Source: Intestinimonas massiliensis (ex Afouda et al. 2020) (lineage in GTDB: Bacteria > Bacillota > Clostridia > Oscillospirales > Oscillospiraceae). From it: 32,000 nt of DNA. The DNA lies in NCBI RefSeq assembly GCF_900626285.1, contig NZ_LR131147.1:1187953-1219952 (forward strand). Reading direction: 5' to 3'. The notes under the pieces are model-generated. The model saw nothing but the letters and a program-made list of their open reading frames with translations. It ran no database searches and was not told the origin of the DNA. Of the stretch, positions 1 through 32,000 are shown one piece after another (within the stretch, counting starts at the first letter, position 1; the number at the start of each line of letters is the position of its first letter). The position numbers and the translations under genes are program-made.

Positions 1-377
1 CCGCTGGTGGCCGCCTGCCAGTCCGCCAGGGTCACGTCGGTGAACTGCACGCCGTAATAGGCGATACGCTCCGCCCCGGCGCTGGCGGGGTCCGCCAGCT
101 TGGACACAATGGTACACTCCGGGATATCCCCGTCCTGGGCCCCCTGCATCCGCTGGATCATGCCGGAATCAGCCTTGTAAAGCATCAGGGAGCCGGTGCC
201 CTTGCCGCTCACAGGCTTCTGGGCCTCCATAAACTGGCCGCACAAATTGATGGTATCGCTGCTGATCTCCAGCTTGCCCTGGCAGCCGTAGCACTCAGCC
301 AGCCGCTCGGCATCCACCCACACGGAGCCATAGGTGCCGTTGGGGATCTTCCGTGCGGTCATACCGGATCTTGCCAT
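1..377 (-). CDS. Phage tail tube protein (XkdM-like). The 3' end is truncated by the window edge.
   Basis: Not in the ORF track because it runs off the window. ATG at 377 sits 8 nt after a GGAGGAG SD. Translation is MARSGMTARKIPNGTYGSVWVDAERLAECYGCQGKLEISSDTINL... It lies immediately downstream of the sheath gene, as in PBSX-like tails. Confidence 0.65.
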   Translation of the reverse strand, partial: MARSGMTARKIPNGTYGSVWVDAERLAECYGCQGKLEISSDTINLCGQFMEAQKPVSGKGTGSLMLYKADSGMIQRMQGAQDGDIPECTIVSKLADPASAGAERIAYYGVQFTDVTLADWQAATS

Positions 378-391
378 ATGTTTCTCCTCCC

Positions 392-1489
392 TTACAGGTT
401 GTTGAAGAGGACCTCAAAGTCCTCCATAGCGTCCACCAGCCGGCCGCCGCAGCGGATGAACACCCAGCTGCCGGTCTGGTACTCCAGGATCTGCTGCTCC
501 GTCATGGCGCTGGTGTCCACGCTCTGACTGTTGAGCCACTGAAGCTGCCGGTCGTAGTCCACCTCCGCAAAGCTCTCCCCGGGGGAGAGCACGCCCGCGC
601 TCTCCAGATAAGAGAAATACTCACTGATGGCGGTCACCAGCAGCTGCTTGTTGTCGTAAGTGTTTGGATAGCGGCCCAGGTACTGGCTCTCGATGGTGGT
701 GCGCAGATAATAGGAGATGAGATCCATCCCCTCCACGATCTTGATCTTGCTCCAGTCCTCCTTCCCCTCCGGGGGGATGGTGGTCAGGGAGTTGACCGCC
801 CGGGCGATCTTGGCCTGGAGGCCGTCATGGACCAGGATCAGCTTTCCGGCCTGGATGGCCTCCGTCTGCTCCGCCGTGGTGCGGGCGGTGACGGCGGTGA
901 GCTCGGGCAGCGCCGCGTTGCTGGCGCTCATGCCCATGGGAATGCCGGCCAGGATGCCGGCGATGCGGCCACAGTACTCCGCAGAGGTCACCGCTCCGTC
1001 CTTGTCCGTCATGCCGCTCTCGTCCAGCTCGATGATGCCCATGTTGTCACTGCCGGCGGTTTTCCACGGCTTTACCAACTTCACGGTGCGGTACAACTCC
1101 CGCTGGGCCTTGACCCACTCCACCAGCTTGGCCAGCTCCTGGTCGGTCACGTCGGGCGGGCCGGCCAGATAGTCGATGGAGTATGCCTCAATGGACTTGA
1201 GCCCGCCCTCCAGGGCGGTGGTATCATCGGTGCCGGTGGCGATGACCACCAGATACACCAGGCTGGGGCTTCCCCGGTCGCTGCCCTGGAAGCACAGCTT
1301 TACATAGGTCTTGTTGGCCTCCCCCAGCTCGGAGGGGATCAGCGCGTCGCTGCTCAGGGCGTGGACGCCCTGAGCCTTTTCATCCCGCACAAACAGGGCC
1401 ACATAGCCCTTTTTGGCCCTGTTGGCCACCGTGGCCGCCGCCTTTTCAAAGGCGATCTTCAGGGTGGGCAGGGTATTGGTCGTTGCCAA
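392..1489 (-). CDS. Phage tail sheath protein (XkdK-like)
   Basis: 365-aa ORF located between the neck genes and the tube gene. The N-terminus MATTNTLPTLKIAFEKAAATVANRAKKGYVALFVRD resembles Firmicutes sheath proteins from memory. Confidence 0.75.
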   Translation of the reverse strand: MATTNTLPTLKIAFEKAAATVANRAKKGYVALFVRDEKAQGVHALSSDALIPSELGEANKTYVKLCFQGSDRGSPSLVYLVVIATGTDDTTALEGGLKSIEAYSIDYLAGPPDVTDQELAKLVEWVKAQRELYRTVKLVKPWKTAGSDNMGIIELDESGMTDKDGAVTSAEYCGRIAGILAGIPMGMSASNAALPELTAVTARTTAEQTEAIQAGKLILVHDGLQAKIARAVNSLTTIPPEGKEDWSKIKIVEGMDLISYYLRTTIESQYLGRYPNTYDNKQLLVTAISEYFSYLESAGVLSPGESFAEVDYDRQLQWLNSQSVDTSAMTEQQILEYQTGSWVFIRCGGRLVDAMEDFEVLFNNL

Positions 1490-1499
1490 TCAAATCACC

Positions 1500-1964
1500 T
1501 CAAACTTTCATATCTTTGCCGTTGACCTGGAACTGCTCCATCAGCGGCGCGTTCTCTTCCGGGTCTTCCGCTCCCGGAGGCACCTCAAACCAGGAGGCGG
1601 AGAAGGTCACAAAGGCGGAGCCTACCTCCATGCCATCCCCCTTCGCCGTCAGGGACACCCAGCCTCCCTCCACCTGGAGCGATGGGGCGCCGAAGGCCAG
1701 CAGCACCGCCTCCTGATCCGCCCGCAGCGCCTCCGTGGAGCTGATGTCATACTCGTCTGTGGCGCAGAACAGCTCCACGGATGCCTCCATAGTCCATTCC
1801 ACCAGGAACAGGTTGGCGGGCACATGGCTGGACTGGGTCACGTACAGATAGCTGCTGGGCCGCTTGTGGTCCACCGGGCAGAAGTCCCGGTAGATCATCC
1901 GCTCCGGCCACAGCTTGGCCACCACACTGGCGATGGCATCACAGACTGCCGTGCTTGTGATCAT
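1500..1964 (-). CDS. Phage neck/tail-completion protein (hypothetical)
   Basis: 154-aa ORF with a 4-nt ATGA overlap onto the upstream gp10-like gene. Its position just before the sheath gene is the only functional clue. Confidence 0.55.
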   Translation of the reverse strand: MITSTAVCDAIASVVAKLWPERMIYRDFCPVDHKRPSSYLYVTQSSHVPANLFLVEWTMEASVELFCATDEYDISSTEALRADQEAVLLAFGAPSLQVEGGWVSLTAKGDGMEVGSAFVTFSASWFEVPPGAEDPEENAPLMEQFQVNGKDMKV

Positions 1965-2437
1965 GTTCCGCCCTCCAGTCTCCGGGCAACCTGGGCAGCC
2001 AGGGCCTGCACCTCGGATTGCCCCATCTGCTCCATCCGCCCCCGCACGGCGGCGTAGAAGTGCCGCCCGGGCACCGCCGGGGTGTTGATTCTGGGCCGGT
2101 AATGATAGCCGTCCCTGGGCTGCTGGCTGGGTGTGCGGTGCCTGTGGCCGTTTTCAATGGCGTTTGTCACATAGCCCACGGCATACCGTTTGCCGTGGGC
2201 TGTCACTTTGTAGGTGTCGGCCTTAGGCCGCACCGCCACATAACCGTTTTTCGAGCCGAGGTACCGCTCCTGCCAGCTCTGGACAGTTCCGGTGCCCCGG
2301 ATCTCACCCCGGACACCGGAGAGCAGCTTCTTTCCCAGATCCTCCAGCAGATCCCGTTTCATAGTGGGGAACTCCTGCAGCAGTTCGTCCCAGCTGTCCA
2401 GGACCCGGTCCAGATCGCTCATCTCAATGCTTTGCAT
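1961..2437 (-). CDS. HK97 gp10-family tail-component protein
   Basis: 158 aa in the expected position in the neck module. The GYVTNAIENGH segment resembles the gp10-family core. Confidence 0.65.
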   Translation of the reverse strand: MQSIEMSDLDRVLDSWDELLQEFPTMKRDLLEDLGKKLLSGVRGEIRGTGTVQSWQERYLGSKNGYVAVRPKADTYKVTAHGKRYAVGYVTNAIENGHRHRTPSQQPRDGYHYRPRINTPAVPGRHFYAAVRGRMEQMGQSEVQALAAQVARRLEGGT

Positions 2438-2448
2438 ACCATCACCTC

Positions 2449-3060
2449 TTACACATCCCGGCTGAAGTCCATCTCATACTCGTGCTTGTACGGATCCAGC
2501 ACGTGGCGCGCCTGCACGTTGTACACCGCTTTGGCAGGCCCCTCTGTAACAGTGACCAGAGCGCCTTCAGACAGCTCTATCACCTTAGGGGTCACCAGTA
2601 CCAGGCCTCTCCGGGCCTTGGCATAGGTGTCCTCCTGCTCATAGCGGACGTATTTTTCCGTCAGGATGCCGGGGAATGTAACCGGCGGCTGTTCCGCCTT
2701 TTCCGGTCGGTTTCCGGTCCCCACCCGGGTGGTGTAGCTCTGGGCGGTGCAGACCACCGGCTCCACCAGCGCCGCCCCCACGTCCAGGTGATTGCGGTCC
2801 CGGTGGGTGATGGAGGTGAGGAACAGGTGCTGTCCCCGCCAGCGCAGGGCGTTGTGGAGGGTGAGCTTCTGCCGCCGGATCACGATGGCGGCGTCCCTGG
2901 CCCCCACGCCCACTTTGCTGAACAGGTTGGTCTTGGCGGTCTGCTCCACCTGAGCCCATGCCCGGCGGAGCGTGACCCACTCCCATATGCCGGTGGCTGT
3001 CTCCCGCAGCTCCAGCACCTCCAGAGGCTGGTCCAGCCTGCCCGCTCCGATGTAGGCCAT
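2449..3060 (-). CDS. Head-tail adaptor / head-closure protein with an extra C-terminal half
   Basis: The N-terminal ~100 aa (RLDQPLEVLELRETATGIWEWVTLRRAWAQVEQ) resemble the Phage_H_T_join family. At 203 aa the protein is about twice the usual length. Confidence 0.6.
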   Translation of the reverse strand: MAYIGAGRLDQPLEVLELRETATGIWEWVTLRRAWAQVEQTAKTNLFSKVGVGARDAAIVIRRQKLTLHNALRWRGQHLFLTSITHRDRNHLDVGAALVEPVVCTAQSYTTRVGTGNRPEKAEQPPVTFPGILTEKYVRYEQEDTYAKARRGLVLVTPKVIELSEGALVTVTEGPAKAVYNVQARHVLDPYKHEYEMDFSRDV

Positions 3061-3063
3061 GGG

Positions 3064-3372
3064 TCAGGCCTCCTCTCTCGGCTCTGTCAGCTTGAGTTGA
3101 GTGATGAGCCGCCGGAAGGCTGGGTTGTCCTGGATGGCACCCGTCACCTCGGCATCTCTCAAATCAAAATCCCTGAGCACCATGAAGTTGACCGCCAGGT
3201 CATACTGGGCCCGCCGGGTGGAACCTTCCGGGGGCTGGGCGATCCCAGCCCCCTCCAGGTAGCCAACGGCGGCGTCATACAGGGTCTCCAGGGTGAGCAG
3301 CTCATCCGGGGTCGGCTCCTCAATGCGGCAGTAGGCCAGCAGCCCGGCCCGCCGCTCCTCCGTCAGGGCCAT
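3064..3372 (-). CDS. gp6-like head-tail connector protein
   Basis: Start moved to the internal ATG at 3372 (MALTEERRAGLLAYCRIEEPTPDELLTLETLYDAAVGYLE), which is typical of the gp6-like connector family. The longer ORF-track start would overlap the upstream gene. Confidence 0.7.
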   Translation of the reverse strand: MALTEERRAGLLAYCRIEEPTPDELLTLETLYDAAVGYLEGAGIAQPPEGSTRRAQYDLAVNFMVLRDFDLRDAEVTGAIQDNPAFRRLITQLKLTEPREEA

Positions 3373-3373
3373 A

Positions 3374-3784
3374 TCACACCACCAGAGTCCAGCCGTTTGC
3401 AGCAGGCAAGTACATGGTGTTGGCAGCAACTACTACGCCGCAGACTACGGCTGCTGCCGCATCGTGCTGGAACTTCACCGCCATGTAGCGGCCGCTGAGG
3501 GCGCTGGGGCGATAGCTCACCACCGCCGTCTGAGGAGCGGTACCCACCGTATCGGTAAAGGTAGCCGTCTCCACCTCCTCCGCCTCGCCGCCGCTGCTGT
3601 CGTCGGAGGCCAGCATTGTCACCGTCAGGCTCTTATTGGCCCCCAGAGGAGCGACGGAGACCAGAAACACGATCTCCTCTACCCCGGAAACGTCGATGTA
3701 GTCGGAAGTCTTCTCTGTGGAGGCCGCCACGCTCTGAGGAGCAAAGGCGGTATGGAATACCAGTTCTTCGTTGATCCGATTCAT
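3374..3784 (-). CDS. Hypothetical head-associated structural protein
   Basis: 136-aa ORF immediately after the major capsid gene and tightly packed. No family recognised. Confidence 0.55.
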   Translation of the reverse strand: MNRINEELVFHTAFAPQSVAASTEKTSDYIDVSGVEEIVFLVSVAPLGANKSLTVTMLASDDSSGGEAEEVETATFTDTVGTAPQTAVVSYRPSALSGRYMAVKFQHDAAAAVVCGVVVAANTMYLPAANGWTLVV

Positions 3785-3796
3785 CTCAAACCCTCC

Positions 3797-5083
3797 TTAC
3801 TTGCGGTCCGCCAGCGCCACAAAGGGGCTGCGGGGCTTGGTGCTGTTCTTGATGGTCAGGGGCTTGCTCACCTTGGGGGCGCCGTTGCAACGGTACACAA
3901 CCCGGAAGCAGTTCTGATCGGTGAGGAATTCCACATGGATGGACCAGTCCTGCTTGACGGTACCCTTGGTCAGGAGGATGTACATAAAGGGATCCACCAG
4001 CATAATGTCACCAGCAGTACCCAGGGGGGAGCAGCTGTCTTCGAAGAGCACCGGCTTGTTGAGCACCCGCTGGGTATCGAAGTTGCCCAGGCCTCCCTCG
4101 GGGTTCCACAGGAACTTGGCCGCCTCGCCGCTCTGGATGGCCAGGCTGGGCAGCTGTTCCTCCACATCGGGGTGCATCAGCCACACCAGCCGGTCCCGGT
4201 TCCGGGGCATGGCCCGCGCCTGCATCTTGATGGCGTTGGCTCCCAGGAAAGTGCCGGCCGTCTGGCTCTGCTCCTTGGCCACAGTGATCAGGGCCTTGGA
4301 ATGGGTCAGACCCAGGGGCTTGCCTACGCCGTCGCCGCAGATGACACTCTCGGTGAGCAGCCGGTCCCCGGCCAGGGTGAAGGAAGAACTGGCAAAGCTG
4401 GTCATAAAGGCCGCATCCTCCAGCATTTCATCGGTACAGTAGAGGAAGCCCATCATCTTCTCCAGATCCATCTTCATCTCCCGGAACTGGGGCTTGCTGG
4501 CAGCCACCGCGGCCCCTTCACTGGCCCAGTACATCTGGACCCCGCCGAACACCGACTTGGACACGTCGGTCTCGTCAGCGCTTACCCACCGCATGGCGTT
4601 GGCAGAGCTTGAGCAGGTGTAGCGGTCCAGCCGGTTGAGCAGGGGGCTCTGCTGAACGGCGCTCTCCATGATCATGCCGGCAAAGTCGGTCTGAAGGGCA
4701 AAGCCGCCATCGGCACCGCTGCCCTCATTGGAGCCCAGGACAGCGTTATTCACCTGCTGGAGCCGCTTGTCCTCCACGTGATTCTTCCGGAATTTGTAGA
4801 TGGCCATCAGCTGTTCACCCACAGAGGCAAAGGGCTTGTCCTCATTCTTTCCCGCGATCTTGGCAGTGGGATTGTGCAGCGCGCCATCATAAACCGGCTC
4901 CGCCGCCTCCCGGCTGGCCTTTGCCAGTTTCTCCAGGCCGGCGATCTGGGTGTTGATAGCCTCCATCTGGTCCGAAATAGCGCTGGCCTCCGTGATCTTG
5001 CCATCGGTCACCAGGCCCTCGGCCTCCGTGAGCAGCTGGGCCTTTTTAGCCCGGAGCTCGGTGATCTTCTCCATGAAATCCAT
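3797..5083 (-). CDS. Major capsid protein, HK97 family
   Basis: 428 aa with an N-terminal coiled-coil delta domain (MDFMEKITELRAKKAQLLTEAEGL) followed by a capsid-like body. It follows the prohead protease gene. Confidence 0.88.
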   Translation of the reverse strand: MDFMEKITELRAKKAQLLTEAEGLVTDGKITEASAISDQMEAINTQIAGLEKLAKASREAAEPVYDGALHNPTAKIAGKNEDKPFASVGEQLMAIYKFRKNHVEDKRLQQVNNAVLGSNEGSGADGGFALQTDFAGMIMESAVQQSPLLNRLDRYTCSSSANAMRWVSADETDVSKSVFGGVQMYWASEGAAVAASKPQFREMKMDLEKMMGFLYCTDEMLEDAAFMTSFASSSFTLAGDRLLTESVICGDGVGKPLGLTHSKALITVAKEQSQTAGTFLGANAIKMQARAMPRNRDRLVWLMHPDVEEQLPSLAIQSGEAAKFLWNPEGGLGNFDTQRVLNKPVLFEDSCSPLGTAGDIMLVDPFMYILLTKGTVKQDWSIHVEFLTDQNCFRVVYRCNGAPKVSKPLTIKNSTKPRSPFVALADRK

Positions 5084-5102
5084 ACTGTTCTCCTTTCAAA
5101 TC

Positions 5103-5813
5103 TCAAAATTCAGCAAGCGCCCTGAGCCGTGCCAGAGTGCGTCTGCCCTGTTCCTTCCGGGCCTCTTCCGCCCGCAGGCCCGCAACATGGGTCTGATACT
5201 GTTCCCGCATGGCCGCCGTCAGCCGGATGCGTCCGGATGCCGCCGCCACAAAAGCTGCCGGGTCCTCCGCCTCCATGGGGAGCCCCACAATTTCGTCAAT
5301 GAGACCGTACTCCAGGGCCTGGGAGGGTGTGATCCAAATATCCTTGTCCATAAGGGTAACCAGCTCTTCCCGGGTCTTGGCGCTGCTCCGGGCGGTGTAG
5401 ACCTCCAGGATGCAGTCTCTGGCGTTGCGGAGGGCCTCCGCCGCCCGGCGCATATCCCGGAAATCTCCTTCCGCCCCTCCGCTGGGATTGTGGTAGCATA
5501 GCAGGGCCCCAGGCTCACTCTGGATGGTGCGGCAACCGGTGGCCGCCAGGGTGGCGGCACTGGCCCCGTAGCCCTGGAACAAAGCCGTGGTATTGCCCTG
5601 GTAGCGCCGGAGCATGGACCGGATCTCCAGCCCCACCGACATGTCCCCACCGGGGGAATTGATCAGCAGCGTCACATCCTCCCCATCGGCTGCATCCAGG
5701 GCGGCGGCAATGTCCATGGGGGCGGTAATGTCCCTCCATCCCCACCAGCGCAGCACATCGGCGGAGTCGTTATCCCACAGCTCCCCCCGCAGCGCGATAT
5801 CAGCCATTTCCAT
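5103..5813 (-). CDS. ClpP-like (S14) prohead maturation protease
   Basis: Contains LLINSPGGDMSVGLEIRSML and GYGASAATLAATG, which are ClpP-type serine protease motifs. It lies between portal and capsid. Confidence 0.88.
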   Translation of the reverse strand: MEMADIALRGELWDNDSADVLRWWGWRDITAPMDIAAALDAADGEDVTLLINSPGGDMSVGLEIRSMLRRYQGNTTALFQGYGASAATLAATGCRTIQSEPGALLCYHNPSGGAEGDFRDMRRAAEALRNARDCILEVYTARSSAKTREELVTLMDKDIWITPSQALEYGLIDEIVGLPMEAEDPAAFVAAASGRIRLTAAMREQYQTHVAGLRAEEARKEQGRRTLARLRALAEF

Positions 5814-7020
5814 CCTCTCCTCTCAATACGGACTCCAGGGAGCCCAAATTTTTCGTGACCAGGAACGCTTTCCCAAGCCCGCCGGGGATTGGGTTCAGCT
5901 CCTCCTTGGCCCGCGCGTCGTCCGGGCACATGACCGAGTGCTCGATGAGCTTCACATAGAAGTCCGCCCGGGTGGTGGGATCCGCCCGGAGCAGTGCCTC
6001 CACATTTCCGTGGATGTACGCCCCAGTCTGGCGCAGTAGGGAGCCTATGAGCTTATAGCTGTCCTCGCTCTCCCACTGGACCACATAGGGCAGCAGGGTG
6101 TCAGTGACGTAGTTGAGCCGCTGCTGAGCGTTGCTGTCGTAGCTCTCCTTGCCGGTCTGGAGCATGTGCTTGGGGATGCCGGAGAACCGGCTGATCTCCT
6201 CCACGGTGAAGCCCCGGCTCTCAATGAACTGTGCATCACTCTGACTGAGGCCCAGAGGTGTGTACTTCATGCTGTGATCCAGCACCGCCACAGCGAAGGC
6301 GTCGTCAGAGGCGAAGGTGCGGAACTCCTGTTTCACCCGCTGTCTTGTCTCCGGATTGGCGTCGGTATCCACCTCCACGATACCGGAGAGACGGGCGCCG
6401 TTCTGGTAGAACTTTTTGTTGTATCGCTGGGCCATGGCGTCCACGGAAATGGCCTCTCGGGCCAGATCCAGCATGCCCCGCCCCCGAATACCGTCGTAGG
6501 TCTCGAAGTACAGGAAGGACAGTTCCGAATTGGCAAAGGTCTTATGAAGTCCTTCCAGGCTGTAGTCATACCAGTAGGTCCCGGTGTTGGCGTCCTTGCG
6601 GATGGTGCAGCAGTCAGTGGGCAGCGGGATCCGGGCGATCACATGCCCGGCGCCGTCCTTCCGGTTCCACACCGCGCCGAACCCCCACCAAAATGCGTTG
6701 GACATGACGATCTTCCGCAACATGAATGGGGACATATAATCATTGGCCCGCACTTTAAGAACCCTGTTGAGGGATTGGTCATCTATCGCAACACGCGCGT
6801 CTCCGTCCTTCCGGTACAGGCCAAAGGGAATTAGGCCGAAGGAGTTCGTCAGGATCCGGTGGGCCGCCGACACCGGCGAAAGATGCTCGGCATTTGCCCG
6901 GCTGGCCTCTATGGCCTCCTCCCCGGAAAAGACCCGCTGAAACCAGTGGCTGAGCTGCTCCCATGGCAGAGGCGTCTCATCTACGGAGGCCCGAGGCCTC
7001 ATCGCCTGATTCAGGATCAT
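5800..7020 (-). CDS. Portal protein, HK97 family
   Basis: 406 aa located between the large terminase and the protease. Overlaps the protease start. Confidence 0.88.
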   Translation of the reverse strand: MILNQAMRPRASVDETPLPWEQLSHWFQRVFSGEEAIEASRANAEHLSPVSAAHRILTNSFGLIPFGLYRKDGDARVAIDDQSLNRVLKVRANDYMSPFMLRKIVMSNAFWWGFGAVWNRKDGAGHVIARIPLPTDCCTIRKDANTGTYWYDYSLEGLHKTFANSELSFLYFETYDGIRGRGMLDLAREAISVDAMAQRYNKKFYQNGARLSGIVEVDTDANPETRQRVKQEFRTFASDDAFAVAVLDHSMKYTPLGLSQSDAQFIESRGFTVEEISRFSGIPKHMLQTGKESYDSNAQQRLNYVTDTLLPYVVQWESEDSYKLIGSLLRQTGAYIHGNVEALLRADPTTRADFYVKLIEHSVMCPDDARAKEELNPIPGGLGKAFLVTKNLGSLESVLRGEDGNG

Positions 7021-7250
7021 TTCCGGCCACCCCCTCTGGACCTGGCCACCACCACGGCGTAGGCGGTCAGGCAGACACCTGCTGTCGCCAGAGCTGCCGG
7101 CCGGCCGCCCAGGTCAAGGGCAGCCCGGACGAAGCACCCCCCGCCAGCCAGCAGGAGCAGATCGTCCAGATAGAGGCCCAGCGCCCTGACCGCCCGCCTT
7201 AATTTTTCTTTCAAATCAAATCCCCCAATCTTCCGAAAGTACATGCTCAT
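7017..7250 (-). CDS. Small hydrophobic protein (hypothetical)
   Basis: 77-aa ORF with an ATGA overlap onto the portal start. Its own start lies ~30 nt inside the TerL 3' end. It has two hydrophobic stretches. Confidence 0.35.
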   Translation of the reverse strand: MSMYFRKIGGFDLKEKLRRAVRALGLYLDDLLLLAGGGCFVRAALDLGGRPAALATAGVCLTAYAVVVARSRGGGRK

Positions 7251-8961
7251 TGATATCTGGCCCCTGGGGCAGCTTCACCATTGCCGTGGCCATGGCGATG
7301 ATCCAGGCCACCGTCATGTCGATGCGGCCGATGCTGCGGTTTTTCATGGGCTTCAGGTTCTCGTTGCCGTCCACATGGCAGCGCACGTTGCCGAAGCACC
7401 ACCGGGCGGCCGTATTGTGCTCATGGAGCAGTTCATGGGAGCGCAGCAGCCGCTCCACCTCCTTCATAGCGGGAGACAGCTCTTTGATGGTCTGGGGGAT
7501 CTCCACCACGTTGACGCCCCGGTCCATGAGCCGCTGGGTGAGCGTGCGGCTGAGATAGGGGTCCACCCCAAGGGTGTCCAGGTCAAACACGCCGGCGCAC
7601 CAGGCCACCGTCTCCTCGATCATGGAGAAGTCCACCATGTCCCCGGGGCACAGGGTGAGAAACTCCGCCCTGGCCCAGTCCCGATACGGCACATGGTCCC
7701 GCTGCTCGGCCTCCACCACCCCGTCCTCCGGCCGCCAGGCCCAGAACAAGGTCACCCAGTTGTCCAACCCCTCCTGGGGCGGGAACAGCAGTGTCAGCGC
7801 CGTCAGGTCGGTGGTGGTGGACAGATCCAGCCCGCCGAAGCACTTCTTTCCCACCAGGCAGTCCCGGACGGCCTGCCGCCGCGCTGTCACCTTCAGGCCT
7901 TGCCACTCCTCCCGGTTCCACTGGGTCTTGTCATACAGGCCCAATGGGAGCCATCCCACGGCATGGGTGGCGATCCACTGGTTGAGCCGCAGCCACCGGA
8001 AGAGCCGCTCAGCGCTCTCGCTCTGTCGTGCGGCTCTGGCCTCTCTGCGGAAATCCCGCAGCTTCAGGTTATGGCCCAGGCCCGGGTTACAGGCGTACCA
8101 CACCGCCTCGTCGTAGATGTCCAGATCGGCGATCTTGTCCGGATCATCCCCGGTGAGAACGGAGATGCCGTACATGATGGGGCACCATGCCGGATCGTCG
8201 GTATCCAGCTCCCGCTCAGGCTCTCCCCGCCGCCAAGCTAGGAGCCTCCGGCACTTCTCATGGATCTCCCAGCCGATGCTCTTCCGGTCCGGGTCGTCAC
8301 CGGCGGTGGTGAGGACGATCACCGCCTGCTGCCGCCGGGCGGCGTCTGAGCCTGCGGTGAGCACGTCCCACAGCCGCCGGTTGGGCTGGGTGTGGAGCTC
8401 GTCAAAGATGATGGCACTGAAGGAGTATCCGTGCTTGCTCACGGCGTCGGCGGAATATACCTTCAGTATGCCGCCGTACTTGGTGTGGATCTCCCGCTTG
8501 GAGTCCACCGCCCAGGCGATAGGGTCGTGCTCGGGCTCGCCCAGGCAGGTGTGCTCCACCATGTACTTGGCCGCCTCGTAGACCTGGGCGGCGTTCTCCT
8601 TGTCGGAGGAGAAGATGCCCACCTTGGGCCGCTTCTCCCCGTCCCACAGCAGATGATAGAGCCCCAGCCCGGCGGAGAACTCCGTCTTTCCGTTCTTCTT
8701 GGGCAACTCGTCGTAGAGGAACCGCCGGTACCGGCTCCATCCGCCGTCCTCGTCCTGCTCCTGGATGCCGTAAAAACTGTGAATGGCGTCCAATTCCCAG
8801 TCCAGCAGCTGGAAAGGCTCTCCCGCCCACTCGTTTGAGCCAAAGCACAGCAGGGAAAAGAAGTCCAGCACATCCTGCACCGCCTGCTCACTGTATCGCA
8901 GCACGGCTCCATCATCCGGGGCACACACCTGCACCGGCCCCAGCTGGAGCAACTCAGGCAC
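7216..8961 (-). CDS. terL: Terminase large subunit
   Basis: 581 aa. Walker A-like LPKKNGKTEF, IFDELH (Walker B-like) and a C-terminal nuclease-type region. Flanked by TerS and portal. Confidence 0.92.
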   Translation of the reverse strand: MPELLQLGPVQVCAPDDGAVLRYSEQAVQDVLDFFSLLCFGSNEWAGEPFQLLDWELDAIHSFYGIQEQDEDGGWSRYRRFLYDELPKKNGKTEFSAGLGLYHLLWDGEKRPKVGIFSSDKENAAQVYEAAKYMVEHTCLGEPEHDPIAWAVDSKREIHTKYGGILKVYSADAVSKHGYSFSAIIFDELHTQPNRRLWDVLTAGSDAARRQQAVIVLTTAGDDPDRKSIGWEIHEKCRRLLAWRRGEPERELDTDDPAWCPIMYGISVLTGDDPDKIADLDIYDEAVWYACNPGLGHNLKLRDFRREARAARQSESAERLFRWLRLNQWIATHAVGWLPLGLYDKTQWNREEWQGLKVTARRQAVRDCLVGKKCFGGLDLSTTTDLTALTLLFPPQEGLDNWVTLFWAWRPEDGVVEAEQRDHVPYRDWARAEFLTLCPGDMVDFSMIEETVAWCAGVFDLDTLGVDPYLSRTLTQRLMDRGVNVVEIPQTIKELSPAMKEVERLLRSHELLHEHNTAARWCFGNVRCHVDGNENLKPMKNRSIGRIDMTVAWIIAMATAMVKLPQGPDINEHVLSEDWGI

Positions 8962-9439
8962 GGTGCATCCGCTCCTCCATCATCCGCTCAAAGGGGTTTT
9001 TCTCCTTGGGCTTGGCCCCCTCCGGCAGCACCAAACGGCACCGGCTTGTGATGGTCATACCCATATCGTTGGCGCAGGCCCTGGCCTGCTTGAAGCAGGT
9101 ATCCTGGATCTTGGTCCACTTCTCCGCCAGGGCGGCGTTATTGGCCGTCAAGGCCTCCCCCGCCATCTCGCAGGCATGGGCATACTGGGCCTGAGCCACC
9201 ACATAACGCCCCAGGGTATCCCGATCCAACTGGGCCGCCCCCATATCGGCGGCCAGCAGCTCCTTGGCCAGAGCCCGGAACTCCTTCCGGTACTCCTGAG
9301 GCAGCCACTTAGGTACCCGCATGGTCTTGGGCTTGGGCAGATTCACTTCCTGGTCCGCCCGCTGGACCTTTTCGCTTTTGCTCAGGTGCTTCCGGCCGTT
9401 TCCCTCCAGCACGGCCAGGCGTTGTCTCGGTCCGGGCAT
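8954..9439 (-). CDS. terS: Terminase small subunit, P27 family
   Basis: 161 aa with a C-terminal ANDMGMTITSRCRL, typical of P27-family TerS. Overlaps the TerL start. Confidence 0.8.
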   Translation of the reverse strand: MPGPRQRLAVLEGNGRKHLSKSEKVQRADQEVNLPKPKTMRVPKWLPQEYRKEFRALAKELLAADMGAAQLDRDTLGRYVVAQAQYAHACEMAGEALTANNAALAEKWTKIQDTCFKQARACANDMGMTITSRCRLVLPEGAKPKEKNPFERMMEERMHRA

Positions 9440-9460
9440 ACACTCCCCCCTTTCTCCCGT

Positions 9461-10387
9461 TTATGTGACTGATCCGCCCCACTCCGCCACCCGGGTTCTG
9501 GCTGTCTCAAAATAACCCCGATCCAGTTCAAAACCTACAAAGCGCCGGCCGGAATTCAGACAGGCCATGGCTGTGGAACCGCTTCCCATACAGTTGTCCA
9601 GCACGAGATCTCCCGGGTCGGTGTAAGTCCGCACCAGATACTCCAGCAGCGCCACCGGCTTCTGGGTGGGATGAAAGCGACGTTCCTTCCGGTTGGGAAA
9701 GCGGAGTACGGAGCGCGGATAGTTGGTAAAACGCTGCACACTTTCCTTGCCCATGGGGCGATAGACACCGCCCTTGCGTTCTCCACGCCGCACCACCGGG
9801 CGTTCCAGCGGGACCAACCCTTGGGGGTGATATTTGGGCAAACGATGGTAAAAGACCAGCATCAACTCGTGGGAGCGCATAGGCATCCGGTTTGCATTGG
9901 CATAGCCCACGGGGGAGTTCTTTTCCCATACCAGGTCATACCGGAAGAACTTCCGAGCGCTGTTGATGAGATCGGTAGCAAAAGGCTGAGCTGCAAAGAG
10001 CACCAGTGCCCCCCGTGGCTTTAGCACCCGCTGGTAATGTTCCCACAGGGGCTGAAACGGTATCACCGTATCCCACGCGCAGTTGGTGGTTCCGTAGGGC
10101 AGGTCACACAGGACCAGATCCACACTTCCGGTGTCCACACGGCTCATGCCAACCAAACAGTCACAGTTGTGCAGTCGAATTTGACGGTTGCGATCGATGT
10201 TGATTCCTCCTCTCGATGCCCAGCCAAACGGCCCTATTTCTCCGTGGGGAGAAAATCCCACACGGAGGGGGGCGCACGGTCTTACGCTCTCGGTCTCAAA
10301 ACTTTTTCTGGGTGGGGGAGGGTTTGGCAAGCCAAGGGCTTGCCGCGGGCGCAGGCGGGCATGACGGGCCCGCGGGTGTGCGCCCAA
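9461..10387 (-). CDS. Site-specific DNA methyltransferase (beta-class N6A/N4C). The N-terminal boundary is uncertain.
   Basis: Motifs: DLPYG (DPPY-type), HPTQKP and LDNCMGSGST. The conserved core starts near 10198. The 60 aa upstream of it (TTG at 10387 with a GGAGGGAGG SD) are Arg/Pro-rich and look non-coding. Confidence 0.85.
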   Translation of the reverse strand: MGAHPRARHARLRPRQALGLPNPPPPRKSFETESVRPCAPLRVGFSPHGEIGPFGWASRGGINIDRNRQIRLHNCDCLVGMSRVDTGSVDLVLCDLPYGTTNCAWDTVIPFQPLWEHYQRVLKPRGALVLFAAQPFATDLINSARKFFRYDLVWEKNSPVGYANANRMPMRSHELMLVFYHRLPKYHPQGLVPLERPVVRRGERKGGVYRPMGKESVQRFTNYPRSVLRFPNRKERRFHPTQKPVALLEYLVRTYTDPGDLVLDNCMGSGSTAMACLNSGRRFVGFELDRGYFETARTRVAEWGGSVT

Positions 10388-10407
10388 GCCTCCCTCCGAT
10401 TACGGCT

Positions 10408-10779
10408 TCATAGGCTTGCATTTTCCCGCCGTTTTTTCGTTTGTTCCAGCGCTGTTTTTCGGTCGTGGCAGTGCTTGCACAGGCTCTGGAGATTGTCCCG
10501 GTCGATAAACTTGGTCCAGTCTCCCTGGTGTGGATCCACGTGATCCACCACAGTGGCCCGGGTGCGGATACCACGCTTGGCGCACTCCCGGCACCAGGGC
10601 TCCCGTAAGAGTTGGGTGGGCCGCAGTTCATCAGTCCAGACAGGCAGGTTGTACCAAGCGTGGTACTCCGCCGAGGCCCGGCGGTCCGCTCGCTTGGTTT
10701 TGTGCTTGGGACAGTATCCCTCCCGAGTGAGTTCCGGGCATCCTGGATGCCGGCACGGTCGGAGCGGCTTCATGGCCAC
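10408..10779 (-). CDS. HNH endonuclease (terminase-associated type)
   Basis: Cys-rich N-terminus (CRHPGCPELTREGYCPKH), the VDHVDPH HNH core and LQSLCKHCHDRKT. Its position upstream of TerS is typical of cos-type HK97-like phages. Confidence 0.9.
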   Translation of the reverse strand: MAMKPLRPCRHPGCPELTREGYCPKHKTKRADRRASAEYHAWYNLPVWTDELRPTQLLREPWCRECAKRGIRTRATVVDHVDPHQGDWTKFIDRDNLQSLCKHCHDRKTALEQTKKRRENASL

Positions 10780-10792
10780 GGGCTATCACCTC

Positions 10793-10854
10793 CGGGCAAA
10801 ACAAAAAGCCAGAACCCGACCACATCCCACGCTGGGATCATGTCGGGCTCTGGC
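10793..10854 (-). terminator. Rho-independent terminator at the early/late boundary
   Basis: On the minus strand, a 13-bp stem (10842-10854 pairs with 10808-10820, one mismatch) contains an inner 6-bp hairpin. It is followed by TTTTTGTTTTG (complement of 10793-10807). Confidence 0.7.
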
Positions 10855-11044
10855 TCTCAAAGCACTGGCCTCTGTCGATGTCTACCGTCACGGTGCGCTT
10901 GCAGTTGCGGCAGTAGACAATTAAGTTTTGCGCCGCCGTATCCATCTCCACCCGGAGCAGACGCTTGCGGCAGCCAGGGCAGATCAACCATCCGTCCTTT
11001 ACGATAAGTTTACCACATTCGCGAGTTGGTTTCAACTTTTTCAC
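10838..11044 (-). CDS. Cysteine-rich zinc-ribbon protein (Cys-rich KTR-like)
   Basis: 68 aa with two CxxC pairs (CPGCRKR and CRNCKRT). Confidence 0.6.
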   Translation of the reverse strand: MKKLKPTRECGKLIVKDGWLICPGCRKRLLRVEMDTAAQNLIVYCRNCKRTVTVDIDRGQCFESQSPT

Positions 11045-11107
11045 TCACTTTCTATGGGCTTTTTTACTTGTCGCACCCTGTTTCCAGACCGAATAAAGAC
11101 GCGAAGG

Positions 11108-11869
11108 CTATTCTCTTCTCCGTCTGGACGGTGGCCTGGTTCCTTTCCTCTCCTTTCCTTTCTTCGGCTTAATATATTTAATAGTGATGAATTCCCCATA
11201 CTGGTTGCGGACGGGCGGCGGCGCGCTGAGGATGATCGCGCCCGGCGGCGCTGCCAGAGTCAGGGTATCCTTTACCAGCTCACTCTCCACCGTCGGCTTT
11301 CTCAGGCCCAGCGATGAGACCCAGCACTTTTTCCCTGGTTCCGGCCGTCCCACCTCCCGGGCCTCTTTGGTCAGATACTTGGCCAGAGCCTCGTACCCCT
11401 GCCAGTCATCCAGTTGCTCCATTTTGACATTTCCATACGGCCAAAGGGATTTTAGCACCTCAAGGTCTGCCCCGGTGCCATTGATGACAAGATGGTGATG
11501 CAACCGGCCGCCCTCGGCACTGAGTTGCTCAGTAACGTACACATAGCGCAGCTCCTGGCCCCTGGCTTTCCGGTGGGCCCGCAGCCAGGACAAAAACTTG
11601 CGGATCAGCTTGATAGCCTCCGTCTTGGAGAGCGGCAGATGGGTGTCGTCGTAAGTAAGCTCGATCACCAGATCCCGGCGGCTGAAATTGGCGGCCAGCA
11701 GCAGCTCCAGCTTCTGCCAGGCCCGGCGGTTGTTCAGCGCCATCTGAGCAGCGCTGGAGATCTCCCGCAGTGCGGCCCGCTCTTCCGACGTGCTGCGCGG
11801 CGTGGGTGTGGAGTAGAGCACCGCCATCACCAGCCGCCCGGCGGTGACAATTTTCAATCGCTTCGCCAT
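11108..11869 (-). CDS. HUH-superfamily rolling-circle Rep-like protein
   Basis: Start at the internal ATG 11869, which has an AAGGTGG SD and a 1-nt overlap with the upstream stop. Three motifs: VIELTYDD (motif 1-like), LHHHLVING (HUH) and AKYLTKE (catalytic Tyr-like). Confidence 0.65.
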   Translation of the reverse strand: MAKRLKIVTAGRLVMAVLYSTPTPRSTSEERAALREISSAAQMALNNRRAWQKLELLLAANFSRRDLVIELTYDDTHLPLSKTEAIKLIRKFLSWLRAHRKARGQELRYVYVTEQLSAEGGRLHHHLVINGTGADLEVLKSLWPYGNVKMEQLDDWQGYEALAKYLTKEAREVGRPEPGKKCWVSSLGLRKPTVESELVKDTLTLAAPPGAIILSAPPPVRNQYGEFITIKYIKPKKGKERKGTRPPSRRRRE

Positions 11870-12072
11870 CAATCCACCTTTTGGAACCGGTCCATATAGT
11901 GTCCGGTCCATTCTCTTTCCGGCTGCCGTAGGGAAAGCATCTTCTCCCGCACCAGCTTATCCATAACCCGTCCTATGGTGGGCTGGCCGTCCATCTGGGC
12001 CAATCGCTCCAGGTTTTTTGCGGTCTGGGCGGTTACCAGCATGGTGACCCGCCTCAAATTTTTACTTTTCAC
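11869..12072 (-). CDS. Ribbon-helix-helix (CopG/MetJ-like) small protein
   Basis: GTG at 12072 lies 6 nt after a GGGAGGGG SD. The sequence KNLRRVTMLVTAQTAKNLERLAQMDGQPTIGRVMDKLVRE fits a beta-strand-helix-helix pattern. The long ORF-track N-terminus was rejected. Confidence 0.5.
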   Translation of the reverse strand: MKSKNLRRVTMLVTAQTAKNLERLAQMDGQPTIGRVMDKLVREKMLSLRQPEREWTGHYMDRFQKVD

Positions 12073-12248
12073 CCTGTTCCCCTCCCTTATCCTCAACGAA
12101 AAATCTCCGACGAAATGTTGCACAATGATGATAACGCTCATCCCAGTACCAGCCTCCGGGATGTCTGCAAGCTCCCATAGTATCGTTGTGCCAAAAACAG
12201 TTATCACAGGTACGCATACATTCCTCGATACGGACGACATCTCCCATT

Positions 12249-12704
12249 CTATCCACCAATATCCTTTGGTACAGGCCCGCCCAACTTATCCAGTCCCTTG
12301 CCCACCTGACGCCACACCTCAATGGGATACACTTCATCTCCGCTATAGATATTTCTGAGGATGGTATCGGTGATTCCTTTGCCGCAGGCCTTGGCCAGAG
12401 GGGCAAAGCATCCAAGCCCATTTGCCTTCCGGTGGGCCTGGAGCCGGGTCAGGATCTCTCTCTTCTCCCTTGCCTCCGGGCTTGGCCCGGGCGGTGGCTC
12501 CGGCTCCCGCAGTTCCGGCGTCCATGCCCTGGGCAGCGGCAGCTCCACCACCTCGTAGGGCAGGCCGTCCTCCAGGAGGAGCAGCCCGTCCAAGATACCG
12601 GATATGATCTCATCCCGGAGCTGGTCCTTATCCGCCCTGGGCATGACCGGTACCCGCACCACCATCACAGGCACCATGGAGCTCTCTTCCATTTCCAAAT
12701 TCAT
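12249..12704 (-). CDS. Hypothetical early protein
   Basis: ORF with a GAAAGGGTG SD before tandem ATGs at 12707 and 12704. No family recognised. It has a proline-rich linker. Confidence 0.5.
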   Translation of the reverse strand: MNLEMEESSMVPVMVVRVPVMPRADKDQLRDEIISGILDGLLLLEDGLPYEVVELPLPRAWTPELREPEPPPGPSPEAREKREILTRLQAHRKANGLGCFAPLAKACGKGITDTILRNIYSGDEVYPIEVWRQVGKGLDKLGGPVPKDIGG

Positions 12705-12769
12705 CATCAGCACCCTTTCCCTTTTCATAACTGTGCCAAGTGGGCATGCTATCATCGGAGGTGTTTTGT

Positions 12770-12943
12770 ATGGAACCCACGTATAGCGACAGATACGCCA
12801 ACTTGGTCAATGATCCCGTCATGGAGGCCTACTTCTCCCAGCTGCCTGGCTATATCCAGGCTCAGATCCGTGCCCGCAAGCAGCAGCCCGCGACCCTGGA
12901 GGAACTCCAGCGTGTGGCGGATGAGGTGAAGAAACTGTTTTAA
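12770..12943 (+). CDS. Small hypothetical protein (57 aa)
   Basis: ATG at 12770 lies 7 nt after a GGAGGTG SD. It is on the strand opposite to the surrounding phage genes. Confidence 0.5.
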   Translation: MEPTYSDRYANLVNDPVMEAYFSQLPGYIQAQIRARKQQPATLEELQRVADEVKKLF

Positions 12944-12965
12944 ACACAAGTATTGAGGTGATACT

Positions 12966-13142
12966 ATGGCCAAACAAGGCATGGCCCGTCCCGATCGGAC
13001 CCATACCCAGCCCCGCAATGACCAGGCCCCCGTTCCCCAGATCCAAGGCAACGCCAGGCACGGGAAGGAAAAAGCGAACCCCATCATCGCCGGTACTTCC
13101 GGCCCTCACATGAAGGTCTACCACACTGACACCAAGGATTGA
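12966..13142 (+). CDS. Small hypothetical protein (58 aa, below the ORF-track cutoff)
   Basis: ATG at 12966 follows a GAGGTGA SD. Translation is MAKQGMARPDRTHTQPRNDQAPVPQIQGNARHGKEKANPIIAGTSGPHMKVYHTDTKD. A strong terminator follows. Confidence 0.5.
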   Translation: MAKQGMARPDRTHTQPRNDQAPVPQIQGNARHGKEKANPIIAGTSGPHMKVYHTDTKD

Positions 13143-13150
13143 CGTCGGGC

Positions 13151-13181
13151 AGGCGCCGCCCCATCGGGCGGCGCCTTTTCT
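13151..13181 (+). terminator. Rho-independent terminator
   Basis: An 11-bp GC stem (aggcgccgccc pairing with gggcggcgcct) with a 4-nt loop, followed by TTTTCT. Confidence 0.7.
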
Positions 13182-13265
13182 ATGCTCCGGCCCTCTGCCG
13201 GGCGCCCCGTATCTCCTACTACTACCCCACGTTGGTACGCAGGCCTTCAGATCAACAGGGCGCCC

Positions 13266-13308
13266 GGGAAGCAAAAGGAGGCCCGGGCGGGTGAGCGATC
13301 CCGCCCGG
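13266..13308 (-). terminator. Candidate terminator of the PcfJ-like operon
   Basis: A 9-bp GC stem (13300-13308 pairs with 13283-13291). On the minus strand it is followed, after a short spacer, by TTTT. Confidence 0.4.
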
Positions 13309-13340
13309 CAGAAGGCCGGAGCGCAATCAATCACACTTTA

Positions 13341-13484
13341 TTACCCCTCACCCACTTTCTCCTCCTGCATAAATTCCGCCAGCTTTGACAGAAAAAGCAA
13401 CGTCTCCGGGTCATCGGTTTTTATGGGCTTTCCACATATGGGGCAGGGATCTCCCGTTTTCAGCAGAATCGGTTCCTTACTCAT
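13341..13484 (-). CDS. Small hypothetical protein (47 aa) translationally coupled to the PcfJ-like gene
   Basis: ATGA start/stop overlap at 13481-13484. Translation is MSKEPILLKTGDPCPICGKPIKTDDPETLLFLSKLAEFMQEEKVGEG. Below the ORF-track cutoff. Confidence 0.4.
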   Translation of the reverse strand: MSKEPILLKTGDPCPICGKPIKTDDPETLLFLSKLAEFMQEEKVGEG

Positions 13485-15202
13485 GCCGCACCCTCTTTCT
13501 TTAGCTGAAGAACCGGCAAGCCCTTTTTGTCCCGCTTACTGCCTCCGTCCAGCCAGGCCAGCCACGGCTCCAGAATACCGGCGTACTTTACACTTGGCTT
13601 GACGGCTTCGTCGACATCGTTACGATAGCCGTGGATCTGCATAATTTGATTTCCGCTCATCTCAATGGTCACCAAAGGTTTACCAGGTTTCTTTCGGTCG
13701 CGGAGAAACAGGATTGTGGTGGTCCCCTTGATATGGCGATCCGCGTAGCCGCCCACACAGTGGTGCAAAGCCTTCCCCTCTGCTGTAATTTCCATGGCTG
13801 ACATCGGTGGACGGATCAGCCAGCGGTCAGTGCTGAAGGTATAACGGCTGACAAGGGTCTTCAGCCGCTTTAGGTACCGCTCCGACGTTTTCTTCTCACG
13901 GACCGCTCCGGCAGGCCCCATCATGCTCATGTGCTTGGCGTGTAGTTCTTTCGGCATCAGCCAGATGGGATTGGTCAAGTCATAGCCCAGCAGCGCAGCG
14001 TCCTCCAGGTAGTCCACCCATTCGGTGAGCAAGGTGCTGAGTGTCATCCGCTTCTGGCCTTTCCGTGTTTTTTCCTTCCGGATATAGGAAAGTAAACGTG
14101 CAGGCACCACCTTGTACCGGGCCATTTTGACCACCAGACGTCCCATCACGCTGGACGCCTCTTTGCGCAGCTCCTCCAGGTCGGCAAAAGTGATTTTCAG
14201 CCCTGCCCGGCGCAGCCGCTTGTACCATACCACCATGTCCAGCCTGTACTCAAAATAGGTTTTTTGAGCCAGCCAGTCTTTCAGCTCCGTGCGGCTCAGA
14301 CCAAACGCTTTTTGGGGATCCGGCTCCGCCCATCGGAAAGCAGCTTTATTCCACACTTTGTGCAGGATCAGGTCATCCACCGCCTTCTCAAGGCCCAGCT
14401 TCACCAGCATCTCCACCTGCCTCGGCCACTGGGTGCAAAGGGTAAGATAACGCATCAGCGTTGTTGTACGAGGAGGCTCTTTTTTCTCCCCCAAATAAGC
14501 CTCGGTCTGACAGTAGCGGAAGGGGCTGCTCTGCAATTCGTCTATATTGATCACGGTATATCCCATACCCTCAGCGGAGCACCAGCCGAAGGGCTCCCCT
14601 ATGGGAAGGGGCAACTTGGTGGGTGGAGCATCCAACGACACATAGCCCGTCCATGGATATCCGTTAAAGAGGCGGCTAGCCTTTTCAGCCAGGCCAGGGA
14701 GAAAACGATAGACCCGCAGGAGACCCACCTGTGGGCGGGCAGTCAACGACTCCACATCTTTGTAAGACTTCCTGCTCTCATAGGCCATGGCCCACAGAGC
14801 ACCCTCCCTTGCCCGCAGAACCACCACCCGATAATAGGCGTACAGGTTATCCCGTTTCCCGGTGCGCCCCAGTTCTTTCACTTTTGCCTTCTTCCCACAG
14901 ATGGGACAGGCAACCAGTTTCGGCTTTGGGGGAAGCTGCCCGCTCATAGCACCTATGTAGCATGCGTGTCCTTCCCAGGATTCCGGTTCCCGGTGGTGAG
15001 GCGCCTCCATCACCTCTTTCCAGGCATCATCCGTATCAGAAACATGGATATGCTGCCCACAGCAGGTAGTCCAGATTTCCCGGGTCTTCCGGCAGCGGAA
15101 CAGGTAGGCTGGATAGATGTCGTTGATGCGCTCCAGATCTTCTTCCCGCAAACGCGGAGCATGCTTTGCCAGCCAAGTGGCCCGCGTGGCTTCTGATTGC
15201 AT
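13481..15202 (-). CDS. PcfJ-like protein
   Basis: 573 aa. The C-terminal EGKALHHCVGGYADRHIKGTTTILFLRD matches the PcfJ-domain signature as I recall it. The N-terminal region is Cys-rich. Confidence 0.8.
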   Translation of the reverse strand: MQSEATRATWLAKHAPRLREEDLERINDIYPAYLFRCRKTREIWTTCCGQHIHVSDTDDAWKEVMEAPHHREPESWEGHACYIGAMSGQLPPKPKLVACPICGKKAKVKELGRTGKRDNLYAYYRVVVLRAREGALWAMAYESRKSYKDVESLTARPQVGLLRVYRFLPGLAEKASRLFNGYPWTGYVSLDAPPTKLPLPIGEPFGWCSAEGMGYTVINIDELQSSPFRYCQTEAYLGEKKEPPRTTTLMRYLTLCTQWPRQVEMLVKLGLEKAVDDLILHKVWNKAAFRWAEPDPQKAFGLSRTELKDWLAQKTYFEYRLDMVVWYKRLRRAGLKITFADLEELRKEASSVMGRLVVKMARYKVVPARLLSYIRKEKTRKGQKRMTLSTLLTEWVDYLEDAALLGYDLTNPIWLMPKELHAKHMSMMGPAGAVREKKTSERYLKRLKTLVSRYTFSTDRWLIRPPMSAMEITAEGKALHHCVGGYADRHIKGTTTILFLRDRKKPGKPLVTIEMSGNQIMQIHGYRNDVDEAVKPSVKYAGILEPWLAWLDGGSKRDKKGLPVLQLKKEGAA

Positions 15203-15216
15203 CTCACTCGCCTCCC

Positions 15217-15570
15217 TCAGAAGAAGTCGGTCAGATCCAGCAGGATGCCCTTTTGATCCGCCTCGGGTTCCTCCGGCTCAAGCTGGATGGTCATGGTGAA
15301 GTTGACCCTGGCCCCGTCAAAGTAGAATGCTGCCGCCCGTCGATAAGCCTCCAGATCAGAGAGGGAGCTGCCCACCCCCTTGGCCACCGCTGCCATACAG
15401 TCCGGGAAGGAGCCACCCTGAGCCACCGCTTGGGCGAACTCCTCATTCTGGCGGCAGAACTCCAACAGAGCATCCCGGACAGCGGACTTCATGGCGGACT
15501 CCTTCTGGCCTTTGACCTTGTCGTATTCTTCCTTAAGGCGGGTTTCCGCCTGCTCATACCAAGTATTCAT
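15217..15570 (-). CDS. PcfK-like protein (the family reported to include AcrIIA9-type Cas9 inhibitors)
   Basis: ATG at 15570 overlaps the upstream stop (ATGA). The sequence LLEFCRQNEEFAQAVAQGGSFPDCMAAVAKGVGSSLSDLEAYRRAAAFYF resembles the PcfK family. It is adjacent to the PcfJ-like gene, as on pCF10. Confidence 0.65.
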   Translation of the reverse strand: MNTWYEQAETRLKEEYDKVKGQKESAMKSAVRDALLEFCRQNEEFAQAVAQGGSFPDCMAAVAKGVGSSLSDLEAYRRAAAFYFDGARVNFTMTIQLEPEEPEADQKGILLDLTDFF

Positions 15571-16538
15571 TCCGCACACCTCCCAATGGCATCTGCCAAG
15601 GCCCGCAGGGCCTTTTCCATGCCCTGGGCGGCGGTCTTGTCCACTCTGCCCCGGGCCTTGATCAGCAGGCCCCGCAGCTTGTTGGCCAGCTCCTGGCCCT
15701 GGTTGAACAACACCTCAAACTGGGCCAGTTCCTTATCCCCTGCCATGGCGGCCTTCTTCTCCGCTTTGGACTGTTCCTCCAGTTTCCGGCGGACCTCGGC
15801 CAGGGCCACTTCTGCATCCTGCCGCTGCTCCTCCGCCTTCTTTTTGGCCTCCTTGGCCTTATCCAGCTTAGCCTGCATCTCGGCGATGGCGTCGGCCCTG
15901 GCCTTGTCGATGGCAGACTGATCCACCACCGTCTCCACGGCCACTTCAACCGGCTTCTCCTTCAGTTCGGCCAGTTCCGCCTCCAGACGGGCAACGGCCT
16001 GCATGGCCTGCTCCCGATCCTCGTTGGCTCCAGACAAACGGATATTGAGGAACTTCATATCCTCCGCCATCTTGTCCCGGGCCTGTTCCGCAGCCCGCTG
16101 ATCCGCTGCGGCGTGTTCGGCGGCGGCCTTTGCCTCATCCCGCTCTTTGATGGCCTGCTCCAGCTGGCGAGTACTCATGTCGATGACATTATGATCCGCC
16201 ATGAACTGATCTCGTTCTTCCGGTGGCAAAGCCAAAAGCGCCAATGCTTTGGAGGCCCCCAAATCGGAAAGCGCGTTCGTATTTGACCACTCCCGTGCCA
16301 AGCGCATAAAGTTCTGAGCTGTGCGCGGAGAAAACTCCACTTTTTCGGTGAGCCATGGCAACCACTCGCCATGGGAGAGCATGTCTTTTGCCTCGATCAG
16401 GCACCGGCCAATGGTAAGGATTGCCTCTCCCCCGGCCCGCTTGGCGTCTAAAAGTTCCCCCGTAATCACCTCAATGGTACGACCCTCGGCAGCCTTGGTC
16501 ATAGACTGGGCAACAATCCGACCTAAATTAGCCTTCAT
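15567..16538 (-). CDS. DUF3102-like protein with a long coiled-coil C-terminus
   Basis: Contains GEWLPWLTEKVEFSPRTAQNFMRLAREW, the DUF3102 signature from memory. The Ala/Glu/Lys-rich C-terminus is predicted coiled coil. It lies immediately downstream of ParA. Confidence 0.7.
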   Translation of the reverse strand: MKANLGRIVAQSMTKAAEGRTIEVITGELLDAKRAGGEAILTIGRCLIEAKDMLSHGEWLPWLTEKVEFSPRTAQNFMRLAREWSNTNALSDLGASKALALLALPPEERDQFMADHNVIDMSTRQLEQAIKERDEAKAAAEHAAADQRAAEQARDKMAEDMKFLNIRLSGANEDREQAMQAVARLEAELAELKEKPVEVAVETVVDQSAIDKARADAIAEMQAKLDKAKEAKKKAEEQRQDAEVALAEVRRKLEEQSKAEKKAAMAGDKELAQFEVLFNQGQELANKLRGLLIKARGRVDKTAAQGMEKALRALADAIGRCAE

Positions 16539-17310
16539 GCTTGATGCCCTCCTTTTCCAGCAGCTCCGCCACCCAGGCCCGGTAATCCCGGGCGGCTGAG
16601 CAGAAGGGACTCCACTGCTGGACCGCCATCCGGGCCCAGGAGCTCTCCGGTACCTTGTCGGTGCGGCGGATCACGGTATCGTAGACCGGCACATGTCCCT
16701 CCTCCCGGAGGTAGGCCACCGAATCCTCCACCACCGGGCTGCGGTGCCACTGATTGACCAGAATCCCGGCCACCCGCAGTTCCGGATGGAGGGAGCGCAG
16801 GCTGGCGATCTGATCCACCAGATCACCCACGCCGGTGACCGAGCAGGCGTCGGACAGCACGGGGATAATGACGGCGTCGCTGGCCAGGATGGCGGACACA
16901 CAGGCGGCGGACAGGTTGGGCGGACAGTCTATGACCATCACGTCATAGGCCTCGTCCTCCTCCATGGCCTCCCGCATATCCCGCACAGCACGGTAGCACC
17001 GCCCCCGGTCCCCCCCGGCGGCCTCCAGATCCAGAGCCCACAGGTCCTCCGCCGCCGGGAGCACGTCCAGCCCGGGTACATCGGTATGTATCGCCAGCTC
17101 GTCGTAGCAGATCGCGTACCCCCGCAGCAGAGCGCCCAGGCCGGCGTACTCGCCGGGAGGCAGCAGAATCTGGGTGGCGTTGGCCTGCCCGTCGGCGTCC
17201 ACCAGCAGCACCCGCAGGCCGCAGCTGGTGGCCAGCACATAGGCCAGATTGACAGCGGTGGTGGTCTTCCCCACCCCGCCCTTTCGATTCACGATTGCAA
17301 AGGTTTTCAT
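16528..17310 (-). CDS. parA: ParA-family partition ATPase
   Basis: Deviant Walker A motif NRKGGVGKTTTAVNLA. ATG at 17310 lies 9 nt after an AAGGAGG SD. Confidence 0.88.
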   Translation of the reverse strand: MKTFAIVNRKGGVGKTTTAVNLAYVLATSCGLRVLLVDADGQANATQILLPPGEYAGLGALLRGYAICYDELAIHTDVPGLDVLPAAEDLWALDLEAAGGDRGRCYRAVRDMREAMEEDEAYDVMVIDCPPNLSAACVSAILASDAVIIPVLSDACSVTGVGDLVDQIASLRSLHPELRVAGILVNQWHRSPVVEDSVAYLREEGHVPVYDTVIRRTDKVPESSWARMAVQQWSPFCSAARDYRAWVAELLEKEGIKHEG

Positions 17311-17330
17311 GCTCAAAATCCTCCTTTTGC

Positions 17331-18743
17331 TTATTCCGGCTTTGCCTGCCCGTCGGCACCACCGGTCTGATTTTGTTCGGTCGGCCTGAAAGGGTCATCT
17401 GGATCGTCGGCATAGATCCCCTCCCAGAAGCTGTCTGCAAAGCTGACCTGCTTGTACTGCCTGGGCCGTTTAAAGGGAGTCACCTTGGGCGCCGCCTGAT
17501 CCACCACGGACTGGCGGAACCGCTGATAGGCCCCGTCAAAGGCGAGGTACATCCGCCCCCGCTCTCCGTCCTTGTTCTTGGCCAGCTTGAGCACCCGGCG
17601 GCTCTCGTTGGGCTTGGACGGGTCCTCCAGGTAGAGCAGCAGGATGGCGTCGGCGTCCTGCTCGATCTGCCCGGATTCCCGCAGGTCGCTCATGGTGGGC
17701 TCGATATACTTGCTCTCGTCCCTGGTCTTTTCCGACCGTGTCAGCTGGGACAGGGCCACCACCAGCACACCGTTTCCGTGGGCCATCTGCTGAAACGTCC
17801 GGCTGATGGCGGACACCTGCTCGGTGCGGTTGGCCTTCCTGGTCTCCGGCTCCACGATCTGGAGATAGTCCACATAGACGATCTGGTACCGGTTGGCCAG
17901 GGCATCTGCACGGATGTCACTGGCAGTCATGCCGGAGGCGTCGACCAGCTCCAGCTGGTGCTTGATAATCTTGGGAGCCGCGTCGGCCGCCTGGGCCCAC
18001 TCCTCCTCCGTGAGGGAACCCCGCTTGATGGCAGCCATCTCAATCCCCGCCATGTTGGAGATCAGCCGGTCGGCCAGCTTATAACGGCTGGTCTCCAGAG
18101 AGTAAAATCCCACCCGCTTGGCCTCGCTCTGATGGTAGGCGAAGGACACCGCCAGGGCGGTCTTACCGGCAGAGGGGTAGCCCCCCAGCACCACCATGTC
18201 CCCCAGGTCCGCAAAGAGCTGCTCGTCCAGCTTGGACAGGCCCCAGGTCATGTACCGGTGGGGCGTGGTGTGCCGCTGCCAGAAGGACTGGAGCATCTGC
18301 TCCATGTTCATCCTCCGCACGTCCTGCCGCTCCACGGTGAGGGCCTGTAGCTTGTCCAGCCCCCGGCGAAGCTCCTCCATATCCCGGGCCTCGGCCAATT
18401 CCTGGGCAATCCCCCGGCCCTGAACCACCCGGGCCTGCTCCTGCATCCGGGGCACATACTCCCAGATGTTCGCGGCGGTGGGGGTGTCCTCCATGATCTG
18501 GATCAGCAGCTTACTCCAGTCCTCTCCCCCGCCCAGCCGGTCCCGGACGGTCACCGGGTCCACCGGCCTGCCGCTGACGAACTGGGCCCGGATGGCCAGG
18601 AAAATCTGCCGGTAGGTATCATCCAGGAAGTCCCGCTCCGACACCTTGCTGAGCACCGGTCCGATCAGCTTGTCCTCAATGAGCAGCGCACCCAGCACGG
18701 CCTCCTGGTTGGAGAGGCGGTCGTTGGCCTCCAGGCTCACCAT
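17331..18743 (-). CDS. dnaB: Replicative DNA helicase (DnaB family)
   Basis: 470 aa. N-terminal DnaB-type domain (EAVLGALLIEDKLI), Walker A GGYPSAGKTALA, and LVVALSQLTR. Confidence 0.92.
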   Translation of the reverse strand: MVSLEANDRLSNQEAVLGALLIEDKLIGPVLSKVSERDFLDDTYRQIFLAIRAQFVSGRPVDPVTVRDRLGGGEDWSKLLIQIMEDTPTAANIWEYVPRMQEQARVVQGRGIAQELAEARDMEELRRGLDKLQALTVERQDVRRMNMEQMLQSFWQRHTTPHRYMTWGLSKLDEQLFADLGDMVVLGGYPSAGKTALAVSFAYHQSEAKRVGFYSLETSRYKLADRLISNMAGIEMAAIKRGSLTEEEWAQAADAAPKIIKHQLELVDASGMTASDIRADALANRYQIVYVDYLQIVEPETRKANRTEQVSAISRTFQQMAHGNGVLVVALSQLTRSEKTRDESKYIEPTMSDLRESGQIEQDADAILLLYLEDPSKPNESRRVLKLAKNKDGERGRMYLAFDGAYQRFRQSVVDQAAPKVTPFKRPRQYKQVSFADSFWEGIYADDPDDPFRPTEQNQTGGADGQAKPE

Positions 18744-19585
18744 GTGGGCACCTCCTCACGCTGCACCACCTGTACAGCCGGAGAGCCAGACGCCGGCAGC
18801 TGGGACGGCACGTCCTCCCACCGGCGCTTGCGCAGCCACCGGCAGGCGTAGGGGATGCCGATGCCTCTTTGCCACTCCTCGCTGGCCATCTGCCGGACCA
18901 GCGCCCGGGCCATTCGGTCAATGAGGGCATCATCCGGCCGGAGCTTGTCCCACTCCGCCACTGCTCCCATCCTGTCCTCCCCTCTCGGGTAGTAGTTCCA
19001 GAATGCCTCGAACCGTTCCGGCTTCCAGGTCGGCTCCGACTTTGGACTCCGCTGTCGCTTTTTTCGCACGGGCTTGTCCCCTTGGGGGACTATAGGGGGT
19101 ATATTATCTAACTGGTCAGTAACTGTTTCCTTATTACATTTCCCCGTCTGGTGAAATGGTTGTCCCGATTCGGTGAAATGCATTTCACCAGATGGTGAAA
19201 TGGGCGCTTCCGGTGCTTCCAGCTCCGGCGGCTCCATATCACCTTCCGGTGAAATGGGAACTGAGAGGAGTCCATACACCTCCAGCACACTGTCCGTCAG
19301 GGCGTACCACACGGTCCGGTCCGTCTTGTCCTGGCTGAAGTTACCGGTGAGCAGTACTCCCTCCTCCCTCAGCTTGGCCACGATTCGCTCCACCTGCCGG
19401 CGGGTCCAGAACGGGAACAGCTTGGCCAAAGCCTCCAGAGTGTTGTATGTCCAAGTACGTCCCTCGTGAAAGTGCCGCCCGTTGGCCTGGTTCTTGGCAA
19501 TCCAGAAGGCCATGGCGTGGAGGAAGATGGCTCCATTCACTCCATGGTGTTGAGCCAGCTCGGCATTGAAATGATATTCCGTCAT
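18737..19585 (-). CDS. Replication initiator / replisome organizer (wHTH N-terminus)
   Basis: 282 aa located upstream of and overlapping dnaB. It has an N-terminal winged-helix-like region and a conserved-looking C-terminus (FWNYYPRGEDR...RWLRKRRWED). It contains an internal iteron array. Confidence 0.7.
   Translation of the reverse strand: MTEYHFNAELAQHHGVNGAIFLHAMAFWIAKNQANGRHFHEGRTWTYNTLEALAKLFPFWTRRQVERIVAKLREEGVLLTGNFSQDKTDRTVWYALTDSVLEVYGLLSVPISPEGDMEPPELEAPEAPISPSGEMHFTESGQPFHQTGKCNKETVTDQLDNIPPIVPQGDKPVRKKRQRSPKSEPTWKPERFEAFWNYYPRGEDRMGAVAEWDKLRPDDALIDRMARALVRQMASEEWQRGIGIPYACRWLRKRRWEDVPSQLPASGSPAVQVVQREEVPTW
19150..19256. repeat. Iteron array (candidate phage replication origin) inside the organizer gene
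   Basis: GGTGAAATG occurs as direct copies at 19150, 19172, 19194 and 19248. The first three are spaced 22 bp apart. One inverted copy at 19181-19189 forms an 18-nt perfect palindrome (19172-19189). An AT-richer stretch lies next to it at about 19091-19145. Confidence 0.6.
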
Positions 19586-19836
19586 GGCTCACCGTCCTCT
19601 CGCAGCCTGACCCACCGCAAGATATAATGCTTGCATAGCCCTGCCATGGTCACGGTGGAGCCGCAGCCTCTCAAGTATGTATGTCCCTGGAAGCTTTCCA
19701 TACGCCCAACATAATACCGCTCGCTGCGGGCCTGCGTCTTGGGGATCATGTGCAGGACGATCAACTCGCCGTCAAATGGCCCCAGCTGGGCCCTCCGCCG
19801 CAGATCCAGCGGCTGCCACTGATTGGTGCTCCACAT
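19582..19836 (-). CDS. Hypothetical early protein
   Basis: 84-aa ORF that overlaps the organizer start by 4 nt. No family recognised. Confidence 0.5.
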   Translation of the reverse strand: MWSTNQWQPLDLRRRAQLGPFDGELIVLHMIPKTQARSERYYVGRMESFQGHTYLRGCGSTVTMAGLCKHYILRWVRLREDGEP

Positions 19837-19950
19837 TTTGATCCCTCCCCTTGCAAATTCAGGCCTTTTGTGTTATCATAATTATGGTTTTCATGCACGA
19901 AACCATTGTTTGGTCCTGCTGTCTGTGCCCGCAGACAGCGGGGCCTCTTT

Positions 19951-20223
19951 TTATGCCTTCGCACCGGGCCCACCCTCCTTCTTGTCGGGAGAAAGCCCGG
20001 CCATGTCCAGCATCCGCCAGACGGCCAGCAGAGGCAGCTGGCATGGTTCCCCGTTGATGACCTTGCTCAGGGTCCTTGGGTTGATCCCCAGAGCCTTGGC
20101 CTGCTGGGCAAAGGTGATCCGATGGACGGCCTTATAGATCAGCAAGCCATCTGACAGGGCTTTGTGCCTGTCCGCGATCTTGGCCGCCTCGCGCTGGGCG
20201 GCGGTCAGGGCAACTCTCGGCAT
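19951..20223 (-). CDS. HTH DNA-binding protein
   Basis: ATG at 20223 follows a GGAAGGAGGAA SD. The HTH segment is ITFAQQAKALGINPRTLSKVING. Confidence 0.6.
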   Translation of the reverse strand: MPRVALTAAQREAAKIADRHKALSDGLLIYKAVHRITFAQQAKALGINPRTLSKVINGEPCQLPLLAVWRMLDMAGLSPDKKEGGPGAKA

Positions 20224-20678
20224 ATTGTTCCTCCTTCCTGTCGGGCGCACCGCAGCTCCATAATGCTTTCCATGAGGCCCTGCAACTTCTCCTGAATGGA
20301 ATCAAACTCCGACCTTTCGGTAGGATCAACAATGTTATCCTCTGCGATCCTAAGTAATCGCCGGAGGCTGTTGGCAGCCATAAAGGCATCAAAGCGATTG
20401 TCCAGTTTCACGCTGGCCTCCAGAACGGACTTGGGCTGGATCTCCGGCACCACACGGTTATACAGGTTATTTGTGGAATGGACATGCCGGACGATCAGGC
20501 TCAGATCGTTGTACAGAATGGACATCAGCTCCACCACATCATTGGATGGAATCCGCTGGCCGGTCTCATATGCCCTCAGGCTCTCCACGCTGATGCCCAG
20601 CCGCTCCGCTGCCGCTTCCTGCGTCAGTCCGGCAGCCTTACGATAGGTTTTGTAAGTATTCCGGTTCTCCTCCGGCAT
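20205..20678 (-). CDS. XRE-family HTH transcriptional regulator
   Basis: The N-terminus AAGLTQEAAAERLGISVESLRAYETGQRIPS is a classic XRE HTH. Confidence 0.8.
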   Translation of the reverse strand: MPEENRNTYKTYRKAAGLTQEAAAERLGISVESLRAYETGQRIPSNDVVELMSILYNDLSLIVRHVHSTNNLYNRVVPEIQPKSVLEASVKLDNRFDAFMAANSLRRLLRIAEDNIVDPTERSEFDSIQEKLQGLMESIMELRCARQEGGTICRELP

Positions 20679-20832
20679 GGTTATTCCCTCCTCATTGGGG
20701 TAAAATGGTTATAAGATCAGCTGGCCTCCCGCTCTTCCGGCCTGGCCCGGCCATAGAGGGCGTCAAATGGCTGTATCTTGCTCCCCTCCACCGCCAGTGG
20801 TAAAATGTGGGCGGTAGGGAGGAGGTGAAATT

Positions 20833-21030
20833 ATGCGTCAGTTGAGCACCAACGAATTGGATCAAATCGAGAGAGCCGTATTGGAACAGCTTAATGCTAG
20901 CGACGAAGGCCAGGGGGCGGAAGCGATGGCTAACGCCGTCACAAAACTGTCTGCCAGGGTATGCCGGCTCATGCTCCAGGAATACCAGCGTGCAGCTTCT
21001 GATCCAGAGCATCAGCAATCTGATTCATAA
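20833..21030 (+). CDS. Small hypothetical protein (65 aa)
   Basis: ATG at 20833 follows a GGGAGGAGGTGA SD. It overlaps a minus-strand small ORF convergently. Confidence 0.45.
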   Translation: MRQLSTNELDQIERAVLEQLNASDEGQGAEAMANAVTKLSARVCRLMLQEYQRAASDPEHQQSDS

Positions 21031-21118
21031 CCTGATTATTCAGGTCCGCCTGCGGCGTTTGTAGCTCCATTACAAACGCCGCAATTTCATCTGGGGTCCC
21101 AATAATCCGCATTTCCAT
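20969..21118 (-). CDS. Small hypothetical protein (49 aa, below the ORF-track cutoff)
   Basis: ATG at 21118 lies 6 nt after an AAGGTGA SD and 19 nt downstream of the cro-like stop. Translation is MEMRIIGTPDEIAAFVMELQTPQADLNNQVMNQIADALDQKLHAGIPGA. Confidence 0.4.
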   Translation of the reverse strand: MEMRIIGTPDEIAAFVMELQTPQADLNNQVMNQIADALDQKLHAGIPGA

Positions 21119-21136
21119 CCCCGCTCACCTTCTTTC

Positions 21137-21352
21137 TCAGCTCGCCGCATAGTTTCCATCCTTGGATATTTCCCGGCCATAGAGGGCGTCGATAGTGCAG
21201 TGAAGCAGATCAGCCAATGCCGGGAGTTTGTCCGCATTGGGCTTTGCCATACCCAGCTCCCACTTCCGCACAGCAACAACCGAAACGCCCAGACGATCCG
21301 CTAACTGTACCCTGGTCAACCCCATGGCCTCTCTAAGTTCCTTGATCCTCAT
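21137..21352 (-). CDS. Cro-like XRE HTH regulator
   Basis: 71 aa. MRIKELREAMGLTRVQLADRLGVSVVAVRKWELG is an XRE HTH. It is divergent from the CI-like repressor and has an AAAGGAGGTGA SD. Confidence 0.85.
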   Translation of the reverse strand: MRIKELREAMGLTRVQLADRLGVSVVAVRKWELGMAKPNADKLPALADLLHCTIDALYGREISKDGNYAAS

Positions 21353-21399
21353 ACAGCCTCACCTCCTTTGGGGCTTGTTCATATTTCTTCCATGTGATA

Positions 21400-21820
21400 G
21401 AATAAAACCACAGGTTTCCGGCGATAGGCTACGCCGAGCCGAGCCCTTTAGAGGGAAGGCGTAACGACTGGACACGGAGCATCCCACCGGGATGAAGGCA
21501 CAGTCTGAACTCATAGGTAACTATGAGAGGCGGGCAGAAATGACCCGTCCCTGCTTGTAGCAGAGTAACAATTTGGATGTCCATCGGTATTTCTGGCATG
21601 TCTAAGGCCCTTTGTGACTACGAAGGCATTGGCTCTGCCCTGCGCGAAGCTAATAGCCTCATGGAAGGTATTTCCGAGGCTACTTCTGGTTTCACCCGTT
21701 CCCTCAACTTTATGCCTACTGACGACGAGGTGAATTATCGCCCTGCTGCCTGGCAACAGGCGGTTTGCACTCCGTAAATTCGGCGGACACCTACCCGACC
21801 GGCAACCTGTGGTTTCATTC
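21400..21820 (-). ncRNA. Candidate ~420-nt structured 5' leader or ncRNA closed by a 22-bp long-range stem. Alternative explanations are a MITE or an invertible segment.
   Basis: 21400-21421 pairs with 21799-21820. There are 20 Watson-Crick pairs. One A/C pair on the plus strand becomes a G-U pair on the minus strand, and there is one mismatch. The interior is rich in local hairpins. No internal ORF has an SD. The predicted start of the leftward promoter coincides with 21820. Confidence 0.4.
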
Positions 21821-21827
21821 TGGCATA

Positions 21828-21856
21828 ATCATAATCCGTAAATTTATGTTTGTCAA
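21828..21856 (-). promoter_or_regulatory. Leftward early (cro) promoter
   Basis: On the minus strand: TTGACA (21856-21851), a 17-nt spacer, then TATGAT (21833-21828). The spacer contains one copy of the TAAATTTATGTTT repeat, a candidate operator. Confidence 0.55.
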
Positions 21857-21912
21857 TTCAATATCCTTAAATTTATGTTTTTTGTCATTCTGTCAAATTC
21901 TTTATATAAGGG
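21835..21912 (+). promoter_or_regulatory. Candidate operator repeats and rightward repressor promoter
   Basis: The 13-mer TAAATTTATGTTT occurs at 21839-21851 and 21868-21880. TCCGTAAATT occurs at 21771-21780 and 21835-21844. A weak sigma70-like signal is TTGTCA (21882-21887), 17 nt, TATAAG (21905-21910). Confidence 0.35.
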
Positions 21913-21923
21913 TGTGTTTTCCC

Positions 21924-22544
21924 TTGGACATTGATATTTTTGTGCAAAATGTAAAGGCCATCTGCAAAGCCAAGGGTACAAACCCAACTGCTGCCTGCGA
22001 AGCAAGCGGCGCTGGCCGTAATTTTATGGACAACATAAAAAAGGGGAGCATCCCCTCTGTGGCCAAGGTACAGATGCTAGCTGACTACCTTGGGGTGACC
22101 ACCAGCGAGCTGCTGGGCGAGGCTTCTGGTAGTTCTTCTGCCGGCATCCGTATTCCCGTACTTGGCACCATCCCGGCCGGCATCCCACTGGAGGCCATTG
22201 AGGACATTCTGGACTGGGAGGAGATCCCGGCGGCCTGGGGCTCCGGCGACCGGCAGTATTTTGGTCTTCGGGTCAAAGGGGACAGCATGTACCCCCGCTA
22301 TCTGGAGGGAGACACTGTCATCCTCCGCAAAGAAACGACCTGCGAGAGCGGCGACGACTGCGCCGTCTTAGTCAACGGCGAAGAGGCCACCCTCAAGCAG
22401 GTCATGATAAAAGGGGACGGCAGCCTGGAGCTGCGCCCCACCAATCCGGTTTATCCTCCGCGCATCTACTCCCCCGGCGAGATCGAATCCCTTCCCGTCC
22501 AGATCATCGGCGTGGTGGTAGAACTGCGGCGGAAGATAAAATAA
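21924..22544 (+). CDS. CI-type repressor with an S24 (LexA-like) autopeptidase domain
   Basis: TTG at 21924 follows AAGGGTG, with GTG at 21942 as the alternative start. N-terminal HTH (NFMDNIKKGSIPSVAKVQMLADYLGVTTSELLG). The C-terminus has GDSMYPRYLEGDTVILRK and a downstream Lys (ATLKQV), forming a Ser/Lys dyad. Confidence 0.88.
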   Translation: MDIDIFVQNVKAICKAKGTNPTAACEASGAGRNFMDNIKKGSIPSVAKVQMLADYLGVTTSELLGEASGSSSAGIRIPVLGTIPAGIPLEAIEDILDWEEIPAAWGSGDRQYFGLRVKGDSMYPRYLEGDTVILRKETTCESGDDCAVLVNGEEATLKQVMIKGDGSLELRPTNPVYPPRIYSPGEIESLPVQIIGVVVELRRKIK

Positions 22545-22592
22545 AAAAGTGTCCAAGTTGGACACAAAAAGAGAGAGGATGGAGGATTTAGC

Positions 22593-23684
22593 ATGGATTT
22601 TATTGACCAACTAAAGCAGTTTTCAAAGCGTGTGGAGAGTATGAAAGATTCAATTTCCACAGAAGAAGCCACAAAAACGGCCATTATCATGCCCTTTTTC
22701 TCCATGCTCGGGTATGATGTTTTCAATCCTCAGGAATTTGTCCCGGAGTTTACTGCAGATGTGGGAATTAAGAAAGGTGAGAAAGTTGACTATGCCATCA
22801 TCAAAGATGGCGATCCGGTAATCCTCATAGAGTGCAAGTCGATATCTGAAAACCTGGATAGGCACGACTCTCAGTTGTTCCGTTATTTTGGAACAACTAC
22901 CGCAAAGTTCGCTATCCTTACAAATGGCATTGTATATCGTTTCTATACGGATCTGGATAACCCAAACAAAATGGATGATGACCCCTTCCTGACTATCAAT
23001 ATTCTTGATATCCGGGAAAATCAGGTTCCTGAACTCAAAAAATTCTGTAAGTCTGTTTTTGATATTGACTCCATTTTTAGCACCGCATCTGAGCTAAAAT
23101 ATGTTCACGAATTCAAGTCAGTTTTCACCGAGCAGCTCAATAACCCCTCTGACGATCTTCTCCGCTTTTTCCTCCAGGATTGCTACTCCGCCCCGAAAAC
23201 GCAAAGTGTTTTGGAAAAATTCCGTCCCATTTTAAAAAAAGCACTCAACGATCTTATCAGTGAAATGATGAATGATAAGATCAAAACTGCCTTGGGAGGC
23301 AGCGGGGGCAACGTCTCTATCAGTGACAGCAAAACAGCTGAAGAACCTGCTACCACTGTTACAGAGCAGCCGGAAGATGAGAAAAAGGCCCCCAACATTG
23401 TCACAACCGAAGAAGAGTTGGAGGCCTTTTTCATTATCAAGAATCTTTTGTCTGATATTGTAGATATCCATGACATTACCTATAAGGATACCGAATCGTA
23501 TATCAACATCCTGTATAAAGCGAACACCAGGAAGTGGATCTGTCGGCTTCGCCTAACCGAGAATCTCAAAACACTAATTATCCCAGATGAGAACAAAAAA
23601 GACATCAAGTACCCTCTCGCAGATATCTATGACCTCAAAGGCTATCACGACCAGCTTGCAGAAGTTCTCCAGCGATACATATAA
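22593..23684 (+). CDS. Stand-alone PD-(D/E)xK nuclease-like protein (HsdR N-terminal-domain type) with an unassigned C-terminal domain
   Basis: GGAGGA SD. The N-terminal ~100 aa are EEATKTAIIMPFFSMLGYDV...EKVDYAII...PVILIECKS...QLFRYF, which gives D66...E80-x-K82. The region is visibly AT-richer than its flanks. Confidence 0.75.
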   Translation: MDFIDQLKQFSKRVESMKDSISTEEATKTAIIMPFFSMLGYDVFNPQEFVPEFTADVGIKKGEKVDYAIIKDGDPVILIECKSISENLDRHDSQLFRYFGTTTAKFAILTNGIVYRFYTDLDNPNKMDDDPFLTINILDIRENQVPELKKFCKSVFDIDSIFSTASELKYVHEFKSVFTEQLNNPSDDLLRFFLQDCYSAPKTQSVLEKFRPILKKALNDLISEMMNDKIKTALGGSGGNVSISDSKTAEEPATTVTEQPEDEKKAPNIVTTEEELEAFFIIKNLLSDIVDIHDITYKDTESYINILYKANTRKWICRLRLTENLKTLIIPDENKKDIKYPLADIYDLKGYHDQLAEVLQRYI

Positions 23685-23805
23685 TTGCATTTGACAAGTG
23701 GTGGCCTGTGAAAGATCACCCCCGGACATGGTCTGAAACATAAAAAGAGCCGGGGCTTTCGCCCCGGCCATGCTAAAAACACCTCCACCCAGGTATTTAG
23801 GATAA

Positions 23806-24588
23806 TTGAAAGGTGTGATAATCTTGGAGCCAAATGAGCTAAAGGAAAAAGCACTTGATGATCTATCTGCTTTTTTAGACTCTCTCGATCCAAAGCGGTG
23901 TCGCGTTTTATCCTACTGGATCAGTGACTATGTTCGTTTTCTCCGTAAAGAAGATGAATTTGACCCTAAAAAGCTGGTTCGTTATAAGCGGGGTTCTATT
24001 GTAAAAGTTCATCTCGGTTACCGAATCGGAAGTGAAGAAGGTGGCCTGCATTATGCTGTTGTGTTGGATGTGAAAAATGCACTGTCCTCTAACACCGTCA
24101 CCATTATACCCCTCACTTCAATTAAAGAAAGCACTGATTTGGACAATTTGCACTTTACTAAGATTAGTCTTGGAGACGAGATTTATCTGACCTTGAGCGA
24201 AAAGCTGACCGCTGCGACCGCTGATATAAAAGCAATTCAGGATGCCTTGTCTGCAAAACTTGACAAAATAGAGGCGAATCCATTTGATCCTTCCGCACCT
24301 GACTATAAGATCCGCCTGGCAGAACGACGCACGGAGATTATGGTATTGCGAGAACAACTGGAAATTTGGAAACGCAAGGCATTAAATGTGATGCGGCTCG
24401 AGAAAGAAATTGGGAAAATGAAACGTGGCAGCATAGCGCTAGTCGGGCAGATCACTACAGTCAGTAAAATTCGCATTTACGATCCCCTTTATCCATCTGA
24501 TTCTCTGGCAAGCATCCATCTCTCTGATGCTGCATTGGACAAACTGGACCAAAAAGTGAAAGAGCTTTATACTTACGAAAAGAAATAA
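23806..24588 (+). CDS. Oversized MazF/PemK-like protein with a ~100-aa helical insertion
   Basis: KRGSIVKVHLGYRIGSEEGGLHYAVVLD...VTIIPLTS matches the MazF N-terminal strands. KRGSIALVGQITTVSKIRI (aa ~206-224) matches the C-terminal strands. There is no ATG start. Candidates are TTG 23806, GTG 23815 and TTG 23824, the last lying 8 nt after AAAGGTG. Confidence 0.7.
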   Translation: MKGVIILEPNELKEKALDDLSAFLDSLDPKRCRVLSYWISDYVRFLRKEDEFDPKKLVRYKRGSIVKVHLGYRIGSEEGGLHYAVVLDVKNALSSNTVTIIPLTSIKESTDLDNLHFTKISLGDEIYLTLSEKLTAATADIKAIQDALSAKLDKIEANPFDPSAPDYKIRLAERRTEIMVLREQLEIWKRKALNVMRLEKEIGKMKRGSIALVGQITTVSKIRIYDPLYPSDSLASIHLSDAALDKLDQKVKELYTYEKK

Positions 24589-24615
24589 TTGGGTGTACGA
24601 GGACATGCAACAAAC

Positions 24616-24644
24616 TTGACAATTTGCATATCCTGTGATAGGAT
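24616..24644 (+). promoter_or_regulatory. Sigma70-type promoter with an extended -10
   Basis: TTGACA (24616-24621), a 17-nt spacer ending in TGA, then TAGGAT (24639-24644). Confidence 0.45.
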
Positions 24645-24716
24645 GATTAAGCAAACAGAGCCGTTTACCGGCGCTGTAAAAGACTTAGCCGCTTGCCGGC
24701 ACTTGAAAAATCATCC

Positions 24717-24747
24717 GAAAGGGCCGCCCATTTTGGGCGGCCCTTTC
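24717..24747. terminator. 13-bp GC-rich hairpin (terminator or attenuator-like) in the integrase leader
   Basis: gaaagggccgccc, loop atttt, gggcggccctttc. Short T tracts follow on both strands. Confidence 0.45.
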
Positions 24748-24848
24748 ACATGTTTATGAACCTGTACAGTCTTGGAACCCTTTCACCTTATCGTATGCAG
24801 CAGCACAAAAAGCATTTTACTCTCCATGCAAAGAGAAGGAGATTGGAA

Positions 24849-25886
24849 ATGAAAGCAAAGCTGAAGAATCCGACGCCGGTGCAGCTTCCATCCGGCTCCT
24901 GGCGCTGTCAGGTGATGGTCAATGGCCAGCGGATCAGTGTGGTAGATCAGGATCCCGCTGTGGCTCACGCCAAGGCCCTGGCTCTGAAGGCAGGGATTAT
25001 CCATAAGAATAAATCCCCTCAGGCCATGACCGTAGGGGATGCCATTGATCGCTATATAGAAAGCAAGGACAGCGTCCTCTCCCCTGCCACCGTAGCTGGG
25101 TACAAGCGGCTGCGGGAACACGCCCTCCAGGAGCTGATGGGTATCCGCCTGTCCATGCTGACGCAGGAAGCCGTCCAACGGGCCGTGAACAAGATGGCCA
25201 AGGACAAGTCGCCAAAGAGCGTGAGAAACGCCCACGGCCTCCTCAGCGCTGCTCTGGCCGTCTATCGGCCCGACATGGTGCTGCGCACCACACTGCCGCA
25301 GAAGAAGCGCTATGAGGCAGCCGTGCCGTCTGGAGAGGATGTGCAGGCCATCATGGCAGCCGCCAGGAGCACAAAGGAGGAGTTGCCCATCCTGCTGGCC
25401 GTCTGGCTTGGCCTCCGGATGTCGGAGATCCTGGGCTTGAAGGGTGAGGATGTAGACGGAAACGTCCTCCATATCCGCCGGGCACTGGTGGACGAGGGCG
25501 AGAAGGGCACAAAGACCTATGGCTCCCAGCGGGATCTGCCGCTCCCGGACTATATCAGGAGCCTGATGGATCCCAAGCCAGGCGAACACCTTGTGAAGCT
25601 CACCAGGCGTTCTCTGTACTGCCGGTTCCAGGCCGTGTGCAAAAAAGCCGGTGTGCAGCACTACCGCTTCCACGATCTGCGGCATATCAATGCCTCGGTC
25701 ATGCTGGCTCTGGGCGTCCCAAACAAGTACGCCCAGGAGCGCATGGGGCATGCCACTGACAACATGCTCAAGACCGTCTATCAGCACACAATGAGCGCCG
25801 AGAGTGCTGAAGCTGCCCAGCAGGTAGACGCCTATTTCAGCAACATTTTGCACACGATTTTACACACAGATTCCGAGGATACCTAG
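24849..25886 (+). CDS. int: Tyrosine recombinase (phage integrase)
   Basis: Start moved to ATG 24849, which follows an AAGGAG SD. SAM-like N-terminal domain. Catalytic signature: LRMSEILGL (Arg), HDLRH (His-x-x-Arg) and a C-terminal Tyr (LKTVYQHT). Confidence 0.9.
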   Translation: MKAKLKNPTPVQLPSGSWRCQVMVNGQRISVVDQDPAVAHAKALALKAGIIHKNKSPQAMTVGDAIDRYIESKDSVLSPATVAGYKRLREHALQELMGIRLSMLTQEAVQRAVNKMAKDKSPKSVRNAHGLLSAALAVYRPDMVLRTTLPQKKRYEAAVPSGEDVQAIMAAARSTKEELPILLAVWLGLRMSEILGLKGEDVDGNVLHIRRALVDEGEKGTKTYGSQRDLPLPDYIRSLMDPKPGEHLVKLTRRSLYCRFQAVCKKAGVQHYRFHDLRHINASVMLALGVPNKYAQERMGHATDNMLKTVYQHTMSAESAEAAQQVDAYFSNILHTILHTDSEDT

Positions 25887-25913
25887 AGCCACAGCCGATT
25901 AAGCGAAATAATA

Positions 25914-25943
25914 TGCCGGGTTCGAATCCCCGACGGGTCACCA
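25914..25943 (+). other. tRNA 3'-end fragment (T-arm, acceptor 3' strand, discriminator, CCA). Probable att core duplicate.
   Basis: gccgggTTCGAATccccgacgggtcaCCA. The ~45 nt upstream have no complementary 5' acceptor strand and no D or anticodon arms. It lies directly after int. Confidence 0.65.
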
Positions 25944-25952
25944 TAAAATCAA

Positions 25953-25997
25953 AACGGTATAGATGCCACTGGCGAAAAGCCAGTGGCATCAACCGTT
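25953..25997 (+). terminator. Long hairpin downstream of the tRNA fragment (likely the native tRNA terminator)
   Basis: A 12-bp stem (gatgccactggc pairing with gccagtggcatc) with a GAAAA loop, extended by acggt/accgt. A second small hairpin lies at 26000-26016. Confidence 0.4.
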
Positions 25998-26115
25998 TCC
26001 GGGCTTTTTTAGCCCGAAAATCCATGGATTCTTCCATAGATGCCAACCGCTGTTTCCCCCTAACTGATGGGATTCGAACCCCCATTTTTCAGCAGCTGGC
26101 AAAGACAAAACCATG

Positions 26116-26161
26116 CGGCGCCCTTTTTGAAGGAATCATTTTCAAAAAGGGCGCCGTTTTT
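26116..26161 (+). terminator. Strong Rho-independent terminator-like hairpin
   Basis: A 16-bp stem (cggcgccctttttgaa pairing with ttcaaaaagggcgccg) with a 9-nt loop, followed by TTTTT. Confidence 0.6.
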
Positions 26162-26284
26162 CATATGCAAATATTTCACGAAATTGAGGGCGCCGTTTTG
26201 TTGGTCTTGATGATCATCAAAGCAGCGCCCTTTTTTTGTTCCCCCCAAAAACCAAAAAGGGCGCCAGCCCAAGGAGGTCGGAAA

Positions 26285-26953
26285 ATGAACAAGGAATTGT
26301 ATTTTAACGAACTGGGGATTGTCTTGGGACAGTCTGGGTTCACCACGCAACCGGAACAGGATGGCCACCTCCCTGTGGAGTATGAAGGCCGACGATTGTG
26401 CCGGGTTAATGCAGGCGGTAGCGTTTTCTACAACCAGGATGATGTGACTACTCTGGACCGAGAGGCGGCCTGCAGAAGGGTCACGGATTCGGCCGCAATT
26501 GTCCAGGAATACATGACATTGTTGGAGCGAGCGTCTATCCTCAACGCGGCTGGGCTACACGAGCCGTACAGGGCACTGATCGAATTCAATGGTACAGTAC
26601 TGGCTGGACGGCAGACAGACCACGGCGCTAAATTTGTCACCTGGGATTGGGATTTTAACCACTCCGGTCTCAACCAAGGCCATTACTACGAAGGAGACTA
26701 TTCTGGAGCAAAGCAGGACTTTGCGGTCCGGTCAGGGCTTGTTCCCTATGAACGGCAGTTTACGCCTGAGCAGCTCATAGAGATCTATCAGCAGTGCTCC
26801 TATGTGGCATTCAGCTGTGAGCTATCCAGAGAACAGGAGAAGGCTATTCAAGAAATCCAAGACAGGATCCAGGAGCTGGTGCCGGACTATAGGGAACGGT
26901 TCATGCAAAGCCTGGACGAATACGATAGCCCTGGCCTGGAACCGACTATGTGA
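26285..26953 (+). CDS. Hypothetical protein
   Basis: ATG at 26285 follows an AAGGAGG SD. The ORF-track N-terminal extension spans terminators and was rejected. Confidence 0.65.
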   Translation: MNKELYFNELGIVLGQSGFTTQPEQDGHLPVEYEGRRLCRVNAGGSVFYNQDDVTTLDREAACRRVTDSAAIVQEYMTLLERASILNAAGLHEPYRALIEFNGTVLAGRQTDHGAKFVTWDWDFNHSGLNQGHYYEGDYSGAKQDFAVRSGLVPYERQFTPEQLIEIYQQCSYVAFSCELSREQEKAIQEIQDRIQELVPDYRERFMQSLDEYDSPGLEPTM

Positions 26954-27062
26954 CGCTGATGGCCGCAAGTTCAGAACAGATAAGGAGGTGATGGAAATGC
27001 AGTAGATATTTCTCCCACGGTGTGGTATGTTGTGTGCTTACCAGAGGAAGGAGGTGAAACCG

Positions 27063-28109
27063 ATGAACCAACACGCAGCGAGAACAAGTGAAAACGGAGT
27101 CCTGTTGAGGCCCGCTTCCCTTGAGGAGGCGGGCCTTTTCTATTCGGAACTGGACGCGGAACAGGACAAGGCATTGGGGACGGTAGGACATATCCGTATG
27201 GATTTCGGCCACAACGGGAAGGAGTTCTGGCATACCTGGTGGCCCCACAACGAGGATCAGCTCAACACCCCGGAGTTTAAGGATGAACTGCAAACCATCG
27301 TGGATACCCTTCGGACGGATGGGCCGCTGAAAGATCTGACGGCGATGCGCAGCTTCTGTGCCCAGAACGGCGGAGCCATCACCAGAGATGGGCGCAGCTT
27401 CGGCTACGTGGTGGAGACAGGCCGCTACCGCTACTGTCTGCGCTGCACCCCCAGTCCCGGCGATTACCAGGGATACCTGTACTGCTATGATAAGCAGCAG
27501 CAGAAGCTGGCCCATCAGGTAAAGCTGGTAGGCCGGGTGACCTATGCAGATGGTACCAAGCAGGAGTTTACTGACCCACAGCAGTATCTCCGAACCATCA
27601 GAGAGGAACTGCCGTACCGCAATACGACAGGATTCCGGTATGAAACCCTTACCGAGAGCCCGCAGGTCAAAAAGGCTGTGGATGATATCATCCTGGGTTT
27701 TGCCGGCGAGGAAAATCCCAAGCAGGTGTGCGATTATGGCCTGACGGAGAAGGGGGCACAGATGCTTCGGGATGCAGCAGACCCATCCCTCCCCCACACC
27801 TACGCCTGGTTTGTGCTGACAGACTACAACACCGCCCAGGAGCAGCTTCTCTGTGAGCTGACATTGGAGGAGGCGATCCAGATCTACCAGAACTGTGACA
27901 CCCTGGAGAAACGCCTCGGCGTCACCAAGGATTCCATCGCAACTGTGGATATCGTCCACATGGCAGGTGGGGATCAGAGATTCTTTACAGACTATCAGAA
28001 GCTGGAAAGCTTCAAAACGGATCCGGTCATTTACGAGGCGGTAGATCAGCTGCATCAGGAGCTGGTACAGAGCAGCTCCGCACAAAATATGAATATGGGG
28101 GGTATGTAA
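27063..28109 (+). CDS. Hypothetical protein (conjugative-element associated)
   Basis: ATG at 27063 follows a GGAGGTGA SD. 348 aa. No family confidently recognised. Confidence 0.7.
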   Translation: MNQHAARTSENGVLLRPASLEEAGLFYSELDAEQDKALGTVGHIRMDFGHNGKEFWHTWWPHNEDQLNTPEFKDELQTIVDTLRTDGPLKDLTAMRSFCAQNGGAITRDGRSFGYVVETGRYRYCLRCTPSPGDYQGYLYCYDKQQQKLAHQVKLVGRVTYADGTKQEFTDPQQYLRTIREELPYRNTTGFRYETLTESPQVKKAVDDIILGFAGEENPKQVCDYGLTEKGAQMLRDAADPSLPHTYAWFVLTDYNTAQEQLLCELTLEEAIQIYQNCDTLEKRLGVTKDSIATVDIVHMAGGDQRFFTDYQKLESFKTDPVIYEAVDQLHQELVQSSSAQNMNMGGM

Positions 28110-28110
28110 A

Positions 28111-29085
28111 GTGACTGTGGAAAAGGAATGGCTGGACTTCCTGCGGGATCAATATCCCAAGGGGAGCCGTATCCGGCTTATCGAGATGAAAGGCGATCCG
28201 TACCCGATTGCCCCTGGCAGTATGGGCACACTGGAAGACATCGATGATGCCGGACAGTTCCACGTCAAGTGGGATAACGGCAGCGGGCTTGCCTTAATTT
28301 TCGGCGAGGACCGCTTCAGGGTTCTGCCTCTGGAGCCTCAGACACTGAAGTTCTACATGCCTCTCACAGCCCAACTCTATGGCCGCGATGACTGGGGCGA
28401 TATGGAGGAGTACGGCAATGAGCTGGATGGACGGGAGCTTCGGAAGTTTGCGGGTAATATCCGGGACGCACTGTTGGAAAACCGGACGTCAGAGGAGGAT
28501 GCCCGGGGCCTGATGCACTGGTATGATAAGCAGGATGGTGTAGAGGCAAAGGTACAGTCAGTGGTATTTGAGGTGGAAGACCGGGATGGACAGCTCTGGG
28601 GCGTGGCGGAGTGCAAGGTAATTGGTGAACTTCTGCCGGAGGAAAAAGAAGCCCTGGCTGAATACATTTCAGGCCAAGCCTCAGATGGCTGGGGCGAGGG
28701 CTTCGAGCAGCGCCCCATCGAACTGGATGAAGGGGAACTCTATGTCAGCCTCTGGAATTCGAGCGACTGGAGTATTCAGACAGAGACGGAGAGATTCTCG
28801 CCGGACGCACAATCCCGCCTGCCGGACCTGTGCTGGACGGTGCTGCCCAGCGACGGAACCCTGATCTGTATCAAACGGGGCGAGAGCGGATACTACGTGA
28901 GCGACTGGAATACGGACAGCCCGGAGCAAAACCGCTGCCTGGCCGATTACAACAACAAAAAGCGTGGTATTACACCCGCTCAGGAGCAGGCCATGCTCAC
29001 CGGAAGTATGTGTGGGTGGAATGTGCCGGGAGCAGACCCCAAATGTTACGAATCACAGCAGCATGGTGGAATGACCATCGGCTAA
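28111..29085 (+). CDS. DUF4314-like domain protein
   Basis: GTG at 28111 lies 1 nt after the upstream stop. The N-terminus GDPYPIAPGSMGTLEDIDDAGQFHVKWDNGSGLALIFGEDRF matches the DUF4314 signature from memory. Confidence 0.7.
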   Translation: MTVEKEWLDFLRDQYPKGSRIRLIEMKGDPYPIAPGSMGTLEDIDDAGQFHVKWDNGSGLALIFGEDRFRVLPLEPQTLKFYMPLTAQLYGRDDWGDMEEYGNELDGRELRKFAGNIRDALLENRTSEEDARGLMHWYDKQDGVEAKVQSVVFEVEDRDGQLWGVAECKVIGELLPEEKEALAEYISGQASDGWGEGFEQRPIELDEGELYVSLWNSSDWSIQTETERFSPDAQSRLPDLCWTVLPSDGTLICIKRGESGYYVSDWNTDSPEQNRCLADYNNKKRGITPAQEQAMLTGSMCGWNVPGADPKCYESQQHGGMTIG

Positions 29086-29103
29086 AAAGGAGATGGAACC
29101 GAT

Positions 29104-29577
29104 ATGACACTTGAAATTACCGATATCTTTGGCAACCGCGTACAACTGCAGCCAAGAGTGGAACTCTACTCCGTCCGCGACTTCATGGGCCAGGAACTGC
29201 CCGGCCTGGCCATTGCTCTGGATGAGATCGTGGACGAGCCCTATGGCATGGAACCCTATGCAACCCTTACGGTCTCCTTCGGGGAATTCATCGGGCTGAA
29301 AAACAGCGCCTACATCGACACCAACAACTGCCGCTTCGCGCAGCAGCTTCTGAACCAGGGAATCGCGGTGGATACCGGGCTGCGGAAATACAGCGGCTTC
29401 TGCGAATACCCGCTCTGGGGCTTCAAGCAGGAATTTCTGGAGGAGATCGGCGGTGAAAACTACGCCGAGTATTCCCGGTGTTATGACGCATACATGAAGG
29501 CGGTCGAGGAGCGGCTCAGCGCCGAGGAGAACTTTGACCCCACGGAACACACCCAGGGCGGAATGACCATGCAGTGA
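29104..29577 (+). CDS. DUF4313-like protein
   Basis: AAGGAG SD. EPYATLTVSFGEFIGLKNSAYIDTNNCRFAQQLLNQGIAVDTG...SGFCEYPLW matches the DUF4313 pattern from memory. Confidence 0.7.
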   Translation: MTLEITDIFGNRVQLQPRVELYSVRDFMGQELPGLAIALDEIVDEPYGMEPYATLTVSFGEFIGLKNSAYIDTNNCRFAQQLLNQGIAVDTGLRKYSGFCEYPLWGFKQEFLEEIGGENYAEYSRCYDAYMKAVEERLSAEENFDPTEHTQGGMTMQ

Positions 29578-29619
29578 TCATCCCGCCCCATTATTTTGCC
29601 CGAGCGAGGAGTGATTGCT

Positions 29620-30222
29620 TTGAAGAAAACCTTTTCTGTATATGTAAGCCCGCTGGAAATGGACAGCCCGCTGGGCAGGCTGACGGATCTGCCCATGGAA
29701 CAGGAAAAGCTGAACGGCCTCCTGCTGGAGCTGAATACCGGTCAGCCGCTCTATGTGGAGATCTCGGACTACTGCGGCCGGGACTACCTGGCAGGGCATC
29801 TGCCGGAGGATATGAAGCTGACGGAGCTGAATCTGCTGGCCTGTAAGCTGGCAGACCTGACACCCTGGCAAAACGCCTCCTTTGAGGGCCTTGTCCGCAT
29901 GGATCTGGACAAGGGGATGGAGGAGCTGCCCCTGAACCGTCTGATCGACCTGGCCAACAGTGTGGATTGCTGCCATGTGGTTGCAGAGGCCGGGAATGAT
30001 GAACAGCTGGGCCATTTCTATGTGGACAACGACTTCCCAGTCCTGCCGGCCGGACTGCCGGAGGAGGTATACGAACTGCTGGATTATGGGGCCATCGGCC
30101 GCAAGGCCAGGATGGAAGAGGGCGGCGTCTTTACCTCCAGGGGATACGTGGTGCAGCACAGTGATCTGGATGTGAGCTATTCCCAGAGCCAGGGCGGTCC
30201 GAGCATGGAGGTGGGACTATGA
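29620..30222 (+). CDS. ArdA-like antirestriction protein
   Basis: TTG at 29620 lies 8 nt after GAGGAG. The ORF is open from 29596. The acidic C-terminal half (EQLGHFYVDNDFPVLPAGLPEEVYELLDYGAIGRKARMEEGGVFTSRGYVV) resembles the ArdA C-terminus. Confidence 0.55.
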   Translation: MKKTFSVYVSPLEMDSPLGRLTDLPMEQEKLNGLLLELNTGQPLYVEISDYCGRDYLAGHLPEDMKLTELNLLACKLADLTPWQNASFEGLVRMDLDKGMEELPLNRLIDLANSVDCCHVVAEAGNDEQLGHFYVDNDFPVLPAGLPEEVYELLDYGAIGRKARMEEGGVFTSRGYVVQHSDLDVSYSQSQGGPSMEVGL

Positions 30223-31247
30223 GGGCCAGCCTCTTCGATGCCCTGGACGGTATGGAGATGGGCAAGTCTGAGCATGACTGGCTGGAGCAGCGGTTCGGAA
30301 GCATGACCGTGAAAGAGAGACTGTTGTTTCAGGGCGCTATGCAGCTGGAGCATCCGCAGACCGTTGAGGAGACCCTCCGGGTTCTGATCGGACTGGATCA
30401 ATACCGACTCCTCTATGGTGCGGATGATGATGTAGCCCTGGGGCGATTCGTTATGGAGCATATTCACATCCCTACTCGCCCAGCACGAGGTTATCTTGAC
30501 CCGGAGATTGTTGGGACTGCCTATCGGGAAAGCGGAGACGGATGTTTTCTGGAGGGCCACTATGTGGAACGCATCAGCCCCGGCCACTCGCTCCCCGAAT
30601 TGGAACCAGATGCCGTACTGCCCGCGACTGGCGACTATGCCATCCGGATTAAGTTGGCCAGCCGGAGCAACCTGGAAGGTGTCTGGGTGGGCTTCCCTGA
30701 CACGGGAGAATACATGGACACCGCTCACCCGGATGAACTGCTCCTGGGGCTGGACGCCCTGGATGCGGAGACCCTGGAGCAGTGCATTGCGGTGGATGTG
30801 GACTGTGCCCTGCCCCAGCTCACAAATATCCTCTCCCAGTATGACTCCGCCGGAGAACTGGTGCGGCACGCCATTGACTTCGGCTATGTCTGGGCGGAAC
30901 AGGGCCAGGGGGAAGCCCACTGGTTGGAGAAATGGCAGGCAGTGCTGGAGCTGGAGGACTGCCACCGGCTGGACCAGGCTCTGGACCTCTCCCAGAATCT
31001 CCACTGCTATGAATTCATCCCCCGCGGCGTGGACTTCGCTCAATACGGTGCGGAGTTGGCGCGCAAGGAGGGCATACTCGGGCAGGACCCGTTGCTCAAC
31101 CAGTGCTTTGACACCGTAGCATACGCCCAGCATCATATGGCGAAGTTTGGCCTGTCTGCCACAGACCACGGCTATGTTGCCTGGAATGGGCAAGAACTCA
31201 ACTACGAGTACAGTAAGCCGGAGCATGGACCGGCAATGACCATGTAA
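30219..31247 (+). CDS. ArdA-like repeat protein (putative antirestriction)
   Basis: ATGA overlap with the upstream gene and a GGAGGTGGG SD. Two segments resemble the ArdA C-terminal module: ALGRFVMEHIHIP...GHYVERI and FAQYGAELARKEG...DHGYVAWNG. Confidence 0.5.
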   Translation: MRASLFDALDGMEMGKSEHDWLEQRFGSMTVKERLLFQGAMQLEHPQTVEETLRVLIGLDQYRLLYGADDDVALGRFVMEHIHIPTRPARGYLDPEIVGTAYRESGDGCFLEGHYVERISPGHSLPELEPDAVLPATGDYAIRIKLASRSNLEGVWVGFPDTGEYMDTAHPDELLLGLDALDAETLEQCIAVDVDCALPQLTNILSQYDSAGELVRHAIDFGYVWAEQGQGEAHWLEKWQAVLELEDCHRLDQALDLSQNLHCYEFIPRGVDFAQYGAELARKEGILGQDPLLNQCFDTVAYAQHHMAKFGLSATDHGYVAWNGQELNYEYSKPEHGPAMTM

Positions 31248-31350
31248 CCAATCTCATATCACATACAGGGGCCGTTTTTCCGATAGGGACAAGCGGCCCC
31301 GTTTTTTGTGCCCTTTTTCGGGAAAACAGGCCCGGAAAAGGAGGAAAACC

Positions 31351-31653
31351 ATGAATCGGGAAGCGAGAGTGCTGTCCTACCTGAAAGGGGTCTGCCTTGG
31401 ACGGGACCGCTGTATGGGAGGAAAAGAACTGGGGCGGACTCTGAATCTCAACGGCACAGAACTGAGGAAAGCAGTCAATCGTCTGCGGCAGGAGTGCAAG
31501 CCCATTGCCAGTGACCGGAACGGTTACTTCTATGCCCAGACCGCAGGGGAAGTTTATGCAACCATCCGAAATCTGAAGAAAATGCGAGCCGGGCTGGATG
31601 CGGCGATTCAGGGCTTGGAGCAAGCCCTGGACGGTTTTCCGGCGGGGAGGTGA
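31351..31653 (+). CDS. Small winged-helix-like protein (hypothetical)
   Basis: ATG at 31351 follows an AAAAGGAGGAAAA SD. 100 aa. GGKELGRTLNLNGTELRKAVNRLRQE is HTH-like. Confidence 0.6.
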   Translation: MNREARVLSYLKGVCLGRDRCMGGKELGRTLNLNGTELRKAVNRLRQECKPIASDRNGYFYAQTAGEVYATIRNLKKMRAGLDAAIQGLEQALDGFPAGR

Positions 31654-31659
31654 GAGCGT

Positions 31660-32000
31660 ATCGCCAGGTCCTTTATTCCCTGGGTGGGAGGAAAGGGCAA
31701 GCTCCTCTGGCTGATCCGAAAGTTGGCGCCGCCCTGGTATCCCCGTTTCATCGACGTGTTTGGCGGGAGCGGGACGGTAACCCTTGACCGGCCTATCCGC
31801 AAGGGCTGTCTGGAGGTCTACAACGACTACAACAGCAACCTGACCAATCTGTTTTGCTGTGTCAAGAACCGGACGATGGCCCTGCTGAAGGAGCTGGGTT
31901 TTCTCCCCCTCAACTCCAGGGACGATTTTGAGGTGCTTCATAAATTTTTCTCAAAGGATGAGTTTACCGACGACTACCTGGAGGAGGAGCTGGAGCTGAC
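31660..32000 (+). CDS. DNA adenine methylase (Dam/D12 class). The 3' end runs off the window and the start codon is unclear.
   Basis: Absent from the ORF track because it has no stop. Frame-1 translation is IARSFIPWVGGKGKLLWLIRKLAPPWYPRFIDVFGGSGTVTLD...YNDYNSNLTNLF. PWVGGK and FGGSG are Dam-family N-terminal motifs. Confidence 0.8.
   Translation, partial: MARSFIPWVGGKGKLLWLIRKLAPPWYPRFIDVFGGSGTVTLDRPIRKGCLEVYNDYNSNLTNLFCCVKNRTMALLKELGFLPLNSRDDFEVLHKFFSKDEFTDDYLEEELEL

Follow-up and report, generated by a model that had tools for sequence, protein, structure and literature searches.

The 423-bp segment found between PR, the early lytic promoter, and the cro-like gene is best explained as an interchangeable cargo cassette that occupies a conserved PR-cro slot in Intestinimonas/Flavonifractor (Oscillospiraceae) prophages. 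We give this reading, which is drawn from sequence and for which the start sites of PR and of a second promoter, P(+), are both predicted, a probability of roughly 0.65. In the window, i.e. the whole stretch of 32,000 nucleotides that was analyzed, the cargo is surrounded by cro, an S24 repressor gene, an endonuclease-like gene and a PemK-domain gene, while the prophage integrase (24693-25886), 3 kb away, is the only recombinase. The slot is framed by the following features.

21137-21352, minus strand: cro-like gene of the HTH_3 family (71 aa), which heads the conserved genes of the early lytic operon
21358-21369, minus strand: cro ribosome-binding site AAAGGAGGTGAGG, read from the sequence and kept in all related loci
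21375-21403, plus strand: P(+), predicted conserved extended -10 promoter reading from the cro side into the cargo
21399-21421, unstranded: left, cro-proximal arm of the inverted repeat, with box AAACCACAGGTTT (21405-21417)
21799-21821, unstranded: right, PR-proximal arm of the inverted repeat, with box CAACCTGTGGTTT (21803-21815)
21828-21856, minus strand: PR, early lytic promoter (TTGACA-17-TATGAT), 11/12 consensus matches
21829-21880, unstranded: two 23-nt direct repeats of family D1, TCATAATCCGTAAATTTATGTTT and TCAATATCCTTAAATTTATGTTT, presumed from their position to be repressor operators
21942-22544, plus strand: CI/LexA-type repressor with HTH and Peptidase_S24 (Pfam PF00717 at 6.9e-24; PHROG_4 transcriptional repressor)

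The cro product matches Pfam HTH_3 at 4.5e-15, is 100% identical to an Intestinimonas massiliensis protein and has 173 homologues. The first-pass annotation had described an unusually long repressor-cro gap of about 570 nt, and the distance from the cro ATG (21352) to the repressor start indeed amounts to ~571-589 nt, with the start taken as GTG 21942 and an in-frame TTG ~18 nt upstream as the alternative. Its near-consensus leftward promoter at 21856-21828 was also borne out, as PR is present with its hexamers kept in every related locus extending that far. Each immunity type has its own palindrome in the PR spacer, which carries the immunity-specific operator; Cro is conserved across immunity types, while repressors and operators differ between loci. 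PR ends 7 nt before the inverted repeat, and its predicted start, 6-8 nt past the -10, falls on 21822-21820 and thereby, as had been proposed, on the outer end of the right arm. On the other side, 32-39 nt separate the left arm from the cro SD GGAGGTGA (about 21360-21367), in agreement with the ~40 nt previously estimated. The repressor gene seems to own a proximal promoter as well.

The promoter P(+) is composed of a -35 TTGTTC (21375-21380), a 17-nt spacer with a TG at 21395-21396 and a -10 TAGAAT (21398-21403), with a predicted start at ~21410. Located upstream of the cro ribosome-binding site at a distance of ~40 nt, it is aimed at the cargo and the repressor gene; a consensus scan had overlooked it because its -35 scores just 3/6. 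The motif TGTGnTAnAAT was present in all 27 distinct upstream regions (27/27), with the -10 varying only at position 3, its least critical position (TAGAAT, TAAAAT, TACAAT), and the variant locus L070 carries TGGTATGAT in place of this motif. Since P(+) is directed away from cro and PR toward it, the two predicted promoters are convergent across the cargo, and the slot contains an antisense gene with its own predicted promoter nested between PR and cro, which is the layout of a noncontiguous operon.

Exchange of the cargo became apparent from a comparison of ~60 related contigs of Intestinimonas/Flavonifractor-type (Oscillospiraceae) prophages, in which identical or near-identical cro genes are preceded by unrelated interiors on other contigs. 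At least 27 distinct upstream regions with at least six unrelated cargo types were distinguished, with boxes 398-1295 nt apart and a cargo of 400-1300 nt that sometimes consists of 2-5 cassettes in tandem. Boxes and promoters are kept, while operators and repressors change between loci. Other cassettes contain paired small cro-sense and antisense ORFs, and Pfam and PHROG assigned no family to the six cargo proteins submitted to them. An IMG/VR search for cro relatives returned one true relative (L003), the remainder being unrelated HTH genes; the pattern matches L021, L024 and L026 were rejected as false positives, and Flavonifractor phage Cormatin, whose cro is 51% identical, is without the canonical box arrangement. 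A BLASTN search of phage and plasmid collections with the element gave only a 49-nt chance-level match to Lactococcus phages (E of 3e-3), the exact arm pattern had no match in IMG/VR and GTDB genomes, and our literature searches found no account of such an arrangement or RNA.

The window cargo, here called W-type, encodes an RNA of ~390 nt whose structure is conserved on the plus strand, i.e. in the anti-cro direction. Alignment of nine distinct, related W-type sequences supported the following elements, among them a small gene.

21423-21576, plus strand: structured 5' leader of the cargo RNA with helices H3-H8, from the alignment of W-type cargo
21480-85 / 21489-94, plus strand: H3
21496-99 / 21503-06, plus strand: H4
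21510-16 / 21521-27, plus strand: H5, with GNRA loop
21529-36 / 21541-49, plus strand: H6
21551-54 / 21560-63, plus strand: H7
21574-76 / 21581-83, plus strand: H8, around the AUG
21453-21479, plus strand: 5' strand of the long-range helix H1/H2, pairing with 21770-21796
21770-21796, plus strand: 3' strand of H1/H2, with the stop codon TAA (21775-21777) between H2 and H1
21729-21764, plus strand: 3' hairpins within C-terminal codons, H9 (21729-33 / 21738-42) and H10 (21745-52 / 21757-64, GCAA loop)
21577-21777, plus strand: ORF of 66 codons, MSIGISGMSK...EVNYRPAAWQQAVCTP, orphan small protein, no SD

The plus strand model comprises 66 pairs in 10 helices, and 99.7% of its 579 cells are paired, compared to 33-44% in slid controls. 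Double changes occur in five pairs (10 cells), a number matched by 0/500 shuffles, a statistic that overstates independence because the nine sequences are related. The mirror structure on the minus strand is 89.5% paired, i.e. 10% of its pairs are lost. Read on the plus strand, 61 cells are G.U and 2 are A.C; correspondingly, 18 pair columns contain G.U on this strand and two contain A.C, which would be G.U on the minus strand. Tetraloops of one hairpin alternate between GUAA, GCAA, GUGA and GCGA and those of another between GCAA and GCGA, and they are GNRA solely on the plus strand. The consensus fold energy was -92.7 for the plus and -79.5 for the minus strand. Single-sequence folding does not distinguish the strands (z = -5.2 on both with the arms; -2.5 and -2.6 without them).

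Among individual elements, H10 exhibits compensatory double changes in three pairs. The 21 pairs of H1/H2 are 100% paired in 8-9 sequences with G.U on the plus strand alone; covariation in this helix is weak because most columns are invariant, and its outer part competes with equally compatible local hairpins. The leader differs by a mean of 9% between pairs of sequences as opposed to 23-40% in the ORF core, and coding in the leader is ruled out by its one-nucleotide indels. Several compact hairpins listed in the first-pass annotation (ctcatag/ctatgag, catccc/gggatg and ctgc/gcag) exist and are conserved, but gcctc...gaggc, which is situated in the variable ORF core, is not. With strand-specific compensatory and wobble changes in nine related sequences, the W-type cargo RNA is, with moderate confidence, a candidate new conserved structured RNA family absent from Rfam.

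The 66-codon ORF on the same strand behaves as a coding gene under purifying selection in the alignment: its dN/dS is 0.40 in frame versus 0.83 and 1.12 in the shifted frames, its indels are all multiples of three and it is open in 8/9 sequences. The earlier remark that the ORFs of the element have no SD is correct for 21577-21777, which nevertheless appears to be coding. Its acidic, non-hydrophobic product had no match in Pfam or PHROG and has seven homologue clusters, and those that were looked up all adjoin cro and/or an S24 repressor; an AF2 model of the 66-aa protein (pLDDT 52) was uninformative. The minus strand ORFs of 51, 56 and 81 aa were rejected as genes, their frames being shifted by 1-nt indels in relatives.

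These results also bear on the original proposal of a large structured 5' leader on the early lytic transcript. The PR transcript can reach cro only by way of the element, so the element must be its beginning, and the two ends are complementary; the interior, however, is unconserved and the structure belongs to the opposite strand. At loci sharing cro, the interior is swapped for unrelated cargo, and where it is conserved the cro strand holds only the less well paired mirror structure. As the conserved RNA folds and the small gene both run opposite to cro, the element is not a structured cro leader. The initial impression that RNase P and tmRNA signatures are absent was upheld, since Rfam cmscan reported no family in the element and ARAGORN no tRNA or tmRNA. 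Across the whole window at gathering thresholds, with ROOL, GOLLD, HEARO, OLE, raiA, tmRNA, RNase P, riboswitches and others among the families considered, only DUF3800-VIII at 13201-13264 was detected, while a permissive scan of 21200-22000 yielded two chance-level matches (E of 1.5 and 4.1).

The element that remains constant around the exchanged cargo is the inverted repeat, more precisely a near-palindromic 13-nt box (AAACC-RCA-GGTTT), two inverted copies of which bracket the slot. The inverted repeat reported initially is genuine and extends to 23 nt per arm, with 21/23 (91%) complementary positions and 377 nt between the arms. Its A/C pair on the plus strand was correctly read as G.U on the minus strand, but a second non-Watson-Crick position (U/C on the plus, G/A on the minus strand) is also present. 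The apparent 22-23-bp stem is a composite of the 13-bp box, 5 bp of -10-like AGAAT and CCGG. In all canonical related loci the cro-side box, which is the inverted copy, is located at about -64 from the cro ATG and overlies the predicted P(+) start, and in all related loci the PR-side box is found ~12-13 nt past the PR -10, corresponding to about +6 to +18 of PR. The box is strictly conserved and symmetric without covariation, and the R/Y position at its centre occurs in all four combinations across loci, features that would favour a protein site. Because the half-sites AAACC and GGTTT are self-complementary, 10/13 box positions pair in any two copies, and pairing at the RCA centre depends on the inverted orientation of the copies. 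Where a palindromic site is present twice, a long closing stem can thus appear in one genome as a by-product.

The box may function as an operator for a Cro-like protein, as a long-range RNA stem or as a recombination boundary. That it is foremost a site at which a sequence-specific protein dimer binds has, in our view, somewhat less than an even chance. The most likely binder would be the neighbouring conserved Cro-like HTH protein, which could act on both convergent promoters. A dyad-symmetric site of 13-17 bp that overlaps both predicted promoters and is conserved along with Cro is what would be expected of a Cro-type operator, and in L070 a variant Cro (P0117), altered in its recognition helix, adjoins a changed box, the cro-side copy being degenerate at this variant cro. 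The argument is one of position, symmetry and this single co-varying case; an operator does not require the internal boxes of arrays, which are conserved even where no promoter remains, nor would a perfectly symmetric operator need the fixed orientation of the box centre. In the direction of transcription, the RCA centre is same-oriented in every copy except the PR-side boxes of the L001 class.

A possible but doubtful explanation, which is compatible with the cargo slot, treats the conserved ~45-55 nt module that starts at the PR -10, spans the box and ends with an SD-like GGAAGGGGG as a boundary at which cassettes are swapped, added and deleted through homologous or site-specific recombination; the inverted repeat of the window would then simply represent the two junctions of one cassette. 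The breakpoints of mosaic relatives do fall at the arms, and the deletion fusions L002 and L023 retain extra arm copies, the latter including an "empty" hairpin of arm-25 nt-arm. Four near-identical modules in direct orientation separate the cassettes in L069 and L041, with those of L069 being PR-type modules accompanied by one inverted box at cro, and internal modules are found in L023, L047, L049 and L075. Against a boundary function stand the lack of a dedicated recombinase, as only the ordinary prophage integrase was identified, and the observation of the cassettes in the cro slot alone; furthermore, conservation of the box over very divergent loci suggests a role besides that of a recombination substrate.

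It is rather unlikely that the boxes and their flanks serve primarily to pair in the PR transcript, looping out the variable antisense cargo as a closed domain that insulates cro, with RNase III excising the looped domain or the paired 5' end protecting the transcript. The geometry would suit such a stem, in that the predicted PR start coincides with the beginning of the 5' arm or is at most 6 nt away from it, and 32-39 nt remain between the end of the 3' arm and the cro SD. The window duplex of 23 bp contains one mismatch and one G.U that is valid in the cro sense alone, the cro-sense duplex is stabler than the opposite-sense duplex in 6/7 loci, and the box-box helix is part of the predicted minimum-energy fold of 14/17 full-length leaders (472-1031 nt). 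Compensatory inner-flank changes were observed as well, with CCGG/CCGG in the window, UCAC/GUGG in L001 and CCAGUGGG/CCCACUGG in L027. On the other hand, the self-complementary 5-nt half-sites pair over most of the box whatever its function, several cargo classes are without pairing beyond the box, and such pairing is not consistently maintained across loci. Where a stem for RNase III would call for about 20 bp or more of near-continuous dsRNA, arm duplexes reach this in the window and some relatives (-50 to -59 kcal/mol) but comprise 9-11 bp with -18 to -21 kcal/mol in others. Cognate and non-cognate duplexes are equally stable (-36.6 versus -33.4 kcal/mol, sd 8.4), and the cognate duplexes of L028, L029, L033, L037 and L003 are among the weakest of 12 possible partners. 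In the W-type alignment the arms are 78% paired with no covariation of the arm helix above shuffles, natural recombinants contain A.C mismatches, the inner-flank wobble evidence is split between the strands, and the internal symmetry of each arm is not needed for a stem. On physical grounds the arms are expected to pair in the PR transcript, and such pairing may be put to use, but it is not consistently maintained by selection.

An elaborate RNA-level solution appears improbable. It would have box-box pairing loop out and discard the cassette array before cro translation, with the W-type cargo, as a new RNA class of ~390 nt, acting as a dual-function riboregulator of prophage maintenance that is possibly ligand- or translation-sensing. 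Mutually exclusive 5' folds together with a closing helix coupled to translation, with the stop codon between H2 and H1, would set how much transcription in the lysogenic direction reaches the repressor gene. The paired small cro-sense and antisense ORFs of other cassettes would in turn be defence and anti-defence genes switched by the same convergent transcription.

The two DNA-level alternatives raised in the first-pass annotation fared worst. A MITE-like non-autonomous transposable element is very improbable: a terminal inverted repeat of 23 nt (21/23 complementary) and a size of ~420 bp would fit, but the flanks ...ATGTGAT / GGCATAA (CCATGTGAT and GGCATAATC) share no direct repeat and hence no target-site duplication, no further copy was found in the 32-kb window (shuffle expectation 0.00), in phage and plasmid collections or, by exact arm pattern, in IMG/VR and GTDB, all cargo homologues that were looked up occupy the same slot by cro or the repressor, and the arms stay at the locus around unrelated cargo and overlap two promoters. 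Least probable of all is an invertible switch at the lysis-lysogeny decision point: inverted repeats do flank a segment between two promoters, but the ORF is antisense to cro in every W-type contig holding cro (>15 contigs, which differ in sample and assembly), there is no neighbouring invertase gene, and the box is conserved around 400-1300 nt of cargo and in direct-repeat arrays.

Under the cargo slot reading, the repressor would close PR in the lysogen, while P(+) would express the cargo and may continue into the repressor gene. After induction, PR would transcribe the cargo in antisense en route to cro. Lysogenic cargo expression and lytic cro expression would thus be made mutually exclusive by convergent transcription from PR and P(+), through polymerase collision and sense-antisense RNA, following the logic of noncontiguous operons.

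Morons, passenger genes expressed during lysogeny, are usually thought of as lying beside the repressor or at operon ends. In the family of gut Oscillospiraceae prophages described here, a dedicated, boxed slot is instead built into the first lytic operon's leader, with up to five unrelated cassettes in tandem through which lytic transcription must run. Served by a promoter convergent with PR, passenger expression would therefore be wired to the lysis-lysogeny decision. If confirmed, this architecture would make it simple to locate, in uncultured gut phages, the cargo of the lysogenic phase, which probably consists of genes for superinfection exclusion or defence. It would also provide a new conserved structured RNA missing from Rfam, and a test case for how convergent transcription cooperates in a switch with a shared operator and with long-range RNA pairing.

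Several known systems share individual aspects of this locus. Long-range stems processed by RNase III occur in rRNA precursors, T7 early RNA and the lambda N leader, and as in these the window duplex of at least 20 bp joins the ends of a long RNA segment upstream of an expressed gene; unlike them, the duplex is often reduced to 9-11 bp with mismatches across the family and the core of each arm is a palindrome. The hok mRNA of the type I toxin-antitoxin system hok/sok is a compact structured mRNA with 5'-3' fold-back pairing. The W-type RNA would resemble it as an mRNA of ~400 nt that is rich in hairpins, buries its start codon in structure without an accessible SD, connects its 5' region by a long-range helix to the sequence just past the stop codon and faces a complementary transcript from the other strand. 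In contrast to hok, its 66-aa product is acidic and non-hydrophobic and there is no short dedicated antisense RNA gene; the two have no sequence or Rfam relationship. The layout of arrays is analogous to that of integrons, with one promoter at the array end, cassettes in the same orientation and a conserved imperfect palindrome after each. Membership in this group was rejected (no IntI-type integrase, no attC R/L box consensus), and unlike those of integrons the repeats here also hold a promoter -10 remnant and an SD.

Convergent lytic and lysogenic-direction promoters are shared with coliphages 186 and P2 (pR-pL), in which Apl or Cox, each a small protein of the early phase, binds between the face-to-face promoters and acts on both (PMC5001618, PMC7708051). 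Compared with these phages, the overlap is 400-1300 nt instead of ~62 bp, the proteins are unrelated, Cro binding to the boxes is what we infer for the present locus, and the repressor gene here seems to have a proximal promoter too. A close match is found among phage operons in which nested antisense genes are known to give lysogeny/lysis exclusivity (PMC11087260). As in tha/ith of Staphylococcus aureus phage 80alpha, a switch operon here houses, in antisense, a gene that has a promoter of its own, and as with noncontiguous operons the lysogenic and lytic transcripts overlap and exclusion is expected (PMC11087260). Unlike tha/ith, the system described here is known from sequence alone, its nested genes are found in the lytic cro operon, within the 5' leader, and not in the cI operon, and its slot, bounded by a conserved inverted box, has room for cassette arrays.

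Comparison with related loci suggests that the segment of approximately 420 nt between the repressor and cro genes is an antisense cargo cassette, occupying a conserved slot bounded by two copies of a short box. The features involved are the following.

Features of the element and its surroundings (window numbering)
17331-18743: DnaB
21137-21352, minus strand: cro-like gene (Pfam HTH_3)
21375-21403, plus strand: P(+), a predicted promoter with a predicted start at ~21410, aimed from cro into the cargo, toward the repressor
21399-21421 and 21799-21821: inverted-repeat arms, 23 nt, 91% complementary, 377 nt apart
21453-21479 and 21770-21796, plus strand RNA: predicted long-range helix, with a stop codon between its two parts
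21577-21777, plus strand: 66-codon ORF, coding by dN/dS and indels
21856-21828, minus strand: PR, the predicted early lytic promoter (TTGACA-17-TATGAT, 11 of 12 consensus matches)
from ~21942, plus strand: repressor (HTH and Peptidase_S24)
24693-25886: prophage integrase

The inverted repeat and the leftward near-consensus promoter reported in the first-pass annotation are both real. The arms form a single pair, with no further copy of their sequence in the 32-kb window (0.00 matches expected from dinucleotide shuffles), and a PR start placed 6-8 nt past the -10 would fall on the outer end of the right arm, as had been proposed. The cro protein is 100% identical to an Intestinimonas massiliensis protein, and, judged by the positions of the integrase and DnaB, the element sits at the switch of an ordinary prophage. 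A check of the element against Rfam families, tRNA and tmRNA gave no match. It folds better than shuffles on both strands (z = -5.2), with only -2.5 and -2.6 when the arms were removed; single-sequence thermodynamics therefore neither proves function nor picks a strand.

Three routes yielded approximately 60 related contigs, among which at least 27 upstream regions are distinct: contigs coding for the same cro, a scan for the conserved -35/SD stretch immediately upstream of cro (GAACAAGCCC...GGAGGTGAGGC), and contigs of cro homologues and of small-ORF homologues. They come from Oscillospiraceae genomes (Intestinimonas, Flavonifractor and others) and from metagenomes, human-gut and other. Above all, they do not share a conserved interior of the element. 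One contig (L001) encodes the same cro, yet its arms enclose 362 nt that are unrelated, two others (L002 and L023) are deletion/fusion mosaics, and the leader from PR to cro ranges from 470 to 1360 nt across the family. The cargo types are mutually unrelated. Besides the small ORF found in the window (W-type) they include a protein of 131 aa, a membrane protein of 139-145 aa, proteins of ~105-120 aa whose N-terminal region is predicted to be helix-turn-helix-like and whose C-terminal segment is hydrophobic, a Cys-rich protein of 59 aa, the DUF6173 protein of L070 and small ORFs in cro sense. Six of the cargo proteins were scanned, and none belonged to a Pfam or PHROG family. Homologous prophages without this segment thus exist, an outcome that the first-pass annotation had itself listed as refuting its interpretation.

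PR was kept in the related loci. Its hexamers are fixed, and its 17-nt spacer is palindromic, with a palindrome that differs from one immunity type to the next. At 12-13 nt past its -10 lies a near-palindromic box, (G)AAACC-RCA-GGTT(T), and an inverted second box, AAACC-TGY-GGTT, is located between -60 and -66 relative to the cro ATG. Abutting this cro-side box on the opposite strand is TGTGnTA(G/A/C)AAT, the predicted extended -10 promoter P(+), in which only the least critical hexamer position varies. The -35 of the window type (TTGTTC, 17-nt spacing) matches only 3 of 6 positions, which explains why P(+) was absent from the consensus promoter scan; a TGn extension can make up for a weak -35. 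PR and P(+), both predicted, are convergent across the slot. The window contains exactly two boxes and multi-cassette loci hold internal ones, so that the window represents the one-cassette state of a cassette slot. In L069, cargo genes in repressor sense are separated by four near-identical PR-type modules of ~45-55 nt, all in direct orientation, and the one inverted box, accompanied by P(+), adjoins cro. Each module combines a -10 remnant and the box with an SD-like GGAAGGGGG, often ahead of a small cro-sense ORF.

Such arrays, with up to four near-identical direct PR-type modules, were observed in L069 (7990-10700) and likewise in L041, L023, L047, L049 and L075. A small cro-sense ORF comes after many of the modules and overlaps or faces an antisense cargo gene, as in the 57-aa and 59-aa pair of L054, an arrangement that resembles a defence/anti-defence pair. 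L023 has an "empty" site within the first 120 nt after PR in cro sense: 25 nt separate the 5' box from the complementary GUGGAAAUGGUU, the two give a local hairpin, and the next cassette starts beyond it.

The half-sites of the 13-bp box (AAACC and GGTTT, 5 nt each) are reverse complements, so that any two boxes pair at 10 of 13 positions whatever their function or orientation, while pairing at the RCA centre depends on the inverted orientation of the two copies. Beyond the box, the 23 bp of the window include on their outer side the 5 bp AGAAT, which is the -10 of P(+) on the left and a -10-like copy just past the PR start on the right; on their inner side they include a mismatch, then CCGG. 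Pairing of the arms in the PR transcript is physically likely: in 6 of 7 loci the cro-sense arm duplex is the more stable one, some of the changes in the inner flanks are compensatory, and the box-box helix is within the MFE of 14 of 17 full leaders. However, arms from the same locus form duplexes no more stable than non-cognate ones (-36.6 vs -33.4 kcal/mol, sd 8.4), the cognate duplex is among the weakest possible pairings in L003, L028, L029, L033 and L037, and the arm helix in the W-type alignment (78% paired) is not above shuffles. The box is strictly conserved across the family without covariation, all four combinations occur at the R/Y position of its centre, and flank pairing is limited to certain classes (outer AGAAU in the W and L054 classes; inner flanks with W-type cargo; UUUUCAC/GUGGAAA in L001). 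From these comparisons we conclude that arm pairing is not what selection mainly preserves. Tentatively, at somewhat below even odds, the box may be the recognition site of a dimeric protein, most simply the Cro-like HTH protein, because a symmetric site is strictly conserved at two convergent promoters, because the same site occurs in phages with differing repressors and operators and with a conserved Cro, and because in one case (L070) a Cro of different recognition helix lies next to a different box. The modules could be recombination boundaries as well, which would not conflict with a protein site.

L070 (600-650 and 1726-1737; also L071) has two cro-like genes in tandem. Upstream of the divergent one (P0117, recognition helix VSSNAVSKWANG) lies the variant box AACCTATAGCT, with a second near-identical variant box, AGCTATAGTTT, inverted and ~20 nt off; between these two variant boxes lie the RBS and the start codon of the DUF6173 gene, which is antisense. 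Upstream of the canonical cro the box is canonical.

Nine distinct W-type elements were aligned in repressor sense (alignment A2). The mean difference was only 9% in the region from P(+) to the ORF; in the ORF core, differences at codon positions 1, 2 and 3 were 34%, 23% and 40%. RNAalifold predicted ten plus strand helices (H1-H10) outside the ORF core. They comprise 66 pairs, and 99.7% of the 579 cells are paired. Two-sided changes affected five pairs (10 cells), equalled in 0 of 500 shuffles, and slid controls with partners offset by 1-3 columns were 33-44% paired. Mirrored to the cro strand, the same pairs were 89.5% paired, since 61 cells are G.U on the plus strand and only 2 are A.C. G.U on the plus strand was found in 18 pair columns versus 2 columns with A.C, equivalent to G.U on the minus strand. 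H3, H5, H6, H7 and H10, predicted on both strands, showed the same bias, which is therefore not merely an artefact of plus strand folding. The tetraloops of two hairpins (GUAA/GCAA/GUGA/GCGA and GCAA/GCGA) are GNRA in all variants on the plus strand and in none on the minus strand, and the consensus fold energy was -92.7 on plus versus -79.5 on minus. All strand evidence in the alignment favours the plus strand for the conserved structure, and the cargo RNA is a candidate new structured RNA family. The original interpretation survives insofar as the cro transcript would begin with the element and its ends are able to pair, but the conserved RNA structure belongs to the other strand.

The long-range helix consists of 100% compatible pairs but is almost invariant, and two local hairpins, likewise 100% compatible and with plus strand wobbles, compete with its outer part. 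These hairpins (A2 columns 40-44/68-72 and 53-56/62-65; ~21431-21435/21458-21462 and ~21444-21447/21452-21455 in the window) are 100% paired, with plus strand G.U and one compensatory change, and are mutually exclusive with outer H1, so that the cargo RNA may adopt alternative conformations. The 3' strand of H2/H1 contains TCCGTAAATT (21771-21780), invariant across W-type cargo; the presumed operator repeats of the window's immunity type include the identical 10 nt (21835-21844). The match may have arisen by chance, or the cargo copy may be a third, distal operator, one specific to the window repressor.

The 66-codon ORF is open in 8 of 9 W-type sequences. It lacks an SD, as originally stated, and its AUG lies inside a small hairpin; despite that it behaves as coding, with a dN/dS of 0.40 (0.83 and 1.12 in the shifted frames) and indels that are all multiples of 3, those of the leader being 1 nt. 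Conserved structured RNA and gene thus both lie on the strand opposite cro. In L027, a TAG replaces a conserved Trp codon 8 codons ahead of the normal stop and also weakens the loop-closing pair of H10. Minus-strand ORFs inside the element were rejected as genes, being frame-shifted in relatives.

Two DNA-level alternatives are not supported: an invertible switch is at odds with the single orientation of more than 15 W-type contigs also holding cro, from different samples, and with the lack of an adjacent invertase, and a MITE with the lack of a target-site duplication, the lack of other copies in the window, in phage and plasmid collections and, by an exact arm pattern, in IMG/VR and GTDB genomes, the constant location at the cro slot and the overlap of the arms with promoters.

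Elsewhere in the prophage, a DUF3800-VIII RNA (RF03075; 13201-13264, minus strand; 57.2 bits, gathering score 40.2), a known structured RNA motif, was detected. Two genes on the lysogenic strand between repressor and integrase (22593-23684 and 23806-24588, both plus) are probably further lysogeny-phase or defence cargo; one is PHROG_4225 endonuclease-like, with homologues in related loci carrying Pfam HSDR_N, and the other encodes 260 aa with a PemK/MazF-like toxin domain. A second small antisense ORF in the early operon (65 aa, 20833-21030, plus strand), just downstream of cro, is followed by a 14-bp G+C-rich hairpin (21051-21083). Equivalent antisense genes were called in L001, L028 and L029, and the nesting of genes in antisense may be common throughout this phage family.

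The comparisons show how the locus is built and conserved, which strand carries the RNA structure, and a signal of coding; start sites, transcript extents, the binder of the box and all regulation are inferred, the regulation as follows. In the lysogen, repressor would occupy the PR operators and P(+) would transcribe the cargo, possibly on into the repressor gene. Upon induction, PR would read the cargo in antisense and then cro, and polymerase collision together with sense-antisense RNA would render cargo and lytic expression mutually exclusive. The exclusion proposed for the slot is that of the antisense gene pairs of S. aureus phage 80alpha, for which mutual exclusion by this route has been shown (PMC11087260). 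The convergent PR and P(+) recall the face-to-face promoters of phage 186, and the known kinds to which the element would correspond are the noncontiguous operon or convergent-promoter switch and the moron cassette.

What the first reader, a model, noticed from the sequence alone, without database searches (positions are those of the whole stretch)
22593..24588. AT-rich two-gene cassette between the CI repressor and integrase: a stand-alone PD-(D/E)xK nuclease plus an oversized split MazF/PemK-like protein with no antitoxin
What the sequence shows:
- Two plus-strand genes lie in the lysogeny module, between the S24 repressor (ends 22544) and int (starts 24849).
- Their base composition is visibly more AT-rich than everything around them. 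This is judged by eye, not computed.
- No plus-strand terminator separates them from the repressor gene. They are therefore probably expressed in the lysogen.

Gene 1 (363 aa):
- It has an HsdR-N-terminal-type restriction-endonuclease fold signature: D66 in EKVDYAII and E80-x-K82 in ILIECKS.
- It has none of the helicase, methylase or specificity partners of a type I system.
- It has a C-terminal domain of ~70-80 aa that I cannot assign.

Gene 2 (260 aa):
- It carries both halves of a MazF/PemK barrel, RGSIVKVHLG..GSEEGG..AVVLD..VTIIPLTS and RGSIALVGQITTVSKIRI.
- The two halves are separated by a ~100-aa predicted helical insertion.
- It also has a ~55-aa N-terminal extension.
- There is no MazE/PemI-like small ORF upstream or downstream.

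Established context: the int-to-repressor interval of temperate phages is a hotspot for superinfection-exclusion and defence genes.

Inference: this is a candidate, possibly uncharacterised, prophage-encoded defence or abortive-infection pair. The partners would be a DNase-like sensor or effector and an RNase-like toxin. The toxin could be restrained by its own insertion, by gene 1 or by an RNA.
Basis: partly seen in the sequence, partly recalled or inferred. Interest (0 to 1): 0.82.

Follow-up and report, generated by a model that had tools for sequence, protein, structure and literature searches.

The report
Solo MazF-like toxin with hidden RNA
The two AT-rich genes are not a pair but two separate prophage cargo genes, and the MazF-like one, a distant relative of the "single-protein" Sma antiphage system, is almost always followed by an unannotated small RNA gene that may be its missing antitoxin.

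Summary
Two plus-strand ORFs (363 and 260 aa) lie between an S24 repressor and a tyrosine integrase. They have 42.5% GC against 59.4 ± 3.3% elsewhere in the window (z = -5.1).

Gene 1 is an HsdR-N-type PD-(D/E)xK nuclease. Gene 2 is a MazF/PemK barrel split by a coiled-coil hairpin, with an N-terminal helical hairpin.

The "pair" reading fails. 0 of 80 gene 1-seeded viral loci carry gene 2, and 2 of 80 gene 2-seeded loci carry gene 1. Each gene usually sits alone upstream of a tyrosine or serine recombinase.

Gene 2 is a full-length remote homologue (hhalign 98.9%) of SaPIpT1028 ORF005. [quoted passage not shown]

The new result is a conserved ~100-nt transcription unit directly after gene 2, at window positions ~24616-24750. 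It has its own promoter, two hairpin-plus-AAGAC units and a terminator. It follows 90 of 95 testable gene 2 homologues and none of 91 gene 1-only loci. Its stems covary, it is more conserved than the coding sequence, and it matches no Rfam family.

Best reading: a type III-like toxin-RNA abortive-infection module, stacked next to an independent nuclease gene. The antitoxin role of the RNA is inferred, not shown.

The parts
21765..22544 (+). CI-type repressor (HTH + S24 peptidase); true start probably internal to this ORF
   Evidence: Pfam PF00717 1.3e-23, HTH_26/HTH_3 weak; ORF list
22593..23684 (+). Gene 1: stand-alone HsdR-N-type PD-(D/E)xK endonuclease (PHROG 4225). N-terminal nuclease domain, helical middle region, disordered acidic linker 233-268, C-terminal alpha/beta domain 273-362. 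An independent cargo gene.
   Evidence: Pfam HSDR_N 9.9e-16; phrog_4225 1.1e-138 over the full length; D66/E80/K82/Q94/Y98 invariant; AF2 model; found without gene 2 in 80 of 80 seeded loci
23748..23769 (.). GC-rich hairpin (T-run on the minus strand only) that travels with gene 1
   Evidence: Terminator scan; the same 30 nt lies directly after gene 1 homologues in L013-L016 and L110
23806..24588 (+). Gene 2: Sma-family split MazF/PemK-fold protein. N-terminal helical hairpin 9-49, barrel half 1 at about 61-121, coiled-coil hairpin 125-203, barrel half 2 at about 207-240, C-terminal helix 241-255. His82 replaces the MazF catalytic Arg.
   Evidence: Pfam PemK 2e-9; phrog_1412 3e-46; PDB profile hits to Bacillus MazF on both halves; AF2 pLDDT 84; Foldseek CcdB TMt 0.70; hhalign 98.9% to SaPIpT1028 ORF005; alignment of distant members
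24616..24644 (+). Conserved sigma-70-type promoter of the small RNA: TTGACA, 17 nt, TG-n-TAGGAT
   Evidence: Promoter scan, 10 of 12 matches with extended -10; -35 and -10 positions invariant or nearly so in 12 diverse loci
24645..24750 (+). Predicted ~100-nt small RNA (TSS not mapped). AACA motif at 24654-24657, hairpin 1 at 24660-24663/24669-24672, invariant AAGAC at 24680-24684, hairpin 2 at 24688-24691/24697-24700, terminator hairpin 24717-24747. Candidate RNA antitoxin or regulator of gene 2.
   Evidence: nhmmer 80 of 98 plus covariance model 10 more gene 2 loci; 0 of 91 controls; covariation 0 of 500 shuffles; MFE z = -5.36; repeats in relatives; no Rfam family; no conserved ORF
24850..25886 (+). 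Tyrosine integrase (ATG 24850 with AAGGAG ribosome-binding site)
   Evidence: Pfam PF00589 2.2e-16; sequence
25915..25934 (+). tRNA T-arm/3'-end-like fragment: probable att core and right end of the prophage
   Evidence: Sequence GCCGGGTTCGAATCCCCGAC seen in the terminator scan; no full tRNA in the window; L006 shows a different junction after a 99%-identical int

Best explanation
The interval between the repressor and int holds two unrelated cargo cassettes that move independently and happen to be stacked in the variable slot next to int of a myovirus-type prophage.

Cassette A is gene 1 plus its 3' hairpin. Gene 1 is a stand-alone HsdR-N-type PD-(D/E)xK endonuclease with an unassigned C-terminal domain. 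It is probably a restriction-like or abortive-infection DNase made in the lysogen. That function is inferred.

Cassette B is gene 2 plus a previously unannotated small RNA gene immediately downstream. [quoted passage not shown]

Proposed mechanism for cassette B (inferred):
1. The split-MazF protein is an endoribonuclease. Its MazF-like site keeps Thr104, Ser209 and Gln215 and uses an invariant His82 in place of the catalytic Arg.
2. In the lysogen it is held inactive by the ~100-nt RNA. The two hairpin-plus-AAGAC units of the RNA act as pseudo-substrates or binding sites, as in type III toxin-antitoxin systems.
3. The RNA is made from its own near-consensus promoter, and also by read-through from gene 2. 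This keeps the RNA in excess over the protein.
4. Infection by another phage (transcription shut-off, RNA decay or a trigger protein) lowers the RNA-to-protein ratio. That frees the RNase and aborts the infection.

Shown here: the folds, the homologies, the lack of co-occurrence of the two genes, the linkage, conservation, structure and repeat architecture of the RNA unit, and its promoter and terminator signals.

Inferred: RNase activity, RNA-protein binding, antitoxin function, the trigger, and expression in the lysogen.
For: Independence of the two genes:
- HMM cross-searches find gene 2 in 0 of 80 gene 1-seeded IMG/VR loci and gene 1 in 2 of 80 gene 2-seeded loci. Those two, L066 and L067, are one element.
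- Gene 1 homologues at 87-90% identity are followed directly by serine recombinases or by other genes. A gene 2 homologue at 87% identity has no gene 1.
- Streptococcus phage Javan316 has gene 1 alone. Javan166 and Staphylococcus phage phiMR25 have gene 2 alone.
- A same-strand recombinase lies downstream in 72 of 74 informative gene 2 loci (61 adjacent: 29 Tyr, 32 Ser) and in 58 of 63 gene 1 loci (Pfam check).

Link to Sma:
- ORF005 is the only PemK-like ORF of AY954948.
- ORF005 matches the gene 2 profile over the full length: 77.5 bits, hhalign 98.9% with E 1.3e-17 over 230 columns, BLASTP 24% identity with E 2e-14.

The RNA unit:
- The spacer after gene 2 is 79-91% identical in loci whose proteins are 55-57% identical to the window's. 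Promoter-plus-RNA identity is 0.81 against 0.62 for the CDS.
- A profile finds it in 80 of 98 gene 2 loci, always on the same strand, starting from 6 nt before to 35 nt after the stop. It finds it in 0 of 91 gene 1-only loci.
- The covariance model adds 10 more gene 2 loci and hits 0 of 27 controls.
- Reverse test: of 57 exact matches to the core motif in 2.9 M viral contigs, 47 have a gene 2-family ORF upstream on the same strand, 46 of them ending 24-81 nt before the motif.
- Covariation: 89.7% of cells paired against 78.8% in shuffles; 11 of 12 pairs with double-sided changes; 0 of 500 shuffles reach these values. Hairpin 2 also covaries.
- Fold energy z = -5.36.
- Two tandem units at a 26-38 nt period in L038, L039, L032, L037, L080 and phiMR25.
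- The same layout follows phiMR25 orf2 and SaPIpT1028 ORF005.
- His at the Arg25 position is present in every aligned family member.
Against: - No experiment or transcript data were available. The TSS, RNA accumulation, RNase activity and toxicity are all untested.
- ORF005 = Sma is inferred from its being the only MazF-like ORF. The primary paper (Fillol-Salom 2022, Cell) is not held, and its name 'single-protein' argues that the protein works without a partner. Their clone may, however, have included the roughly 120 bp downstream.
- In the window's own RNA the two units have diverged so far that the repeat finder reports none.
- The covariance model and nhmmer do not detect the unit in phiMR25 or SaPIpT1028. 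There the evidence is manual inspection plus promoter and terminator scans.
- Many loci are near-duplicates: 41 distinct RNA sequences among 81.
- The arrangement is the reverse of known type III systems: RNA downstream with its own promoter, and only about 2 units.
- The core motif also occurs in two other phage contexts without gene 2.
- Gene 1's role is inferred only from its domain and position.
Confidence: 0.6

Rival explanations
1. One reading: gene 1 (DNase-like sensor or effector) and gene 2 (RNase-like toxin) form one obligate two-gene defence or abortive-infection system, with gene 1 restraining or activating gene 2.
For: The genes are adjacent, on the same strand and similarly AT-rich in the window. 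The same order (gene 1 then gene 2) recurs in one other element, L066/L067, with proteins only 52% and 43% identical. A split-MazF effector with a helicase partner exists: GajC-GajB of type II Gabija (PMC13069673).
Against: 0 of 80 and 2 of 80 loci show co-occurrence. The same gene 2 allele as in L066 occurs without gene 1 in many loci. The closest relatives of each gene lack the other. Gene 1's family has at least 8,000 scored hits at the cap, with the top 120 at 76-95% identity; gene 2's identities fall to about 60% after three hits, so the two histories differ. Each gene carries its own conserved 3' element.
Confidence: 0.04
2. Gene 2 is a truly single-protein system, as the name Sma implies. 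It would be auto-inhibited by its N-terminal hairpin and coiled-coil insert. The conserved downstream unit would then be only a 3' UTR, terminator or insulator, or a regulatory sRNA with a different target such as int or lysogeny genes, and not an antitoxin.
For: Published naming as 'single-protein' (PMC12409344, PMC12829572). The N-terminal helix motif (W38, D41, Y42) and the insert boundaries are invariant, consistent with an intramolecular regulatory module. The unit lies between gene 2 and int in most loci. The window's RNA repeats are degenerate.
Against: A mere terminator would not keep a near-consensus promoter and an invariant AAGAC/AACA core, or be more conserved than the CDS. The unit stays attached to gene 2 (-6 to +35 nt from the stop) whatever the recombinase family, including loci where other genes are interposed, such as L071 and L099. 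It is also present in SaPIpT1028, where no recombinase follows ORF005. It is absent from 91 recombinase-adjacent gene 1 loci.
Confidence: 0.25
3. Gene 2 has no defence role. It would be a lysogeny or recombination accessory factor (for example a directionality or regulatory factor) that uses a CcdB/MazF-like fold, which would explain its position next to recombinase genes.
For: 61 of 74 informative loci have a recombinase immediately downstream on the same strand.
Against: The adjacent recombinases belong to two unrelated families, Tyr and Ser. In 8 of 38 representative loci other cargo is interposed: Uma2, Abi_2, HicB, KilA-N. In SaPIpT1028 the gene lies after int. Its probable homologue Sma is reported as an antiphage system (PMC12409344). 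The MazF RNA-binding and catalytic positions Thr, Ser and Gln are conserved.
Confidence: 0.06
4. The region after gene 2 encodes a small protein antitoxin rather than an RNA.
For: A 56-codon ORF (24589..24759) spans it in the window. Partly similar peptides appear in a few close relatives.
Against: The longest ORFs in 22 loci range from 12 to 56 codons, with different frames and starts. The ORF would run through the terminator hairpin. Indels are not multiples of three, and stems change by compensatory pairs.
Confidence: 0.03

Closest known systems
[quoted passage not shown] 2022, Cell 185:3248; cited in PMC12409344, PMC12829572, PMC12948488)
   Same: Full-length collinear homology to SaPIpT1028 ORF005: N-terminal 'YW' helix, GSE..GGH motif with His for Arg, IPL(T/S)S, long helical insert, C-terminal LDKLDxKI helix. 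hhalign 98.9%. Carried on a mobile element beside the integrase. No protein antitoxin. A promoter, two hairpins and a terminator follow the stop codon in both.
   Different: Only 24% pairwise identity. The host is a high-GC gut Clostridia-type prophage, not a staphylococcal satellite. Here the gene lies between the repressor and int, while in SaPIpT1028 it lies after int. That ORF005 is Sma is inferred. The downstream RNA is not part of the published description as far as the held papers show.
Type III toxin-antitoxin / abortive-infection systems (ToxIN, AbiQ-antiQ, CptIN, TenpIN; Blower et al. 2012, PMC3401426)
   Same: An RNase-type toxin paired with a small structured RNA built from short tandem units (about 2 units of 26-38 nt here). 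Carried on mobile elements, with an abortive-infection role. RNA expected in excess over toxin. Recalled from memory, not tested here: ToxN has a Kid/MazF-like fold, and type III RNAs have 2-5.5 repeats of 34-45 nt.
   Different: The toxin is in Pfam PemK, not in the ToxN, CptN or TenpN families. The RNA is downstream of the toxin with its own promoter, not upstream and separated by a terminator. The units are hairpins, and no pseudoknot has been shown. No processing or binding data exist.
AbiF-RCd22 of a Clostridioides difficile prophage (bioRxiv 10.1101/2025.04.15.648962)
   Same: A prophage-borne abortive-infection toxin neutralised by an adjacent non-coding RNA that carries two conserved motifs and acts by direct RNA-protein interaction.
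   Different: A different toxin family (Abi_2/AbiD/F, Cas13-related) and a different RNA motif (the Rfam scan gave no abiF match).
GajC of type II Gabija (PMC13069673)
   Same: [quoted passage not shown] Its beta1-beta2 loop is needed for immunity.
   Different: GajC needs the GajB helicase partner, and the system is from E. coli. Sequence relatedness to gene 2 was not tested. Here the insert is a two-helix hairpin.
Canonical type II MazEF/PemIK
   Same: Pfam PemK hit above the gathering score. Both halves of the barrel align to Bacillus MazF. Thr48, Ser73 and Gln79 equivalents are conserved.
   Different: Roughly 80-aa insert and roughly 55-aa N-terminal extension. The catalytic Arg is replaced by an invariant His. 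No MazE/PemI gene is present.
HsdR N-terminal nuclease domain of type I restriction enzymes, and 'predicted type IV restriction endonuclease' stand-alone proteins (PHROG 4225) - for gene 1
   Same: HSDR_N Pfam domain with the D...ExK triad plus QxxxY. Weak Foldseek matches to the EcoR124I HsdR N-terminal domain.
   Different: No helicase/ATPase domains and no adjacent HsdM/HsdS. It has an extra helical region and an unassigned C-terminal alpha/beta domain. No PADLOC system model matches beyond a weak IIG hit. No functional study was found.

Membership tests
PemK/MazF toxin fold (Pfam PF02452) | Sequence match above Pfam's gathering score | tested here: met
   38.1 bits against a cut-off of 23.1, but only profile positions 1-50 of 109
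PemK/MazF toxin fold (Pfam PF02452) | Complete beta-barrel (both halves) | tested here: met
   Profile hits to Bacillus MazF residues 4-52 and 67-106. AF2 model plus Foldseek CcdB TMt 0.70 with the alignment spanning the insert.
PemK/MazF toxin fold (Pfam PF02452) | Catalytic Arg (Arg25 of B. subtilis MazF, Arg29 of E. coli MazF; residue roles recalled from memory) and Thr (Thr48/Thr52) | tested here: not met
   Arg is replaced by an invariant His82, while Thr104 is conserved. Whether His supports catalysis is unknown.
Type II MazEF/PemIK toxin-antitoxin system | Adjacent co-transcribed protein antitoxin gene | tested here: not met
   No conserved small ORF next to gene 2 in the window or in homologous loci. 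No MazE/AbrB family among the 25 of 30 matched families listed in the Pfam scan of 34 window ORFs.
[quoted passage not shown] | Homology to the SaPIpT1028 protein | tested here: met
   hhalign 98.9%, E 1.3e-17, 230 columns. ORF005 is the only PemK-like ORF of AY954948. Its identity with Sma is inferred.
[quoted passage not shown] | Protects against phages when expressed from the integrated element | not testable with these tools
   Requires phage challenge. The position downstream of the repressor with no + strand terminator is compatible with this.
[quoted passage not shown] | Acts as a single protein with no partner | tested here: inconclusive
   A conserved small RNA unit follows 90 of 95 testable homologues, and an analogous unit follows ORF005. 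Its function is unknown.
Type III toxin-antitoxin systems | Toxin belongs to the ToxN, CptN or TenpN families | tested here: not met
   The only Pfam hit above the curated cut-off is PemK_toxin. The resemblance is at fold level only.
Type III toxin-antitoxin systems | Antitoxin RNA made of short tandem repeats | tested here: inconclusive
   Two units at a 26-38 nt period in L038, L039, L032, L037, L080 and phiMR25, but none detectable in the window's own copy. The shared unit architecture is visible in alignments.
Type III toxin-antitoxin systems | Repeats lie upstream of the toxin gene, separated by a terminator | tested here: not met
   The RNA lies downstream of the toxin and has its own promoter.
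Type III toxin-antitoxin systems | The RNA binds and inhibits the toxin and is processed by it | not testable with these tools
   Needs co-expression, co-purification and cleavage assays.
Type I restriction enzyme HsdR (gene 1) | N-terminal PD-(D/E)xK nuclease domain with a QxxxY motif | tested here: met
   HSDR_N 9.9e-16. D66, E80, K82, Q94 and Y98 invariant.
Type I restriction enzyme HsdR (gene 1) | SF2 helicase/translocase domains and HsdM/HsdS partners | tested here: not met
   363 aa with no helicase Pfam hit. Neighbouring genes are the repressor and gene 2. Homologues also stand alone.
Conserved two-gene defence system (gene 1 + gene 2) | Co-occurrence of the two families across genomes | tested here: not met
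   0 of 80 and 2 of 80 loci

The most novel reading that the evidence does not exclude
Sma-like split-MazF proteins (about 1,200 clusters at 50% identity) are not single-protein systems. They would be the toxins of a fourth, architecturally inverted family of type III-like toxin-antitoxin / abortive-infection modules. The antitoxin would be a ~100-nt RNA with two hairpin-AAGAC units, encoded downstream of the toxin from its own promoter. The stray copies of the RNA core found elsewhere in phage genomes (for example after a ~145-aa ORF with a TerS-like ORF about 1 kb downstream in two of three loci) would be phage-encoded decoy antitoxins.
Probability: 0.4. Interest if true: 0.78.

Novelty: new variant of a known kind. 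Interest (0 to 1): 0.6.

Why it matters
If the small RNA is the antitoxin, three things follow.

- A defence system published as "single-protein" would actually have two components. That changes how its activation should be studied: RNA decay or transcription shut-off rather than direct protein sensing.
- The type III toxin-antitoxin class would gain a large new branch, built on a PemK/MazF-type toxin with the opposite gene order. This branch is widespread in prophages and satellites of gut Clostridia, streptococci and staphylococci.
- Annotation pipelines that call these genes "type II PemK/MazF toxin" or "antitoxin mazE-like" with no partner could be corrected.

Independently of the RNA, the analysis shows that adjacency in the cargo slot next to int is not evidence of functional pairing. 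It also flags gene 1's family as an unusually conserved, very abundant prophage endonuclease with no assigned function.

Tried and rejected
- **PADLOC gave no useful hit.** It found nothing for gene 2 and only a weak IIG hit for gene 1. I nearly read this as evidence of novelty. However, PADLOC 2.0.0 also fails to recognise SaPIpT1028 ORF005, so the result says nothing either way.
- **NCBIfam** gave nothing significant.
- **Foldseek of the gene 1 model against the PDB** gave no significant match. The C-terminal domain stays unassigned, and the weak MotA-CTD and YkuJ similarities were not pursued.
- **A PDB sequence search with gene 1** found nothing.
- **Type III-style repeats upstream of gene 2** were looked for and not found. 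There are no tandem repeats in 21000-26500 beyond two trivial ones, and in relatives the upstream spacer can be as short as 47 nt.
- **A trans-acting MazE/AbrB protein in the prophage** was not seen among the 25 of 30 matched families listed in the Pfam scan of 34 window ORFs.
- **Known Rfam families for the RNA** were not found, including at E-values up to 10, where only noise centred on the terminator appeared.
- **The primary Sma paper** could not be obtained. The description of Sma therefore rests on citing papers.
- **The MAFFT alignment mis-registers hairpin 2**, so hairpin 2 was left out of the covariance model and assessed by a separate parse.
- **The covariance model did not reach** phiMR25, SaPIpT1028 or L005.
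- **The literature searches** found no functional study of either gene family and no RNA partner described for a PemK/MazF-like solo toxin. The searches for a solo or fused MazF-like defence did surface the Sma citations.


Full report
**1. The observation**

The window has two plus-strand ORFs at 22593..23684 (363 aa) and 23806..24588 (260 aa). They lie between an HTH/S24 repressor and a tyrosine integrase (Pfam).

- The cassette has 42.5% GC.
- Same-size windows elsewhere in the window average 59.4 ± 3.3% (minimum 52.5%), so z = -5.1.
- GC3 is also lower.

From the repressor to the end of gene 2, the only hairpins followed by T-runs are on the minus strand (22549-22565 and 23748-23769). A bidirectional terminator lies at 24717-24747, and int starts at ATG 24850.

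The window as a whole is a myovirus-type prophage, with tail sheath, portal, capsid, TerL/TerS, DnaB and a methylase.

**2. Gene 1**

- Pfam HSDR_N 9.9e-16, and a full-length match to PHROG 4225 "endonuclease" at 1.1e-138.
- D66, E80 and K82 are invariant across Oscillospiraceae, Streptococcus, Lactococcus and Bacillus homologues. So is a Q94xxxY98 motif, which resembles the QxxxY motif I recall from HsdR nuclease domains; that resemblance was not tested. The first 230 residues or so are unusually conserved.
- The family is very large. Sources name it "endonuclease", "type I restriction endonuclease" or "predicted type IV restriction endonuclease".
- The AlphaFold2 model (pLDDT 76) has four parts: an N-terminal nuclease domain, a helical region, a disordered acidic linker (233-268), and a confident C-terminal alpha-beta5-alpha domain (273-362). 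The C-terminal domain has no significant PDB match.
- No PADLOC system and no functional literature were found.

**3. Gene 2**

- Pfam PemK_toxin matches only the N-terminal half. A profile of 41 homologues aligns both halves to Bacillus MazF.
- The AlphaFold2 model (pLDDT 84) shows an N-terminal helical hairpin (residues 9-49). The barrel is split by an antiparallel two-helix hairpin (residues 125-203).
- The best Foldseek PDB hits are CcdB chains (TMt 0.70), with the alignment spanning the insert.
- The MazF catalytic Arg is replaced by an invariant His82. The Thr, Ser and Gln positions are kept.
- The family comprises 1,233 clusters at 50% identity with E ≤ 1e-3.

**4. Not a pair**

- Close gene 1 homologues (87-90% identical) sit in repressor-to-recombinase intervals without gene 2.
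- Gene 2 homologues (55-87% identical) sit directly upstream of tyrosine or serine recombinases without gene 1.
- Annotated phages show the same pattern: Javan316 has gene 1 alone, and Javan166 and phiMR25 have gene 2 alone.
- With family HMMs, 0 of 80 gene 1-seeded viral loci contain gene 2. Only 2 of 80 gene 2-seeded loci contain gene 1, and those two are one element.
- Both families favour the slot next to int. A same-strand recombinase lies downstream in 72 of 74 gene 2 loci and 58 of 63 gene 1 loci with enough sequence.
- Other cargo genes (Uma2, Abi_2, HicB, KilA-N) are sometimes interposed.
- Each gene also carries its own conserved 3' element.

The adjacency in the window is therefore two independent cargo cassettes stacked in one slot.

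**5. A known relative of gene 2**

[quoted passage not shown] - In the SaPIpT1028 record (AY954948), ORF005 (265 aa) lies next to the integrase. It is the only PemK-like ORF on the island.
- ORF005 matches the gene 2 family over its full length: 77.5 bits, hhalign 98.9% with E 1.3e-17, and 24% pairwise identity.
- It shares the N-terminal YW helix, the GGH motif, IPLSS, the helical insert and the C-terminal helix.
- PADLOC 2.0.0 has no model for it.

The primary paper is not held. The equation ORF005 = Sma is therefore an inference.

**6. The unexpected part: a small RNA gene attached to gene 2**

*Discovery.* I tested whether the promoter-like site at 24616-24644 and the terminator at 24717-24747 are conserved. 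The spacer turned out to be 79-91% identical in loci whose gene 2 proteins are only 55-57% identical to the window's and whose recombinases are unrelated. Promoter-plus-RNA identity is 0.81 against 0.62 for the coding sequence.

*Conserved features.* An alignment of 12 diverse loci shows:
- an invariant -35 and an extended -10 at fixed spacing;
- a conserved core (AACA ... hairpin ... AAGAC ... hairpin);
- a terminator whose sequence changes while its pairing is preserved.

*Linkage to gene 2.*
- A sequence profile finds the unit in 80 of 98 gene 2 loci. It is always on the same strand and starts between 6 nt before and 35 nt after the stop codon as called. It is found in 0 of 91 gene 1-only loci.
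- A covariance model adds 10 more gene 2 loci, plus two weak hits. It hits none of 27 controls.
- That gives 90 of the 95 loci that have any downstream sequence.

*Reverse test.* A degenerate core pattern has 57 exact matches in 2.9 million viral contigs. In 47 of them a gene 2-family ORF lies upstream on the same strand, and in 46 of those it ends 24-81 nt before the motif.

*Structure.*
- 89.7% of cells are paired, against 78.8% in shuffles.
- 11 of 12 pairs show double-sided changes.
- 0 of 500 shuffles reach the observed values, and slid-partner controls give 28-65% paired.
- Hairpin 2 also covaries.
- The window's RNA folds at -46.7 kcal/mol, z = -5.36.

*Repeats.* The RNA is built from about two tandem units (AA[A/G]AC, then a hairpin, then a linker) at a 26-38 nt period. 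These are detected in six loci, including phiMR25.

*Distant loci.* The same layout follows phiMR25 orf2 and SaPIpT1028 ORF005. There the evidence is manual inspection plus promoter and terminator scans.

*Not known and not coding.* No Rfam family matches, and no conserved ORF exists in the region.

**7. Interpretation**

The closest functional analogues are:
- the prophage AbiF-RCd22 pair, where an RNA with two motifs neutralises the toxin (10.1101/2025.04.15.648962).

I propose that the split-MazF protein is an RNase held in check by this RNA. The RNA would be made both by read-through from gene 2 and from its own strong promoter, so it would be in excess. Phage infection would disturb that balance and release the RNase.

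The gene order is the reverse of known type III loci, and the toxin is not in the ToxN, CptN or TenpN families. This is therefore "works like", not "member of". All functional steps are inferred.

The main rival reading is that the protein really is autonomous and the RNA has some other regulatory role.

**8. Caveats**

- Many loci are near-duplicates: 41 distinct RNA sequences among 81.
- The window's own two units have diverged too far to be detected as repeats.
- The motif also occurs in two other phage contexts without gene 2.
- No expression data exist.

**9. Verdict**

- The "pair" interpretation is rejected.
- Gene 2 is a remote member of a known antiphage family.
- Gene 1 is an independent nuclease that is catalogued but uncharacterised.
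- The conserved RNA partner is the finding most worth following up.

Noticed in passing
L206, L210, L229 (group B) and L193, L195, L201, L202, L213, L216 (group A); motif positions: The RNA core motif (AACA-hairpin-AAGAC) also occurs without a gene 2 relative. Group B: inside a longer leader after a ~145-aa ORF, with a TerS-like ORF about 1 kb downstream in L206 and L229. Group A: after a 276-aa ORF with a hydrophobic N-terminal segment. These could be phage-encoded decoy RNAs, like pseudo-ToxI of PhiTE (recalled from memory), or partners of other proteins.
   Followed up: partly
window 25915-25934 (+): GCCGGGTTCGAATCCCCGAC, a tRNA T-arm/3'-end-like fragment 29 nt after the int stop, with no complete tRNA in the window. 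It is probably the att core at the right end of the prophage. Contig L006, with 99%-identical gene 2 and int, continues instead into holin and amidase genes, which suggests the attP/circular form.
   Followed up: partly
window 25913-31247 (+ strand ORFs): Right of the prophage end, the ORFs match ArdA (twice), PcfJ, DUF3102, DUF4313 and DUF4314. These are typical of conjugative elements, so the prophage appears to sit beside or inside another mobile element.
   Followed up: no
window 13201-13264 (-): Rfam DUF3800-VIII RNA motif, 57.2 bits (gathering score 40.2), inside the prophage's minus-strand gene block.
   Followed up: no
window 23740-23769; L013 4367-4396, L014-L016, L110 6093-6122: The GC-rich hairpin after gene 1 is 93% identical, and in the same position, directly after gene 1 homologues in other prophages. 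It belongs to the gene 1 cassette. Its T-run is on the minus strand only.
   Followed up: partly
window 23806-23826: The gene 2 start is ambiguous. TTG 23806, GTG 23815 (used by the 99%-identical P0001, 257 aa) and TTG 23824 (8 nt after an AAAGGTG Shine-Dalgarno-like site) are all in frame.
   Followed up: no
L190 (SaPIpT1028, AY954948) 4494-4606 (-), and elsewhere on the island: After ORF005 there is a promoter TTGACT-17-TATATT overlapping the stop codon, two small hairpins and a terminator. This is a candidate counterpart of the window's RNA at the probable sma locus. The island also encodes a TscT/TscA toxin-antitoxin pair.
   Followed up: partly
L031, L047, L071, L082, L088, L099, L106, L107 (between the gene 2 homologue and the recombinase): Other cargo genes are interposed in the same slot: Uma2-type nuclease (3 loci), Abi_2, HicB, KilA-N and zinc-ribbon proteins. 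This confirms that the interval is a hotspot for defence-like genes.
   Followed up: partly
window 22593-23300 (gene 1 residues 1-235); alignments A3 and A4: The N-terminal two-thirds of gene 1 is unusually conserved. Long invariant runs such as ADVGIKKGEKVDYA and HDSQLFRYF are shared between Oscillospiraceae, Streptococcus, Lactococcus and Bacillus. Full-length homologues 41-50% identical occur in Porphyromonas, Fusobacterium, Corynebacterium and Pseudomonas phages, and a 32%-identical one over 91% of the query in a Klebsiella phage. That is unusual for a prophage accessory gene.
   Followed up: partly
PHROG 1412 annotation and phage GenBank records: The gene 2 family is annotated inconsistently: 'antitoxin mazE-like', 'PemK/MazF family toxin', 'repressor protein', 'pathogenicity island protein'. 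The 'antitoxin' label has no support in the analyses here.
   Followed up: no
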